Of a stretch of 64,000 nt of DNA, positions 1 through 64,000 are shown piece by piece; the stretch's first letter is position 1; each line of letters starts with the position of its first letter. The position numbers were made by a program, and so were the translations under genes. The stretch covers positions 107,448,001 through 107,512,000 of the forward strand of contig CM059431.1 in assembly GCA_030390025.1 (NCBI GenBank). The letters are read 5' to 3'. The notes beneath the pieces are model-generated. The model saw only the letters and a program-made list of their open reading frames with translations. It searched no databases and was not told the DNA's origin. Origin of the DNA: Squalus acanthias. Lineage: Eukaryota.

Positions 1-482
1 AATTATTTGATAAAAAATAATCAGCTTTTGGGAAAAAGTGGTCATCTTCGGTTTGGCATTCCATTTTCTGCATTGAACTGCAACTAGTGCATAATGTCAC
101 ATTCATTACAGTGGAGTAATTACCTTCCTCCAGCCAATAAGGCAGTAAATCTGAATGACTTCAATTAACATCTGATTGGGTATTTTAATTTACCATGAGC
201 AGTAAGTTTAGCTGACACATAATGGCATTTGCAGCATTCCTGCTTGGGTAATTAGTGAATACTTACTGCAATGTTACTAAGTTAGGGTTTGTCCTGTCTA
301 TCAAGTGACTGCCTTCTCTACTGGACTTGCTCATTTAATCACTTTTGTTACTGGAGCTATTTCTTGTCACATATTCTACTCAACTCTGTCTCAGTTTGTG
401 ATTCTTATGTTTATGCCAATTTTAAATTACTGTGCTTTAATTTATTACTTCACAATAATTTGTATTTTCTTTATTATTCCAG

Positions 483-545
483 TGGGGAATCCCACCATAG
501 TTCAATTTAAACCGAGTTCTACAGATGCAAGCATTCTTGGAGATG
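483..545 (+). CDS. Candidate 63-nt phase-1/phase-1 host exon (VGNPTIVQFKPSSTDASILGD), gene unknown
   Basis: Pyrimidine-rich acceptor tttgtattttctttattattccAG, donor GTAATT, open frame, length divisible by 3, non-repetitive context. No homology recognised. Confidence 0.3.
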
Positions 546-1749
546 GTAATTACAAAAAAAAATGTCTTCTGTTTACAAATTCTGCTCTTTCCCCCTTTCT
601 TTGTCACTCTCTATTGCTTTGTCTCCTCTGTGTTGTTTTGCTTTCTGTTCCGTGTCTTCCTCTCACTTTTTGTATGACCCAGTGGTAATCCAATGATCAT
701 TTCAGTTTTATGGTAAATCGTTATAATTTGTACATTAATCATTCACTGGGAAGAAGTTCATTCTATGTACGTCCATGCTGATAAGACCGTTATGGACCCA
801 TTCAAAAAGCCAATTATGGAAAAGACATTTGATATAGTTTCACTATAAAAAGGAAGTCATAAACAATGTGTGTTATATCCTAGAGTGTTGGCGATCGTAA
901 GTTGTAATGGAGATTGAAATAATCCATATTGGGGCAAAACGGGGTCAGCTTGAGAGTGAATCATAAATGGCTAATTAGATTATTTTGGTTTATGTCTCAT
1001 CCTTGATGAATTAGTTTACCACCAACTTGCATTTATATAGCGCCTTTAACGTAGCAAAACGTCCCAAGGCGCTTTAAAAAAAAGACATTTGTTCTATTTT
1101 TTATACTGTCTACGTTGGAAGTCCAGTTTGTGCTGAGCCTTTGCAGCTTTTTTATTTCTTGAACTAAAGCTCTGGGTTGTTGAGCTGGGAGTGTGCCCAT
1201 GCAAATGAGATATACTTGTGTAGTCTTCGAAACTGGAAAATTTGCACCTATTTAATTAACACATTTGTCATTAGTGCCTGGTGGTCGTTGGCATTAATGA
1301 TGTGCATAACATACTAAAGCCATAAAAATCTGCAAAAATATAAATACTTACCAAAGAGCCTGCCACTGCGCGTTTTAAATATAAAATTAAAACAATAAAA
1401 TAATAAAAATATGGCATGGATTCATGAGGACAGATGCTAAAGTCTACTGTATCCCTTGTAGGAATGTGATACAATCATTCCAGTTACACATGTATTAGTT
1501 GAAACTCTTAAAACAGTGCTCATTAAATTCTTTTCTAATTCTGTTTTTCTAGAACATATGGAGATAGAACATAAACAATGAAAAGATCCATTAAGTTCCT
1601 GCTGTTGGCCCACAAAGGAGGCTAATATAGTGTACCAGCCCTTACGCAGTGCTGTTAGCATCATTAGTTAGTATGCAGAGCACACAAGCATTTATATTCA
1701 GATTCAACACATTTGTTTTCTTGCTACAATGCCTCAAAATAGCTATTGT

Positions 1750-3560
1750 GGGCTAGAAATTTTTAATAGCTAAGGAATGGGCGGTGTTTAGACTATTTGT
1801 CGGGGTGTCAGCGGGTGGGATCGGTTGCGGGACTGGTGGGAAAGTGTTTTTTTTTACAGCAGGTCGGGAACCGGCTGTCAAACCGCCGCAACGCGCCTTT
1901 CCCAATGTCGGGTCTGTCAGCACTGAGCAGACCCGACAGGCAGTGGCGGGCAACCAAATTAAACTCATTATAATGCACTTACCAGACCCTTAATGGGCTT
2001 TCGTAACTTGCTTTTTATTTTTAACTTCATGGCCATGGGGACCATGTTGTTCGGGGACACGGCTGTCAACCTGAGGCGGGAGTTCAGTGGCCATTGCTCC
2101 AGCTGATTACTTGACAGCTTCAAATGTACAGTAAAAGCTCCCACCTGACAGATCATCACTTTCCTCAGACACAAGCTGTTTTTCAGTCCATTTCCAGCAC
2201 AGATTCTGTAGGCTTTCCACTTTCCACTCTCCATCCACTCTCACCTCTTTGGAAGAATTCTCTCACCATTGACAGAATGCTTCTGTCACCTCTACTTTAC
2301 TTGCCATCTATTCCATCAACATGGGTGCCCTTTATACTGTCTCAGCTTGGTCCTCAGAATCTGACCACGATGAGCCCAACACCAGCAGCACCAGGCACAT
2401 CAACAGCACCAACAACAACACCAACCTTCTCTGCAATCACCTGATGCTGCACAGGACACAAGGCATCAGCACCCGACCACATTGCTGCCCGGGAGGCATG
2501 GGATGGCCTCACCATGGCCAGATTTACTTAACTTTACGTTGTACACCCATATGGCTGCCACATGATGTGCCAGGTTGGCATCACCCCACACCAACACCAT
2601 AAAGCATCCCTACAATGTCCAAGCCATTCCTTTCACATTCAACACCATTGTGGGGGGTACCGTTATGTCTCACCATTCACTGCAACTCACTAAGCCACTT
2701 CCAAAGGTGCAGGCGAATGTGTCCAAGAACACAAAGTGTTGAAAATAAAGGTTTCAATGTTTGATACCACATTAACAGAAATTTTACACGAACATTGGAT
2801 AAAACACACAAGTGGCTACCCTTGTGTGTTGTTAGTTGGTATGATTGCACTAGGATGAGGGTGAGTGTAAGGGGTGGCTAGTGAGATGGGGATGTGATAA
2901 TGTAGATAGAGAGGGATGGGTGGAGGTGCAAGGTAAGTTGGTGAAAGTAAAGATGTGCAGGAGTAGGGTAGGGAAGGCAGAGTGATGGGGATGTGATGAG
3001 AGGCACAGGAGGATGAGGTTGAGTGTGACTTTGTACTAACGTTTTGTGATCTACTGAGATCATTGAAATGTTTGCGCCACTGCACCCAGGTCCTCCTGAT
3101 GACATCCTCGCTTGTGACCTCCTCTGCAATGTATAACCAGGCTGTGTTAATCTCCTGGGGAGGTCTCTTCTGCCCATAGGAATGGAAGAGGGCCTCCCTG
3201 CGTGCTGTGACTCCCTCCATTAGCATATGGAGGGAGTCATGGGAGAACCTGGGTGCAGCCCTGTGCCTTTGTGCAGTCATTGTCAGTGTTTGCAGCACTT
3301 CAATGCTGTAGAACACTGACAGCACATATGTCAAAAGTAAGGTGGCCATGGTACCCTTAAGGAAACCAGCTGATGACGCATTATGAATGACGTCATCAGA
3401 CCCGCTTCCTCTAATTGGCCCGGGAAATGCGCTGGGCGGGCTTAACAAGCCCTATCAATGTCAATTCTTTTTAGACAGCGGGATGGAGCCATCAGTGGGG
3501 TCGCAACCCGCCACCGACACCAGCCGCACCATACCTGCCAAGGTGTGCAAAATCCTGGCC
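1750..3560 (-). mobile_element. Internally deleted Harbinger/PIF element (Myb/SANT exon on minus strand, transposase leader remnant on plus strand)
   Basis: Degenerate termini (gggctagaaatttt ... aaaatcctggcc). The minus ORF contains RAAPRFS...WLYIAEEVT...RTWVQWRKHFNDL. 2321-2520 resembles the transposase N-terminus of the element at 14894-19121. Ends are approximate. Confidence 0.7.
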
Positions 3561-5160
3561 AAAATGGTTAAGTAGCGCCAGTTGAAAATTGTCTAGGTTG
3601 TACACAAAATTCATCCTCCCTCCTCATTAAAATGATTGCAGCCATGATTCTCGCCTAAAAACCCAAGCTCATTGGTGTTACACTGAAAAGATGGACAATA
3701 TCGGGTGTAGTCTAAACACAAGTGATGATTGCCACTGGCTTTTTTTCACTACTTAAAGGAGAGGTTCAAAGATGCTGCAGCACCTCATTCTCAGCATTGT
3801 TGGGTGTGAAGCTGCCTCAACAACCATAAGAAGAAAGACAAGGAGAAGGAGCACTTATTTACAAATCCTGATGGCAGATCGCCGCCCCAGGGAGAGAGCC
3901 CAGAGGTTTTCCAACAAAGCTTTGGAGGCATTGGTTTTAGTGGTGGATAGAAGGCGGGCAGTCCTGTACCAACTGGCAGGAAGCCCTTGCCACAAGTCTA
4001 CCAGACTATGTGGAGGGAGGTGGCACACCACGTCATGGGCAGCACTGTGCTCCCCAGGACCCACACACAGTGCAGGAGGAATTTTAATAAGCTTACATGG
4101 GTGGTCAGTGTGAGTGAAGGCTTCAACAAATGCTACAAACCACCATCTGTACCACAAGCTTCGCACACTGTTCAATGCACCATGCCCCCAGCACTCACTC
4201 ACCAACAATCTCTACCTAGCAACACCACACACACATCACACACCTTGCAAACAATGACAGCTATTCAACTATGGCAGGCACAAGGGTTATTATTTATTAG
4301 AATTCATGTGATATGTGTGATATGTTTATCGATACATTTATTAAGTGTGTTTGGAATATTTTGTGGTCTCTCTCATTTCAACTTTGTGCCCAGGAGGATG
4401 CTGTGATATGGCATGAGACAGGGATTGTATGATGGGAATGTGGTGAGCTACGGGGATCTGGGGTTTCATTCATGCAAATCGAAGTCTGATAAGCCAGTCA
4501 CGGACAGCCCGTCCAGAAGGTCTGCCTCCACCCTCCCTTCGGTTCCTCCTCCTCCTCCTCCTCGTCCTCTTCCTCCTCATCCTCTTCTGCCTCATCCTCT
4601 TCCTCCTCATCCTCCTCTGCCTCGTCATCCACCTGAGGTAATCCTGCAGTCCCCATGCCTGTGAGGAAGTGTTGTGAGCAGAAGCCTTTAACAAATAATG
4701 AGTGACTTCTGCCCTTGAATCAACACTCCCTGTCATCAAAAAAACTTGAAATAACTAAAGAAAGCTGTTTCAGCACCAGGAAGTAGCAAACAGGCACTGA
4801 AACTGCAGAACCATTTTAGTTGCAGCTGATTGGGGATGGTGCCTTTAAACATCGCTGCTGCAGCCTGCTTCCTGCTGGTAGACACCAGCTCTCCCTATCG
4901 TTGTTCTGCGCTGCCGTTAAGGTAAGTGGCTATAACGAAGTTGGGAGTTCAGACGTCCAGTGAGCGTTGCACACTCACTGACGTCACCATCTCCATGATG
5001 GCGAGGTGCCTGGCGATCGTGTTCAGCAACAGCGCTGCCGGCAACACCGACATGGCGTGCGACGCTGGAACCGGCATCAGCTGTTGTTACAGCTGTCAAC
5101 TGCGTTTAGCGCCATCTTGTGGCGCTAATGAGTGGTGCAAGCCACCCGAATTTCTCCCCC
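3561..5160 (+). mobile_element. Degraded, internally deleted Harbinger element (second family)
   Basis: Frameshifted Myb/SANT exon at 3870-4110 (RAQRFSNKALEALV / MWREVAHHV...RTHTQCRRNFNKL). Acidic transposase tail remnant on minus at about 4400-4700. Right terminus gaatttctcccc. Left end uncertain. Confidence 0.65.
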
Positions 5161-6588
5161 TTTGTGCTTTAGCGTGAGAAATGCACACTGCTAACACCTG
5201 TCATGCTTTTAGCTACACACCCTGAGTAATTTGAGCAATATTTTTATTTACATATACTAAATTCTTTAATAAAGTAAGTATGGGAATAACAATTACTAGT
5301 ACATGCTGAGTACATGCGGTTAAATTCCTTATACACATGCCAACTAACCAGATAACAATCCTAATATTTCATTGTCGACCATATTGCGACTCACACGTTT
5401 TCAGCTTATTATATTTCTTTGCGATCACTTGTATTCTGAATTAAGAATTTTCCCTGTTTGTGACTGGAAGCTTGCTAAGTGTTATTGGTGCAGATTTTCC
5501 AATGTGTGTGAGGTACTAACAGGAATGATGCAAAGTGGGCTTTGTGCCTGTTCTTCCTCCATGTGGCCGCCCTCCTCTACCATCTGGTTTGAGCCTCCTG
5601 GAATTCAATCCGCCAGTCTCTGGGAGCAGGGGGGTGGGGTCAGGGAGGGTGCAGGATATTTGTTCTGCTTTAGCTACCTAAACAGTTGCAACAGGCTTTG
5701 AATTTTTCTTTGTGATGAAGTGCCTTGGGACATTTTTCCACGTTACAGGCACGATATGCACGCAAGTTGTTGTGGTCGTTTTAGTGGGAAGGTTAAGTTT
5801 GGCTTGCAAAAATTCTCAGCAGTCAAGAAAGCTCGTGTTGTGAAATGGTGGACCAGCACAGTAGCAGATGTCCACAATTTACAGGTGCAGCTATGGAGCT
5901 GTTGTTCCAAAGATTGGATCAGGTTGGCCTGTTAATACCCAAAGGCACCCACCCCTTAGCATGCCAGCAGGAAATGTTAGAGTGTCAATGCTGCCTTGAT
6001 CACTTAGAGCTGGGAGTAGATGAGAAAGAAGTATGCTGACCTGATAACATCTACAAGGTAAGGCTACGCACCCAGTATTTTTATCAAGTAGATGAGCAAC
6101 ACAGAGTTTCCTCACACCCTGCCAAACATTGACTCCTGCCCCATGCAAAGCACTATGCCAAGACTTTCTTACCGCTCTTTGAATGCTTACCATGCATGTC
6201 CATGCTGCAGCAATATACACATGAAATTGCATCTTACAGCTGGAACTCTTGGCAAACTGGCATTTGATAAGGCTTCACACAAAAAAATAACATTTCAACA
6301 CAACAGAGCTGTGCAGTGTGTTTACCCACATACATGGTGGATTGCAAGATGGGCACTTGAGTGCCACCTTATGTGTGTAGAGGGACACAGGAGGAAGGCC
6401 CTGAAATTACAAGCTGTAGAGTCTCTTTGAAGAGGTCACCCTGGAAATCATTGGGAGTAGAAGATGATATTAATGGAGATATACCTCTTGCTGAGGGATA
6501 GTGCCAACCTTCTCCTGTTATTTTTTCTCACTCACTGTTGATCACTTAGAAGTATGCTGACCTGATAACATCTACAAGGTAAGGCTAC

Positions 6589-7735
6589 ATCGCACCAACG
6601 CTCTTCTCGATCTTCCTTGCTGCAATGCTCCATCTCACTCTCAGTAAGCTCCCCGCTGGAGTGGAGCTAATTTACTGAACAAACAGGAAACTGTTCAACC
6701 TCCATCGCCTCCAGTCCAGATTCAAGGTCGTCCCATCCTCTGTCGTCGAATTACAGTATGCAGACGACGCATGCTCGGAGGTCGAACTCCAAACCATCGT
6801 CAACACCTTCACCGAAGCGTACGAGAGCATGGGCCTTACACTAAACATCCGTAAGACAAAGGTCCTCTACCAACCTGCCCCCGCCACACAGTACTGCCCC
6901 CCAATTATCAAAATCCACGACAAGGCCTTAGACAACGTGGACCACTTTCCATACCTTGGGAGCCTACTGTCAACAAGGGCAGACGTCGATGACAAAGTGC
7001 TTCAGTGTGCCAGTGCAGCCTTCAGTCACCTGAGGAAGAGAGTGTTTGAAGACCAGGACCTCAAACCCGGCACCAAGCTCATGGTCTGCAGAGCAGTAGT
7101 GATACCCGCCCTCCTGTATGCTTCAGATACATGGACCATGTACAGCAGGCACCTCAAAGCACTGCAGAGGTACCACCAATGCTGCCTCCACAAGATCCTG
7201 CAAATCCATTGGCAGGATAGGCGCACCAACATCAGTGTTCTCACTCAGGCCAACATCCCCAGCATCAAAGCTTTGACCACGTGAAGCTTTGATGGATGTG
7301 TCACATCGTCCGCAAGCCCGATACGAGACTCCCAAAACAAGCGCTCTACTCGAAGCTCCGACACGGCAAGAGAGCCCCAGGTGGGCAGAGGAAACGCTTC
7401 AAGGACACCCTCAAAGCCTCCTTGAAAAAGTGCAACATCCCCACCAACACCTGGGAATCCCTGGCCCAAGACCGCACAAAGTGGAGGAGAAGCATCCGGG
7501 AAGGCGCCGAACACCTCGAGTCTCTTCGCCGGGAGCAAGCGGAAGCCGAGCGCAAGCAGCGCAAGGAGCGCACGTCAACCCAAGCACCCCACCCACCCGC
7601 CCCTTCAACCACCGTCTGCCCCACCTGTGATAGAGACTGTAAGTCCCGCATTGGACTCATCAGTCACGTGAGAACTAATTTTTAGTGTGGAAGCAAGTCA
7701 TCCTCGGTTCCGAGGGACTGCCTAAGAATTAAGAA
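6589..7735 (+). mobile_element. 5'-truncated RTE-clade LINE (RT C-terminus, disrupted)
   Basis: QYADD motif near 6755-6770, GLTLNIRKTKVL, FPYLGS, RLPKQALYSKL...GGQRKRFKDTLK, terminal CxxC finger, TAAGAA-type tail. Contains stops and frameshifts. Confidence 0.9.
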
Positions 7736-7873
7736 GAGATACACTCAAGCACACTATGACACAGAGCATATTACAATCAATGTATTATTTACAGCAGGCA
7801 TGCTAGCATATCTTCCTCATTTGTTTATATAGGTCTATATGGCCCCCAAACCAGTCTAAGTACCCACTGTTAC

Positions 7874-8376
7874 AAAGAAAGAAAGACTTACATTTATATA
7901 GCGCCTTTCACAACCTCAGGATGTCCCAAAGCGTTTTACAGCTAATCAAGTACTTTTGAAGTGTAGTCACTGTTGTAATGTAGGAAACGCGGCAGCCAAT
8001 TTGTGCACAGCAAACTCCCACAAACAGCAATATGAAAATGACCAGATAATCTGTGGACTGAGGGAAAATATTAGCCAGGACACCAGGGAGAACACCCCTA
8101 CTCTTTTTTATTTTAGTGATGTTGATTGAGGGATTAAATATTGCCCAGGACACTGAGGATAATTCCCCGGCTCTTCTTCAAAATAGTGCCATGAGATCTC
8201 TTACATCCACCTGAGAGAGCAGATCGGCCCTCGGTTCAACGTCTCATCTGAAAGACAGCACCTACAACACTGCAGCACTCCCTCAGCGTCAGCCTAGGGT
8301 TGTGTGCTCAAGTCTCTGGAGTGGGCACTTGAACCCACAACCTTCTGACTCAGAGGCAAATAGTGCTACCCACTGA
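7874..8376 (-). mobile_element. tRNA-derived Deu-type SINE (SacSINE1-like)
   Basis: Minus-strand tRNA head with B-box GGTTCAAGT, core shared with the copy at 33400-33810, L2-type tail aggcgctatataaatg. Confidence 0.75.
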
Positions 8377-8509
8377 CCAGAGAGTAACTCGAGTCTCACA
8401 GTGCCCTACGTCACTCACTCCACCTGTGGTAAGCATCAGTACTGATGCACAGTGGGAGCATCTTTCATGAATACTCACATTGCTGCATTTGGGTGTCTTG
8501 GGACCTAAC

Positions 8510-9253
8510 GGCCCAAAAATTAGTGCCGCTACGCGAGAGTACGCACTGCGTACTCTCGCGTATTCTGTCTCCAATTGCCGGTTTTCTGCATGCACTGCGC
8601 ATGCGCTGAAAACCGGCACTTGGTGAATGGAAAAGGGGGCGGGTCCTAGGTGAACCGCGTGCGCGCTACAGGCTGCGCGCACGCAGTGCACTTAGTGGTT
8701 TCAACGCGCAGGTAAGTACGGAAGATTCTACACATAAAAAAAGGAGGAGTAAGACCCACTTTTAACAAGGTAAGTAGTGAATTAAGTATTATTTTGAATT
8801 TTTTTTTAACAGGTATATCTTTTTTAGAGACTTTAAAGACAGGTAAGTTTATTTTTATAACTTTTTAAAAGATTTTAAATTTTTTCAAAAATTTAATTTT
8901 TTATTTAAAATGGTTAATTTATTTAACTATACTTATTTTATTAATGTAATGGTTTTTTTTTTAATTTAATTGAGGTTTAGCGGTTCTTTTGGGGGGCTAT
9001 AGTATTCATAGCTTTCACAGCACTTATGTGAAAGTTATGAATGGAAGATGGTGTGCTGCCATTGGCTCTAACTGAGTCACGTGATCCCACAGCTCGCACG
9101 AATTAACTACGCCGGTGGGATACGCAAGCCCAGCACAGCAGCTGTCCAGAACATCAAGTTCGTGCGAGCTGGAACTGAAAAAGCCAACGCGCAGTGAGAG
9201 ATCGCGGGGAGGCCTTACCCTCGCACGAAGGCTTCCTCACGAATTTTTGGGCC
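8510..9253. mobile_element. Non-autonomous Harbinger-type MITE
   Basis: Terminal inverted repeats GGCCCAAAAATT...AATTTTTGGGCC, flanks AAC/AAT (near 3-bp TSD), AT-rich centre. Confidence 0.75.
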
Positions 9254-9274
9254 AATATCTAAGAGGCTGTCTTG

Positions 9275-10260
9275 TGTAAGCGGTTTTTGATCCTAGCCCA
9301 ATTGCTAGACGGATGGTTCGAATCGCCCCCGCCTTACGAAAGTTCTATACCCGGGAATTATTATTCAGAGTGTAAATGAAATAAGTCACGGACAGGAATG
9401 CTTCGGTGAAAAATCAAACTTATATTTATTTGGTCTAACATACACTGGCTAAAACATGCACTACTAAACAAAATCACTGTCTCTGTGGAGAACAAAAATC
9501 CAGGTTATAAAAAACATACATACAGTACAAAACTGAGGACTATGACAAGCAGTAATTCCCTTGTTGCTATGGTGGACTCTAATTCCACCCCTACCAACGA
9601 ATTACCCACTCGCATAAGCCCCTTCGCCTGGCTGAACCAAACGAAGCTCCCACCCTTAGAATAGCCCAAAAGCTTCACTTCTGAGAAAGACTCTGAGCCC
9701 CTTACACCTCACCCAGCTCGCCTGGGATATCTGGTTTACCGGCTTGGGACACTCGAGACCATGCTTACCTCCACGCACACAGTCGGTCTCGATCGCTCCG
9801 CTCAGCTGCTTCCTCCTCTGGTACTTCTTCTTGTTAGGTCGATTGGTACAGTGAGATCAAGAGAGAGAGAGAATGGTGGGAAAGAATCTATCTTTATAGG
9901 AGTCTTGCTACCCCTATCTTTCCCGCCAATCTTTAAAATCCTTTTGTTTCTAAGCACTCCAGTGCTTAGTCAGTGATGGGCCATCATGAGACCCATGTAT
10001 ATTCCGTGATTGGACTAATGGCCCTAAGTCTGGGACATATTTTGGTCTTTGTGTTGGGAAAAACTGGCTCCTCTTCGATTTCTTAAAATCTTTTTGTTTC
10101 TAAGCACTCCAGTGCTTAGTCAGTGATGGGCCATCATTAGACCCATGTGTATTCCATGATTGGACCAATGGCCCTAAGTCTGGGACATCTCCCGGTCTTT
10201 TGTGTTGGGAAAAACTGACTCCTTTTCGGCTGGCTGAGCTAGTGGGTTCATTGTTCTGCT
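9275..10260 (-). mobile_element. LTR-like fragment with an internal ~150-bp tandem duplication
   Basis: Begins TGTAAG. AATAAA (~9425) and TATAAAG (~9895) on minus. Duplicated block at about 9932-10072 and 10083-10222. Far end not found because it abuts a LINE. Confidence 0.5.
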
Positions 10261-10269
10261 TCTCTTCTG

Positions 10270-10680
10270 AGATGCTCCCCATAACCCTTCACTCCCTTAT
10301 CTTGCAAAAATTTGTCTATCTTCACTTTAAATGTATTTAATGACCCAGCCTCCACGGCTCTCTGGGACAGAGAATTCCACAGATTTACGACCCTCTGAGA
10401 GAAGAAATTCCTCCTCATCTCAGTTCTAAAAGGGCAACCCTTTATTCTGAAACTATGCCCCCGAGTTCTAGATTTCCCCACGAGGGGAAACATCCTCTCT
10501 GCATCTATCTTGTCGAACCCCCTCAGTATCTTATATGTTTCAATAAGATCACCTCTCATTCTTCTAAATTCCAATGAGTATAGGCCCAACCTGCTGAACC
10601 TTTCCTCACAAGTCAACCCCCTCATCTCTGGAATTAACCTGGTGAATCGTCTCTGAACTGCCTCGAATGCAAGTATTTGC
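10270..10680 (-). mobile_element. CR1-type LINE 3' fragment
   Basis: EAVQRRFTRLIP...LGLYSLEFRRMRGDLIETYKI...FFSQRVVNLWNSL, the typical CR1 ORF2 C-terminus. Confidence 0.9.
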
Positions 10681-11505
10681 AAGTTGGGACGAATGGCCTG
10701 TCTTTGTGCTGTAAATTCTATATAAATGGGTGGCTTAGGTTGAATGACTCCTTTAAAAGAGTTTGGTGTACAATTCCTCCAGGCTGCAAAAGTATTTCAG
10801 CAGCATTATCCTCTGGATACTTAGCAATTGGGCAATACCTTATGGGCAATTGACTTCCTTCTCCATCTCCTCTACTTGGAATAGCAAAGTTGTGGAGCTT
10901 GCAGCCGACAGGGTTGATCTTGGAGACCCTGGTGGGGCTGTACTGAAAAATGTCCCCTGACCTGTAGGCATCTGAAGCACTACTTTCATTAGCCATTAAT
11001 TTGTTGTATGATTGTTCTAGTAGATGCATGGGCTGGGAGAGCATCACATGGCAGAACAGTGGAGAGCTGGGCTCGCCTGATGTTATGATCCTAGCTCGTG
11101 CTTTTTATTTAAATATTTGCCATTTTCCTGGATTGCGAGTCATTAATTATGCTGGGAAGTCCCCTGGTGGGATTTCCACGAGCAAGATGGAGCCGCACCT
11201 GAAGGGAGGAGCCCAATTTGAAGGGGGTAAAACGGCCCCAAAGATTAGTTTACAATTTTTCAATTAGGCCTTAAATTGGGTCAAGGCTTTTGTCCAGTGG
11301 GAGGTAGGGGCTTGAAGATAGGGAGAGGTGCTCACTACAGCACTTTTACTCTACAGAAAAAGGAGTTAAACGGGCCTTCTGCTACTGTCCCAGGGTATAC
11401 CACCATCCCAATCCTGGTGATCCCTGGGGTCAGCATCAGTAGCGGTGGAAAGCGGGGAAGTAACAAAGGTTCCCTGGGCTCTGCTTTGTGCTATGGAAAC
11501 GGGAA

Positions 11506-11985
11506 TGGTAGCATAGTGGTTATTTTATTGGACTAGTAATCCAGAGGGCTCGTCTAATAAGCCGGGGACATGAGTTCAAATCCCACCACAGCAGCTGGGG
11601 AATTTGAATTCAGTTAATTAAATAAATCTGGAATTTAAAAAAAAGCTAGTATCAGTAATGATGACCATGGAACTACTGGATTGTTGTAAAGCCCATCTGG
11701 TTCACTAATGTCCTTTAGGAAAGGGAAACCTGCCGTCCTCACCCGGTCTGGCCTATATGTGACTCCAGACCCACAGCAATGTGGTTGACTCTTAACTGCC
11801 CTCTGAAATGGCCTAGCCATGTAACAAACCGTTATAACAAAGTCACTGTGGGAGCACCTTCACCACACGGACTGCAGCGGTTCAAGAAGGCGGCTCACCA
11901 CCACCTTCTCAAGGGCAATTAGGGACGGGCAATAAATGCTGGCCTTGACAGCGATGCTCACATCCCATGAATGAATTTAAAAAAA
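11506..11985 (+). mobile_element. HE1-like tRNA-derived SINE with HER1-LINE-type tail
   Basis: A-box tagcatagtgg, B-box gagttcaaatcc, 3' tail shared with the LINE 3' end at 12320-12460. Confidence 0.7.
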
Positions 11986-12319
11986 TCACTCACATGCGGT
12001 TGGATGCTGTGGAGTCAGGTAGCCTGCTTCCCCGTGGGGTAAGGAAGAAAATCATAGAGCGGCACTGGTGGCGGGGGTCAAGGTGGTATTAGACCTTCCC
12101 ACCCAGTTTTACTCCTTTTTCCACCGCTAGACTGCTCGATTTTAGGTGGTAGAGCGGAAGAAAATCCAGCTTTTATGAGCAAAGCTGTTAACCTGTCAGC
12201 ACTGCAATGAATAATCTGATGAACCTATCTAATCTTGTACACTGTGTGTAACTCTATTCTGATTAAGTAAAACCGAGCTGATGCTGAGTTGTGATAAATT
12301 ACATAGGAGCCTGTAATGC

Positions 12320-13425
12320 TTTTTTTTTTATTTGTTCATGTGATGTGGGCGTCGCTGGCAAGGCCAGCATTTTTATTGTCCACCCCGAATTGCCCTTGAG
12401 AAGGTGACGGTGAGCCGCCTTCTTGAACCGCTGCAGTCCGTGTGGTGAAGGTACTCCCACAGTGCTGTTAGGGAGGGAGTTCCAGGTTTTTGACCCAGCG
12501 ACGATGAAGGATCGGCGATATACTTCCAAGTCAGGATGGTGTGTGACTTGGAGGGGATCTTGCAGGTGGTGGTGTTCCCATGCGCCTGCTGCTCTTGTCC
12601 TTCTAGGTGGTAGAGGTCGTGGGTTTGGGAGGTGCTGCCGAAGAAGACTTGGCAAGTTGCTGCAGTGCATCTTGTAGATGGTACACACTGCAGCCACGGT
12701 AGGCCGGTGGTGCAGGGAGTGAATGTTTAAGGTGTTGGATGGGGTGCCAATCAATGGAGTCATTTAAGGCTTGAATGTCAAGGGGAGGTGGTTAGACTCT
12801 CGCTTGTTGGAGATAGTCATTGCCTGGCACTTGTGTGGCGCGAATGTTACTTGCCACTTATCAGCCCAAGCCTGTATGTCGTTCAGGTCTTGTTGCATGC
12901 GGGCATGGACTGCTTCATTATCTGAGGAGTTGCGAATGGCACTGAACACTGTGCAGTCATCAGCGAACATCCCCATTTCTGACCTTATGTTGGAGGGAAG
13001 GTCATTGATGAAGCAGCTGAAGATGGTTGGGCCTAGGACACTGCCCTGAGGAACTCCTGCAGCGATGTCCTGGGGCTGTGATGATTGACCCCCAACCACC
13101 CCAACCATCTTCCTTTGTGCTAGGTATGACTCCAGCCAGTGGAGAGTTTTCCCCCCGATTCCCATTGACTTCAGTTGTACTAGGGCTCCTTGATGCCACA
13201 CTCGGTCAAATGCTGCCTTGATGTCAAGGGCAGTCACTCTCACCTCACCTCTGGAATTCAACTCCTTTGTCCATGTTTGGACCAAGGCTGTAACGAGGTT
13301 GGGAGCCGAGTGATCATGGCGGAGACCCAAACTGGGCATCGGTGAGCAGGTAATTGGTGAGTAAGTGCCGCTTGATAGCACTGTCGACGACACCTTCCAT
13401 TACTTTGCTGATGATTGAGAGTAGA
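12320..13425 (-). mobile_element. HER1-like LINE, RT and 3' end
   Basis: ALDIKAAFDRVWH, GVPQGSVLGP, FADD RT motifs. 3' UTR and A-tail. Disrupted near 12750-12770. Confidence 0.9.
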
Positions 13426-14475
13426 TTTTAAATTCTGTTAAACTATATCTTAGAAGCACTTGTACACTTACAACAGTGACTACACTTTAAAAGTACCTCA
13501 TTGGCTGTAAAGCGCTTTGGGACATCTTGAGATTGCAAAAGGCGCTATATAAATGCAAGTTTTTTCTTTTGTGTATCCCTTAAATGCGTAATCTGATGGT
13601 CGCATTAACCTAGTTTTCAAAGATGTGTTAGTAATGCAACGTTAGCGCACGGATTTTAGTGTCGGACTATGGGGGGTAATTTTAACTCCCACCGCCTGTC
13701 AGAAACCGGGCGATTGAGCAGTTAAAACCGAGTGGGCGAATTAGCCGCTCCGTCCCTGATCCGTTGCGATTTTAAAATGCCTGCTTGGTGAGGCACTCGC
13801 CTGAGTCAGGCAGGAGCCTCGTACCTTTAAGTGAATCCGGGTCGTGTTATGTCAAAAGGACGCCCGGCTCGAGCCCCTGCGATGCTAGCAGCGGCCCGAT
13901 CTTGGTCTCTTCTTCAGCAGCGGGCAGCGTTCTCTACAGCTGGTCTGATAGCTCATAGAGCCTCAGATAGCGTGGATACAGAAGGACGTCTGGTGAGTGT
14001 ATTAATCAATGAACTGTGTGCAGACGGGTGTCTGGTGAACGTATTAATCAGTGAATGAAACCTCAATTAATTGTCCCTAGCCAGTTTTCACATTTGCAAG
14101 AAGTATTCTGTGTGGGTGGACCAGAATGAATACAAAGCCTCCCACATATGTATCATTCCATACTGGATAGCAGATCATAATTTAATGATGGCAAGTTTCC
14201 ATGTTTTACATGGCTTATTTGGCTCATGTAGAAATGCTTGATTAAATGCAAGCCACGGTAATCTGCTTTCCACTTTTCCTTCCTTCAAATGTTGAAGATG
14301 CATTTTTTGACTGTGAAGATACATTCGGAAAATGTCTTCTCTTGTTGCTTTCTTGCCATCTTTGTCTCCATGGAACTTTTGCCTGTGAAGTTTTTTTTTT
14401 CCTAAGTAATGTTAATGTTGGTGTCTCTAGAAAACAGTCATTAAAACGAGGCTTTCTGAGAGATAAAAGTGCATT

Positions 14476-14726
14476 CGCCACCACCTTCAGCCAGAAGTGC
14501 CGAGTGGATGATCCTTTCTCGGCCTCCTCCTGAGGACTCCACCATCGCAGGTGCCAGTTTTCAGCCAATTCGATTCGCACCATGTGATAGCAAAAAGCAG
14601 CTGAGTGCAATGGATACAGCAAAAGATATAGGTCCCGTCTGCAGTGCTGAAGACTTGTGCTTCAGAACTAGCCACGCCTCTAACCAAGCTATTCTAGTAC
14701 AGCTACAATACTGGCATCTCACCCGA
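14476..14726 (+). mobile_element. HER1-like LINE internal fragment
   Basis: FSQKCRVDDP and DTAKxxGP...KTCASELATPLTKLF remnants of ORF2. Confidence 0.7.
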
Positions 14727-15178
14727 TAATTACATAGAATTACATAGAATGTACAGCACAGAAACAGGCAAAGGGGATGCAGGATCAGAGAGACCTGGGG
14801 GTGTATGTACACAAGTCTTTGAAGGTGTCAGGACAAGTTGAGAAGGCTGTTAAAAAGGCATACGGGATCCCTGGATTTATGAATAGAGGCTTAGGCCGCG
14901 ATTTTACTAATGGAGGCGGGTTGGGTGCGGGTCAGGTGGTCGGTGGGTCCCGCTCCCGCCTCTGCTGTCAGGTGGGATAAATTTGCAATTTTGCCCTAAT
15001 TGGGCAATTGATTCCCTGCGTGTGCGCTCCCCTGGCCCAATTAGTCTTTTGGGTCTGAAATTCGCCTCTGCTAACGTCATTTATCAAGCTGCTTTTAAGG
15101 GCTCCAAGCAGCCTTGGTTCATTTTATCCCTCTGTACATCCAGAGTGAATACTTTGCTAATTGTTTGATACTCCTGAA

Positions 15179-17118
15179 ATGTCTAGCTCAAGGCCCAAGG
15201 CCTCACCTCGCTTCGATGATGACTGCCTCCATGCTCTGGTGGAGGGAGCCAGAGCTCAAAAGGAGGTGCTCTTCCCTTCCTCTGGGAGGAAAAAACCTCC
15301 CCAGCAGACCAAAGCTGTGTGGCTGCAACTGGCTCAGGAGGTAAGCTCCAGATCGTTGTGCAGCAGAGCCTGGCTGCAGTGCCGAAAGAGGTTCAATGAT
15401 CTTGTCCGCACACTAAAAGTGAGTATACTATCACCTTTACCCTCATTCTGCTCCCCATCTCCTCTCAGCATCAGCACTCTGCATTGTCAACCTACTCCTA
15501 CACATCCCACTTTACCCTTACATCCCTTGCACCCTTAACCATCCCTCTCTCTCTATGTACACAATCACTTCACTATTCGACTATGCTGCCCTCACACTCG
15601 CTATCACTGTTATGCAATGACAACAACTAACAACACACAGGGAGGGCCCTTGGTATTGGGACCTCACTCCATCTTTGTCTCCTTCTAAGCATCTATGCTA
15701 TGGATTCTCTACACTTACTCCATCATTCTCACTCAAACTCCACTTGTGTCCCTCATTGCAGGAAAAGAGAGCCCACAATAAGAGGGGAAGGGTGAAGACA
15801 GGAGGAGGGCCACCCTCAATAGCCCAGCTCACCAGCACTGAGGAGGCAGCCCTGGAGATCATAGGAGCCGAGGAGGATCTGGAAGTCGGGGACGGACAGA
15901 CGGGCGCATCAGAGCAAGCTGGTGACAGAATAGTTTTGCATCTCATTTACATTGCATGAGTGACTGATATGGCTTCTGATGCTCCTACAGATTGACTTAT
16001 GATCATCTGCACAAGTCCATGTGCATGCTACGCTAATATCACATGTCTAACTCATGCCTTTACTCCCCCACAGGACCATTGACAGCCCCCCTCCCCGCTG
16101 TCCAGGAGGAAGAGCCTGAGCCTGAAGACTCCTCAGAGGAACCTGCAACGTCTGAGGGCGCAGCATCAGCTGAATTAAGCGCACCCAGCACCAGCGCAGA
16201 CACTCACACCTCGGTGGACCTTCGGGAGATAGATTAGTGTTGTCACCTGGTGTATCACAGCTCACAAGTGAGCATCAGTGGATGGTGGAGACAGGGACAG
16301 CAATGGAGAGTCCTCGTCGGAGGCCGCAGGGTGCTTCCAGCTCTGCTCAGCTACATGTGGACCCTGTGCCTCCGGGTCCATCCAGAAAGAGTGCGGTGAT
16401 TGAACTCCAGGAACAAGTGCAGGAGTCTCTGGCAGGTTTTGTCTCCAGGGTCACTGCGAGTGTGGAGAGGATGGAGGAGTCTATCTCTAACATGAGCAGT
16501 GCCTTTGTGGAGGCAATGGCACATGAACGCACCACCACGGAAAGGATGGCCACCTCCGTGGAAAGGCTGGCTTTGGCCATTGAGGAAATAAGTCACCAGA
16601 GTCAGGAAAACATGGTGAATGTTCAGAATAGACTGATGTCTCTGGAGGAGCGATGGGCAGCTATTGAGCAGAGAAACCAGAGCTTCATGGAAGTCCTTTT
16701 GAGTCGGACTGCCAGTGCAGATACGGGTCCTCATGGCCCCCCTGATGTGCAGCAAGGAGCTGTCAAGCCACTTGCTAGCACTGAAGTGGGGCTGACCCAT
16801 GAGAGGGATGTTGGTGGCAGGCAACAAGGAAGTGAGGGCTCCTCTCCAAGTGCTCACACTCCCATGCCACTGAGTAGCCCTCGGTCAGAGCCCCACCAGA
16901 GTCCTCACCCAACTGAGATGGGCGTCTCAGCCCCTGCACAGCCGCAGGAGCAGCAGACTGTTGCCGAGCCCTCACATGTTTGCCACCCCAGAGGACGCCC
17001 GCCAAAGGTGTCGAAGCAGGAGCAGCATGAAAGTGAGCAAGGTGGCTCCACATCTGCTGAAGCCACAGGGGAGGCACCACGTAGAAGCACGTGTAAGAGG
17101 AAGATAAAGCACAATTAG
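15179..17118 (+). pseudogene. Harbinger Myb/SANT-like DNA-binding gene, 3 exons (15179-15418, 15762-15921, 16074-17118), one frameshift near 16217
   Basis: SPRFDD...WLQLAQEV...WLQCRKRFNDL. GT-AG introns with compatible phases 0 and 1. KTGGGPP motif, coiled coil and basic tail. Confidence 0.85.
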
Positions 17119-17386
17119 TCACAAGGGTAGTCACTTGGGTGTTCTGTTCTGTTGTCTTTTGTTTTCTTTAATATTTGACATTGTCATCCTTTTGTGAATG
17201 GATTAAACAGAAGTGATGGCAAACAGTTGAAGTTCTGGCCTATGTGATCTCGGAAATGGAAGTTCCACATTGAGGGCTCAGGGTGACTTGTAATGATGGT
17301 GGTCAGCGTGATAGGAACCCACAGGTTCTTTACATTGTGTCTGGTGTGTTCAGAAGGTGCCAGCCACATTTGTTTGATTCATCTGC

Positions 17387-18606
17387 TTAAGCAAATCTGG
17401 CAAAGATTAGTGCATCCCTTGCATCACGGGCAGCAATGTGCTCACGTGCTGCTGGAACTGGTGCATCCGCCTCCATAAGGCCCTCCTCCTCCTCCTCCCC
17501 CTCATCTGAGGAGGCTATGCGCTGAGCCACTTGTTCCTCTGGCATCTGCAAGCCATGATGCTGTGCGATGTTGTGCAGTGCACAGCAGACCACGACGATT
17601 CTAGAGACCCTGGCTGCTGAGTACTGCAGGGCTCCACCTGATCTATCAAGGCATCTGAATCGCATCTTCAGCAAGCCGATGGTTTGCTCGATAATGGATC
17701 TGGTGGAAATGTGGCTGGCATTGTAGTGCTCCTCAGCTTTGTTCAATGGCCTCCTCAACGGCGTCATCAGCCATGTCTTCAGGAGATAGTCCTTGTCTCC
17801 AAGTAGCCACCCTGGAAAGTTGGTTTGGAGGATTGAAGAGTGGAGGCACATTAGACTGGCACAGGATGAACGAGTCATGACAACTGCCAGGTACTTCACG
17901 CAAACATGCATAATGTCCTTCCTGTGGTTACACACCAGCTGCACGTTGAGGGAGTGGAAGCCCTTGCTGTTGACAAAAACAGCTGGGTTGTGATGGGGTG
18001 CCCTAAGGGCCACATGTGTGCAGTCTACGACGCCCTGCACCCCTTGGCAAGCCTGCCATATTTGTAAAGCCAACCGCACGCACTGTTACACTTGATTGAT
18101 CCGTGGAGAAGTGGATGTAATTGTGTGCCTTGTCAAAGAGGGCATCGATAACCTGTGTGATGCAAGTGTGTGCGGCCGACAGGGAGATGCCGCTGATGTC
18201 TGCTGATGAGCCCTGGAAGGAGCCTGAAGCAAAAAAATTGAGGGCGGTGGTGGCTTTGACAGCCACTGGTAAGGGGGTCCACCCACTCCTCTGGGCTCCA
18301 GGTGTTGGTGCAGCATTGCGCAGATGTCACCGACTACCTCTTGCGAAATTCTCATCCTCCTTTAGCACTGCTGCTCAGTCATGTTGATGAAGGTCATCCT
18401 CGGCCTGTAAATCCTGTGTTGGGGTATCTCCTGCGGCGAGGTGCAGCCCTGCACTGATGCCCTCTGCCCTGTGCAGCATCAGGTGGGTGAGGAGGAGGTT
18501 GGCGCTCCTGCTGTTGGTGCTGCTGTTGTTCCTGGTTCGGCTGCTGCCGCGGCTGCTCATCCTCCGAATCTGAGGACCAGGATGAAAGGAAATAAATGGT
18601 TCCCAT
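17387..18606 (-). pseudogene. Harbinger (HARBI1-like) DDE transposase, frameshifted
   Basis: [54 protein letters not shown]. Split across several ORFs. Confidence 0.92.
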
Positions 18607-19729
18607 GCTGTTGGTAGATATCTCCGTTGAAGAAGCGCTCAGTCAATGTGGGGAGAGGGTTTTCCCAGCAGGTCACAGTGGAGATGGATCTCAGTTTCAC
18701 CACTTCCAAGATCAGTAGACCTGCAAAAGGTTTTCCAAGACCTGAAAAAACAAAGTTCTGCCACCTGCAACTGATCCTTGTTGAAAGCTCCGTTTTTATG
18801 CTGGAGCTGCAGCTGTCAGGAAGCCAGCCACTTGTCAACCCGACACACTTAACTGGCGTGGTTTGGGAACGACATGGAACATGCTGTAAATGTGGTAAAA
18901 TTTAAAAGGGCAGGCAAAATAGGATTACACAGGCAGTTAACAACTTGTTAACTGCCTTAAGGGCCTATCCCGCCGCTTGGTGGCGGGACCGAACGGGAGT
19001 CTGCGAGCCCGCCTTTGGAAAAATTGCACGGAGGCGGGTCTGAACCCGCCGCCATTTTTAGCCATCTTACCACCTGACCCGCCTCCAAACCCACCTCCTC
19101 AGGGCTGATAAAATTGAGCCCTTAGAGTACAAAAGCAAGGAAGTAATGCTAAACATTTATAAAACACTGGTTAGGCCCCAACTGGAGTATTGTGGCCAAT
19201 TCTGCACATCACACCTTAAGCAGGATGTCAAGGCCTCAGAGAGGGTGCAGAGGAGATTTATTAGAATGGTACAAGGGATGAAAGATTTCAGTTATGTGGC
19301 GAGACTGGGGAAACTGTGATTGTTCTTCTTAGTGCAGAGAAGGGTAAGGGGTGATTTGATAGAGGTGTTCAAAATCGTGAATGGTTTGATAGCGTAAATA
19401 AGGAGAAACTGTTTCCAGTGGCAGAAGTGTCAGTAACCAGAGGATACAGATTTAAGGTAATTGGCAAATGAACCAGAGACGACATGGGGAAAAAAAATTA
19501 CGCAGCGAGTTGTTATGATCTGGAATGCACTGCCTGGAAGGGTGGTGGAACAGATCCAATAATAACTTTCACGAAGGGAATTGGATAAATACTTGAAGGG
19601 AAAAAAATTTACATTGCTAAGGGGACAGAGCCGGGAGTGGGACTAATTGAATAAATCTTTCATAGAGCCGGCACAGCCACGATAGGCCAATTGGCCTCCT
19701 TCTGTGCTGTATCACTCCATGATTCTAAG

Positions 19730-20000
19730 AAATCCAACCCGGCCAATTACCGTGCTAACACCCTCCTCCCAATCATTAGCAAACTGATGGAAGATCACCA
19801 ACAGCGCTTTCAAGCAGCACTTACTCAACAATAATCTGCTCACCGATGCCCAGTTTAGGTTTTGCCAGGACAACTTAACTCCAGACTCCACGCGGACTGC
19901 AGCGGTTCAAGAAGAAGGCTCACCACCACCTTCTCAAGAGCAACCAGGGATGGGCAATAAATGCGAGCTTTGCCAGTGACGCCAACATCCCGAAAATGAA
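19730..20000 (+). mobile_element. HER1-like LINE fragments (internally deleted)
   Basis: SNPANYR...AQFRF remnant joined to the 3' tail shared with 12320-12460. Confidence 0.7.
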
Positions 20001-20254
20001 AGCAGACGCTTTGGCGGAATGTTAGCCCTGGCGGGAACAGGGTGCACAAAATGGTGGATGGCCACTTCCTGCTACGTTCGCGCCTGCCGCCATTTTAACT
20101 GCTGTGTTTTTTGGCAGCAGATGGCCACAGACAGGCGGGGGGCCTCATTAATATTTAAGAGTTCACGGTCCAATGGCATCATTCAGACCCGAACCTGATT
20201 TTAATTGCCAATCATTGCAATGAAACTCAGTTTAGGCAGGGTTATGCCCAGATT

Positions 20255-21116
20255 TCAAGAAGACATAGACAGGCTGGTGGAATGGGCAGACACATGGCAG
20301 ATGAAATTTAACGCAGAAAAGTGCAAAGTGATACATTTTGGTAGGAAGAATGAGGAGAGGCAATATAAACTAAAGGGTACAATTCTAAAGGGGGTGCAGG
20401 AACAGAGAGACCTGGGGGCATATGTGCACAAATCATTGGAGGTGGCAGGGCAGGTTGAGAAAGCGGTTAAAAAACATACGGGATCTTGGGCTTTATAAAT
20501 AGAGGCATAGAGTACAAAAGCAAGGAAGTTATGATGAACGTTTATAAACACTGGTTCGGCCTCAACTGGAGTATTGTGTCCAATTCTGGGCACCGCACTT
20601 TAGGGAGGATGTGAAGGCCTTAGAGAGGGTGCAGAAAAGATTTACAAGAATGGTTCCAGGGATGAGGGACTTCAGTTACGTGGATAGACTGGAGAAGCTG
20701 GGGTTGTTCTCCATACAGCAGAGAAGTTGAGAGGAGATTTGATAGAGGTGTTCAAATTCATGATGGGTCTGGACAAAATAGATAGAGAGAAACTGTTCCC
20801 ATTGGCGGAAGGGTCGAGAACCAGAGGGCACAGAATTAAGGCGATTGGCAGAAGAAACAAAGGCGACATGAGGAAAAACTTTTTTACGCAGCGAGTGGTC
20901 AGGATCTGGAATGCACTGCCTGAAAGGGTGGTGGAGGCAGATTCAATTGTGGCTTTCAAAAGAGAATTGGACAAGTACCTGAAGGAAAAAAAATTGCAGG
21001 ACTACGGGGAAAGGGCGGGTAGTGGAACTTGCTGAAGTGCTCTTGCAGGGAGCCAGCTCGGGCTCGATGGGCCGAATGGCCTCCTTCTGTGCTGTAACCA
21101 TTCTCTGACTCTATGA
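20255..21116 (+). mobile_element. CR1-type LINE 3' fragment
   Basis: LVEWADTWQMKFNAEKCKVIHFG, RGDLIEVFK...NFFTQRVVRIWNALP, 3' ttctatga-like tail. Confidence 0.92.
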
Positions 21117-21129
21117 CACTACAGACTTC

Positions 21130-22554
21130 TTGCAGAAACTCAGCACCCATGGACCAGTTGAACCAGGAACACTCCTCGTCACGATGGACGTATCGGCACT
21201 CTACACCAATATCCCCCACAATGACGGCATCGCTGTGACAGCCTCAGTACTCAACACCAACAACAGCCAATCTCCGGACGCCATCCTACAACTCATCCGC
21301 TTCATCCTTGACCACAATGTCTTCACCTTCGACAACCATTTTTTTACCCAAACACACGGAACAGCCATGGGGACCAAATTCGCACCCCAATACGCCAACA
21401 TCTTCATGCACAAGTTCGAGCAAGACTTCTTCGCTGCACAGGACCTCCAACCAACGCTGTACACCAGATACATCGACGACATCTTCTTCCTTTGGACCCA
21501 CGGCGAAGGATCACTGAAAGGACTACACGATAGCATCAACAGGTTCCATCCCACCATCAAACTCACCATGGACTACTCCTCAGAATCGGTTTCATTCTTG
21601 GACACACGAATCTCCATCAAAGACGGACGCCTCAGCACTTCACTCTACCGCAAGCCCACGGACAACCTCACGATGCTCCACTTCTCCAGCTTCCACCCTA
21701 ACCACGTTAAAGAAGCCATCCCCTATGGACAAGCCCTGCGAATACACAGGATCTGCTCAGACGAGGAGGAACGCGATGGACACCTACGGACGCTGAAAAA
21801 CGCCCTCGTAAGAACGGGATATGACGCTCGACTCGTCGATCGACAGTTCCGACGGGCCACAGCGAAAAACCACATAGACCTCCTCAGAAGACGAACACGG
21901 GACACAACCAACAGAGTACCCTACGTCGTCCAGTACTTCCCCGGAGCAGAAAAACTACGCCATGTTCTTCGCAGCCTTCAACATGTCATCGATGACGACG
22001 AACACCTTGCTAAGGCCATCCCCACACCTCCACTACTCGCCTTCAAGCAGCCGCCTAACCTCAAAAGTACCATCGTTCGCAGCAGATTACCCATCTTTCA
22101 GGAGAACAGCAACCAAGACACCACACAACCCTGCCACGGCAACCTCTGCAAGACATGCCAAATCATGGACACAGATACCATCATCACACGTGAGGACACT
22201 ACCCACCAGGTACACGGTACATACTCATGTGACTCGGCCAACGTTGTCTACCTGATACGTTGCAGTAAAGGATGCTCCAGAGCATGGTACATCGGCGAGA
22301 CCATGCAGACACTGAGACAACGTATGAACGGACACCGCGCAACAATCGCCAGGCAGGAGGGTTCCCTCCCAGTCGGGGAACACTTCAGCAGCCAGGGGCA
22401 TTCAGCCTCGGATCTGCGGGTAAGCGTTCTCCAGGGCGGCCTTCGGGATACACGACAGCGCAAAATCATAGAGCAGAAACTGATAGCCAAGTTCCGCACT
22501 CATGAGGATGGCCTCAATCGCGATATCGGGTTCATGTCACGATACAGAACGTGA
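21130..22554 (+). CDS. Penelope-like RT plus GIY-YIG endonuclease (open, N-terminally truncated, 474 aa)
   Basis: MDVSALYTNIPH, GTAMGTKFAPQYA, RYIDD, CKTC, NVVYLIRC...WYIGET...RMNGHR, GLN. Confidence 0.92.
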   Translation: MQKLSTHGPVEPGTLLVTMDVSALYTNIPHNDGIAVTASVLNTNNSQSPDAILQLIRFILDHNVFTFDNHFFTQTHGTAMGTKFAPQYANIFMHKFEQDFFAAQDLQPTLYTRYIDDIFFLWTHGEGSLKGLHDSINRFHPTIKLTMDYSSESVSFLDTRISIKDGRLSTSLYRKPTDNLTMLHFSSFHPNHVKEAIPYGQALRIHRICSDEEERDGHLRTLKNALVRTGYDARLVDRQFRRATAKNHIDLLRRRTRDTTNRVPYVVQYFPGAEKLRHVLRSLQHVIDDDEHLAKAIPTPPLLAFKQPPNLKSTIVRSRLPIFQENSNQDTTQPCHGNLCKTCQIMDTDTIITREDTTHQVHGTYSCDSANVVYLIRCSKGCSRAWYIGETMQTLRQRMNGHRATIARQEGSLPVGEHFSSQGHSASDLRVSVLQGGLRDTRQRKIIEQKLIAKFRTHEDGLNRDIGFMSRYRT

Positions 22555-22789
22555 CTTGACATCATGGCCGGTCTTCCCAGGTGTTTTTTTTTAAAAAGAC
22601 TAGCACAAGAACCAACACAAATTGACAGGATATGCAGCCAGCAGGTGGTTTGACACGTTGGACCCCCTGGGACACATCTCATTGTCTTGGCTGTGCTCTT
22701 AGTGTGTCTTTGATGTAGGGAAATATTTGAATAGATTTTGTCTGTGTTTAAATTGTGAATTCTGGGAGATTCTCTCACTGCTAACTTAC

Positions 22790-22822
22790 CTGAGGAAGGA
22801 GCGACAGCTCCGAAAGCTTGTA
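22790..22822 (+). ncRNA. Minimal hammerhead ribozyme core (Penelope-associated)
   Basis: CTGAGGA-A-GGAGC-gaca-GCTCC-GAAA followed by palindromic AAGCTT. Stem I is not evident. Confidence 0.65.
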
Positions 22823-23229
22823 AAATTAAATAAATCTGTTGGACTATAACCTGGTGTTGTGCGACTTCTCATCTATGATTCTAAGAAGAGACCTAGGTAA
22901 ATTTTTAGCGGGGCAGGTTGGATCAGCAGTGCTCCTCCAGGTCCCGCAAGAAAACCTTGGGCCCTCCCTTGCCCCGGACTGCCATCCCTTTCCCCCAATG
23001 GCGATTGGCCCTGCACCTCCCCCCTGGCCTCATGCCAGAGCTGTCACGGGTGCTTCCTGCCCACCCCAGCCTGGCAAAATACGCTCATGCCCCGAGTTAA
23101 AATCAAGGCTTGTGACATTGCTTAAAATGATTGTATGGCATCTGCCTTCATTTCAGATTGCACTTATTATTACAGAGAAAGGTAACTATTGTAGCTTTCA
23201 ATGCAAAGAATTGCAGAATGTGCAGATTA

Positions 23230-23530
23230 CATAGAATTTACAGCACAGGTAAAAGGCCGTTCGGCCCAACTGGTCCGTGCCGGTGTTTATGCTCCACACG
23301 AGCCTCCTCCCACCCCTCTCCATCTCTCCCTATCAGCAAACCCTTCTATTCCTTGCTCCCTCATGTGTTTATCTAGCTTCCCCTTAAATGCCTCCGTGCT
23401 ATTCGCCTCAACCACTGCATGTGGTAGCGAGTTCCACATTCTCACCACTCTCTGGGTAAAGAAGTTTCTCCTGAATTCCCGATTGGATTTATTAGTGACT
23501 ATCTTATATTGATGGCCTCTAGTTTTGTTC
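23230..23530 (-). mobile_element. CR1-type LINE 3' end
   Basis: Reverse complement of the NFFTQRVVRMWNSL region plus 3' UTR. Confidence 0.8.
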
Positions 23531-24914
23531 TCGCCCCGCAGGTGGATTCAAAGCTCGGAGCATACTTACCCCTTCCATGACCTCCATGGAAATTAGTCAT
23601 ACTACCTTCTCCTACACCAGGGTCAATGGTCTTGTGGTTTGTGCTTCCTCTGCTGTTTCCCCTCCGGCTTGTTTATTGAAAGCAATTTAGTCTTTGGTTG
23701 ACTTTTTAACATTTTTCAGATGTTTTCTGCTCTTGCCCCAGTCCCTGTTTATTTTATTCACATTGCCATGATAGCAATACTTATTTCTGCTCAGAATTTA
23801 CGACATACTTGAGGAGTCGAAGCTTTTATATTAACTTAAATCACCTTCTCGCTGTTTCGGAATTTCATTGAGCAGCAATGTGACTCCCGAACGTGAGGCA
23901 TAACTTTCCAGCTCGCTTTCCTACTCATCATTTTCCGCTGCTTAACACCAGCAGAAACAACACTAGACGTATTTATAAAGGTCAGTTGGCTCATTTCCGG
24001 GCAATTAAGCTGAATAATTGCAATAATTGAAAACCGGAGCTGGTAGCATGGCTAAATTACTGCTAGAAAAAACGTACCACCGTATGCAGACAGTAAGCTG
24101 ATATCAGCTTTGATAGGAGCAGACACACCACATTCTGCCTCGGGAGAGGAAAAAATTGGTCAGGGTTCCCATTCTTGGTCATCAACCAGAAAGATTCACA
24201 TGGACATCAAGTGAGGCTGGAATCGGGCATAGTTGTGGGCACCCACACGGAGGATGCTCATTTGGGTAAAGTACCTGAGGTGTGCCAGTGCTCACGGAAG
24301 CACACTTACCTTCAGGAGAAAAATAATATATTGTATGATAATGTTTTTTATGGTAATTGTGTGGGTTTTCAGTTGACGCAATGCCAAAATGCCAAGAGCA
24401 AAATCTAGTCCAAAGTTTTTTTTTGTGTGTGTGTGGAATTATATTAATTTTAATGATTTTTGCTGTAGTTTGTAATGTAAAGAGAAGAGCATTCAAAATT
24501 GCAGCATCTAAATGCTAATCTTCTTTAGAAGTAGTTTAGTATTCGCCTTTGTCAGGTTCAATTTTTTGAAGTCTTGGATATTTTATCCCGTGGGATTCCC
24601 ACATCAATGCTAATATGCTTAAAATAACATGTTTTAGACAGAGGAATTCTCTCTCTTGGCCCAATTTCTTGGGTATGCGGGGAGTTTGTGATATGCCTCA
24701 GTTGCCTTGAGTGCAGTCTCTTGGGGGGTGAGTTGGAATATCATGCCATCCACACACATCACTGTCTTGTATGGGCTCAGTCCTATCTGTATTCCCAGTT
24801 ACAAGAGGAGGGCTCTCACTCTCAATTTAGCTCTAGGGTCAGCAGGAATGGAAGAGATATGAGTTCACATGGTCTTCTGTTCAGGTCAAATGGGGAGGAG
24901 AAATTATTCACTTC

Positions 24915-25747
24915 GGGCTGGATTTTGAAACTGGGGTCGGGTTGGTGTCGTGAATCACACATTTTGGCTTGTAAACCCGCCTCCATCGAGATGTGGCCAA
25001 CCCACTGTATTTTCCCTTGATTGACCTTGTTGAGCCCACCCAGTGGGCTCAGCAGGCCAATTAAGGGCCACCCGGCAACAGGTGACGTCACAGATTGACA
25101 TTTCATCTGTCAAGAGCTTTTGACAGATGAAATATCAGCGTTTGACAGCTCTGTGAAGCTGTCAAACACTGACAATATGATTTCTAACTTCAGTCCTTCC
25201 TCTCAGGCTGAGTTAGAAATCATTCCACCACAGAAAACAGAAGGCTGCAGTTTTTGACAGGACCACGGCTTTTCTGCTTTCTGTGCCGGTGAGATTTCTG
25301 ACTCCCGAGAACTGAAGGGCTGACACCTGCAGGAGGAAGTTAAGGTAAGTAAAACTTTTTCCCACACTTAGCACTTACCTTACACACTTACCTCTGCACA
25401 CATGCACCCATCACTCACCTGCCCACCGGACATATCGACCCCTCCAACCCCTGCAGACCCACGGTCCGCCCCGATAACTTGGCGTGGTTGCCACCTGTCG
25501 GGAAGCCCACATTTCACCCTTTAAAATAGGGATTATCCAAAAAACTGCCTGTTAACTACCTGTTAACAGGCAGTTAATTGTCACTAATCCCTTCCCACCT
25601 CGGGGAGTCGGGTCTCAGCACAGGTCGGGTACCCGCCGCCAGAGAAACTGGCATGGAGGCGGGTTGGAGTCGGGACCCCCGAATCTGCAACTTTAACCCC
25701 CCACACGCCTCCAAATCCGACTCCACGGGTCATTGAAAATCCAGCCC
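24915..25747. mobile_element. Harbinger-type MITE (833 bp)
   Basis: Perfect 12-bp TIR GGGCTGGATTTT/AAAATCCAGCCC, TTC duplicated on both sides. Confidence 0.88.
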
Positions 25748-26482
25748 TTCCTGTCTATTGATCTCAGCCTTGAATATACTCAACGACTGCACATCCACAG
25801 CCCTTTGGGGTAGAGAATTCCAAAGATTCACAACCCTCTGAGTGAAGAAATGTCTCCTCATCTCAGTCCTAAATGGCCGACCCCTTGTCCTGAGACTGTG
25901 CCCCCTCGGCCCAGACCATCCAGGGTAGTTCTATGTTAGTTGCCCACATTTGACATCCACTTAATTAGCTAATAGGGCAAATAAAATAATATTCAGATCT
26001 ATGATCTACAGCCTATGTGATCAACTGTACCAAAAGAAAGTGGCCTGGTGCTTTGAAATTAACATGTTACGTTCAGGCAAAATTAAAAGCAAATGAAATG
26101 ATATATTGCACATCGACGTAGGGATGTTGGTGACTATAGTCTATTATGTTCCCAAACTAGGAAATCAAATCAAATCAAATCAAATCAATGGCTTAATCTA
26201 GAATAATGTATCCATTTAATGTTTAAATTATATACACAGATCTAGATTTCATTTAGCAGTATTTTGCCATCTTAAATAATTTAAATATATATTCAAGTTC
26301 GATTCTTTCATTTGCGCATATTTTGGTCTTTTTCATAGTTTAGCTATTATACCTGTTTGATTTGTTCTGTGCTCCTCATGATATTCCGTGCACATCCGTT
26401 TCATAGTTTGTGTTTAAAATTAAAAATATAACAGAAATAGTTCGATTGTTTGTATCATATCCACGTAACAATAATTATAACA

Positions 26483-26932
26483 TCGCCCATGTGCTCGCTG
26501 ACCTATATTGGCTCACGGTCCGGCAACATCTCGATTTTTAAAACTCTCATCCTTTTTTTTAAATAGTTCCATGACCTCACCCCTCCCTATCACTGTAACC
26601 TCCTTCAGCCCTACAACCCTCCGAGATCTCTGCTCTCCTCCAATTCTGGCCTCTTGCGCATCCCCGATTTTCAATGCTCCAACAATGGCGGCCGTGCCAT
26701 CAGCTGCCTGGGCCCTAAGCTCGGGAATTCCCTCCCTAAACCTCTCCTTCTCTCTACCTCTCTCTCCAACTTTGACGTTCCTTAAAACCATCTTTTTGAC
26801 CAAGCTTTTGGTCACCTGTTCAAACATCTCCTTACGGGATTCGGTGCCCAATCTTATTTGATAACGCTCCTGTGAAGCGCCTTGGGATGTTTTTCATACG
26901 TTAAAGGTGCTATATTAATGCAAGTTGTTGTT
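26483..26932 (+). mobile_element. L2-type LINE 3' fragment (other copies at ~28690-29141, 35736-36130, 36135-36440, 37360-37730, 41460-41900, 43750-44280, 55670-56085)
   Basis: LADLHWLPV...DFKILILVFKSLHGLAPPYL...IGGRAF...PKLWNSLP and the shared ctatataaatgcaagttgttg tail recur in these copies. Confidence 0.85.
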
Positions 26933-27446
26933 ATGAAATATTGAAAGGGGTAAAATTATCTCCGACTTACTTCAGTACCATATTTGTATTGTATTGGCAT
27001 TCAAAGGGATAGTTTGTTTTATAACAAGTTTGGAATCAAGCTTTGATGTGCATTGAACATGATATTCAGAGTTGGACCGAACATTTGTTTGATGGATCAA
27101 CTGATTGTCGAGTAGCTGAGCTATATAAACCAGGAGTGTCCCAGATACAATCCTAGTCGGTAACCTCTTTAGTGCAGCTGATTACTTTAGCTGTGAATTC
27201 ATCTACTTGAATATCATGGATTTTCCTTTTAATTATTAGAGAGGAAATCACAGGTTGGCATTAGCAGGAAGGCGAAATGGTGAGGCAAAAGACCTCAGCC
27301 AGAGTGACAATTGGGTGTAAAATTAGTCGTTTAGCCCCAGAGATGGGTACATCAGCAAAGGTTCCTATTTATTTATCCTGTAACCTCTGCTGGACATTGG
27401 GTGAGGACAGAATTTCAAAATAGCATGCTAGTGTTCACTGTCTCAC

Positions 27447-27522
27447 CCATGAAGAATAGCCACTTGGGTAATGTAGTGGATGGTAACTGGTGCCCATGGA
27501 ACTGTAACCCAACAAGGAGTCA
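27447..27522 (-). CDS. Candidate host exon (DSLLGYSSMGTSYHPLHYPSGYSSW), gene unknown
   Basis: Pyrimidine tract plus CAG acceptor, GTGAGA donor, open frame. No homology recognised. Confidence 0.25.
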
Positions 27523-29141
27523 CTGTTGTCAGTACAGGAACAGGGAGGGCAGGAAATTGGCATAATAAAGGACAGAGATTAAAATATACCTTTTCAAGAC
27601 TTTGATATTGGCATAACTTAAACAACGTAACTACTCAATATTTGCAAAGAAAATTAACCACATTTTCAGTCAACTCGGTTGCAATGACTTCCCAATGGGA
27701 CACTTATAAGTCTCATTGCAATAAATGAACAGACACTTCAGCCCTAAGTAGCCTGATTTTGCATGTGTGTGGTGTATTGATACTGTGAAAATTGGGATTT
27801 ATGTTTAACTCTCCAACACAAACCACTGTAAAGCATCGATTGCACTCCCCAAATGTAATTATATAGTCAATAAAAAAGATAAATGCATATTTGATTCATT
27901 TGTGGTCACATACAGAAGGAACCAGCTGTACGGGAATATAATGCATGACTGATTTTTATTCAATGCTAAATCTAGCACAACACAAAGCGCCTTTGTTACA
28001 TGTTACTGTGCTGAGTAAATGTCAGCACGAGCTACCTTTTAACAGCATATGAGGAGCTTTTCATGGTGGACATCATAAACCAAATTCAACTGTTCATTCA
28101 ATCAAAACAAAGCTCGTCTGGTGCAGTGGGTTTGAAGTGAATATAACAGACACAATGATTAAGGGCTGTCATAGCAATTATAGGCACTGAATCAGTAGAC
28201 TGCATCCATGCACCCTGTTTTTTTTTATGTTACTCCTTTGATTGCAATGTCCTTGTCACTCAGGTCATTCTAATTCTATCACAGCCAAGTATTTCTTAGT
28301 AAGTAAACTGCACATGTGCAGTCGCTATGCTCATTTGTCACCTTATTCTGTGCTGTCACTTTTGAAGGAATGTGTCTCTGTGAAGAATGTCTGACTGCGA
28401 GTGGGTCATATCATTTGCATAGAGAACCACCAATCACTTGCTTGATTCCTTTTAAGCTTCCGAGTAGCTTGCCATTCTTTCCTAATTTACCACAAAGGGC
28501 AGCTGCAACATCTGCCAGGACCAAAAACCATTGCAATTTTTTAATTTGCAGAGAAATGAGCGAAAATAAATTCGGTAGAAAACTTGATGCTCTTTGACTG
28601 AACGGAGGGAAATGCGAGCAGGAACGTCATGTTACGTAAGGAGTTCATTACCAACAGAGAGTTTTCCGGGGAAAATGAAAATGGTTGTAACACGACAACA
28701 ATTTGCATTTATATATCATCTTTAGGTTAGTGAACGTCCCAAGCAACTTTGCAGAAGTGGAAGAGATGTCCATTATCAGTTGAAGCATTAGGGGATGTAA
28801 TTGAAGGCATGGTAAAAGAGTTAGATTCTTTGGAGGCTTCTGAAGGAGAGGAGCAAGGGAGTGAGGCAGAAGGGTTTCGGGAGAGAGTTCTAATGTTTGA
28901 TAAAGATTGATAAAGGCTCCGGCACCGATAATGAAACAGAAATGGGAATGTAAAGGCCAGCGCCAAAGGGTGCACATTGGCACATAGGGCCGAATAAAGT
29001 TGCAGAGATAGAGTGGGACGAACCCATGGAGGGATTTATAAATGAAGACGGCGACTGGGACTCAATGGAGGCTGGTGAGGGCATGACTGATGGGCATCGG
29101 GATGTACAGCACAACAGAGTGCAGTTAACGGAATATTGGAC

Positions 29142-30425
29142 TGAAGGGATAATTACTAGTCCTAGCCCCTTTAGGGCTACCCCAGATCAGGCGTATTCCC
29201 CAGACATTCACTTTCAACTAAAGTTTGAGGTAGCCGAATCCTAAAGACGCTTAATTGGGTTTAAAGGTCCGGACTATCTCTCCCTAAAGGAAAGGAACAA
29301 CCTGAAGATGTTACCATCCTCCAGATAGCACTTTTAATAAGTTTAGCTAGACTGTAATGTTCCGGATATTATGAGGGTCCGGAAAACTCCCCCAGAATTC
29401 TGCAACTCCTCACCAAAGAGCGTACAGAGATTGAGTTTGTGAGTTTGATACAGAAGTATTATGTGAGACAATTCTAAAAATATATAGATTTATTAAAGAA
29501 CCGACATGTAATTACAGTTGGTGATTCAATCGCAAAATTAACAGTTCCAAAAACAGAAATCTTACAATTCTATTATCAGAGATCCTTATTTTCAAATCTT
29601 AACTTCGTTACATTTTTACAGTTCTTAGTCTTTATTCCAGGATATCCACCAAAATCCAATACAGTACAATACCTTGATCCCCGAGGTACAAAGAGTTGTA
29701 GACTTACAGAGCTTGCCTCTGAAGCCGAGAATTGCTTTGCCCCTTTACAGCGAGACTATCATCCCATTTGAAAGTTCAATATTTATATCCCTTTTCAGTG
29801 GTATGTCCTTTGAAGTTTTCTGCTGATGTAAGCTAATTATCTCTAGTCATTTTTCTGCTGACCCCTGCTATTCTTACAGTCAGTTCAGCTGGTAACATTA
29901 AGAATTGTGTCTCTACCTTTAGGTGTTAGAAGCTTATCATAAAAACAGTTTGACAGCAGATGCATCTATTTGATGTCAATCTTACCAAGGTCTTCTGTTT
30001 GTGTCTTTTTACGACGTGTAAATTAAAAACACCTCAACCAGGGTGATCTATGCAATTCTTAGTTACCTCAGCTGTTTGCAACACAGAATCATGTCTCCTG
30101 TATTTCATTTGATGTCATTTTTACGAAGGCATATGTTTCTTAATTTTCTGTGTTTCTTTCCAAAGTGTAATTTAGGACACCTTAACAGGGTGTACCATTC
30201 TGTTCTTTCCAAGGCTTCAGACTATCAGGAACCTCCAACCTCCTGTTTCAATAAGGTTATTGATTCAGTGTCAACATCTTATCTTATCTCAATAGCCTGT
30301 ATGCTGTTTACAGCTTCTCCATTGTTAGGTTTTTAGATTTCCAAACCCAGTATGTCATGTTTTAATAAGGCTAGAATTCTTTCATAGAATGGTGTATTTT
30401 TCTGAATATGGCTTATTCCTTCACA
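29142..30425 (-). mobile_element. Solo LTR (~1284 bp) inserted in an L2 fragment
   Basis: TGAAGG...CCTTCACA termini, GGAC on both flanks, clearly homologous to the sequence starting at 62958. Confidence 0.8.
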
Positions 30426-31894
30426 GGACAAGTTGAACTCCATGTAGGGTGGAGTTTTGGAGGTTAGAGGAGAGCATTGGACAAGTCAATTGAACAATAA
30501 AAAGGGCAGGATCCAGTTTCAGTGCAGGCCCAAATTGAAATCTACCAAGTTTTAACTTCAAAAAAATGATCTTTCCAGGAAGCAACTTTGTTAGTTCTAT
30601 TAGGCTTAACACTGGGAACTTTAGAACTTCTAGGCTGTTTTGAATAACACTTGAGTTAGATGAGTGTTTACAAAGAACATGAGAATTTCCCTGTGTATCA
30701 GAGACTTGCAGTTCTGCAGTTTGGACAAAAGCCGTTTGTGCAATCAAGAAAATTAGCAGATGCAAAAGATCCTTTTAACCTGATTTATTTATTACACTAT
30801 CCACATTTAAATAAATAATTTGCCTTTTAACTATGTAATGAGTCATACTCTTTGAGTTATTAATGGAAATACGGGAACATTTATACCGGAAACAGTGAGA
30901 CCAATGTTTCCTCTCTGACTACTCTATCTTTCTATGTTATAAGGCAAAGGTTCCCAAACTTTTTGCTGAGCCCCATCTTCAGAGATTCATGGCCCTTGCG
31001 CGTCCCCCTTTTGAAGAAACTGGGGTAAATTTTCTCCACGGTGTAGTGTTGGGGAGCCGCTGGGAGGTGTGGTATTTCCGACCGAACGTTTGTGTGGCTG
31101 GAAGGCTTGATAATCTTGCATGTGATTGGCGGGCTGCCCAGGCGTTGGGAGGGCTGACAGGAAGCCTACCCGATTGGGAAGTGGGATCTGCCTCAGACCT
31201 CCATTATTTAAGGGTTGAATGCACCTCTTAAGGAGAGGTATAGAGTCAACATCAGAAAAGTGTGGCCCATTGATTGGAAGTGATCTCATTGTTTCACTGG
31301 CTCTCAGAAGTTTAAGCTCTGCTGTTGTAACTTGCGATTTCTCAGCATTAACTGTCTGTTCTGTGGCCCTCAGAAGTTCTGCTGAGCTCTGTCTTCAGAG
31401 ATCCACGGCCCATGCACGCACCCCTTTCGAAGAAACTGTGGTAAATTTTCTCCATGGTGCAGTCTCTCTCCTCCAGCCCCAAGTAACTTTGCTCGGTGTC
31501 AAATGTTGTCCGATAACGCTCCTGTGAAACGCTTTGGGACATTTTACTACATTAAAGGCGCTATATAAATGCAAGTTGTTGTTGTTGTAGTACATTCAAT
31601 GTTCTATCAGTTATGCATTTTTCTTTTCGACAGGCAAGAAGGGAGAAAACATGGACCAAAGGTGCTACACACCTTCTTAAGTACAAACCCACAAAAGTGC
31701 GAAATCTAATAGAATTGCACTAATATTGACACGGGTGAAGGTAACATTAAAACAATGATCATGGATTTTCATTGTAAAACAACAATATTTTATAAAACAG
31801 TCTGCTGTGATTCTCTCATTAACAGGTTAAACAGTCTCCATAACACCTCCACCCAGACCAGATAGTGTACACCTTACAACAGCGGGGAGGTTCA

Positions 31895-32455
31895 TTCATG
31901 AAGCAGCTGAAGATGGTTGAACCAAGGACACTTCCTTTGGGAACTCCTGCAGCGATGTCCTGGGGCTTTGATGATTGACCGCTGACAACCACAACCATCT
32001 TTCTTGCTGTCTGGTATAATTCCAGCCATTGGGTGGGTGGGTGGTTTTTTTTTCGAGCTTCTGTTTTCCCAGGGCTGCTTGGTGCCATACTTGGTAGAAT
32101 AGTGCCTTGACTTTAAGGGCAGTTACTCTGACCTTTCCTCTGACATTGAATTCTTGCATCCATGTCTGAATCAAGGCTATGATGAGGTCTGAAGCCGAGT
32201 GATTCTGGTGGAATATAAAATGAGCATTGATGAGTAGAGTATTGATGAGTAGGTGTTGCTTGATGGCACTATTGATGGATCCTTCCACAATTTTACTGAT
32301 TATTGGGAGAAGCTATTAGGACAGTAACTGTTTTTTGTGGATAGGATATACCTGGAAAATTTTGCACATTGTTGGGTCGATGCCAGTGCCACAGCTAAAC
32401 TGGAATAGCTTGGTTAGGGGTTCAACTAATTTTGGTGCACAGGTCTTCACTGGGT
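31895..32455 (-). mobile_element. Degraded HER1-like LINE RT fragment
   Basis: HSASDLIIALIQTW...VRVTAL, GVPKGSVLGSTIFSCF remnants. Confidence 0.8.
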
Positions 32456-32596
32456 GGACAGTAGTAATCATATGGCTATGAATGCCATCCATATTGCCAA
32501 ACAGTAATGAAAACCCAGAGATCCTAAATGGCTTGCACACTCATTTATTTTGCTCCTGCGACAATGTAACTGAACTGAGCCAATGTCCTATTTCTT

Positions 32597-32995
32597 AGAA
32601 ACATAGAAACATAGAAAAATAGGAGCAGGAGTAGGCCATTCGGCCCTTCAAGCCTGCTCCGCCATTCAATATGATCATGGCTGATCCTCTATCTCAACAC
32701 CATATTCCCGCTCTCTCCCCATACCCCTTGATGCCTTTTGTGCCTAGAAATCTATCTATCTCCTTCTTAAATATATTCAGTGACTTGGCCTCCACAGCCT
32801 TCTGTGGTAGAGAATTCCACAGGTTCACCACCCTCTGAGTGAAGAAATTTCTCCTCATCTCAGTCCTAAATGTCCAACCACATATCCTGAGACTGTGATC
32901 CCTCGTTCTCGACCCCCAGCCAGGGGAAACATCCTCCCTGCATCCAGTCTGTCTAGCCCTGTCAGAATTTTATACGTTTCAATGAGATCCCCTCT
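32597..32995 (-). mobile_element. CR1-type LINE 3' end (similar fragment at 25750-25905)
   Basis: (TAGAAACA)n tail and reverse complement of NFFTQRVVNLWNSL. Confidence 0.85.
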
Positions 32996-33397
32996 TGAGG
33001 ATATTTACGGAGCCTCCAAAGGAAAAGCAACAAAGAAAAATACCAATACCAACCCAAGTTTAAGTTGAGTCTCTTACAGCAAAAATAAAACCCAGCAATT
33101 CACCTTTAAGATTCCAGTATCAGCCTTCCTTAGCAGTTGTTCCAAGTTACCCATGTTTTATTAGTGGCATACCTTAGACTGGCAGATCCCAGAGCAGAAA
33201 TAATGGAATTTAGGACTGATTCACCTGGGATTTCCATGGGGGTTCTCCCGACCTCTCACTGTAACTTTGGGGCAAGATCAGCAGAAGCCATCCTGGCCTA
33301 ACATCCATCATTTGTATGGCTGCATCTTAGCCAGAATGAAGATTAGGGCAAAACTAACATGGGCGTAAAATTGTTGCATTCTCTTTCTATATAGTGT

Positions 33398-33812
33398 CAG
33401 CTGTGGCTCAGTGGGCAGCACTCTCACCTCCTGAGTCAGAAGGTTGTGGGTTGAAGCCCCCACTCCAGAGACCTGAGCACAAAAATCTAGGCTGACACTC
33501 CCAGTGCAGTGCTGAGGGAGTGCTGCAGTGTCAGAGTGGATGCAAAAGATCCCTTGGCACTATTCGAGGAAGAGCAGGGGAGTTCTCCCTGGTCTCCTGG
33601 AAATGTTTATCCATCAACCAACCTAATTAAAACAGATTATCTAGTAATTATCACAGTGCTGTTTGTGGGAGCTTGCTGTGCGCAAATAGGCTGCCGTGTT
33701 TCCCACATTACAACAGTGACTCCACTTCAAAAGTACTTCATTGGTTGTAAAGCATTTTGAGACTTTTTGAGATCGTGAAATGTGCTATATAAATGAAAGA
33801 CATTCTTTTCTT
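33398..33812 (+). mobile_element. tRNA-derived Deu-type SINE (SacSINE1-like)
   Basis: A-box tggctcagtgg, B-box-like ggttgaagcc, same family as 7874-8376. Confidence 0.75.
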
Positions 33813-34499
33813 TTACTTTCCCAAATTATGACCTCCCCAGATCAATCCACTAGGTTTTGTGTCCTACAAAACCATTGGAATTATCGAGGATCGATTATGA
33901 TGAATAAGCTCATCTCGGAGGGAAGGAGGTATCTAATTGGCTGTCACGGGCATATGGTTCCCCAGTATCATTATGATAGACTGTAGTTTGGTCTAATTTT
34001 ACAAAAAGTATGTTAAAACCTATCTTTTCAAAATCATAAGTCTCCATTAGATTTATATGGGAGTTAGATACCAATCAATTACAGAAAATGGAAAGTAAGA
34101 ATGATCTACCTATTTTCAACATTTTCTGAGTTACTTTTAATGAGAGCCAAGAAATGTAATCAGAATTTATTGTGTTCTTGGTTGTCGCTTCATTTTCTGC
34201 CTAAAGTGGTATCATAAACAGCTGATATATTAACAACACCCTGTGCAAGGCAGAAATAAGACTCTTTAACAAAATATCACAGCTAAATTATTAAACTGAA
34301 ACTGAGCGTGCGACTGGAAGCAGGAAGAATTTTAACTAAGGTGATAAAAGATAACAAAATAAATTCATACTATTAACATTTTTACTTGTTACTGTATATC
34401 TCTTGGCTATGGATCATTGCTATCTTGCCATATGGGAGAAAGGCAGAATTTCTAATAGGCTGCTGCAAGCAGCCATAGAGTACTGAGGGAACTTAGAAG

Positions 34500-35170
34500 G
34501 AAATAAAAACAGAAAATGCTGGAAATACTCAGCAGGTCAGGCAGCATCTGTAGAGAGAGAAACAGAGATCACGTTTCAGGTCGATACCCTTCGTCAGAAC
34601 TGGAAAAAAGTTGGAGATGTAACAGGTTTTTAAGCAAGTGTAGGGGCAGGGAGAGGGGGGAGGGGAGTAAAGAACAAAAGGGAAGGTCTGTGATAGGATG
34701 GAAGGCAGGAGAGATTAAGAGACAAAAGGGATGATGGTGCAAGGCAAAAGGAGATGGTAATGGGACAAGTTAAGAACAAAAGATGACTCTAGATGAAGTG
34801 TAAATGGCAATGGCAGAATGATCGACAGCTGCCATGTGAGAGAGAGAAATAAAATGATAGGGGCAGAGGTTATGGTCTGAAATTGTTGAACTCGATGTTG
34901 AGTCCAGAAGGCTGTAAAGTGCCTAATCAAAAGATGAGGTGCTGTTCCTCGGGCTTACATTGAGCTTCTTTGGAACAGTGTAAAAGGCCGAGGACAGAAG
35001 GTCAGAGTGGGAGTGGAGCGGAGAATTAAAGTGACAGGTGACCGGAAGCTCGGGATCGCCCTTAACATTAACTCTGTTTCTCTCTCTACAGATGCTGCCT
35101 GACCTGCTGAGTATTTCCAGCATTTTCTGTTTTAATTTCAGATTTCCAGCATCCGCAGTATTTTGCTTTT
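34500..35170 (-). mobile_element. Short Penelope-like insertion with inverted terminal segment
   Basis: 10-bp TSD AACTTAGAAG (34490-34499 and 35171-35180). GIY-YIG C-terminal remnant (LPVTCHFNS...EEQHLIF...GLNIEFNNF) on minus. ~62-bp inverted repeat at about 34506-34568 and 35072-35133. Confidence 0.85.
34566..34600 (-). ncRNA. Degenerate hammerhead ribozyme core
   Basis: Minus strand reads CTGACGA-AGG-gtatcga-CCT-GAAA-cgtgatc. Confidence 0.5.
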
Positions 35171-36484
35171 AACTTAGAAGCAACATTAAAAGAGGTTTTA
35201 AAATATATCTACCACAGCGTGGAATAAAGGAGAAAAGATACACAGTGACAAAAGGAAAAAGGAGTTAACCGTATGATAGTGATCAATTTAGAGCAAATGT
35301 AAAAATGAGTGGAGGAGACAGGAACACGAGAGAGAAAAAAGAATTACTTTTTGTAGGATTGTAAAACATAGGCAGAAAAAAGAGTCTTATTTTCATCTGT
35401 TCACTGATTATTTTTGCAAAAAAGTAGAATGGCATAAACAGATACAATCCTGGCACAAAGTGCTAATGGACTATTTTGTCTGTGCTTAGTGTTACTCTAC
35501 CGATTGTCCCTGTTCGAACATGTGCTCAGGAAAGTTAGCAAAAAAAAAGATACCTTTTTAAGGCCTTATGAGTGATCAATCATGAGAAACTCATGCAGAA
35601 TTATATAGGAGGATATAAAGGAAAAGTTAACGTAGAACGGTAAGTCACAGCTGGTATTAGTCAGGTACGCGAGGCCTGGGGTGATGGATAGGTCGTACTT
35701 GGTGCAGGTTAGGACCCGGCAGCAGAGATTTGGATAAGCTGAAATTCTCATCCTTGTTTTCAAATTCCTCCATGGCCTCATCCCTCCCTATCTCTGTAAC
35801 CTCCTCCAGCCCCGCAACTCCTCAAGATATCTGCGCTCCTCTAATTCTGCCCTCTTGAGCATCCCTGATTATAATCGCTCAACCATTGGTGGCCGTGCCT
35901 TCTGTTGCCTAGGCCCTAAGCTCTAGAATTCCCTGCCTAAACCTCTCTGCCTCTCTTTCCTTCTTTAAGACACTCCTTAAAACCCACTCTTTGACCAAGC
36001 TTTTGGTCATCTGCCCTAATTTCTCCTTATGTGCCTCAGTGTCAATTTTTTTGTCTTTTGATACTCCTGTGAAGCGCCTTGGGACATTTTACTATGTTAA
36101 AAGCTCGATATAAATACAAGTTGTTGTTGCTGTTTATGGAGGGTAGGGGATGGGAGGCCAGCCAGAAGAACATGTGAACGTTGGAAAAGTTGAGTCTGGA
36201 GGTGACAAAGGCATGGACGAGGGTTTCAGCAGCAGATGGGCTAAGGTAGGGACAGAGGCAGGCAATGTCATGGAGGAAGTAGGCGGTCTTTGCGATGGAG
36301 AGCATGTAGGGTTAGAAATTCAGTTCGGGGTCCAATAGGACCGCATTGTTGTGAACTGTCTGGTTCAACCTGAGACAGTGGCCGAGGAGGGGGATGGAAC
36401 TGGTGGAAGGCTGCCGAGTTTGTGGTAGGAGCAGACGATAATAACTTCATGTCTTGAGTTGGTTAATGTGTAAGGCTCCAATAC

Positions 36485-36531
36485 CTGTTGCACACTGTGC
36501 CTCCGGTTATATGCTTCCTGCAGAATATTAT
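36485..36531 (-). CDS. Candidate 47-nt host exon (DNILQEAYNRRHSVQQ), gene unknown
   Basis: Acceptor tttctattttcctccgaacAG, donor CAG/GTATTG, open frame. Confidence 0.3.
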
Positions 36532-38005
36532 CTGTTCGGAGGAAAATAGAAATATTGAACCCTTTGTTCTCATCCATCTGTCTTTGCGGCAAAAGTACAG
36601 CTTTTTGAAAGAAGGCTTTTATGGCTAGGGCTAAAGGCTGAAAATATCTGTTCAAAAACCCTATGTACTGGTATAATTTACACATAGGGTTGTTTTAAAT
36701 CCTAAATTATTACAGTTGTGGCAAGCCATGGCAGATTATCCTCAGTAATGTTGTGTTGCTTTAAAAATCTCATGTTCCTGTAAAATTTCAAGCAATTTTT
36801 AAATTAAAGATTCTTCCAATATATGGTAATACAGAAGGCATCAAAACATGCCTTCATTGCTTAGATACTGTAGTTATGCAGCAAACAGGAATTGTGGCTG
36901 TTGTAGTAGTTCCAGCCTTATTGTCACTGTCTTTGACAGTGACAGTGCCAGACAAGATATGGTCCAGTGAATGACAGGGTAATCAGTCTGGCAACCATGA
37001 AGGATGAAGCTGGAGGGAGGCACTGCTCATTCTGAGGAAAATTGCAATATTATTAGGCCATAATTTGCTGTCAAGTAATGTTGACGCTAATGGCGTACGC
37101 CATTATTTATGCGCAAATGCTACAGCAACTTCAGGCAAGGGGCAGATGTGCGGTTAAATGCAGAAATCCAGAAGTTGCTGCCTGAGATGAGCTGTTCTGC
37201 TGTTAGCTTCGCGAAAACGGCATCTCCCCGTCTGCCTCACCATAGAAATGCAATGAACGGCGTGCAGTTGCTGAACATGCGCGGTAGATACGAGCTAAAC
37301 ACACCACGGAAAGTTAAGTCTTGTCCACTTTGGGCTAAGTACCCGTTTAAATCGCACCAAGTCCCGTTCACCCATCGTCCCTGTGCTCGCTGACCTACAT
37401 TGGCTCCCGGTTAAGCAACACCTCGATTTTAAAATTCTCATCCTTGTTTTCAAATCCCTCCATGGCCTCGCCCCTCCCTATCTCAGTAATCTCCTTCAGC
37501 CCCACAACCCCCCGAGATATCTGCGCTCCTCTAATTCTGCCCTCTTGAGCATCCCTGATTATAATCGCTCAACCATTGGTGGCCATGCCTTCTGTTGCCT
37601 AGGTCCTAAGCTCTGGAATTCCCTGCCTAAACCTCTCCACCTCGCTACCTCTCTTTCCTCCTTTAAGACGCTCCTTAAAACCTAACTCTTTGACCAAGCT
37701 TTTGGTCACCTGTCCTAATTTCTCCTTTGAGTATGCCTTTATGTCATACATATAAAATTCAATTTGCAACAATTCTGTCTGAAATCTCTGTTAAGAGACA
37801 ATTTATTTATGAGGTGCCCAAGAAGTAGCCTCGAAAGTGATCATTAGAATAAAGTTTCATGATGTACATAGGTACATGCGAGTGTGTTTTGCATATTTGG
37901 GAATTGCCTTCACGCATTTTGGACTACCATAGATACATTCTGTGATTTATTTTTCAAACAACCAATTTCAATATGCTTACAAATCCAATAATATATACAC
38001 TATGA

Positions 38006-39644
38006 GGGGAATTTTAACACCCCAAAAGGGGTGTGTTTGGGTCGGGCGGGAAGTAAAAATGTAAAAAATCACAAACCGGAACCCAACCCGCCTCGATCCT
38101 GCCCATTTCCGGTTTTAACGGAGACGGGATGGGGGGCAGGGGATGGGCAACCAACCCGCTCCCAGGAGGCGTGTTTGCTATTTAAATATTTTAATGAGGC
38201 TGTGTGCCTTAGATTTTCTCTGTGTTTCAGGCTTAATGCTGGCCGGCCTGGTTTCCCAGGCCTCAGGAATCCCAACAACTAAAGGGAGGCGAGAACTGCT
38301 GCATTGAAGAGGTACGTGCTTTACCAGCACTGCTTGTGGGCCAGGAGGAGCAGGGGTGCTTCTCCCCGGCCCCACAAACAAACCTGTTAACCTCCCCAGC
38401 TATCGGACCCGCACATGATTGGACCACCCCCCCGCCCCGCCTGCGATCACTGTCCCTGTCCGCCCCCCCCGCAATCACTGACTCTCCCCCGACCCCACCA
38501 TCTCTCGGTCCGATCTCTCTCCGAACCCCCATCTCATCCTCTGATCTCTCTCCGAACCCTCCATCTCTACCTCTGATCTCTCTCCGAACCCTCCATCTCT
38601 ACCTCTGATCTCTCTCCGAACCCCCATCTTTCCCTCCGATCTCTAACCGACCGCCCAATCTCCCCCTCCGATCTCTCACTGACCCCCCCATCTCTCCCTC
38701 TGATCTCTCACCGACCCTCCATCTCTCCCTCCGATCTCTTACCGACCCCCCAATCTCTCCCTCCGATCTCCCACCGACCGCCCCCATCTCTCCCTCCGAT
38801 CGCTCACCGACCCTCCATCTCTCCCTCCGATCTCTCACCGACCGCCCCCATCTCTCCCTCCGATCTCTCACCGACCGCCCCCATCTCTCCCTCCGATCTC
38901 TCTCCGACCCTCCATCTCTCCCTCCGATCTCTCTTTGACCCCCCATCTGTCCCCCTGATCGCTCACTGACCCCCCATCTCTCCCTCTGATTCTGTACATA
39001 GAGAGAGAGGGATGGTTAAGGGTGCAAGGGATGTAAGGGTAGGTTGGGATGTGCAGGAGTAGGCTGACAATGCAGAGTGCTGGTGATGAGAAGAGATGGG
39101 GAGCAGATTGAAGGTAAGTGTGATGTTATACTCACTTTTGCTGAGCGTAGCAGATCATTGAACCTTTTGCGGCACTGAACCCAGGTGCGTGAACACAAAG
39201 ACCTGGCGCTCACCTCCTCAGCAATTTGCAGCCAGGCTGCCTTTGTTTGCTGAGGAGGCTTCCTACGTCCATTGGAGGGAAACAGAACCTCCTTGCGCCC
39301 TCTTACTCCCTCCACAAGAGCATGGAGGGAGTCATCATCGAATCGGGGAGAAGCCTTGGTTCTTGCAGCAGTCATCTCGCAAACAATACCACTGAGGAGC
39401 ATCAGAAAGTGAATAAAACAGGAAGGCTGCATGGGCCCCTTAAATGCAGCTGAATCGAAGATGTCAGCAGAGGCGAGCAGCAGAGCCGCACCCACTGATT
39501 GGGCCGGGTAACGTGCATGGCGGGCTTAATAAGCCCAGTTAACTCAAAATCCTTATCGCAGTGCGGCTGAAACCGGCAGCGGAACCGGAACCCGCCGAGC
39601 AGCGAACCCGACGCGAGCCCGCCTCCGATGGCAAAATCGTGGCC
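38006..39644 (-). mobile_element. Deleted or chimeric Harbinger element retaining Myb exon 1 (about 39375-39136)
   Basis: Terminus GGCCACGATTTT on minus. Exon KASPRFDDDSLHALVEG...QCRKRFNDLLRSAK/GTGAGT is close to 15179-15418. Other terminus ggggaatttt. Confidence 0.75.
38480..38990. repeat. C/T-rich minisatellite, ~31-33-bp unit (ccgatctctcaccgaccgcccccatctctccct), roughly 15 copies
   Basis: Tandem array visible directly in the sequence. Confidence 0.9.
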
Positions 39645-40254
39645 TCAGTGTGAGTCACTGCCTTCAGAAGATATGGGGCAAAAGAAGAAAGTTGGAGATG
39701 AGAAGAACAGATCTTGTTTCTTTCATTTGCTACAGTGGGCACAATGAATACAATCTGTGCTTTAAGGGTTGATCATTTTAAACATGTCAATCAGTAAGTA
39801 TAAGAAATATAACATCAAGTCCCATCAGAAAACGTATTAGTTTCCGAGAACCAATTACATTTGTAACTCATTGTCTGGGATTGTGTCACAATGTGTGTCG
39901 GTTGTATAATGTTAAAAAAATAAGATATAATTAAAATACGCAAGATGTCTGAAATCTAGAATTGCGCATATACTCAATCCAATACAATCAATATTTGATA
40001 AAATAATAAGGTGCCAACTGTTGACATGAGATTGACATTTGGTTTTGCAATTGAAGTTAATAACCCTTGCTTAATGCAACTGATGTTTCTGAATTTTTAA
40101 TGTACTTTTGAAACATTGAAAATATGAGGTTACAGTTGCATGTGATTTTTAATAGAATTAATCAGAAACTATCTGAGAGATAAGTCGCTTCCAATTACTA
40201 AGGTTTTTTTTAAAAATGGTTATTTCTGTTCCTTTGGGATGCATCGCAGATTAT

Positions 40255-40977
40255 GGGTCAAATTTTGCTGTGGCAGGGCATCTAACGGTGTCTACTCTTA
40301 ATTAGACTTGCCCTTGCATGCTTAGGTTTTTTAATTTTTCACGTGGCAAGTTGCTGAGAGTGCGAGCTGATAACGGCACAGCGAGGGGAAACCGGACATC
40401 TGGGGCCTGAATGAACAGGGCAAGCAACTGTGTATCCCCTTCACCAATCAGATTGAAGGATTGTGAATTCACTGTCAAATCAGGTACAGAAAGAGAAATA
40501 AAGAGAGGGAAAGAAAGACTGGATTAAGAGAGAGAGAAAAAATAGGCAGAACGGAAAAGTAAAAGCAAACTTTAATTTAAAATTTTACATTTTACATTTT
40601 TAAAATCTCCAACAACAATTAATACCTGAAGGAATGAGACTCCACACTTGTAATAGTTAATTTTCAGTGCCAGAGAGGTTGACTGGCAGTAATTAACACT
40701 TATCACATAGTTAAACGGGTACTTAGACTGGACTGGACAAGACTTAACTTTGTGTGGCGAGTTTAGTTCGTATCTACCGCGCAAATACAGCAACTTCACG
40801 TCGTTCAATGCATTTCAGTGGTGAGGCAGACATCGTGATGCTGTTTTGGTGAAGCTAATAACGGAGTGGTGCATCTCGGACAGCAACATTGGGATTTCTG
40901 CATTTAACCGTGCATTGCGCAAAAGTAACGGCTAGCGCCATTAGCCTCACCGTTATTTTAACAGCAAAATCCAGGTC
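40255..40977. mobile_element. Harbinger-type MITE (same family as 59200-59948 and a partial inverted copy at 37056-37360)
   Basis: Termini gggtcaaattttgctgt...acagcaaaatccaggtc. Shared core tgaaggaatgagactccacacttgtaa. Confidence 0.75.
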
Positions 40978-42442
40978 AATGTTAGCCTTTTGAGTACTTC
41001 AGTATTATTTCAGAACTAAAAAGAAACTGCAACAAGTTTTTCCCTTTGTCTTCCTATTAGGAAATGTGCAATTTGGAAGCTGGAAAAATTCAAGGGGTTA
41101 AAGTCGCAATAATTTGGGGTTTATGATCCTTTCTTAAATCAAGAGAATTGTTTGCAAAAAAAAAAGTTAGCAAGAAAAAAGAATTAAAACTGTAGTGCAG
41201 GTTTTTTTTCTGGGTTGCAAACCAATGTGAGGTCAAAAAAAAGTAATTCCCGCTGTGCTTTCAGGAATCCCCCTGAGGCGGAAGGCTGTTTGTTAAAAGA
41301 AAGCCTCATTTCCTATTGGACATAGTTGGAATCCAATCCTCATCCTCAGCGAGGAAGGACTCCAACAGTGGGTTCAAATCTTATCAACAAGATTGGGCAC
41401 AACAAAGACATTTCCTTTGTTGAAACCTGTCCTTTAGCACTCAACAAGCCTCTCCTTACCAACAACAACAACAACAGATTGCATTTATATAGTGTCACTA
41501 ACATAGTAAAACATCCCAAGGTTCTTCACAGGAGCATTATCAAATGAAATTTGACACCGAGCCACATAAGGAGATCATAGGAAAGAGTAGGTTGTATAAA
41601 GGAAAAAAGAGAGGTCGAGAGGAGGAGAGTTTTAGGGAGGGGGAATTCCAGAGCTTAGGGCCTCGGCAGCTGAAGGCACGGCCGCCAATGGTGGAGCGAT
41701 TAAAATCAGGGATGTACAAGAGGCCAGAATTGGAGGAGCGCAGAGATCTCGGAGGGTTGTAGGGCTGGAAAAGGTTACTGGTACAGGGAGGGGCGAGGCC
41801 ATGGAGGGATTTGAAAACAAGGATGCGAATTTTGAAATCGAGGCGTTGCTTAACCGGGAGCCGATGTAGGTCGGCGAGCACAGGGGTGAACGGGACTTGG
41901 CGCTGATAATTGCCGCATTTCTCATCTAAACAGTGCCCGAATGCTTTTCTTTGAATATTCTTGCTTACCAGTTACTGCCAGTATTTGAAAACAGCTTCTA
42001 AAGTCACTGGGGGAATTTATTACCCATCCAGAGGAAAATCAATGGGTGCTATTATGATACCGTTTCTAAAACTGAATAATATACAAGGTTAAAGGCATGT
42101 TTTCACAATGACAGCTCTGAGCTACATTGTTTATACAGTGAAAGTATATTGTCATTGTGTGTTTAATATTTATTCAGTGCAGATTTTTTTTTGGGCACTT
42201 GTTGCCACAAAGGTAGAATTATATCCAACCCAGTCGAGGAGTGAGATATAACACGCCATTGCTATGGGGCTTTGTTCAGACTGTAGCAAGCCATTACACA
42301 AAGTAACAAGACCACTTTCATCTTTTAAATATTTGGATATGTTGTTTCTAACTCATTCATGTTTAATTAATCACAGAGGTTTATATTCAGCATTCCTTTT
42401 GTTCCAAGTGAGAAAATAATCACTATATTTTTTTGTCCTCAG

Positions 42443-42481
42443 GCCATTCGACTATGGATTGTACCGATCACTTCTCGCAAG
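42443..42481 (+). CDS. Candidate 39-nt host exon, gene unknown
   Basis: Acceptor ttttttttgtcctcAG, donor AAG/GTTTGT, open in all three frames. Confidence 0.25.
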
Positions 42482-42961
42482 GTTTGTATAATGTCTGTCC
42501 AATTTTAATTGCAATTGATTGAACATCCTACATTCATTACTGCTGTTTATTTAGCAAGAGATACAAATCTTTTAAATAATGATTTCAATGTTTAAATATA
42601 AAATGGCTTCCGTGCAGTTGTAAATTACATGGTGAAAATGATTTACTTCAACCTGAAATAATTTCTGTTTTTCAATTGATAAATGGCCTGCTTTCAATAA
42701 GTACATCAGCGAGGAAGTTTTTAACATAATTATCTTTGCTGATAATTATATTTGTTTTACTGTTATTGGAGCTCAGAAAGATTTTCTTATTATCATTAAT
42801 AAATAAAGTAAATGAGCCCATAGCACAGGACACTACTGAAGATGAAGATGAAAAGAAAGGCATGGTGAATCAAGGAAGAGTGATTAGTTGGAATTAAGCT
42901 TCAGTTTAAAAACTTTGAAGAAAAAATACAGAAGTGGGTAAGGCTAGTTTTAAGGTTCTGA

Positions 42962-43147
42962 GGGGCAATTTTAATCTAACCCACCCGTTGGGAAACTGAG
43001 GGGATCGGGTGGAATGCCGGTTTTACACCCCGCCCGATTTTATTCTCATTTGCAGTCAACGGAGAGCAATATTGGGTGGGGTGTAAAACCGGCGTTCCAC
43101 CCGATGCCGTGGATTTCCTGCCCGGCGTGTTAGGTTAAGATTGCCCC
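42962..43147. mobile_element. Fold-back (palindromic) MITE
   Basis: The two halves are reverse complements over almost the whole length (ggggcaattttaatctaac...gttaggttaagattgcccc; ccggttttacacccc...ggggtgtaaaaccgg). Confidence 0.8.
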
Positions 43148-44805
43148 CAATGAGTTTGAGTAGGTCATTGTGCCATGACTCTCCTTTTTAACACAATGAA
43201 GATGTAGGAAAGTGGAAGAGTGCATAGGATGGCATATTCTGAGCATAAAAGGACAAGAAAGGCAAGTTCAGAGTGTTGGATAAGTCCTTCCTTACCCTTT
43301 AAACAGACAGTAACATGTTTGATAATTCACTCCATTTATTACCGACAAATCATTAATCCTAAACACCCTCACCAACAAAACATTAATGTGAAACACTCTA
43401 ACCAACCATACAGAAGAGCGTATGTTAGCCCTGCGTCCAAAACTGACTGTGCGTAGATTTAATGAGAAATCGTGAAGGTGGCATCTCCAAGCCTCCCAGG
43501 GTTCCCTTCCTTCTTTCTTTCCTCTCTGTCTTCTCTAACTAAGTAAAACATGGCATCTACCTTATACTGTTTTGGTTTATGGTTCTGTTCCTGCCGAGTG
43601 CAACCCTTACCTCATGTTTTACAACCACCCATTTGTTTCAAATAGTTTACCAAACAGAGATGAGAGGCCTCATACCTACCGTTTTCACACCAAAGTGTTA
43701 CCTCTTATTTATTGCACCCCCCCACCAACAAATCATTTTCTGAAGTAAACAATCCCTACGTAAACTTGAGGTCATCCAAAACTCGGCTGCCTGTGTCCTA
43801 TCTCGCACCAAGTCCCGTTCACCCATCTCCCCTATGCTCACTGACCTACATTGGTTCCCGGTTAAGCAGCGCCTCGATTTAAAAATTCTCATCCTTGTTT
43901 TCAAATCCCTCCATGGCCTCGCCCCTCCCTATCTCTGTAATCTCCTCCAGCCCCACAACCCCCCACCCCGACATACCTGCGCTCCTCTAATCCTGCCTTC
44001 TTGAGCATCCCTGATTATAATCGCTCAACCTTTGGTGGCTGTGCCTTCTGTTGCCTCGGCCCTAAGCTCTGGAATCCCCTGACTAAACCTCTCCGCCTCG
44101 CTACCTCTCTTTCCTCCTTTAAGACACTCCTTAAAACCCACCTCTTTGACCAAGCCCTGCCCTAATTTATCCTTATGTGGCTCGGTTTCAAATGTTTTGT
44201 CTTACAGCACTCCTGTGCAGCGCCTTGGAACGTTTTACTATGTTAAAGGTGCTATATAAATACAAGTTGTTGTTGTTTTTGTTGTTGTAAACAATCCGCT
44301 AATGTATGCACTCATGGCACCCCCTGCTGTGGATAAAAGTCTGTGGGCTGGATTTTCATAGGGCCGTGGAGGCGGGTTTGGAGGCGTGTGGGGGGTTAAA
44401 ATTGCGAAATGTGGCGGGCGGACCTGATCCCGCCTCCATTCCGCCTCCACGCAATTTTAATAAAATCGTGTGCGGTGTTCCCGACTCCGTCCTGCCTCCA
44501 AGAGGCGGGAGAGGCCATTAAAGCCCTTAACAAGCCCTAAATTGGCTCTGTAATGCCATTTTGAAACGATTTAGCTAGTTTAACCCTTTTCTGACGTGAA
44601 GCACGCCTGATGTGAAACACGCCAGTGAAACCTGGTGGGAGCACAAGTGGATAGCTGACTATCAGCTGCAGGTCCACTATTACAACAGAGATGTGATGAA
44701 GGTAATAGTAGTATTAGGTCTGAAAGTCACCTCTGATGCTACTGCATTGAATGTCTTCAGAGACTGCCTGGCCTTTGCTGTGAGAGGACCTGGATGTAAA
44801 AAAAA

Positions 44806-44841
<36 letters not shown>

Positions 44842-44918
44842 CTCGCTCTGCTCATTTTGCATCCAGGTCCTCTCACAGCAAAGGCCATGCAGTCTCTGAG
44901 ACCAGGCAGTCTCTGACC

Positions 44919-46603
44919 TGTAAGGGTTTGCGTGCGTGTCTCTCAGCCTGTGAGATTCGCGCGGCTCTGTGCAGCCTGTATGTCAGTGCGGGTTTAGGCC
45001 TTGTTGCCTGTTCTGGTCTCCAGCCAGTCTGGGAGCACTAGACACACCTGTGAGTGGTTCGAATCACTCGCCCTTACGGTTCTAGACACTGGACTTAGAT
45101 GCGAGAGCAGTAATGGAAATGAAACTCATGTAGACTCGGTTGAATGGTACGAAATGGAAAATCTTTATTGCATAATATTCAAGATTACGAAATACATGTC
45201 ATAAGCACAGATTAATGACAGTACAATCTTACACGCAGTTATGTAACTAATTCTAGGGAAACGAGGAACGAACGACACACCGTAAATGGGGGCACACATT
45301 ACAATTATCCTTAGTACTTAAACCCTCCCTTATCAATATCTGTCCTAGCTAGATTCGTAGGATTCGAGACTCATGCTCACCACTCGTGATAACTCGGAGA
45401 AATTCCGAATAGCTGATCGGATGTTTTCACCGCAGCACCCACGTGTCGATCAGGGGGGTCTCCTGGCCCCACTTGTTTACTTGCTTCTGCTCCGGCTAGC
45501 AGGCTGGAACGTCTGTTGTTATGAAGATCTGTGTTGGTGGCTTTCACGTACCAGTCAACACTTAAGAGAATAATCTCTCGGTGTCCGTCATGAGGATCTG
45601 CCCTGATGGGTTTCACAGATCAGTCAATATCTCAAAGAAGAATCTTCCGGGATCCGTTCTTTAAAGTTCAAAGAAGTCTTCCTGGCAAGGAGAAATGTCT
45701 ATTCGACCTACAGGCGCGGTCGGGGCTTACTGACCGTGGCGATAAGTATGGTCTTCGTCTCTTCTCATCTCATCTCATCTCTTCTCGGGCCTTTGGTTCC
45801 GATGCCGGTTACCAACACAGGTCTTCGTGACACGACACGAGGTAGATCCGAACGGATCACAAAGTTCAACAGTCTTTTAAAAGAGACACCAGGCAAACAG
45901 GAACAAGACGGCGAGTCAAGAACACAGGAGCAGCCACGAGGATGAACACCAGCAAGATAAGAGGATAAGAGAAAGATGGACGGTTTGGGGTTTGCAATTA
46001 TAGTGCAAAATCTTCCGTTTCCCGCCCAACCTTAATGTCTTTTCTTTTGTTTGGGTTTGGCGCTCAAATGTCTTGCATAGGTGATCTCCGTTTTTAATGG
46101 GTTTCGGGGCTACTCGTAAATGTCTGAGTACCTGTTAATTTTTCTCCCATTGTTCAATCGGTCGGTGTCCTCCCTGGAGGGGTTTTGGGGCCTCCAAGTG
46201 TTTTCTGTAACTACCCGCTAACGGCTCTCTCATCGTAGAGTTGTTGGGATTTTACATATTAATGTCTTTGGATGTGCCCTTGATTACTTGGTACAATAGC
46301 CTTTATTCGTACCCGGGAGACCGATTTCAGTATCTATGTGTATACTGCAAACCCATGATGTCTCGTGTATTATCTTCAATGTGCTGAATCTTAATCGGTC
46401 TTGTACAAATGTTTATTGGAACGCCATCTTGTCTGCCTGTCGAAAAGTCCAGAATGTTCCGCCACGAGGTGCGGCGGCCATTTTACAAGCTGCCTGTGTC
46501 CACTTTGAAACCTGACAGCATTCTGCTGAAATAAAAGCTGTTTGAACGAAACTCTGTGTTTTTCTCCTTATTAATAAAATCGCGATATATTGCGAATTCT
46601 ACA
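44919..46603 (-). repeat. 3' LTR (1685 bp)
   Basis: Direct repeat of 52630-54314 with about 11 substitutions and no indel by manual comparison. Confidence 0.97.
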
Positions 46604-46612
46604 GTCCCTCCT
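46604..46612 (-). promoter_or_regulatory. Polypurine tract
   Basis: Minus strand AGGAGGGAC immediately before the TG of the 3' LTR. Confidence 0.75.
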
Positions 46613-47052
46613 GTTGATGCGAATAACTCCGCTTATCGTATCAAAAATATTGTGGTGAGCAATTTTATCTCGATTTTCTTCGAATCCAGAAAATTAATCC
46701 CATAATTTAACCTAGCTAGGGTCTTTGTGTCATCCTTATTTCCCAAGAAAATTACATTTTATAGCACCGTAGGCATTATTTGCCTTTAAACTTACACCAC
46801 TTGTTTTCCTTCCAGGCGTAACCAGGCCGATGCCTCTCGTATTACCTGTATATTCACATTTTTTTATTCAGGGAAAGGAAAAACAAAACCCAAAACCAAA
46901 CAATCATTTTTAACTACAACACCATCACCAAATAATCAACACCAACTCTTAAAACATGTCGAGCTCCCAACGTATTTACAGTCTTTGAAAATCATGATCG
47001 AGTACAAACTTCCGCGGCGCACGTGGCGAGCGGGAGTGACGCCATTTTCCGA

Positions 47053-49404
47053 TCACACGGTGCTTTCATCGTGCACGCGCACGTAACGTTCTCGCCACTC
47101 TCCCGTGTTTTCATGCTTGGTGAGGCGTTTGTCTCTTTTACAATGTACGACCAATAGGTACACTACAATAAAAACTTGGCATACGACTAAAATGTGGGAG
47201 GCTATCCTGATCCATGAAGGTACTTCAATATTGGTGAACAGATTCCACCACGGTGGAATTACTATATCCAGAATGTCTGTCCCTATCTCGACAGTTTTCT
47301 GCTCTAGTGTGGAGAAATGTTTTTGTGACACCGTGACGGCTTTTAAAAGCTTGGTGAGGTGTTCAGGGAGAGGGGGAATGAGGTATCCGAAATGCGCGAC
47401 GAATCGCTGCAAGTCGGTGAAATTCTCTTTTACTGTGAGATGAACAGTGGATGGTTCAGGGATTGGGACAATTCGCTGTTGTGCTACTTGAACTTCCGCC
47501 CTGGGTTTGAAACAGAAACTGCTGTCACTCACCGGACACCGGCTACGGTTTCCATGCTGGTAGTGTTGCGCTGCAGTGGTAACACAATATGTTCCACCCC
47601 CGATGTATGCTACCTGCGGAGGCACATGATCTTGTGCCATTGCCTCCATGGTGCAATTCATGGACTTGGCGCCAGCCGTTCTGAACCCGCACTGTGGTGT
47701 TAAAAAGGCATTCAAGTGCTGGGGGCACAGTATTATGTGTGCTCCCCTGCCACGACAACCAGAGAGATCTGTACCTGTCATCATTTGCTCCCAGCGGATG
47801 ACGTAGGGTGGAACCGCTGCATAGCGAATGTGGGCTCCCCCCTGAATGACACCAATGTTCTCTACCCGATACACCGGGGCGGGCTTTGCTGTGTCGCCCA
47901 AAACCGGCATACGTAATACTATTCCCATGATAGTATGGTTTGATCGTCCGCAGTCCACGGGGACTGGGTAAGCTTCTGAAGCTAGCCTGAGCTGGCACGG
48001 GCTTAATGCGTTCTGAAAAGGGTGGAGCGCCCGCAGGTGTTTGTTACTTATCCAGGACGGGACCAGACCTTGTTTTAAATCCTCCAAATTACTGCGGCCC
48101 TCGCCCAGTAACCACGCCCCGTAAAGCACGCACACCTCGTTCTGCGCAGCTTGATCGGATGCATTCCGATCTTCCCTAATCAGGGCATTTACCGTCTTTG
48201 CATGTTTCTCTAACTCTGCTATAATTTCCTTTAAATGGAGAGTCATGGCTTGGTCCTCGTGTAAACCCGACCCAACCACTTTATTTTCATCTGTTAGAAT
48301 GTCTTTTAATTGTGTCTTTAAACCATTAATCTGGGTCTGCAGCTCCACACTGTCTAGAGCGTTGACCACAGATGTACCCGTGTTAAAAGCAGTGAACGCG
48401 TCGTTCACTACACCCCTTCTTTGCCTCCCTACTTGATCCAAAACTTCCTGTGGTGCGGTGTACAAACTTGTTTTATCAATTTCCGCGAAATCGAATTCGT
48501 AAAATTGTCTGAACATCTTGGTCAACAGGACCTGATATAACTGTTCCGTCTTTTTGGGGCACCACTCTGGTAACCGCACCTCGGTGAGATTTAAAATCAC
48601 CGAGGCCACCGCGTAATGTACTCCCTGAAATAGTATCTGGTCTGTGGGGACCAGTACCAAACCATTCCCGGGTCCCTTACTAGTTTTAGGGCACCCTTCT
48701 TCCTTAGCTAGAACCACCGGAATCGTGGGCGGGGCTTTGCGTGGGCGCGTAATGAGTTCAGTGGCATTTACCGGGATCGAAGAGTATGGGGCTCCGCACC
48801 CCCTGGTGCTCGCATCCCACCTCATCCCCTGTCCGTTATCCTGCCATTGATTAATGAAAAATATGGAGATGCCTTTGGGGCAAGCGTACTTTGACCCCCA
48901 CATGCATACATAAATTCCCTCATCCGGTTCCCACCATTTGTCCCAACAGACTCTCACTTGTCCGTTTGTCCCCGTAATTGTCCGATGGGTATTATTACCC
49001 AGTCGTTCCCACTCGACCGAAGAGTTCCTCATAGTTTTGCTCAGCTTTCGCAGCCACCACCATCGGCTCAATGGGACATTCCCATTACAAGTCAAACAAA
49101 TCCGTTTGCCGACGGTGACGCTGATCCTGGGTGCGATGATCCTTACTTTGGGGCACATTAAAGAAGTCTCTTGGTAGGCAAACCCCGATGTGCTGGAATA
49201 CTCAGTCGAGTTCGTTCCCAGCCATCCTGGCCACCTTCCCTTGTGGAAATAGGTGGTGGTCTCCTCAGCCTCCCGCCTTCCGGTCCCATCCACCGCGATG
49301 GGGGCCGTGTCCCCGGAGCATCCGAACACCACGACATCCTTGGTGCGGCCTCGATAGGCCAATCTGCATCCGATTGCCGCGAGCAATACTAGAATTCGTT
49401 CCAT
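47053..49404 (-). CDS. env: Envelope glycoprotein, class I fusion type (783 aa from the likely start; the open frame extends to 49563)
   Basis: Hydrophobic N-terminus MERILVLLAAIG, Ig-like segment, furin site RQRR (48415-48426), fusion peptide GVVNDAFTAFNTGTSVVNAL, heptad repeats, Cys-rich region, PPWWNLF, TM helix, tail with YVRV, several N-x-S/T sites. Confidence 0.88.
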   Translation of the reverse strand: MERILVLLAAIGCRLAYRGRTKDVVVFGCSGDTAPIAVDGTGRREAEETTTYFHKGRWPGWLGTNSTEYSSTSGFAYQETSLMCPKVRIIAPRISVTVGKRICLTCNGNVPLSRWWWLRKLSKTMRNSSVEWERLGNNTHRTITGTNGQVRVCWDKWWEPDEGIYVCMWGSKYACPKGISIFFINQWQDNGQGMRWDASTRGCGAPYSSIPVNATELITRPRKAPPTIPVVLAKEEGCPKTSKGPGNGLVLVPTDQILFQGVHYAVASVILNLTEVRLPEWCPKKTEQLYQVLLTKMFRQFYEFDFAEIDKTSLYTAPQEVLDQVGRQRRGVVNDAFTAFNTGTSVVNALDSVELQTQINGLKTQLKDILTDENKVVGSGLHEDQAMTLHLKEIIAELEKHAKTVNALIREDRNASDQAAQNEVCVLYGAWLLGEGRSNLEDLKQGLVPSWISNKHLRALHPFQNALSPCQLRLASEAYPVPVDCGRSNHTIMGIVLRMPVLGDTAKPAPVYRVENIGVIQGGAHIRYAAVPPYVIRWEQMMTGTDLSGCRGRGAHIILCPQHLNAFLTPQCGFRTAGAKSMNCTMEAMAQDHVPPQVAYIGGGTYCVTTAAQHYQHGNRSRCPVSDSSFCFKPRAEVQVAQQRIVPIPEPSTVHLTVKENFTDLQRFVAHFGYLIPPLPEHLTKLLKAVTVSQKHFSTLEQKTVEIGTDILDIVIPPWWNLFTNIEVPSWIRIASHILVVCQVFIVVYLLVVHCKRDKRLTKHENTGEWRERYVRVHDESTV

Positions 49405-49700
49405 CCTTCCTTGGTTCCTGTGATCAGATAGAATGAGGTAGCCAGCCTCGCAAGAGTCTCTGGCTTTTGTGAAGGGTGAGCGGGTCCCCTGACCTCGCCT
49501 CACGTAAACTTCAATGTTCACTAAATAAACTTTAACTAGACCTATCTCTAAAGCTCCCATCATTTTACCGTTTTCTGTTAAAATTAAACTACAAAGTTAA
49601 CCTTATTTAAAACTATAAACTTATAACCTTAAACTATAAACTTAGAAACCTATCCTAAACTTATTACTGTACAGCGCCGCCCGTACTCAGGGCGGCCCCT

Positions 49701-50816
49701 TTAAATTCTGAGAAGGCTGCTGCGAGCTCTTCCCGACGGTGGGAGGGCACTGACCCTTTCCTTTGATCTGCCGCAGCCTGTTGCTGTTGCAATGGGACCG
49801 GATCCTATCTGGGCTGCCTTAACCTTAAGTCTGCGCCTTGGGGCAGTCTGGGGACATGACCACATCTTCCTGGGCTGGGGTGCCCGACCTGACCTACGAG
49901 GAGTTGTCGGGGGCATGAACCCCAGGACCGACGGACCGGGTTCCGAGACTTCCACCGGGACGACCTGTGGTTCCACCACAGTCGCTGGCTCCGCCTCCGC
50001 TGACTCCGCCTCCCTAACCTCGGGACTTGCAGCTTGTGGCTCCGCCCTGCTCGGCCCAGCAGGCGGCCCTTCACTCGCGATCCCTGCCTCCCCCGAGGGC
50101 GGGACGTTCAAAGCGGGCGGCTCGGGCTCGGAGGTTCTCACCGTCACTCCCTGTGGTCTCACAGCGGCTGGCTCCGCCTCCCCTAGCTCCTCCCTCCTGT
50201 GTTCGGGACCTGCAGCCTCTGTGTCCACCCTGTGCGGATCTCCATCTGCAGCCCGTGTCCTCCCTATACCTAAAATGGGGGCGACCCTTTCGTTCCCCAA
50301 ATCCCCCTCGTCTTCATCACTATCCTCATCTGACTCGAGTTCCCGGAATTCTCCCTCATCTGACTCCCAACCCCACAAAAATGCTTCATGACTTTCCAGG
50401 ATGTCTCCTCCCCTGATGCAAGCTGCTTTGCCTGCCTGTGTGCCTTGTGGTCCTACCTGGGGCTGCGAGTCCCCACTCGCAGGTTTTTCCCCTGTGCTTT
50501 TCCCTTGCGCACCTGGCTTGTACAGTTTGCACTGGTTTACATCCTCATACTCCCGGCTTTTGGCTACCCTGTAGGCTGCTTTTATCTCACTAAGCTGCGC
50601 TTCTAGCCTGAGCACGTCTAACTTTCCCATTGATCGGGCGTTCTCCTCCCGCAGGGCCTGCTCTCTAAGCTGCCCTTCCAGCCCATCTATTTTCCCTATT
50701 AAGCGGGCGTTCTCCTCCCGCAAGGCCTGCTCTTTTAACCTGGCCTCCTCACCGCAGACCCCCTCCTGTGCGTGTCTTTTAAAAGGACACAGGTAGGCAG
50801 GCTGCGTGGGCTCTAG
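49701..50816 (-). CDS. ORF2: 371-codon in-frame extension after the gag UGA (coiled coil, acidic/Pro-rich region, basic tail), not Pol
   Basis: The frame is open from 50816 to 49704 and in phase with gag. No ATG near its start. No enzymatic motif. Confidence 0.7.
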   Translation of the reverse strand, partial: LEPTQPAYLCPFKRHAQEGVCGEEARLKEQALREENARLIGKIDGLEGQLREQALREENARSMGKLDVLRLEAQLSEIKAAYRVAKSREYEDVNQCKLYKPGAQGKSTGEKPASGDSQPQVGPQGTQAGKAACIRGGDILESHEAFLWGWESDEGEFRELESDEDSDEDEGDLGNERVAPILGIGRTRAADGDPHRVDTEAAGPEHRREELGEAEPAAVRPQGVTVRTSEPEPPALNVPPSGEAGIASEGPPAGPSRAEPQAASPEVREAESAEAEPATVVEPQVVPVEVSEPGPSVLGFMPPTTPRRSGRAPQPRKMWSCPQTAPRRRLKVKAAQIGSGPIATATGCGRSKERVSALPPSGRARSSLLRI

Positions 50817-50819
50817 TCA
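50750..50819 (-). promoter_or_regulatory. Stop-codon readthrough signal: UGA-CUAG plus 3' stem-loop
   Basis: CAA-TGA-CTA-G. Eight nt after the stop, CAC-GCAG-..-CCT-A-CCTGTG can pair with CACAGG-AGG-..-CTGC-G-GTG. Confidence 0.75.
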
Positions 50820-52625
50820 TTGGGTACTATTAGACGGTCCTGCGGCACCTATGGGGCTGGTAGCAACCGCCACCTTTCCATGTGCACTCAATAATTTGCG
50901 CATGGCTCCCAACACTACTTCGAGGTCGTCGGGAGGGGTGGGTGCACTAGCTTCCCTAGCAGGGACAGGCGTCTGGGCTCGGGCTGCGGGAATTTTATCC
51001 CTGGAATCCTTCCAAGGGTTCCTGCAGTTCTTGCGCCAGTGCCCTGTCTTCCCACACCCGTAACAAGCATTACTTGCCTGCGGGGCGTGATTACCCTCCT
51101 GATGCCACTCCCTTTGATACGGGGCTGCGGGTCGTACCTCATGTACTTTTCCCTTAAGGGGACGTGTTCCCATACCCCTTATGTTGCGATATCCTAACGT
51201 GAGTCGATTCAAGACCGACTCTTCCGTAATGTTGGGGTCATTGGGATCAAACCATGCTTTTGCCTGCTCTCTGACGGCTGGTAAACTGTTGGCTACTATG
51301 CACCTAAGCCAATGATTTAAACCGGTGCCGTCCATATCGTCGCGCTCTAGCGCACCTAGACAGCTGCGCTGATATACTGGCCACAGCCTGTCGGCAAAAA
51401 CCTTCGGGGGTTCTCCCTCCATCTGCACTGTCTGTCCCACTCTAGCAAACGGACCTTCATCGTCCGCCCCCAACACTTCCAGGACCTCATTCTTTAATGC
51501 CTCATAAGTCTTGGTTCCCCTCTTGCTCTCGCCCGAGAGACACTGAAGGATTGAACTGCCTAACGAAAACAACAGCATTTTTGCTGTTTCCCCATCATCG
51601 CAGCCGTTGATGGCTGCGGTTTGCTCAACTTCTCTGAAATGTACGGAAGGGTCGTCTAACTCGGTCAGCTTCCGTACATGATTTATCATAACTCTCAGCT
51701 GGTGTGAGCTGTGAGGCAACACAAGCTGGCCGAGGAGATCCCCTGGTTCCTCCCCACCGTTTCTGTTTGGGCCCCTTTTTATACCCGTTACTGGATACAA
51801 CGGTCCCTTTTCCACTTCTTTCTCAATGGGCTCTTTCGTTTCTTCCACTACTTCCTCCCTTACCCAGGTTTCCGAATAGCTGGGTGGCGCGGAGGGCGCA
51901 GTGGCTAATACTTCCTCTGCTTTACTTGGTGGGGACTTCTGAAACTCCTCTTTTACTAGCGGCTGGTGTGCTGACGGACTGATAAGGCACACCATGCCGT
52001 GCGCTTTGTTCACGGCCTTTTTGAGGTGCTCTATCTCTTTTTGGCAGGCGCTATGATCGGCTCCCTGAAACTTATCCTCAAGGGCCAACTTATATGCCGC
52101 CCTAACCCCCGTTAAGCTCTCTTCCTGAGTTCTTATCTGGGCAGCTTGGCGGGCACATCGTTCCTTTAATCTGCCCTCATTTAACTTTGCCTCAGTGACC
52201 TGGCACTCGAGGTAATCTATCCTTGTTTTATGGTGACTGGAGATTTCCTGGCGTTCTTGGTGCAGCGCACTTAAATTCCTAATGAGCAATTCCCCTCCAG
52301 AGACCTTCTCATCCATTTCTCCCTCTAAATGACTGATTCGAGCTGTTAGCGCTGTAATGACCTGGTTTGAAATCTGGACCTGCCTTTTGTAACACATTAG
52401 CCAGACAGCTTTCTCGAGTGTCTTTTTATGTTCTTTACTATCTGTCCACCTTTCGGCTGCCTCTAGTGGACTTTTATCCGCTAACAATTCACTTATCCAT
52501 TTCTTAGTTAGATTAACCTTTCCGAACACATAATCTGCTATCTTTTCCTGCATAACATTTCGTACAGTCACACCAAAGTCTAACACACTACCCTCTCGCT
52601 GCCAGTGTCCTGCCGCGGTCGCCAT
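50817..52625 (-). CDS. gag: Gag-like polyprotein (602 aa)
   Basis: First ORF after the 5' LTR. Long coiled coil, PSAPPSY, capsid-like Q..GE....F..RL motif, CCHC knuckle CYGCGKTGHWRKNC (51024-51065). Confidence 0.92.
   Translation of the reverse strand: MATAAGHWQREGSVLDFGVTVRNVMQEKIADYVFGKVNLTKKWISELLADKSPLEAAERWTDSKEHKKTLEKAVWLMCYKRQVQISNQVITALTARISHLEGEMDEKVSGGELLIRNLSALHQERQEISSHHKTRIDYLECQVTEAKLNEGRLKERCARQAAQIRTQEESLTGVRAAYKLALEDKFQGADHSACQKEIEHLKKAVNKAHGMVCLISPSAHQPLVKEEFQKSPPSKAEEVLATAPSAPPSYSETWVREEVVEETKEPIEKEVEKGPLYPVTGIKRGPNRNGGEEPGDLLGQLVLPHSSHQLRVMINHVRKLTELDDPSVHFREVEQTAAINGCDDGETAKMLLFSLGSSILQCLSGESKRGTKTYEALKNEVLEVLGADDEGPFARVGQTVQMEGEPPKVFADRLWPVYQRSCLGALERDDMDGTGLNHWLRCIVANSLPAVREQAKAWFDPNDPNITEESVLNRLTLGYRNIRGMGTRPLKGKVHEVRPAAPYQREWHQEGNHAPQASNACYGCGKTGHWRKNCRNPWKDSRDKIPAARAQTPVPAREASAPTPPDDLEVVLGAMRKLLSAHGKVAVATSPIGAAGPSNSTQ
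52607..52624 (-). promoter_or_regulatory. Primer binding site, tRNA-Arg(TCG) type
   Basis: TGGCGACCGCGGCAGGAC lies 5 nt after the 5' LTR and is complementary to the 3' 18 nt of vertebrate tRNA-Arg-TCG as I recall it (...GTCCTGCCGCGGTCG-CCA). Confidence 0.85.
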
Positions 52626-52629
52626 TTTC

Positions 52630-54314
52630 TGTAAGGGTTTGCGTGCGTGTCTCTCAGCCTGTGAGATTCGCGCGGCTCTGTGCAGCCTGTATGTCAGTGC
52701 GGGTTTAGGCCTTGTTGCCTGTTCTGGTCTCCAGCCAGTCTGGGAGCACTAGACACACCTGTGAGTGGTTCGAATCACTCGCCCTTACGGTTCTAGACAC
52801 TGGACTTAGATGCGAGAGCAGTAATGGAAATGAAACTCATGTAGACTCGGTTGAATGGTACGAAATGGAAAATCTTTATTGCATAATATTCAAGATTATG
52901 AAATACATGTCATAAGCACAGATTAATGACAGTACAATCTTACACGCAGTTATGTAACTAATTCTAGGGAAACGAGGAACGAACGACACACCGTAAATGG
53001 GGGCACACATTACAATTATCCTTAGTACTTGAACCCTCCCTTATCAATATCTGTCCTAGCTAGATTCGTAGGATTCGAGACTCATGCTCACCACTCGTGA
53101 TAACTCGGAGAAATTCCGAATAGCTGATCGGATGTTTTCACCGCAGCACCCACGTGTCGATCAGGGGGGTCTCCTGGCCCCACTTGTTTACTTGCTTCTG
53201 CTCCGGCTAGCAGGCTGGAACGTCTGTTGTTATGAAGATCTGTGTTGGTGGCTTTCACGTACCAGTCAACACTTAAGAGAATAATCTCTCGGTGTCCGTC
53301 ATGAGGATCTGCCCTGATGGGTTTCACAGATCAGTCAATATCTCAAAGAAGAATCTTCCGGGATCCGTTCTTTAAAGTTCAAAGAAGTCTTCCTGGCAAG
53401 GAGAAATGTCTATTCGACCTACAGGCGCGGTCGGGGCTTACTGACCGTGGCGATAAGTATGGTCTTCGTCTCTTCTCATCTCATCTCATCTCTTCTCGGG
53501 CCTTTGGTTCCGATGCCGGTTACCAACACAGGTCTTCGTGACACGACACGAGGTAGATCCGAACGGATCACAAAGTTCAACAGTCTTTTAAAAGAGACAC
53601 CAGGCAAACAGGAACAAGACGGCGAGTCAAGAACACAGGAGCAGCCACGAGGATGAACACCAGCAAGATAAGAGGATAAGAGAAAGATGGACGGTTTGGG
53701 GTTTGCAATTATAGTGCAAAATCTTCCGTTTCCCGCCCAACCTTAATGTCTTTTCTTTTGTTTGGGTTTGGCGCTCAAATGTCTTGTATAGGTGATCTCC
53801 GTTTTTAATGGGTTTCGGGGCTACTCGTAAATGTCTGAGTACCTGTTAATTTTTCTCCCATTGTTTAATCAGTCGGTGTCCTCCCTGGAGGGATTTTGGG
53901 GCCTCCAAGTGTTTTCTGTAACTACCCGCTAACGGCTCTCTCATCGTAGAGTCGTTGGGATTTTACATATTAATGTCTTTGGATGGGCCCTTGATAACTT
54001 GGTACAATAGCCTTTATTCGTACCCGGGAGACCGATTTCAGTATCTATGTGTATACTGCAAACCCATGATGTCTCGTGTATTATCTTCAATGTGCTGAAT
54101 CTTAATCGGTCTTGTACAAATGTTTATTGGAACGCCATCTTGTCTGCCTGTCGAAAAGTCCAGAATGTTCCGCCACGAGGTGCGGCAGCCATTTTACAAG
54201 CTGCCTGTGTCCACTTTGAAACCTGACAGCATTCTGCTGAAATAAAAGCTGTTTGAACGAAACTCTGTGTTTTTCTCCTTATTAATAAAATCGCAATATA
54301 TTGCGAATTCTACA
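52630..54314 (-). repeat. 5' LTR (1685 bp)
   Basis: Direct repeat of 44919-46603, followed on the minus strand by the PBS. Confidence 0.97.
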
Positions 54315-56668
54315 GACCTGCAATGCAGCAGCAATGATGACATCATCAGAGGCGACTTTCAGACTGAAACCACTAATTGGTTCATGGGTTCCCACATGCT
54401 GGAACTCAATTGCCCAATTAGGTGAAAATTGCATCAATCTCCCACATCAAATTGCAGTCGGGTGGATAACACGAAATGCGGTGACACGACCCCAACCCGC
54501 CCCAGTATCAAAATCCAGCCCTGTGTTTCAATAGCTTCTCCTATCAGCAGTTTTGTGAAGGAACATGACAGGGAAAAACAGGCTTTTTCAAGAACATGAT
54601 TTAAACAAATCCTTTCCATATTATAGTTTTGTTTCTATTAAAACAAGAGCAATGTAAAAACACATCGCTATTCTTACATAGAGCAGCACTTATCATAAAA
54701 TATCGATAAAGTAGAGAAAGACAAAGGAGACGATGTTAACTTTTATCGTCAAGCGAAAAATCTTAAAATTGCCCTCAAAGTGTGATGGATAGACAGGTTT
54801 GATGCTGAAGGTTTGAGGGGCCTAGCTATCAGACAATAAGTTTGATTTTGTATCCTTATATTAATTTCACTGGAAGGAAAGTTAGGGGCTGCTCACTCAC
54901 GCTTCTGCAAGATGCTCTCCCTGCCAGTGCCACTCCCTGTTGGCAGCATTGAAACATGGAACTTCTCCCCTTACTGCAATCATCGATTAGGCCAAAATGT
55001 TCACGCTGCTGGGCAGCTAACATTTAACATTCACCCTTATTTAATAATTAATCTTTAATGATAGAGGCGATGATGTCGGGCAAGCTGTTTTAACAGGATA
55101 AGTCAGCTAAAGTTCAGCCTGAATGTTATTTACTCTTATGTTCTTGTTATGCCAAGTGAAGTCATTAACATTAGGAACTTGAGAAACATCAACCATCAAT
55201 AACATTCAGCTTGTCACAACAAAACATTAAAGTTGATACTTGACAGAGACATTATGTTCAATCTGGATGATATCTATTTGTAATATTCCATTAAAAAATA
55301 TGTAATAATCAACAAGGGTCGAGGGGCTAGTTCTATTAACAACACTTATTACTGTAGAATTACCAGATATTTATTCATAAAGTAACCTCTTATACAAAAA
55401 TAAGAATATGTTAGAGCAGCGATAATTCCACGATCCTGCACTCCCAGCGGGAAGGCATCTTCCCAGCTGATGCGGATCAGAGATGTGGGAGTTACAGTAT
55501 TGGGTAGCCCCATCTCTGACCCATGATCCTTGTAAGCATAGCTTCTCACTGGCAGCGCTGGATCACAGAATTACCCTTAGTATTTCATTTTAACTCACCA
55601 TACCATGGAGTCGTAAAAGAAAGAACTTGTATTTATTATAGCGTCTCATCACACCCTCCGAGTGTCCCAAACAATAACAACAACAATTTGCATTTATATA
55701 GCGCCTAGTTAAGTGAAAGTAAAAGGCGCTTCACAGAAGCGTTATCAAACAAAATTTGACACTGAGACACATAAGGAGATATTAGGACAGATGTCAGTTT
55801 TAAGGATCATCTTAAAGGAGGAGAGAGAGGTAGAGAGGCGGTGAGGTTTAGGGAGGGAATTCCAGAGTTTAGGGCCTCGGCAGCTGAAGGCACGGCCGCC
55901 AATGGTGGAATGATGAAAATCAGGACTGCGCAAGAGGCCAGATCTCGGAGGAGCACAGAGATCTCGGAGGGTTGTAGGGTTGTAGAAGGTCACAGAGATA
56001 GGGAGAGGCGAGGCCATGGAGGGATTTGAAAACAAGGATAAGAATTTTAAAATCGAGCCGTTGCCAGACCGGGAGCCAATGTAAGTATGTTTTACAGAAG
56101 GTGAGTTTGTGCCCATGATTTTGAATAGTGTGATTCTGATCTCAAGCATATAGCCAACCATACATGTTGGAAACTGCCAAGGGAAGGCCTGGAAATTCCC
56201 TGCAGAAAAGTAATGAAATTGGAGTACGAGCCATCTTGAATCAGTCCAATTCACTTCCTAGTGGCTAGTTACAGAGCATCATTGATGGAACCCTTGGAAA
56301 CAAGCCTCCAACTCACCCTCGCAGCCACAGATGATGCATGGGGCTGGGAGATTCCAAAAAGGAAGGAGAACAATGGTTTTACTTTGAATATCAAAAATAT
56401 CTCCACCTTTGCATTAAAGAAAATATGAGTATTAGTACATTGGCTTTGAAGATGTGAAGCAAAATGACAATTATACCCCAGTTGGGCTATGATCAAAACA
56501 GGCCCACTCTTAAGTTTTCCAAAATTCATGTGGACAGACTGATTGTCTTATTAGCAATTAGTATTGCAATATTAGCAATTAGCATTATCATATTCATAAA
56601 AAGTTCCTTGTTCTCTTACTCATCTGAAATGGTCAGGAATTTCACACAAGTTGTTCAAGTGCTCATTA

Positions 56669-59077
56669 CAGGAAACTCTATGGTATCCGGCACCGATGGG
56701 ACCGGGGTGGTGCCGGTTGAATAAAAATTCCGGCTAACGGAGAGGGTTATCTACTGAGGCAATTTTTAACAAACAAAAATTAAAAATCAAGAAATGTGCA
56801 GTATACAGTAATTGGGTACTCACCTACAGAATGTTGTGTTAAATGGATGGTGGAAGATGCTTGATTAAGTACAGTACTGCCAGTTGAGGGTAATCCATAA
56901 CTCTTTAATTACTTAACAGTAAAACAAAAATTATAAATGACTGTATACAGTACTGTAGTTGACTGTACACCTATTCCAAGTCAACTGGTTCATCAGGAAT
57001 ATCCATGCCAGCTGGGTCATCAGGAACATGCACTTCTACAGATTCCACAGATTCTTCAGGCACTTCCGCTGCTTCGACTCTTTTGGAAGCTTTCTTAAAC
57101 ATGTTGCAGATGTCGGCTTGCTTAGTGGACTCTTGCCTTTTCTGTAGAAACGTGGAATGCAGAATATGGAGTTGCATAACTTCTTTGGCAGAGTAGCAAG
57201 GCTGCCTTTCAGCAAATTGGAGGATTGAAGAAAATCCTTCTGCAGCTTTAGCCCAAGAAATCTTGTTCTCTTCAGAAATCTCATCCTCTTCACTTTCCAT
57301 CTCACTTTCCTTTTCTTTCTTTGGATTCAAAACACTCTCAATTATTTCATCATCACTTAGCATATGCACAACAGCAACTTCTCTATCTGCATCAACGCAC
57401 TGCTCGATATCACTTTCACTGAGGTGACATAGAGGGTTTGCTGGGCCTACATTTTTCACCATGCCAGCCATTTCCATTATTGTACTCTTCTTGGGATGAA
57501 CATTGAACCCATGAAATTCCTCCTCTGAAGAAGAACCTTCAGCAAACATTACAGAAGGCCACAATTTGTGCCAGGCTTGCCTCAGAGTGTGACCTTTCAC
57601 CAAGTTCCAGGAACATGCAACATTATAGATGGCATCTTTAATACTGTATTCCTTCTGAAATGCGTGAATATTGTCATCTTGGTTTATCAGTTTACGTAGG
57701 AAGTCTTTCTTGTAATGACACTTCAGATTTTGGATAACACCCTGGTCCATGGGTTGTATGAGAGAAGTTACATTTGGTGGCAAATAAATGGTGAAAATAT
57801 TTCCCGAAACCAACTCAGATTCATGCGGATGGGCTCTACAATTATCAAGCAATAAAATGCATTTGCTATCTTCAGGTTTCCCTATTTTATGGAAATGTTC
57901 CCTCACAGATGGAACAAAAATATGATGGAACCAATAGGAGAAGATTTCCTTATCCATCCAAGAATTTTTTTGATCTTTGTACTCAACAGGTAAGTGTCTC
58001 ACATTTTTAAATGCACGGGGATTTTTATACTTCTCAATAACAAGAAGTTTAACCCGGTGTGATCCAACGGCGTTCGCATATGTTAGCACGGTTACATGAT
58101 CTTTATTTTTCTTGTAACCTGAAGCATTAGCCTCACTAGCCCCAGCAAGTGTTGATTCTGGCAAAAACCTCCAAAACAAGCCAGTTTCATCGGCATTATA
58201 TATCTGTGCTGGCGACAAATCATATTGCTGCACAATCCGATTGAAATAATCGCAGTATTCTTCTGCGGCGTCGTGATCAGCTGATTTCTTCTCCCCGGAA
58301 ATATCGAGTCGTCGTATCCCGTGCCGTAACTTGAAGCACGTTAGCCATCCCTCGGAGAAAGCACACTTGTCAGTGAGCTCCATCCTTTTGTAGAAATCCT
58401 TCGCTTTTTCGATTAGCATGGGTCCGGAAAGTGGAACACCCTCTGAACGCTTAAGAGAAAACCACTCATAAAGCACGGTATCCAGCTCTTCAAGCTTAGG
58501 CTTACGAAGCGTACGCCGTTTCTCTACACTTTTAGATGTCTCTGAGCTTGAATAAAACTTGAGCAGCTTATCCTTCTGTGATTTGATGTCGTAGATTGTT
58601 GACGAACCGATTTTGAATTCATTCATAATGTTGATACGCTTCTCTCCCCTTACTAGTCGTTGGCATATCTCGATTTTCTGTTTTAAAGTTAACACCACTC
58701 TCTTCCTTTTGCTTGGACCAGCTTTTGGGAATTCCATAATGCAAGAGGGGGGAGAGACACACAGAAAAATGGTGGCTCAGAAGAGACTACCAGCAGCACG
58801 GGAGACACACAGTAAAATGGCGGATCAGAAGAGACTACCGGCAGTGAGGGAGAATCAGACTCCTGTTATTGCAGTGGTCGGACTTCCCACAGCGCCGGGA
58901 AGCCGAGTAGTGGCACTTTGGAGAACTACCCCCACTGACTAACGCGGCGTTCGCGGGAGACTCAGACTCGGACTCGGCAACATTGCCGGTTATTGGGAAG
59001 GAGTTTTCGGAGTATGAATTTTGCCGGTTAATAGAGAATTCCGAATATTTAGGTGCCGTTTAAACGAGAGTTTGCTG
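56669..59077 (-). mobile_element. Full-length Tigger/pogo DNA transposon (2409 bp)
   Basis: TA on both flanks. TIRs CAGGAAACTCTATGGTATCCGGCACC / CAGCAAACTCTCGTTTAAACGGCACC (19 of 26 identical). Single transposase ORF. Confidence 0.92.
56971..58737 (-). CDS. Tigger-type transposase, DD32D (588 aa, open)
   Basis: [23 protein letters not shown]-type HTH ([15 protein letters not shown]), [18 protein letters not shown] with 32 residues between the last two Asp. Confidence 0.93.
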
Positions 59078-59199
59078 TACTAACTTTGCAGACAATTTCA
59101 ACCCGCTAATATAACATTACCATGAATCAGTTTATTGAAGCAATGTTACATCTGCTGTGGTATATTTATAACACGCACTCAATGTTTTTTTTTTACCAT

Positions 59200-59948
59200 G
59201 GCCTGGATTTTGCAGTCAGCGCCGAAGGAACACCGCTTGCCATTCACTATGCTGACAGAGTTTTCGTGGGCGTTTGAGCGGCAACTTACTATCATCGGGC
59301 GTCTGATCCAGCTTGGCACCCTTTACAGTGTGTGAACAGGGAAAACAACAGCGTGACTGTTCAACCAAGCAGATTGAAGAATCCTCACTGAGGTGTAGAG
59401 TCTAAACCAGGAAGTATAAATTAGATTTAAATCATGTACAGAAAGCAAAATTGAAAGAGGTAAAGAAAGATGAGATTAAGAGAGATATAAAAGTGTCAGA
59501 AAGGAAATGTAAAAATATTAATTATTTTAATTTTTATTTATTTTAAAATCTCCAACACGAATTAAATTCTGAAGGAATGAGACTCCACACTTGTAAAATT
59601 ACATTTTCAGTGTTAGAGAGGATGTTTGGCAATAATTATGACACATCACATTGTTAAAAATTCACTTACACATGAATGCAACAGCCCAAACTTTTTCTGG
59701 CATGTTTAGTGGGTAACTAGTGGGTAAGTACTGCAACTTTACACACTTACATGGATTTCAATGCCGAGTCTATCGACAAGGTACTGTTGTAGCGCAGCCT
59801 GTGGAGGAGCAGGGTAACTCGGCAGCAACTTACGGATTTGCGCGTTTAACTGCGCATGTGCGGACTCCGGAAGTTGCTGTCCGATTTACTCCATAATAAC
59901 GGTGAGCGCTGATAGCCTCACCATTATTCTCAATGCAAAATCCGAGCC
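59200..59948. mobile_element. Harbinger-type MITE
   Basis: Termini ggcctggattttgca...tgcaaaatccgagcc, homologous to 40255-40977. Confidence 0.75.
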
Positions 59949-60373
59949 AGAGTCTTTTAGTCGCATGGTATTCAAGGCAATAATTTAAATGAACCAAAAG
60001 AAAGAGAAAAAAACTATGGGGGAAAAATTTGTTATCGACCATTTTGGGGCGCTAATATCGCCCGGGCGCAAAATTTAGCGCCCAGTGCAAATTATCACCG
60101 GCGACCGGGAAATTCATCTCCTGCGCCTCTGGAGGTGATTGGAGCGCTAAATCAAGCACTACATGCTTCTCTTAGGGCACTAACGTCGGGGAACGGGGTG
60201 CTACCTCAGAGTGCTACTCAAGCTCAGGTGCTGTCAATCACCTTGTACTCAGACAGACTGGCGCCTTCCAGTTCTTAAAGAGGAGGGTCCATCGTGCTGC
60301 ACAGCCTCACTCTGATCATTGCTGCGTTTGACCTGGGACTGCAAGGAGGTGCAAATCTTCAGCAATGATTATC

Positions 60374-62251
60374 ATGGCCGCTCAGACAGCTCACCGGTTT
60401 AGCGACCAGGTATTGGAGGCTCTGGTTGTGGCTGTGGAACGGCGACGGGCAGTGCTGTTTCCAGACACCGGCAGGAGGCCAATGCCCCGGGAATTCACAA
60501 GGATGTGGAGGGAGGTGGCCCATTACATATCGTTCAGAAGCCTGTACCAAAGGACTCACACCCAGTGCTGCAAAAAGTTCAACGACGTCACTCGGGTGGT
60601 CAGGGTGAGTAGATCCTTGAAATACTTCTACATCCCAACATCTCAACCTCACTCTGAGCACAGACGGTATAAAGTGCCAAATCCCCAACACTCACCCAAC
60701 AACTATGCCAATCTACATCTCACACCTTGCAGACATTAATGGCTATTCAACTATGGTAGGCACATCTGCCAAACACATGGCTGCACAATCACTCACATGC
60801 TGTCCTTTTTCTTGCAGGCCAAGCTTTCTCATAACTGGAGGGAGCAACAACGCATGGGAGGAGGACGGGCTGAGCTGCACCCCCCCCACCCCCCACAGCT
60901 GGAGGAGCGAGTTCACAGCCTAATTGTGAGCCATGTCGTGGGCGCTGTCGCAGTTGGAGAGGTCGACCCCCTTGGGGACAGCAACGGTATGTTCATCATC
61001 TCTCTCTCCTCTCTCATACCACTTCCCCCTCACAACATGAGCCTTTCCCACTTTCCATCTAACTATACTGTCTCCATTCCTTGCTCCCTTCCTGCCCCCC
61101 CCCCCCGCCCTCACGTTAAAGCCACTCTTGTGCCTTCCTGCTTTCAGATAGTGAACCACCAGCTGACCAGCCTGTCCCTCAGCCTCCCAGTGGCAGCAAC
61201 GCGGGAGAGGAGGAGGAACACCAAGCTGGAGCCTCACTGCCTGCGTCTCCCAAGGGTGACACATCGGATACTGGGGCCACGCGGTCACTGGAGGGGAGCA
61301 GAGGAATTGGCTCTGATGTGGGTGAAGCTCCGGGACCCAACCGGCTGCAGCAACGCCACGGGAAAAGGGAAACTCGGGGGCCATTTCCCCGGAGGGTGAG
61401 TGTGCGAACAAGCTCTGCTGCACAGGACTTGGATGAGGACCTCGATATCGCGGCGATGACCACACAGGCGATGAGCATGCATACTGAGCTCATAGGTGCA
61501 ATGGCAAGGGTGCCCGAGAGCATGGATGCACTGGCTAGGAGCATGGAGGAGTCCGCCACGAGCACAGCTGTCATCTGTGCGCAAACCCTCTAACCTATCC
61601 TTGCCTCGTTGCAGAGGATGGTTGACTTGCAGAGAGACCGTGGGGACCCAGACTGCATGCCGCGTGTAATGGGTGAGGTGGCAGCATCTATTGCAGCACA
61701 GGCCGACGCAATGCAACGGCTTAGTACTGAAATCGAGTCATTGGTTGGTTCCATCCAATCTCAGACTGCTCTCATGCAGTCTCAGATTGATGCCACGCAA
61801 GCACTGACTGCTGCCATCGTCGCTGGGTCACCCACTGTCCACCGGGGATCTCATGATGCTGCAGCAGGCCAGCAATCTGTTCTCAAGCAGATTGCTCCAA
61901 ATGCTGAGGTTCTGCCCCGGGGGAGTGGCAGTGTGTTGGTCGAGCAGGAAGGTGCTGTCACCTCTCAGGATGACAGCATTCCTGCTCCCACCACTGCCAC
62001 TCCACCATTGCACTTGCCACAGCCGGTAACCCAGCTAGCCCAGACTGCAGCCGCCCATGCAGAGTTGGTGTAGTCTGCAGCCGGGCCCTCCAGGCCCAGA
62101 GCTGGTCGAGGGCGTCCTGCAGAGCCATCTGCAGTCTCTGGATCCAGCATTCAGCAGCCTTCCGCCAGCCTTGCTGCAGCCACTGGGGCCACATTACGGA
62201 GGAGCAGTAGGGTGGGAAGGAGGGATATGTGGAGGGGAGGGAGATCATTGA
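60374..62251 (+). pseudogene. Harbinger Myb/SANT-like gene, 3 exons (60374-60604, 60818-60986, 61148-~62251), two premature stops (61591, 62071)
   Basis: AHRFSDQVLEALV...MWREVA...RTHTQCCKKFNDV. GT-AG introns of phase 0 and 1, as in 15179-17118. Confidence 0.8.
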
Positions 62252-62587
62252 AGAAGGCCGAATAACTAAAATTTTTCAAACATTTGGAGGGAATGTTTGT
62301 AGCAAATTTGGAAGTGTATGTAAATATATTGTTCACTCTGTTAAGACTTATTTCGATGTGCTAAGTACCAGTTTTGTTTGATAATGAATTGTTGTGTTTG
62401 TTTGTTATTGGTTGTGCTTAATAAGACACAGTTGTTATGAAAAATAATTTTTTTTATTGAAACGTTACAAATTTCCTCATGTTACTCATTGGAACTTTGT
62501 CCGGTAATATGGACTGCGGGATGGCTGTAATGATGTGCTTGTTGATCCCAAAAGCCATCTTCTCTGTCATTCATCAGAAGCGCTGTC

Positions 62588-62957
62588 TTATGAGGCGTTC
62601 ACAAACGGTCCTTGCAGAAGCAACATGGAGCGCCTCCCTCCCACGTTGTTGCTGCTCATCCTCCTCTTCATCCTCCTCCTCCGCCTCCTCCTCCTCCTCC
62701 TCTCCCTCTTCCTCCTCCTAGGTGGTCCACCAATCCCTGATGGCAATGGCTGGGTCCTCAGAATTACGAGGTTGTGAAGCATGCAGCACACAACAATGAA
62801 AACCAATACTCGATCAGGGGAGTATTGCAAGGCTCCTCTGGAGTGGTCAAGTCACCAGAACCATTGCTTCAGCATGCTGATCGTCTGTTCAATGAGATTC
62901 CTGGTGGCGCTATGGCTCTCACTGTAGGCGAGCTCAGCAAGAGTGTTGGGGTTACAG
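62588..62957 (-). pseudogene. Harbinger transposase C-terminal part
   Basis: SHSATRNLIEQTISMLKQ...GALQYSPDRV...VCCMLHNL. Confidence 0.85.
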
Positions 62958-64000
62958 TGAAGGGATAATTACAAGTCCTAGCCCTTTTCGGGCTACCCCA
63001 GATCAGGCGTATTCCCCAGACGTTCACCTTCAACTAAAGTTAGCGGTAGCCAAATCCTAGAGACGCTTAATTGGGTCTAAAGGTTCAGACTACCTCTCCC
63101 TAAAGGAAAGAAACGGCCTGAAGATGTTACCATCCTCCGGATAGCACTTTTAACAAGTTTAACTAGACTGTAACCTTCTGGATATTTTATGAGGGTCCGG
63201 AAACCCCCCCAGAATTCTGCAACTCCTCACTGAAGAGTGTACAGAAATTGAGTTTGTGAGATTGATACAGAAATACTCTTTGAGACAATTTTAAAAATAT
63301 ATAGATTTATTAAAGAACCAACATCTAGTTAACAGCTTGTATGGCAATCACAACTTTAACCGTTCAAAATACAAATAGCTTACATTTCTTATCAGAGATC
63401 CTTATTCTCAAATCTTAACTTCGTTACATTTCCACACTTCTACTTATTTCTTAATCCAGAATATCCAACAAAATCAAATACCTTGATTACCCGAGACTCA
63501 GAGTTGTAGACCTACAGAGTGGTTCTGAAGGCAAGAATCGCTCTGCCCCTTCCCAGCGACTTCTGTTTTCTCATTTGAAAAGCTCTTACTTTTATACTCT
63601 TTTTTTAGTGGTATATTCTTTGAAGTTTTCTTTTGATATAAGCTAATTGTCTCTACTGATACTCTATTGAATTCTTTTCTATTCGTACTGTCATCTCAGC
63701 TGCCAACTTTTAGAATTCTGTCTCTACCTTTAGGTGTTTCAAAAACTATCATAACATGGTTATTAGAGATTTATCTTTTGATGCTATTCTTAGGAAGTCT
63801 TTCTATTGAATTCTTAATATCACTTAACTGCTTGTAAGCCAGACGTCGTGACTCCGTGGTGTTCCAAGTTTAACACATAAACAATGTGATTGCTTGGTGT
63901 CATCTATTGATATATTTTCAAAGCCTCTCTGTAGGTATCTTTTACAATATGTAAATCAAAACCACTTCTCTTAGGGTGTTTACTTGTTTTCTTGCTATCT
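62958..64000 (-). mobile_element. LTR of the same family as 29142-30425, running off the window end
   Basis: Starts TGAAGGGATAATTAC and aligns by eye with 29142 onward for at least 800 bp. Confidence 0.85.

Follow-up and report, generated by a model that had tools for sequence, protein, structure and literature searches.

A predicted class Ib-type envelope with a probable N-terminal immunoglobulin domain in a young pol-less endogenous retrovirus of Squalus acanthias

F-type envelope (Env) proteins are already known on retroelements, namely lokiretroviruses, foamy viruses and errantiviruses. In the sections consulted of Wang and Han 2021 (PMC7947760), lokiretroviruses are vertebrate LTR retroviruses whose F-like Env has a signal peptide, an RXKR-type cleavage site, heptad repeats and a transmembrane (TM) segment, and four scenarios are left open for the origin of retroviral Env. 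Foamy virus structures have divided class I fusogens into classes Ia and Ib, according to the consulted sections of Fernandez et al. 2024 (PMC11468914); the class Ib foamy Env has a membrane-anchored leader and carries its receptor-binding domain (RBD) inserted right before the furin site. The available text on gammaretroviral RBD-C (Hotzel, bioRxiv 2024.03.17.585361) describes another arrangement, in which a retroviral Env with an N-terminal Ig-like domain, exchanged between lineages, is built on a class Ia SU/TM protein with CXXC/CX6CC motifs.

We analyzed a 64-kb stretch of S. acanthias DNA (64,000 nucleotides, hereafter the window) that contains a young, pol-less copy of an endogenous retrovirus with an unbroken env frame. 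Our preferred reading, to which we assign a probability of roughly 0.72, is that this env encodes a class Ib fusion protein preceded by a probable Ig domain, likely receptor-binding. The new elements relative to known F-type Envs are the probable N-terminal Ig module, an apparently non-loki and non-foamy backbone, a cartilaginous-fish host and a pol-less high-copy form. This combination was not found in the literature searched, nor was any F-type retroviral Env with a fused Ig domain; subscription papers, bioRxiv supplements and Repbase lie outside that coverage, and an earlier description is possible. The consulted portions of PMC12583693, PMC11521997, PMC10435555, PMC13709493 and PMC12440569 do not describe this Env family.

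The provirus and its env gene

The element lies on the minus strand with the layout LTR-gag-ORF2-env-LTR. Its 5' LTR (TG...CA; 52630-54314) and 3' LTR (44919-46603) are each 1685 nt long and are flanked by a 4-bp target-site duplication (54315-54318 and 44915-44918). The LTRs differ at 11 positions, nine of them transitions (K2P 0.0066). With the mammalian rate this corresponds to about 1.5 My, and with a tenfold slower shark rate, an assumption found in PMC4422223, to 15 My. The insertion target was a host repeat of high copy number (about 54315-54530, with the left flank near 44760-44918), whose summed depth is even above that of the provirus. Other copies of this repeat continue from the 54315-side flank into letters like those of the left flank. 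With so abundant a repeat as the target, contigs that join the flanks cannot show an empty allele.

A primer-binding-site-like 18-mer that starts with TGG (52607-52624) lies 5 nt after the LTR and overlaps the first gag ATG. It may be of the tRNA-Arg type, which is also the primer of snakehead retrovirus (SnRV). The window holds no tRNA gene for this site, and none of the 120 metagenome loci carrying the 15-mer was a tRNA. The element has no leader, the first gag ATG being 4 nt after the LTR and on the primer-binding site (52607-52629, minus strand); a skate Gag model likewise begins at the primer site, and all three Gags compared have a conserved Met25. A purine-rich tract (46604-46615) adjoins the 3' LTR, and the sequence at this border reads ...GGGAC/TG, with the slash marking the junction.

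The gag gene (50817-52625) encodes 602 aa, with an N-terminal helical region that is coiled-coil-like as judged from sequence and weak matches, a capsid-like region recognized by eye, and one CCHC knuckle at aa 520-535 (zf-CCHC, E 0.0035; nucleocapsids matched by profile, E 5.5e-5). ORF2 (371 codons; 49701-50816) follows in frame behind a TGA-CTAG stop, presumably a readthrough-type context, and occupies the slot of pol. No protease, reverse transcriptase (RT), RNase H or integrase domain was found in ORF2. Residues 16-95 weakly resemble the Gag coiled coil (6.4 bits with the Gag profile; 0/500 block shuffles scored as high), and the remainder is acidic and Pro-rich with two internal duplications.

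The env frame comprises 847 codons from stop to stop (47053-49596). Met65 (49404) is the likely start on sequence grounds, which would give a protein of 783 aa: its Kozak context is good, a pyrimidine-rich AG lies 13 nt upstream, the segment that it opens is hydrophobic and signal-like (predicted signal peptide, 49357-49404), and a similar Met/hydrophobic start is present in relatives. Another candidate start is a second in-frame Met at 49563. The first-pass annotation had confined its F-type Env to 47053-48700; that range does cover the F2 and F1 equivalents, but the gene continues to the likely start at 49404 and the Ig-like head had been missed. Two runs guessed to be RNA cover 30/30 bins of the element, which says nothing about expression, and no splice joint was present among those listed in these runs.

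Predicted F fold of the Env core

The furin site RQRR occupies aa 391-394 (48415-48426) and is followed by exactly 453 aa, the size previously claimed for the membrane-anchored subunit, and the motifs named for that subunit were all recovered (PVYRVENIG at aa 574, DLSGC at 610, IILCP at 621 and YCVT at 670). The F2-equivalent (aa 302-394, 93 aa; 48415-48693) has long beta strands and a helix in the structural model and ends at RQRR. Downstream lie a putative fusion peptide (aa 395-416; 48349-48414), the modeled HR1/HRA helices (aa 417-508; 48073-48348), a Cys-rich beta region equivalent to F domains I/II (aa 534-716; 47449-47997), the HR2/HRB helix (aa 745-775; 47272-47364), an aromatic membrane-proximal segment with the TM helix (aa 776-817; 47146-47271), and a 30-aa cytoplasmic tail with the stop codon (47053-47145). 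The Cys-rich region holds nine cysteines and is modeled with high pLDDT, the membrane-proximal segment has four aromatics (aa 776-797), and a single strong TM segment spans aa 798-816 (KD 2.55), three parts that the annotation had named. Its further statement that orthoretroviral hallmarks are lacking was borne out by pattern scans: CX6CC is absent from the translated frame, and none of four loose immunosuppressive-domain patterns matched Env. With a 453-aa subunit, Env thus has neither the short TM ectodomain nor the CX6CC loop and immunosuppressive motif of class Ia proteins.

The model of Env has three long helices (aa 397-438, 446-508 and 745-775). Its core was most similar in structure to the F proteins of paramyxoviruses/pneumoviruses and baculoviruses/errantiviruses (PDB 1ztm, 3maw and 8dmj), at 9-16% identity. 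On this model, aa 297-847 almost certainly adopt the F fold, with a predicted nested three-domain class Ib core made from both the N- and C-terminal subunits. The order of parts is that of class Ib (protease site, weakly hydrophobic fusion peptide, HRA, HRB and TM), and the model also points to a relationship with Mononegavirales F, a feature not exclusive to lokiretroviruses. The structural comparison that had been suggested as a check supports the F-type reading; the interpretation given in the annotation is upheld in part. No gamma-, beta- or lentiviral TM appeared among the structural matches listed, an absence that excludes nothing. As far as the consulted text of bioRxiv 2023.10.26.564294 goes, the paramyxovirus/pneumovirus and baculovirus/errantivirus F proteins share with this Env the short F2, furin site, fusion peptide, HRA, beta domains, HRB and TM. 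They differ in that the putative attachment module is here fused N-terminally rather than being a separate protein, and in the lack of any sequence-level match.

Homology to F is invisible at the sequence level, because Pfam Fusion_gly matched neither Env nor the 49 relatives scanned, and phmmer and a family profile found no F protein in the PDB. The best hits there were myosin (E 0.031) and the HERV-K TM (E 0.2), the latter spanning HR2/TM alone. In the BFVD, the F-type core was matched by predicted Envs of walleye epidermal hyperplasia virus 1 (Q9WHI8, E 8.7e-11) and walleye dermal sarcoma virus (A4GTG3, E 4.1e-7). These walleye viruses are classified as orthoretroviruses, and the literature searched contained no report that their Env has an F fold.

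Two parts of the proposed layout held less well. The peptide after RQRR is in the expected place, but it is weakly hydrophobic (KD 0.44 over 22 aa, against 0.01-0.63 in 10 relatives) and is modeled with pLDDT <50. Its amphipathicity is mild, being equalled in 57/5000 shuffles for 18 aa, 368/5000 for 11 aa and 118/5000 for 22 aa. The heptad repeats appear as long helices in the model, and the heptad bias of HR2 was equalled in 39 of 2000 shuffles, but that of the two HR1 segments in 262 and 879 of 2000.

The N-terminal head

Approximately 220 aa lie between the signal peptide and the first F2 strand. They include a probable Ig-superfamily domain (aa ~150-243; 48868-49149) and a Pro/Thr-rich hinge (aa ~270-301; 48694-48789). 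The domain shows Ig sequence hallmarks, with a B-strand Cys (Cys170), a C-strand Trp and a D-x-G-x-Y-x-C F strand ending at Cys231; the CLTC at aa 167 sits within an Ig strand. When this segment was combined with three close relatives into a profile, five of six PDB matches were Ig domains (CRTAM, E 0.011). Addition of four distant relatives, with boundaries set by eye, gave JAML at E 3.2e-7 and Ig proteins in 60/60 listed rows. Pfam Ig_3 was found in 6/8 head segments, under the curated cut-off. The model of the head is poor (pLDDT 37), although its structural matches are nearly all Ig-type, and an Atlas search with aa 84-290 reached Ig clusters at 0.81-0.82 only, which we treat as a lead. 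Together, these results make it probable that aa 150-243 form an Ig fold. Compared with RBD-C as described in the available gammaretroviral text, this head sits on a class Ib core and its Ig motifs are more canonical.

The heads of relatives vary by eye, comprising other Ig types, an unrelated Cys-rich module or no head at all. On the same core, P0039 has a Cys-less V-set-like head, P0016 and P0027 (Mustelus and sawshark) have an unrelated Cys-rich head, and P0041 and coelacanth P0054 are headless.

Gammaretroviruses have an IgV-like RBD and class Ib fusogens have modular ones (PMC11468914, as far as consulted); on this analogy, we lean slightly towards the head being the receptor-binding part that attaches to a cell-surface protein. 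A spliced env mRNA would yield a precursor with a signal peptide, which would trimerize and be cut at RQRR. The Ig-hinge-F2 portion would be retained on F1 because strands of F2 are interlaced with the core. The head could then engage its cell-surface partner, a task done by a separate protein (H/HN/G) in paramyxoviruses and by the inserted RBD in foamy viruses, after which HR1 would extend, the peptide behind RQRR would insert into the target membrane and HR2 would fold back. The trimer, priming, retention and HR1/HR2 steps are modeled on the known class Ib pathway. A different role is unlikely but deserves weight, in which the head is a shield or an immune-modulating mimic of host Ig-superfamily proteins and the F core attaches alone. 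The best sequence matches of the head are, weakly, to the immune adhesion receptors CRTAM and JAML, and the headless P0041, P0054 and loki Envs suggest that a core may suffice. Against this, the head and its hinge are placed like the IgV-like RBD and linker of gammaretroviral SU, and also like the modular class Ib RBDs, in the consulted parts of bioRxiv 2024.03.17.585361 and PMC11468914, respectively.

Relatives, lineage and alternative readings

Two DNA runs contained 13,552 and 20,885 contigs with 85-100% identity to 7.7 kb of the element. Summed depths were 4e4-5.5e5, which are no copy number and are read as "very many copies", whereas unique flank gave single contigs of depth 9-14 that differed from the window at 7/1092 and 8/739 bases. 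These contigs show that the element family is very large in the species of the window or a close one. Env searched against 1.84 billion representatives recovered 50 proteins at E <= 0.001; no relatives were found among viral contigs. Of 30 relatives looked up, 24 were named: chondrichthyans (skate, sawshark, catshark and bamboo, horn, sevengill, smooth-hound and whale sharks), three frogs and the coelacanth. The nearest relatives are chondrichthyan, at 62-77% identity. The 677-aa relative P0051 has an Ig-like head, and its cluster includes 16 members from the frog Mantella aurantiaca. Of the 15 listed, 12 are full-length, and this cluster is a recent amphibian expansion. In shark gene models P0002, P0012, P0013 and P0045, env pieces are joined to host genes (cadherin-related, Niban, zinc finger and fbxo15); such fusions are either exon capture or annotation artefacts.

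Since pol is absent, replication would proceed in trans by complementation, a route described in the consulted part of PMC10435555, and pol-bearing relatives, most likely an SnRV-like group, are the slightly favored source of the enzymes. The SnRV clade, including CmiERV lineage I, shares a coiled-coil Gag with one zinc finger, an in-frame stop after gag and presence in cartilaginous fish (elephant shark relatives, PMC4422223), in what was consulted of PMC4422223, PMC2717909, PMC1224870 and PMC12193657; its Env lies outside the comparison. SnRV differs from this pol-less copy with its TGA stop, and has a cytoplasmic tail of 136 aa rather than 30.

The annotation had also likened this Env to that of lokiretroviruses, and the F-like core and a similar order of short motifs, judged by eye, bear this out in part. 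An improbable reading is that the element is a non-autonomous lokiretrovirus that kept env, the first in cartilaginous fish, with an Ig head gained. Loki Gag also has an N-terminal coiled coil, and zebrafish BHIKHARI is pol-less (bioRxiv 2024.03.25.586437, consulted in part). Lokiretroviruses are defined by an RT sister to retroviruses, a CGIN1-like integrase, and a tether plus RNase H, and the element itself has no pol. Loki RT was found in 0/6 chondrichthyan genomes, whale shark included, although whale-shark gene models join this env family to strongly decayed remnants of RNase H and of an RT-like sequence. In the loki Env starts inspected (five of 23), F2 directly follows the signal peptide in all five, as against the ~220 extra aa here; the fusion peptide is much more hydrophobic, and the family motifs around Cys489 and Cys671 are lacking by eye. 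Relative to loki Env, the Env here has additional conserved cysteines. The Gag here has CCHC, whereas Bik-1 Gag is described with a glycine-rich patch (same preprint). A foamy-like origin, under which Env would be F-like since all foamy Envs are, is very unlikely. Foamy and foamy-like Gags have no Cys-His box (PMC5210030), unlike this one, the border of the purine-rich tract lacks GGGTG, no large RBD precedes the furin site in the 93-aa F2, and the extra module sits at the N-terminus and is Ig-like. The 4-bp duplication and long LTR are foamy-like but not exclusive to foamy viruses.

That the fold is right but the Env of this copy is defunct carries more weight, and is still the less probable case. 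Spread would then be intracellular with helper enzymes, and env would be open because insertion was recent, consistent with an LTR divergence of just 0.0066. The weakly hydrophobic fusion peptide, the many relatives truncated or joined to host exons, and env frameshifts in some copies point the same way. However, third codon positions account for 11/17 listed copy differences (p 0.008; the best-supported subset), 12/12 in-span family cysteines and 53/56 conserved columns are kept, low fusion-peptide hydrophobicity is family-wide, and env was retained while pol was lost. We put about even odds on this Env still fusing membranes.

The class Ib Env with its probable Ig head, on a backbone neither foamy nor clearly loki and spread from sharks to frogs, together with the walleye matches, makes the proposal that F-type Env is ancestral and the gamma/beta type later testable with trees. 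It suggests that F-type Env extends more widely among aquatic retroviruses than the foamy and loki groups already known to carry it. A broader and doubtful extension is that the class Ib fusogen is an old, widespread retroviral Env (foamy, loki, walleye epsilon and the shark/frog/coelacanth family), that this family repeatedly captures and swaps host-derived Ig domains N-terminally for attachment, and that the element is a pol-less satellite with thousands of copies and an Env under selection. If true, Ig capture would be a third attachment route beside the inserted foamy RBD and the separate paramyxovirus protein. Swappable N-terminal heads on one conserved core offer a natural series for RBD gain, in which one can ask whether Ig-type RBDs derive from host genes.

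Elsewhere in the window, a 169-codon frame (39016-39525, minus strand) has a related inverted copy near 15176-15567; by eye, its product resembles the Myb/SANT-type DNA-binding proteins that Harbinger-type transposons encode. The window also has a C/T-rich minisatellite array of 31-33-nt units (38462-39003).

Follow-up and report, generated by a model that had tools for sequence, protein, structure and literature searches.

Readthrough of the stop codon between gag and pol is usually attributed to the setting of the Gag:Pol ratio. In MoMLV, the in-frame stop follows the zinc knuckle of Gag and precedes the DTG motif of the protease, a long region lies 3′ of gag, and the signal consists of UAG-G, an 8-nt purine spacer and an H-type pseudoknot. 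Readthrough of this MuLV type blocks nonsense-mediated decay (NMD) in reporters, a stop at the end of gag creates a long 3′ UTR, and longer downstream stretches need more readthrough, as described in the accessible parts of two reports (PMC4917968, PMC5360307; the last point PMC5360307). A different context, UGA-CUA(G) with a natural UGA-CUG variant, is found in the alphaviruses SINV, ONNV and CHIKV and in mammalian UGA-CUAG genes, and UGACUAG by itself gives at least about 1.3% readthrough. In the accessible part of the 2026 review that covers these cases, the only retroviral UGA sites are UGAAGA, UGACGA and UGAAGU, and the UGACUA viruses are all non-retroviral (PMC13517186). In-frame gag stops are also present in SnRV (UAG-GGC; PMC13517186) and in the class III XtERV-S of Xenopus (TGA), as far as the accessible part of the source goes (PMC8278194). 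Bik-1, from the pol-less zebrafish BHIKHARI, carries one gag ORF and lacks any remnant of pol in frame with it (bioRxiv 10.1101/2024.03.25.586437). In the literature searched, whose scope ended short of subscription journals and Repbase notes, neither retroviral gag-pol readthrough at UGA-CUA nor a readthrough frame kept in pol-deleted endogenous retroviruses (ERVs) is described.

The window analysed here, 64,000 nucleotides of the Squalus acanthias contig CM059431.1, carries such a pol-deleted element on its minus strand, with the following parts.

52630..54314, minus strand: 5′ LTR (TG...CA), 1685 bp, differing from the 3′ LTR at 11 sites
52607..52624, minus strand: tRNA-Arg(TCG) primer-binding site, which overlaps the ATG of Gag
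50820..52625, minus strand: gag, 602 aa, with an N-terminal coiled coil, an inferred capsid-like region and a CCHC knuckle
50813..50819, minus strand: TGA-CTAG, the gag stop in type II leaky context and gag-pol junction of the family; pol-bearing siblings carry this heptamer ahead of the protease
50784..50816, minus strand: ORF2 codons 1-11, the pre-protease N-terminus of Pol and 5′ arm of all predicted stems
50541..50783, minus strand: ORF2 codons 12-92, a non-Pol insert in place of about 1,205 Pol codons; it is a divergent coiled coil of Gag type, in its native frame
49701..50540, minus strand: ORF2 codons 93-371 and stop, the C-terminal tail of Pol beyond the integrase, which has an acidic patch and is predicted to be disordered
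49860..49901, minus strand: basic motif R-R-S-x-R-x-x-Q-x-R-K-x-W in the tail, kept in all six groups examined
47053..49596, minus strand: env frame, 847 codons from stop to stop, first ATG at 49563, with an RQRR cleavage motif
44919..46603, minus strand: 3′ LTR, with a short purine tract just before it

The LTRs are flanked by a 4-bp target duplication, GACC (54315-54318 and 44915-44918), and the primer-binding site is complementary to the 3′ terminus of tRNA-Arg(TCG) as encoded by genomic tRNA genes. Gag is 53% identical to P0001 and 43% to P0002, and its zf-CCHC match at residues 520-535 (E 0.0035) falls under the Pfam cut-off. Env is 73-91% identical to Env of pol-bearing relatives and has a predicted splice acceptor near 49575. 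On a relationship to the paramyxo/pneumovirus F protein, a trait of lokiretroviral Env, the observations are the RQRR site, an unnamed Atlas lead of 0.84 and the absence of a Pfam F match at E 0.1. With LTRs, target duplication, primer-binding site and purine tract in place, with protease (PR), RT, RNase H and integrase (IN) deleted, in contrast to MoMLV, and with a near-identical pol-bearing partner in the same genome (gag 99% identical between the element and its pol-bearing siblings), the element has the make-up of a non-autonomous ERV. It is a young, high-copy endogenous retrovirus without enzyme genes.

The relationships of the family were read from the RT of a pol-bearing sibling, which fell in a 33-row tree lacking a labelled SnRV row into a 100/100 clade of LPQG-type RTs together with coelacanth and Xenopus proteins. 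Its best solved relatives are the foamy and MLV RTs, and its motifs resemble those of SnRV in a published alignment inspected by eye. In XtERV-S, going by the accessible part of its description, the primer site is for Ser and IN is followed by a dUTPase (PMC8278194); in the present family that place is taken by a tail of 270-290 aa predicted to be disordered. Lokiretroviruses share the coiled-coil N-terminus of Gag and the furin-type site of Env. Membership in that group was rejected by motif, the RT reading LPQGF here versus CPFGY or TPFGY there; the tree has no lokiretroviral row. The same junction is present, unremarked, in the published lokiretrovirus sequences: in all four consensus elements with a separately annotated Gag, among those listed, Gag ends in TGA-CTA-R, three of them in frame with the annotated pol when inspected by eye, and the word 'readthrough' is absent from the text (PMC7947760).

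A first-pass annotation had read the end of gag as CAA TGA CTA GAG and proposed a 974-aa fusion with ORF2, both of which hold on the minus strand. CAA lies at 50822-50820 and TGA at 50819-50817, and the 975 codons from the Gag ATG at 52625 to 49701 (602+1+371, then the final stop) are interrupted at codon 603 only. The 340-aa ORF listed for this region begins at a bacterial-style TTG (ORF2 codon 32, 50723); the first ATG is codon 63 (50630). Pol-bearing siblings carry an identical TGA-CTAG, in frame and ahead of the protease (DTG motif 36 codons past the stop), so this is the ancestral gag-pol junction of the retrovirus family. Loss of the context or frame in other copies, named beforehand as evidence against the proposal, was not the pattern found: TGA-CTR was present in 87 of the 88 junctions found in 90 loci, and no base other than A or G was seen at position +6 in five lineages. 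When loci were chosen by gag alone, 30 of 30 had TGA-CTAG, and 21 of these run in frame into Pol-type sequence, with the DTG motif present in the printed translations of these continuations. TGACTAG also occurred in 100 of the 100 Pol-type matches listed (562 in all), adjacent positions being variable, and in 97 of the 100 window-type matches listed (725 in all); among the latter, the three heptamer changes were singletons, while flanking changes were recurrent. Cassettes with the junction have passed from one Gag family to another (L164).

The junction resembles that of MoMLV in its position after the zinc knuckle and in the long region behind gag. However, it reads UGA-C instead of UAG-G, so the analogy to MuLV gag-pol drawn in the first annotation is a loose one. 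UGACUAG contains one of the two type II hexanucleotides (UGACUA or UGACGG) and is followed by an in-frame ORF lacking a start of its own. As in alphavirus type II sites, a polymerase-type frame lies behind the stop and an extended stem may begin 12-18 nt in, to judge from the part of the source available; the difference is that UGA-CUA sits here in a retroviral gag-pol junction. The alphavirus-type context is thereby added to retroviruses, being absent from the retroviral list in the accessible part of the 2026 review (PMC13517186). A small fraction of ribosomes likely reads through TGA-CTAG to the old Pol stop.

ORF2 had been described as a non-Pol protein, which its composition contradicts: 290 of 371 codons (78%) are Pol-derived, namely the first 11 and the last 279 of Pol. 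Codons 1-11 read LEPTQPAYLCP versus LEPAQPVYLCP in pol-bearing relatives, and DNA identity to these stops at 50785. The following 81 codons match P0002 Gag (E 3e-6; E 2e-17 for the longer insert of the sister type), and contain an in-frame 69-nt duplication; a helix is predicted at 20-97, with pLDDT of 82-96 in blocks 21-90. The start of the insert showed frame-shifted homology to pol at significance in only two of six pairs (7 and 19 of 2000 shuffles), and no donor was found among 32 matches examined (30 of 150 at 89-100%, plus 2), all of which were sister-type copies. The tail (pLDDT about 40-57) and the DNA downstream of it are 91-98% identical to all six pol-bearing siblings and share their stop. 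Its basic motif occurs in pol-bearing and pol-deleted groups alike, even though identity between the tails of the A and B families is only 23-30%. ORF2 thus reads as a pol gene whose enzyme-coding middle was swapped out in frame.

Three differently built pol deletions (window, sister and B type), comprising at least seven joins, all stay in the Pol frame to the Pol stop; each ends at or just within the start of the post-integrase tail and keeps the basic motif, the filler of the B lineage being half a protease and the RNase H-integrase linker. No out-of-frame deletion lineage was present among 90 loci picked on gag. Shared stops were absent from ORF2 against 8.4 expected (p 2e-4), and from the insert alone against about one expected; since private changes are likewise somewhat poor in stops, this neutral expectation may be too high. 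Of the shared indels, 13 of 18 within ORF2 kept the frame, versus 4 of 15 in the sequence past its stop (p 0.015), and three of the five shared frameshifts in ORF2 fall in its last 22 codons. At the level of amino acids, shared changes gave an omega of 0.37-0.46 for gag, indicating purifying selection, 0.8-1.0 for the tail, and 0.2-1.1 for the insert, where counts are small and none is significant. Between window and sister types, omega was 0.06-0.13 over codons 1-11 and 0.13-0.33 over codons 77-92, stretches of 11 and 16 codons. Selection on Pol, passed on by recombination, could account for most of the evidence from stops and indels, because the tail is common to the pol-bearing siblings and some indels occur in both. 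The copies of one set were moreover selected by their junction, and haplotype duplicates may account for some of the 'shared' events; the low variation around the junction in that set is partly an artefact of this choice and was left out of the evidence. On balance, the open frame is probably selected within the pol-deleted lineages themselves, while the amino acids of ORF2 drift almost neutrally.

Two predicted structures downstream of the stop were compared.

50753..50806, minus strand: hairpin of the first-pass annotation, confined to the sub-lineage of the element except for its upper 7 bp
50725..50802, minus strand: a longer, interrupted stem as the alternative, pairing nt +18..+40 with +69..+95 (counted from the U of UGA as +1), from RNAalifold on 26 copies

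The hairpin had been placed 8 nt past the stop. The stretch 50808-50750 (59 nt) does fold, into an interrupted 17-bp hairpin of -26.1 kcal/mol (z -3.19; 2 of 200 shuffles equal or better), but its first pair, at 50806, is 10 nt away from the stop. Compared with 51 other windows of 60 nt from the surrounding 800 nt, this hand-picked stretch has the lowest energy and the second-lowest z, and the predicted hairpin is locally unusual; the wider fold of 50820-50740 reached a z of -1.63 (15 of 200 shuffles). Covariation was not found, two lower-stem pairs being broken in 14 of 21 distinct sequences, and the pol-bearing partner has no stable hairpin at this site (z +0.3 and +1.1). As a conserved ancestral signal the hairpin was rejected, its 3′ arm lying within the insert; of the recoding signal that had been proposed as retained, the stop and its CUAG context stand and the hairpin does not.

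The long stem is common to both insert-bearing lineages and covers the same stretch as an ancestral stem whose stability is no better than that of shuffles (z near 0). Its changes are one-sided only, which leaves it unproven. The helix +23..29/+77..83 is paired in 99% of cells and contains one compensatory event, a path from U-A over U-G to C-G within the pol-deleted B lineage. A hand-drawn two-helix fold of the insert lineages (99.6% paired) shows zero variation and is uninformative. A pseudoknot can be drawn in the pol-bearing and B lineages (100% paired), its first stem being invariant and its second partner deleted in the window. Readthrough may be helped by a long, interrupted stem based near +18, a reading that we hold tentatively.

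Elements that lack enzymes and retain a leaky stop with an open frame separate ratio-setting from other tasks of readthrough, and an RNA-protecting role therefore becomes testable on natural sequences. Our preferred but tentative reading is that readthrough across the old gag-pol junction into an in-frame gutted pol was kept to shield the element's own RNA from NMD. A few ribosomes would pass the gag stop and reach the old Pol stop, this translation beyond gag would protect the RNA, and the 974-aa Gag fusion would be a by-product. As the element would take its enzymes from a pol-bearing sibling, features acting on its own RNA would be the likeliest to stay under selection, so that the benefit may lie in RNA stability in cis. 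The gag stop is followed by at least 4.2 kb, but about 3.1 kb still lie behind the stop of ORF2, which counts against RNA protection, and the conserved tail motif and the captured coiled coil fit a role of the protein better.

Such a role is a close rival, though on the unlikely side. Gag-ORF2 would be a useful minor protein that assembles together with Gag, forms oligomers by way of its second coiled coil and brings the Pol tail, with the basic motif, into the particle, so that deleted elements would need less helper Pol. The retention of tail and basic motif in all three deletions, the Gag-type coiled coil in its native frame with its in-frame duplication, and the low omega at both ends of codons 1-92 argue for it; near-neutral tail residues, the lack of significant constraint on the insert, the quite different filler of the B lineage, the absence of an ORF2 homologue among 8000 candidates scored (204-650 aa) and the presence of the same tail in the helper's Pol argue against. 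The basic motif is a candidate chromatin tether or nuclear signal; arginine-anchor tethers are described for foamy Gag and probably MLV p12 in the accessible part of one source (PMC9040877), and an arginine-anchor-like tether is a guess by analogy.

The junction might instead be a vestige, refreshed together with the tail by recombination with pol-bearing siblings in a family too young to decay, with readthrough perhaps occurring unselected and the in-frame joins owed to luck or template switching. The few LTR differences, the near-identity of gag (99%) and tail (up to 98%) to those of the siblings, the movement of cassettes between Gag families and the neutral drift of the protein agree with this. 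We consider it improbable given at least seven independent joins in frame (a chance of 1 in 27 counting the net frame of the three lineages alone), shared frameshifts concentrated at the end of ORF2, a compensatory stem change within a pol-deleted lineage and the lack of out-of-frame deletions among the 90 loci. Least probable is that ORF2 stays open because it is translated by itself, either off a spliced RNA or after re-initiation at an ATG inside it, which would make readthrough unneeded. An ATG is present at codon 63 in 31 of 32 window-type copies and at codon 40 in 26 of 28 sister-type copies, but its position thus differs between lineages, it has U at -3 in the window and is absent from one copy; in all lineages the codons upstream of it stay open and continue the gag frame, and the sole acceptor-like pyrimidine tract seen sits behind ORF2, before env. 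Returning to RNA protection and its closest rival jointly, the chances are nearly even that pol-deleted retroviral parasites were selected, three times, to retain a gag stop that leaks, to form a stimulatory stem anew out of foreign sequence and to keep the frame open as far as the old Pol stop, that the Pol-independent task of readthrough is either shielding of genomic RNA or a chromatin-tethering Gag fusion, and that UGA-CUA is an unnoticed gag-pol strategy here and in teleost lokiretroviruses.

Among the sequencing runs listed as containing the sequence, none was of RNA. Contigs from four runs bearing four organism labels include the junction of the element with 0-3 differences, a record of presence only and not of expression or splicing.

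The element lies on the minus strand and carries gag, ORF2 and env between two LTRs that show 11 differences from each other, with GACC on either side of the pair:

52630-54314, minus strand, LTR, 1685 bp
44919-46603, minus strand, LTR, 1685 bp

Neither protease nor RT nor integrase was found inside it. The primer site matches tRNA-Arg(TCG), and the nearest named Gag, from skate, is 53% identical. On this strand, gag ends in CAA-TGA-CTA-GAG (TGA at 50819-50817), and the frame from the ATG at 52625 to 49701 is interrupted by a single stop at codon 603. This reading bore out the open in-frame ORF2 and the potential 974-aa fusion (602 + 1 + 371) described in the first-pass annotation. The listed 340-aa ORF starts with TTG, and codon 63 of ORF2 is the first ATG. 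The Gag start codon overlaps the primer site (52625-52607, minus strand), with the frame open for a further 41 codons upstream, into the LTR.

As had been proposed there, the TGA-CTAG stop is, by sequence comparison, the ancestral gag-pol junction. All 30 loci selected solely by a 451-bp stretch of gag (99-100% identity) carried TGA-CTAG; 21 ran on into Pol-type sequence, 8 were window-type (pol-deleted like the element here), and one was an LTR recombinant. The Pol-type continuation reads LEPAQPVYLCP...LLDTG in the translations printed, placing the same context before protease in pol-bearing relatives. This layout recurred in relatives with 65-72% identical Gag and in a family found via a Gag sharing 43% identity with that of the window. 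A junction was obtained from 88 of 90 loci, as TGA-CT(A/G) in 87 and TAA-CTA in one; of the other two loci, one had TGA-CTAG and one had lost the junction. Exact-pattern counts in the 3.7-Gb genome gave 725 window-type and 562 Pol-type junctions, the latter referring to the junction pattern and not implying a whole pol at each. TGACTAG was present in all of the first 100 Pol-type matches listed, with variable positions on either side, and, for the window type, in 97 of the first 100 listed, the three changes being singletons. Among 30 loci of the sister type, a second pol-deleted lineage, 28 had TGA-CTR, another a sense codon, and the last was joined to an LTR end. Other copies keep the context, and only CTA and CTG follow the TGA, though leucine has six codons.

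Single copies (L164, L165, L135) have a sense codon at the junction. In L164, a sister-type ORF2 follows a Gag unlike the window's, and the cassette has therefore moved between families; in L136, gag is absent and the LTR end is joined directly to the ORF2 start. Window-type junctions recur at a spacing of about 7.7 kb (G000:C1:143657938-143673423 and similar), which suggests tandem proviruses with common LTRs.

ORF2 itself had been described as a non-Pol protein, which does not hold. DNA identity to pol-bearing relatives stops at 50785 and starts again at 50540, and the tail shares its stop with the siblings' Pol at 91-98% DNA identity; therefore, 11 + 279 of the 371 codons are Pol, and ORF2 is, on its sequence, a pol remnant. 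The NQCKL motif at the integrase end is codon 94 after the stop in the window, codon 1218 in three of six close siblings and 1219 in a fourth, the other two having out-of-step lengths. The 81 codons between the Pol parts are similar to the coiled coil of Gag (E 3e-6), as is the longer insert of the sister type (E 2e-17; at least 150 matches, different 3' join). In a single-sequence structure model, ORF2 forms a single helix at 20-97 and is otherwise disordered (mean pLDDT 55.5). A third lineage, the B type, consists of half a protease, the RNase H-integrase linker and the tail. All three pol-deleted lineages stay in the Pol frame up to the Pol stop, and copies keep the frame between gag and ORF2. 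Ten nucleotides are common to the insert start (~50778-50769) and the LTR end (52653-52644), and locus L120 recombined exactly there, a possible clue to the capture of the insert. In this family, Pol has a predicted disordered tail of 270-290 aa after integrase (window 50540-49704; L128-L133, L061-L063), nearly free in sequence outside an acidic patch and the basic motif R-R-S-x-R...W.

The hairpin reported behind the stop (50808-50750) is predicted to fold, at -26.1 kcal/mol with a z of -3.19 (-1.63 in a wider window), the lowest energy and second-lowest z compared with 51 nearby windows. Its role in the ancestral signal was not upheld: it pairs Pol-derived sequence with the insert and so cannot be ancestral, 26 copies, with 21 distinct sequences among them, showed no compensatory change, and the pol-bearing partner showed no unusual stability at its place. 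The two lower pairs are broken in 14 of the 21 sequences, and the upper 7 bp are invariant. For 31 copies of the pol-bearing and B kinds, RNAalifold paired +19..21 with +93..95 and +23..29 with +77..83 (U of UGA as +1). The latter 7-bp helix is paired in 99% of 210 cells; one pair occurs as U-A, U-G and C-G, the change falling inside the B lineage, and its compensatory signal was matched by 1 of 500 shuffles, a control that ignores relatedness. From the 26 insert-bearing copies came a long stem, +18 to +95, that covers this span. The putative stem has about two events behind it and counts as a lead.

In-frame gag-pol stops are already known. The accessible part of PMC13517186 assigns UGACUA to the type II context. 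All viruses named there for it are non-retroviral; the retroviral UGA sites given are UGAAGA, UGACGA and UGAAGU, and SnRV is listed with UAGGGC. Four consensus lokiretroviruses in the PMC7947760 supplement have Gag annotated on its own, and each of these Gags ends in TGA-CTA-R; by eye, the frame runs unshifted into the pol annotation in three, and in the fourth it shifts by one base some 50 codons on. In several others gag and pol are fused. The word "readthrough" is absent from the texts of PMC7947760 and PMC9040795. A sibling's RT scored best against foamy and MLV RTs, shares motifs with SnRV and, unlike lokiretroviruses, lacks the CPFGY motif. In a 33-row tree without labelled references (10 of 41 hits dropped for short overlap), it grouped with LPQG-type RTs that include coelacanth and Xenopus proteins; the element is SnRV-like by resemblance only. 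From the portions available, XtERV-S has an in-frame TGA (PMC8278194), and BHIKHARI has one ORF and no pol (bioRxiv 10.1101/2024.03.25.586437). The literature searched yielded no retrovirus with a UGA-CUA context and no pol-deleted ERV that had retained a readthrough frame.

Selection was assessed against one natural copy as reference, with changes common to at least two copies taken as shared; part of the copy set was chosen on the junction itself, and unplaced contigs may duplicate loci. For shared changes, gag had omega values of 0.46 and 0.37; those of the tail (0.82-1.04) and of the insert (0.2-1.1) were not significant. Pairwise comparison between lineages gave gag 0.17-0.22 and the tail 0.59-0.90. 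No shared stops were observed against 8.4 expected (p 2e-4), private stops also being somewhat few. Shared indels were in frame in 13 of 18 cases within ORF2 versus 4 of 15 behind it (p 0.015), and private ORF2 indels in 21 of 49 (p 0.05 against shared); three of the five shared ORF2 frame shifts fall within the last 22 codons. The basic tail motif was found in all six groups. The frame of ORF2 is kept, and its amino-acid sequence is nearly free apart from this motif. The tail is also part of Pol and probably exchanged between elements, and the insert taken alone offers too few events. B copies are more decayed: 11 of 18 keep the tail motif in frame, compared with 47 of 59 insert-bearing copies.

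In pol-bearing elements, occasional decoding of UGA-CUAG would be the simplest route to Pol because it needs neither a slippery site nor a separate start; in deleted elements, the same event would yield Gag plus ORF2. Deleted elements can borrow enzymes, and a benefit to their own RNA would therefore be likeliest to stay selected. As far as the accessible parts of PMC4917968 and PMC5360307 go, reporters carrying the MoMLV signal escape NMD through readthrough, and longer downstream stretches need more of it. An open frame with free amino acids would fit readthrough shielding the element's RNA from NMD, a reading we hold tentatively.

Close to RNA protection, and somewhat less probable, is a functional Gag fusion that brings a coiled coil and perhaps a chromatin tether, for which PMC9040877, as far as available, offers a precedent only. 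That ORF2 is a vestige appears unlikely, and independent translation of ORF2 is very improbable.

Several minor features were recorded as well. The ends of the tRNA-Arg(TCG) gene have 433 exact matches in the genome and occur in long arrays with a 1,623-bp period (G000:C26:40.5-41.9 Mb). Upstream of an RQRR site, the N-terminal Cys/Trp pattern of the Env frame (49596-47053, minus strand) resembles an Ig domain, and a 601-codon open frame at 58776-56971 (minus strand) resembles, by eye, a pogo/Tigger-type transposase.
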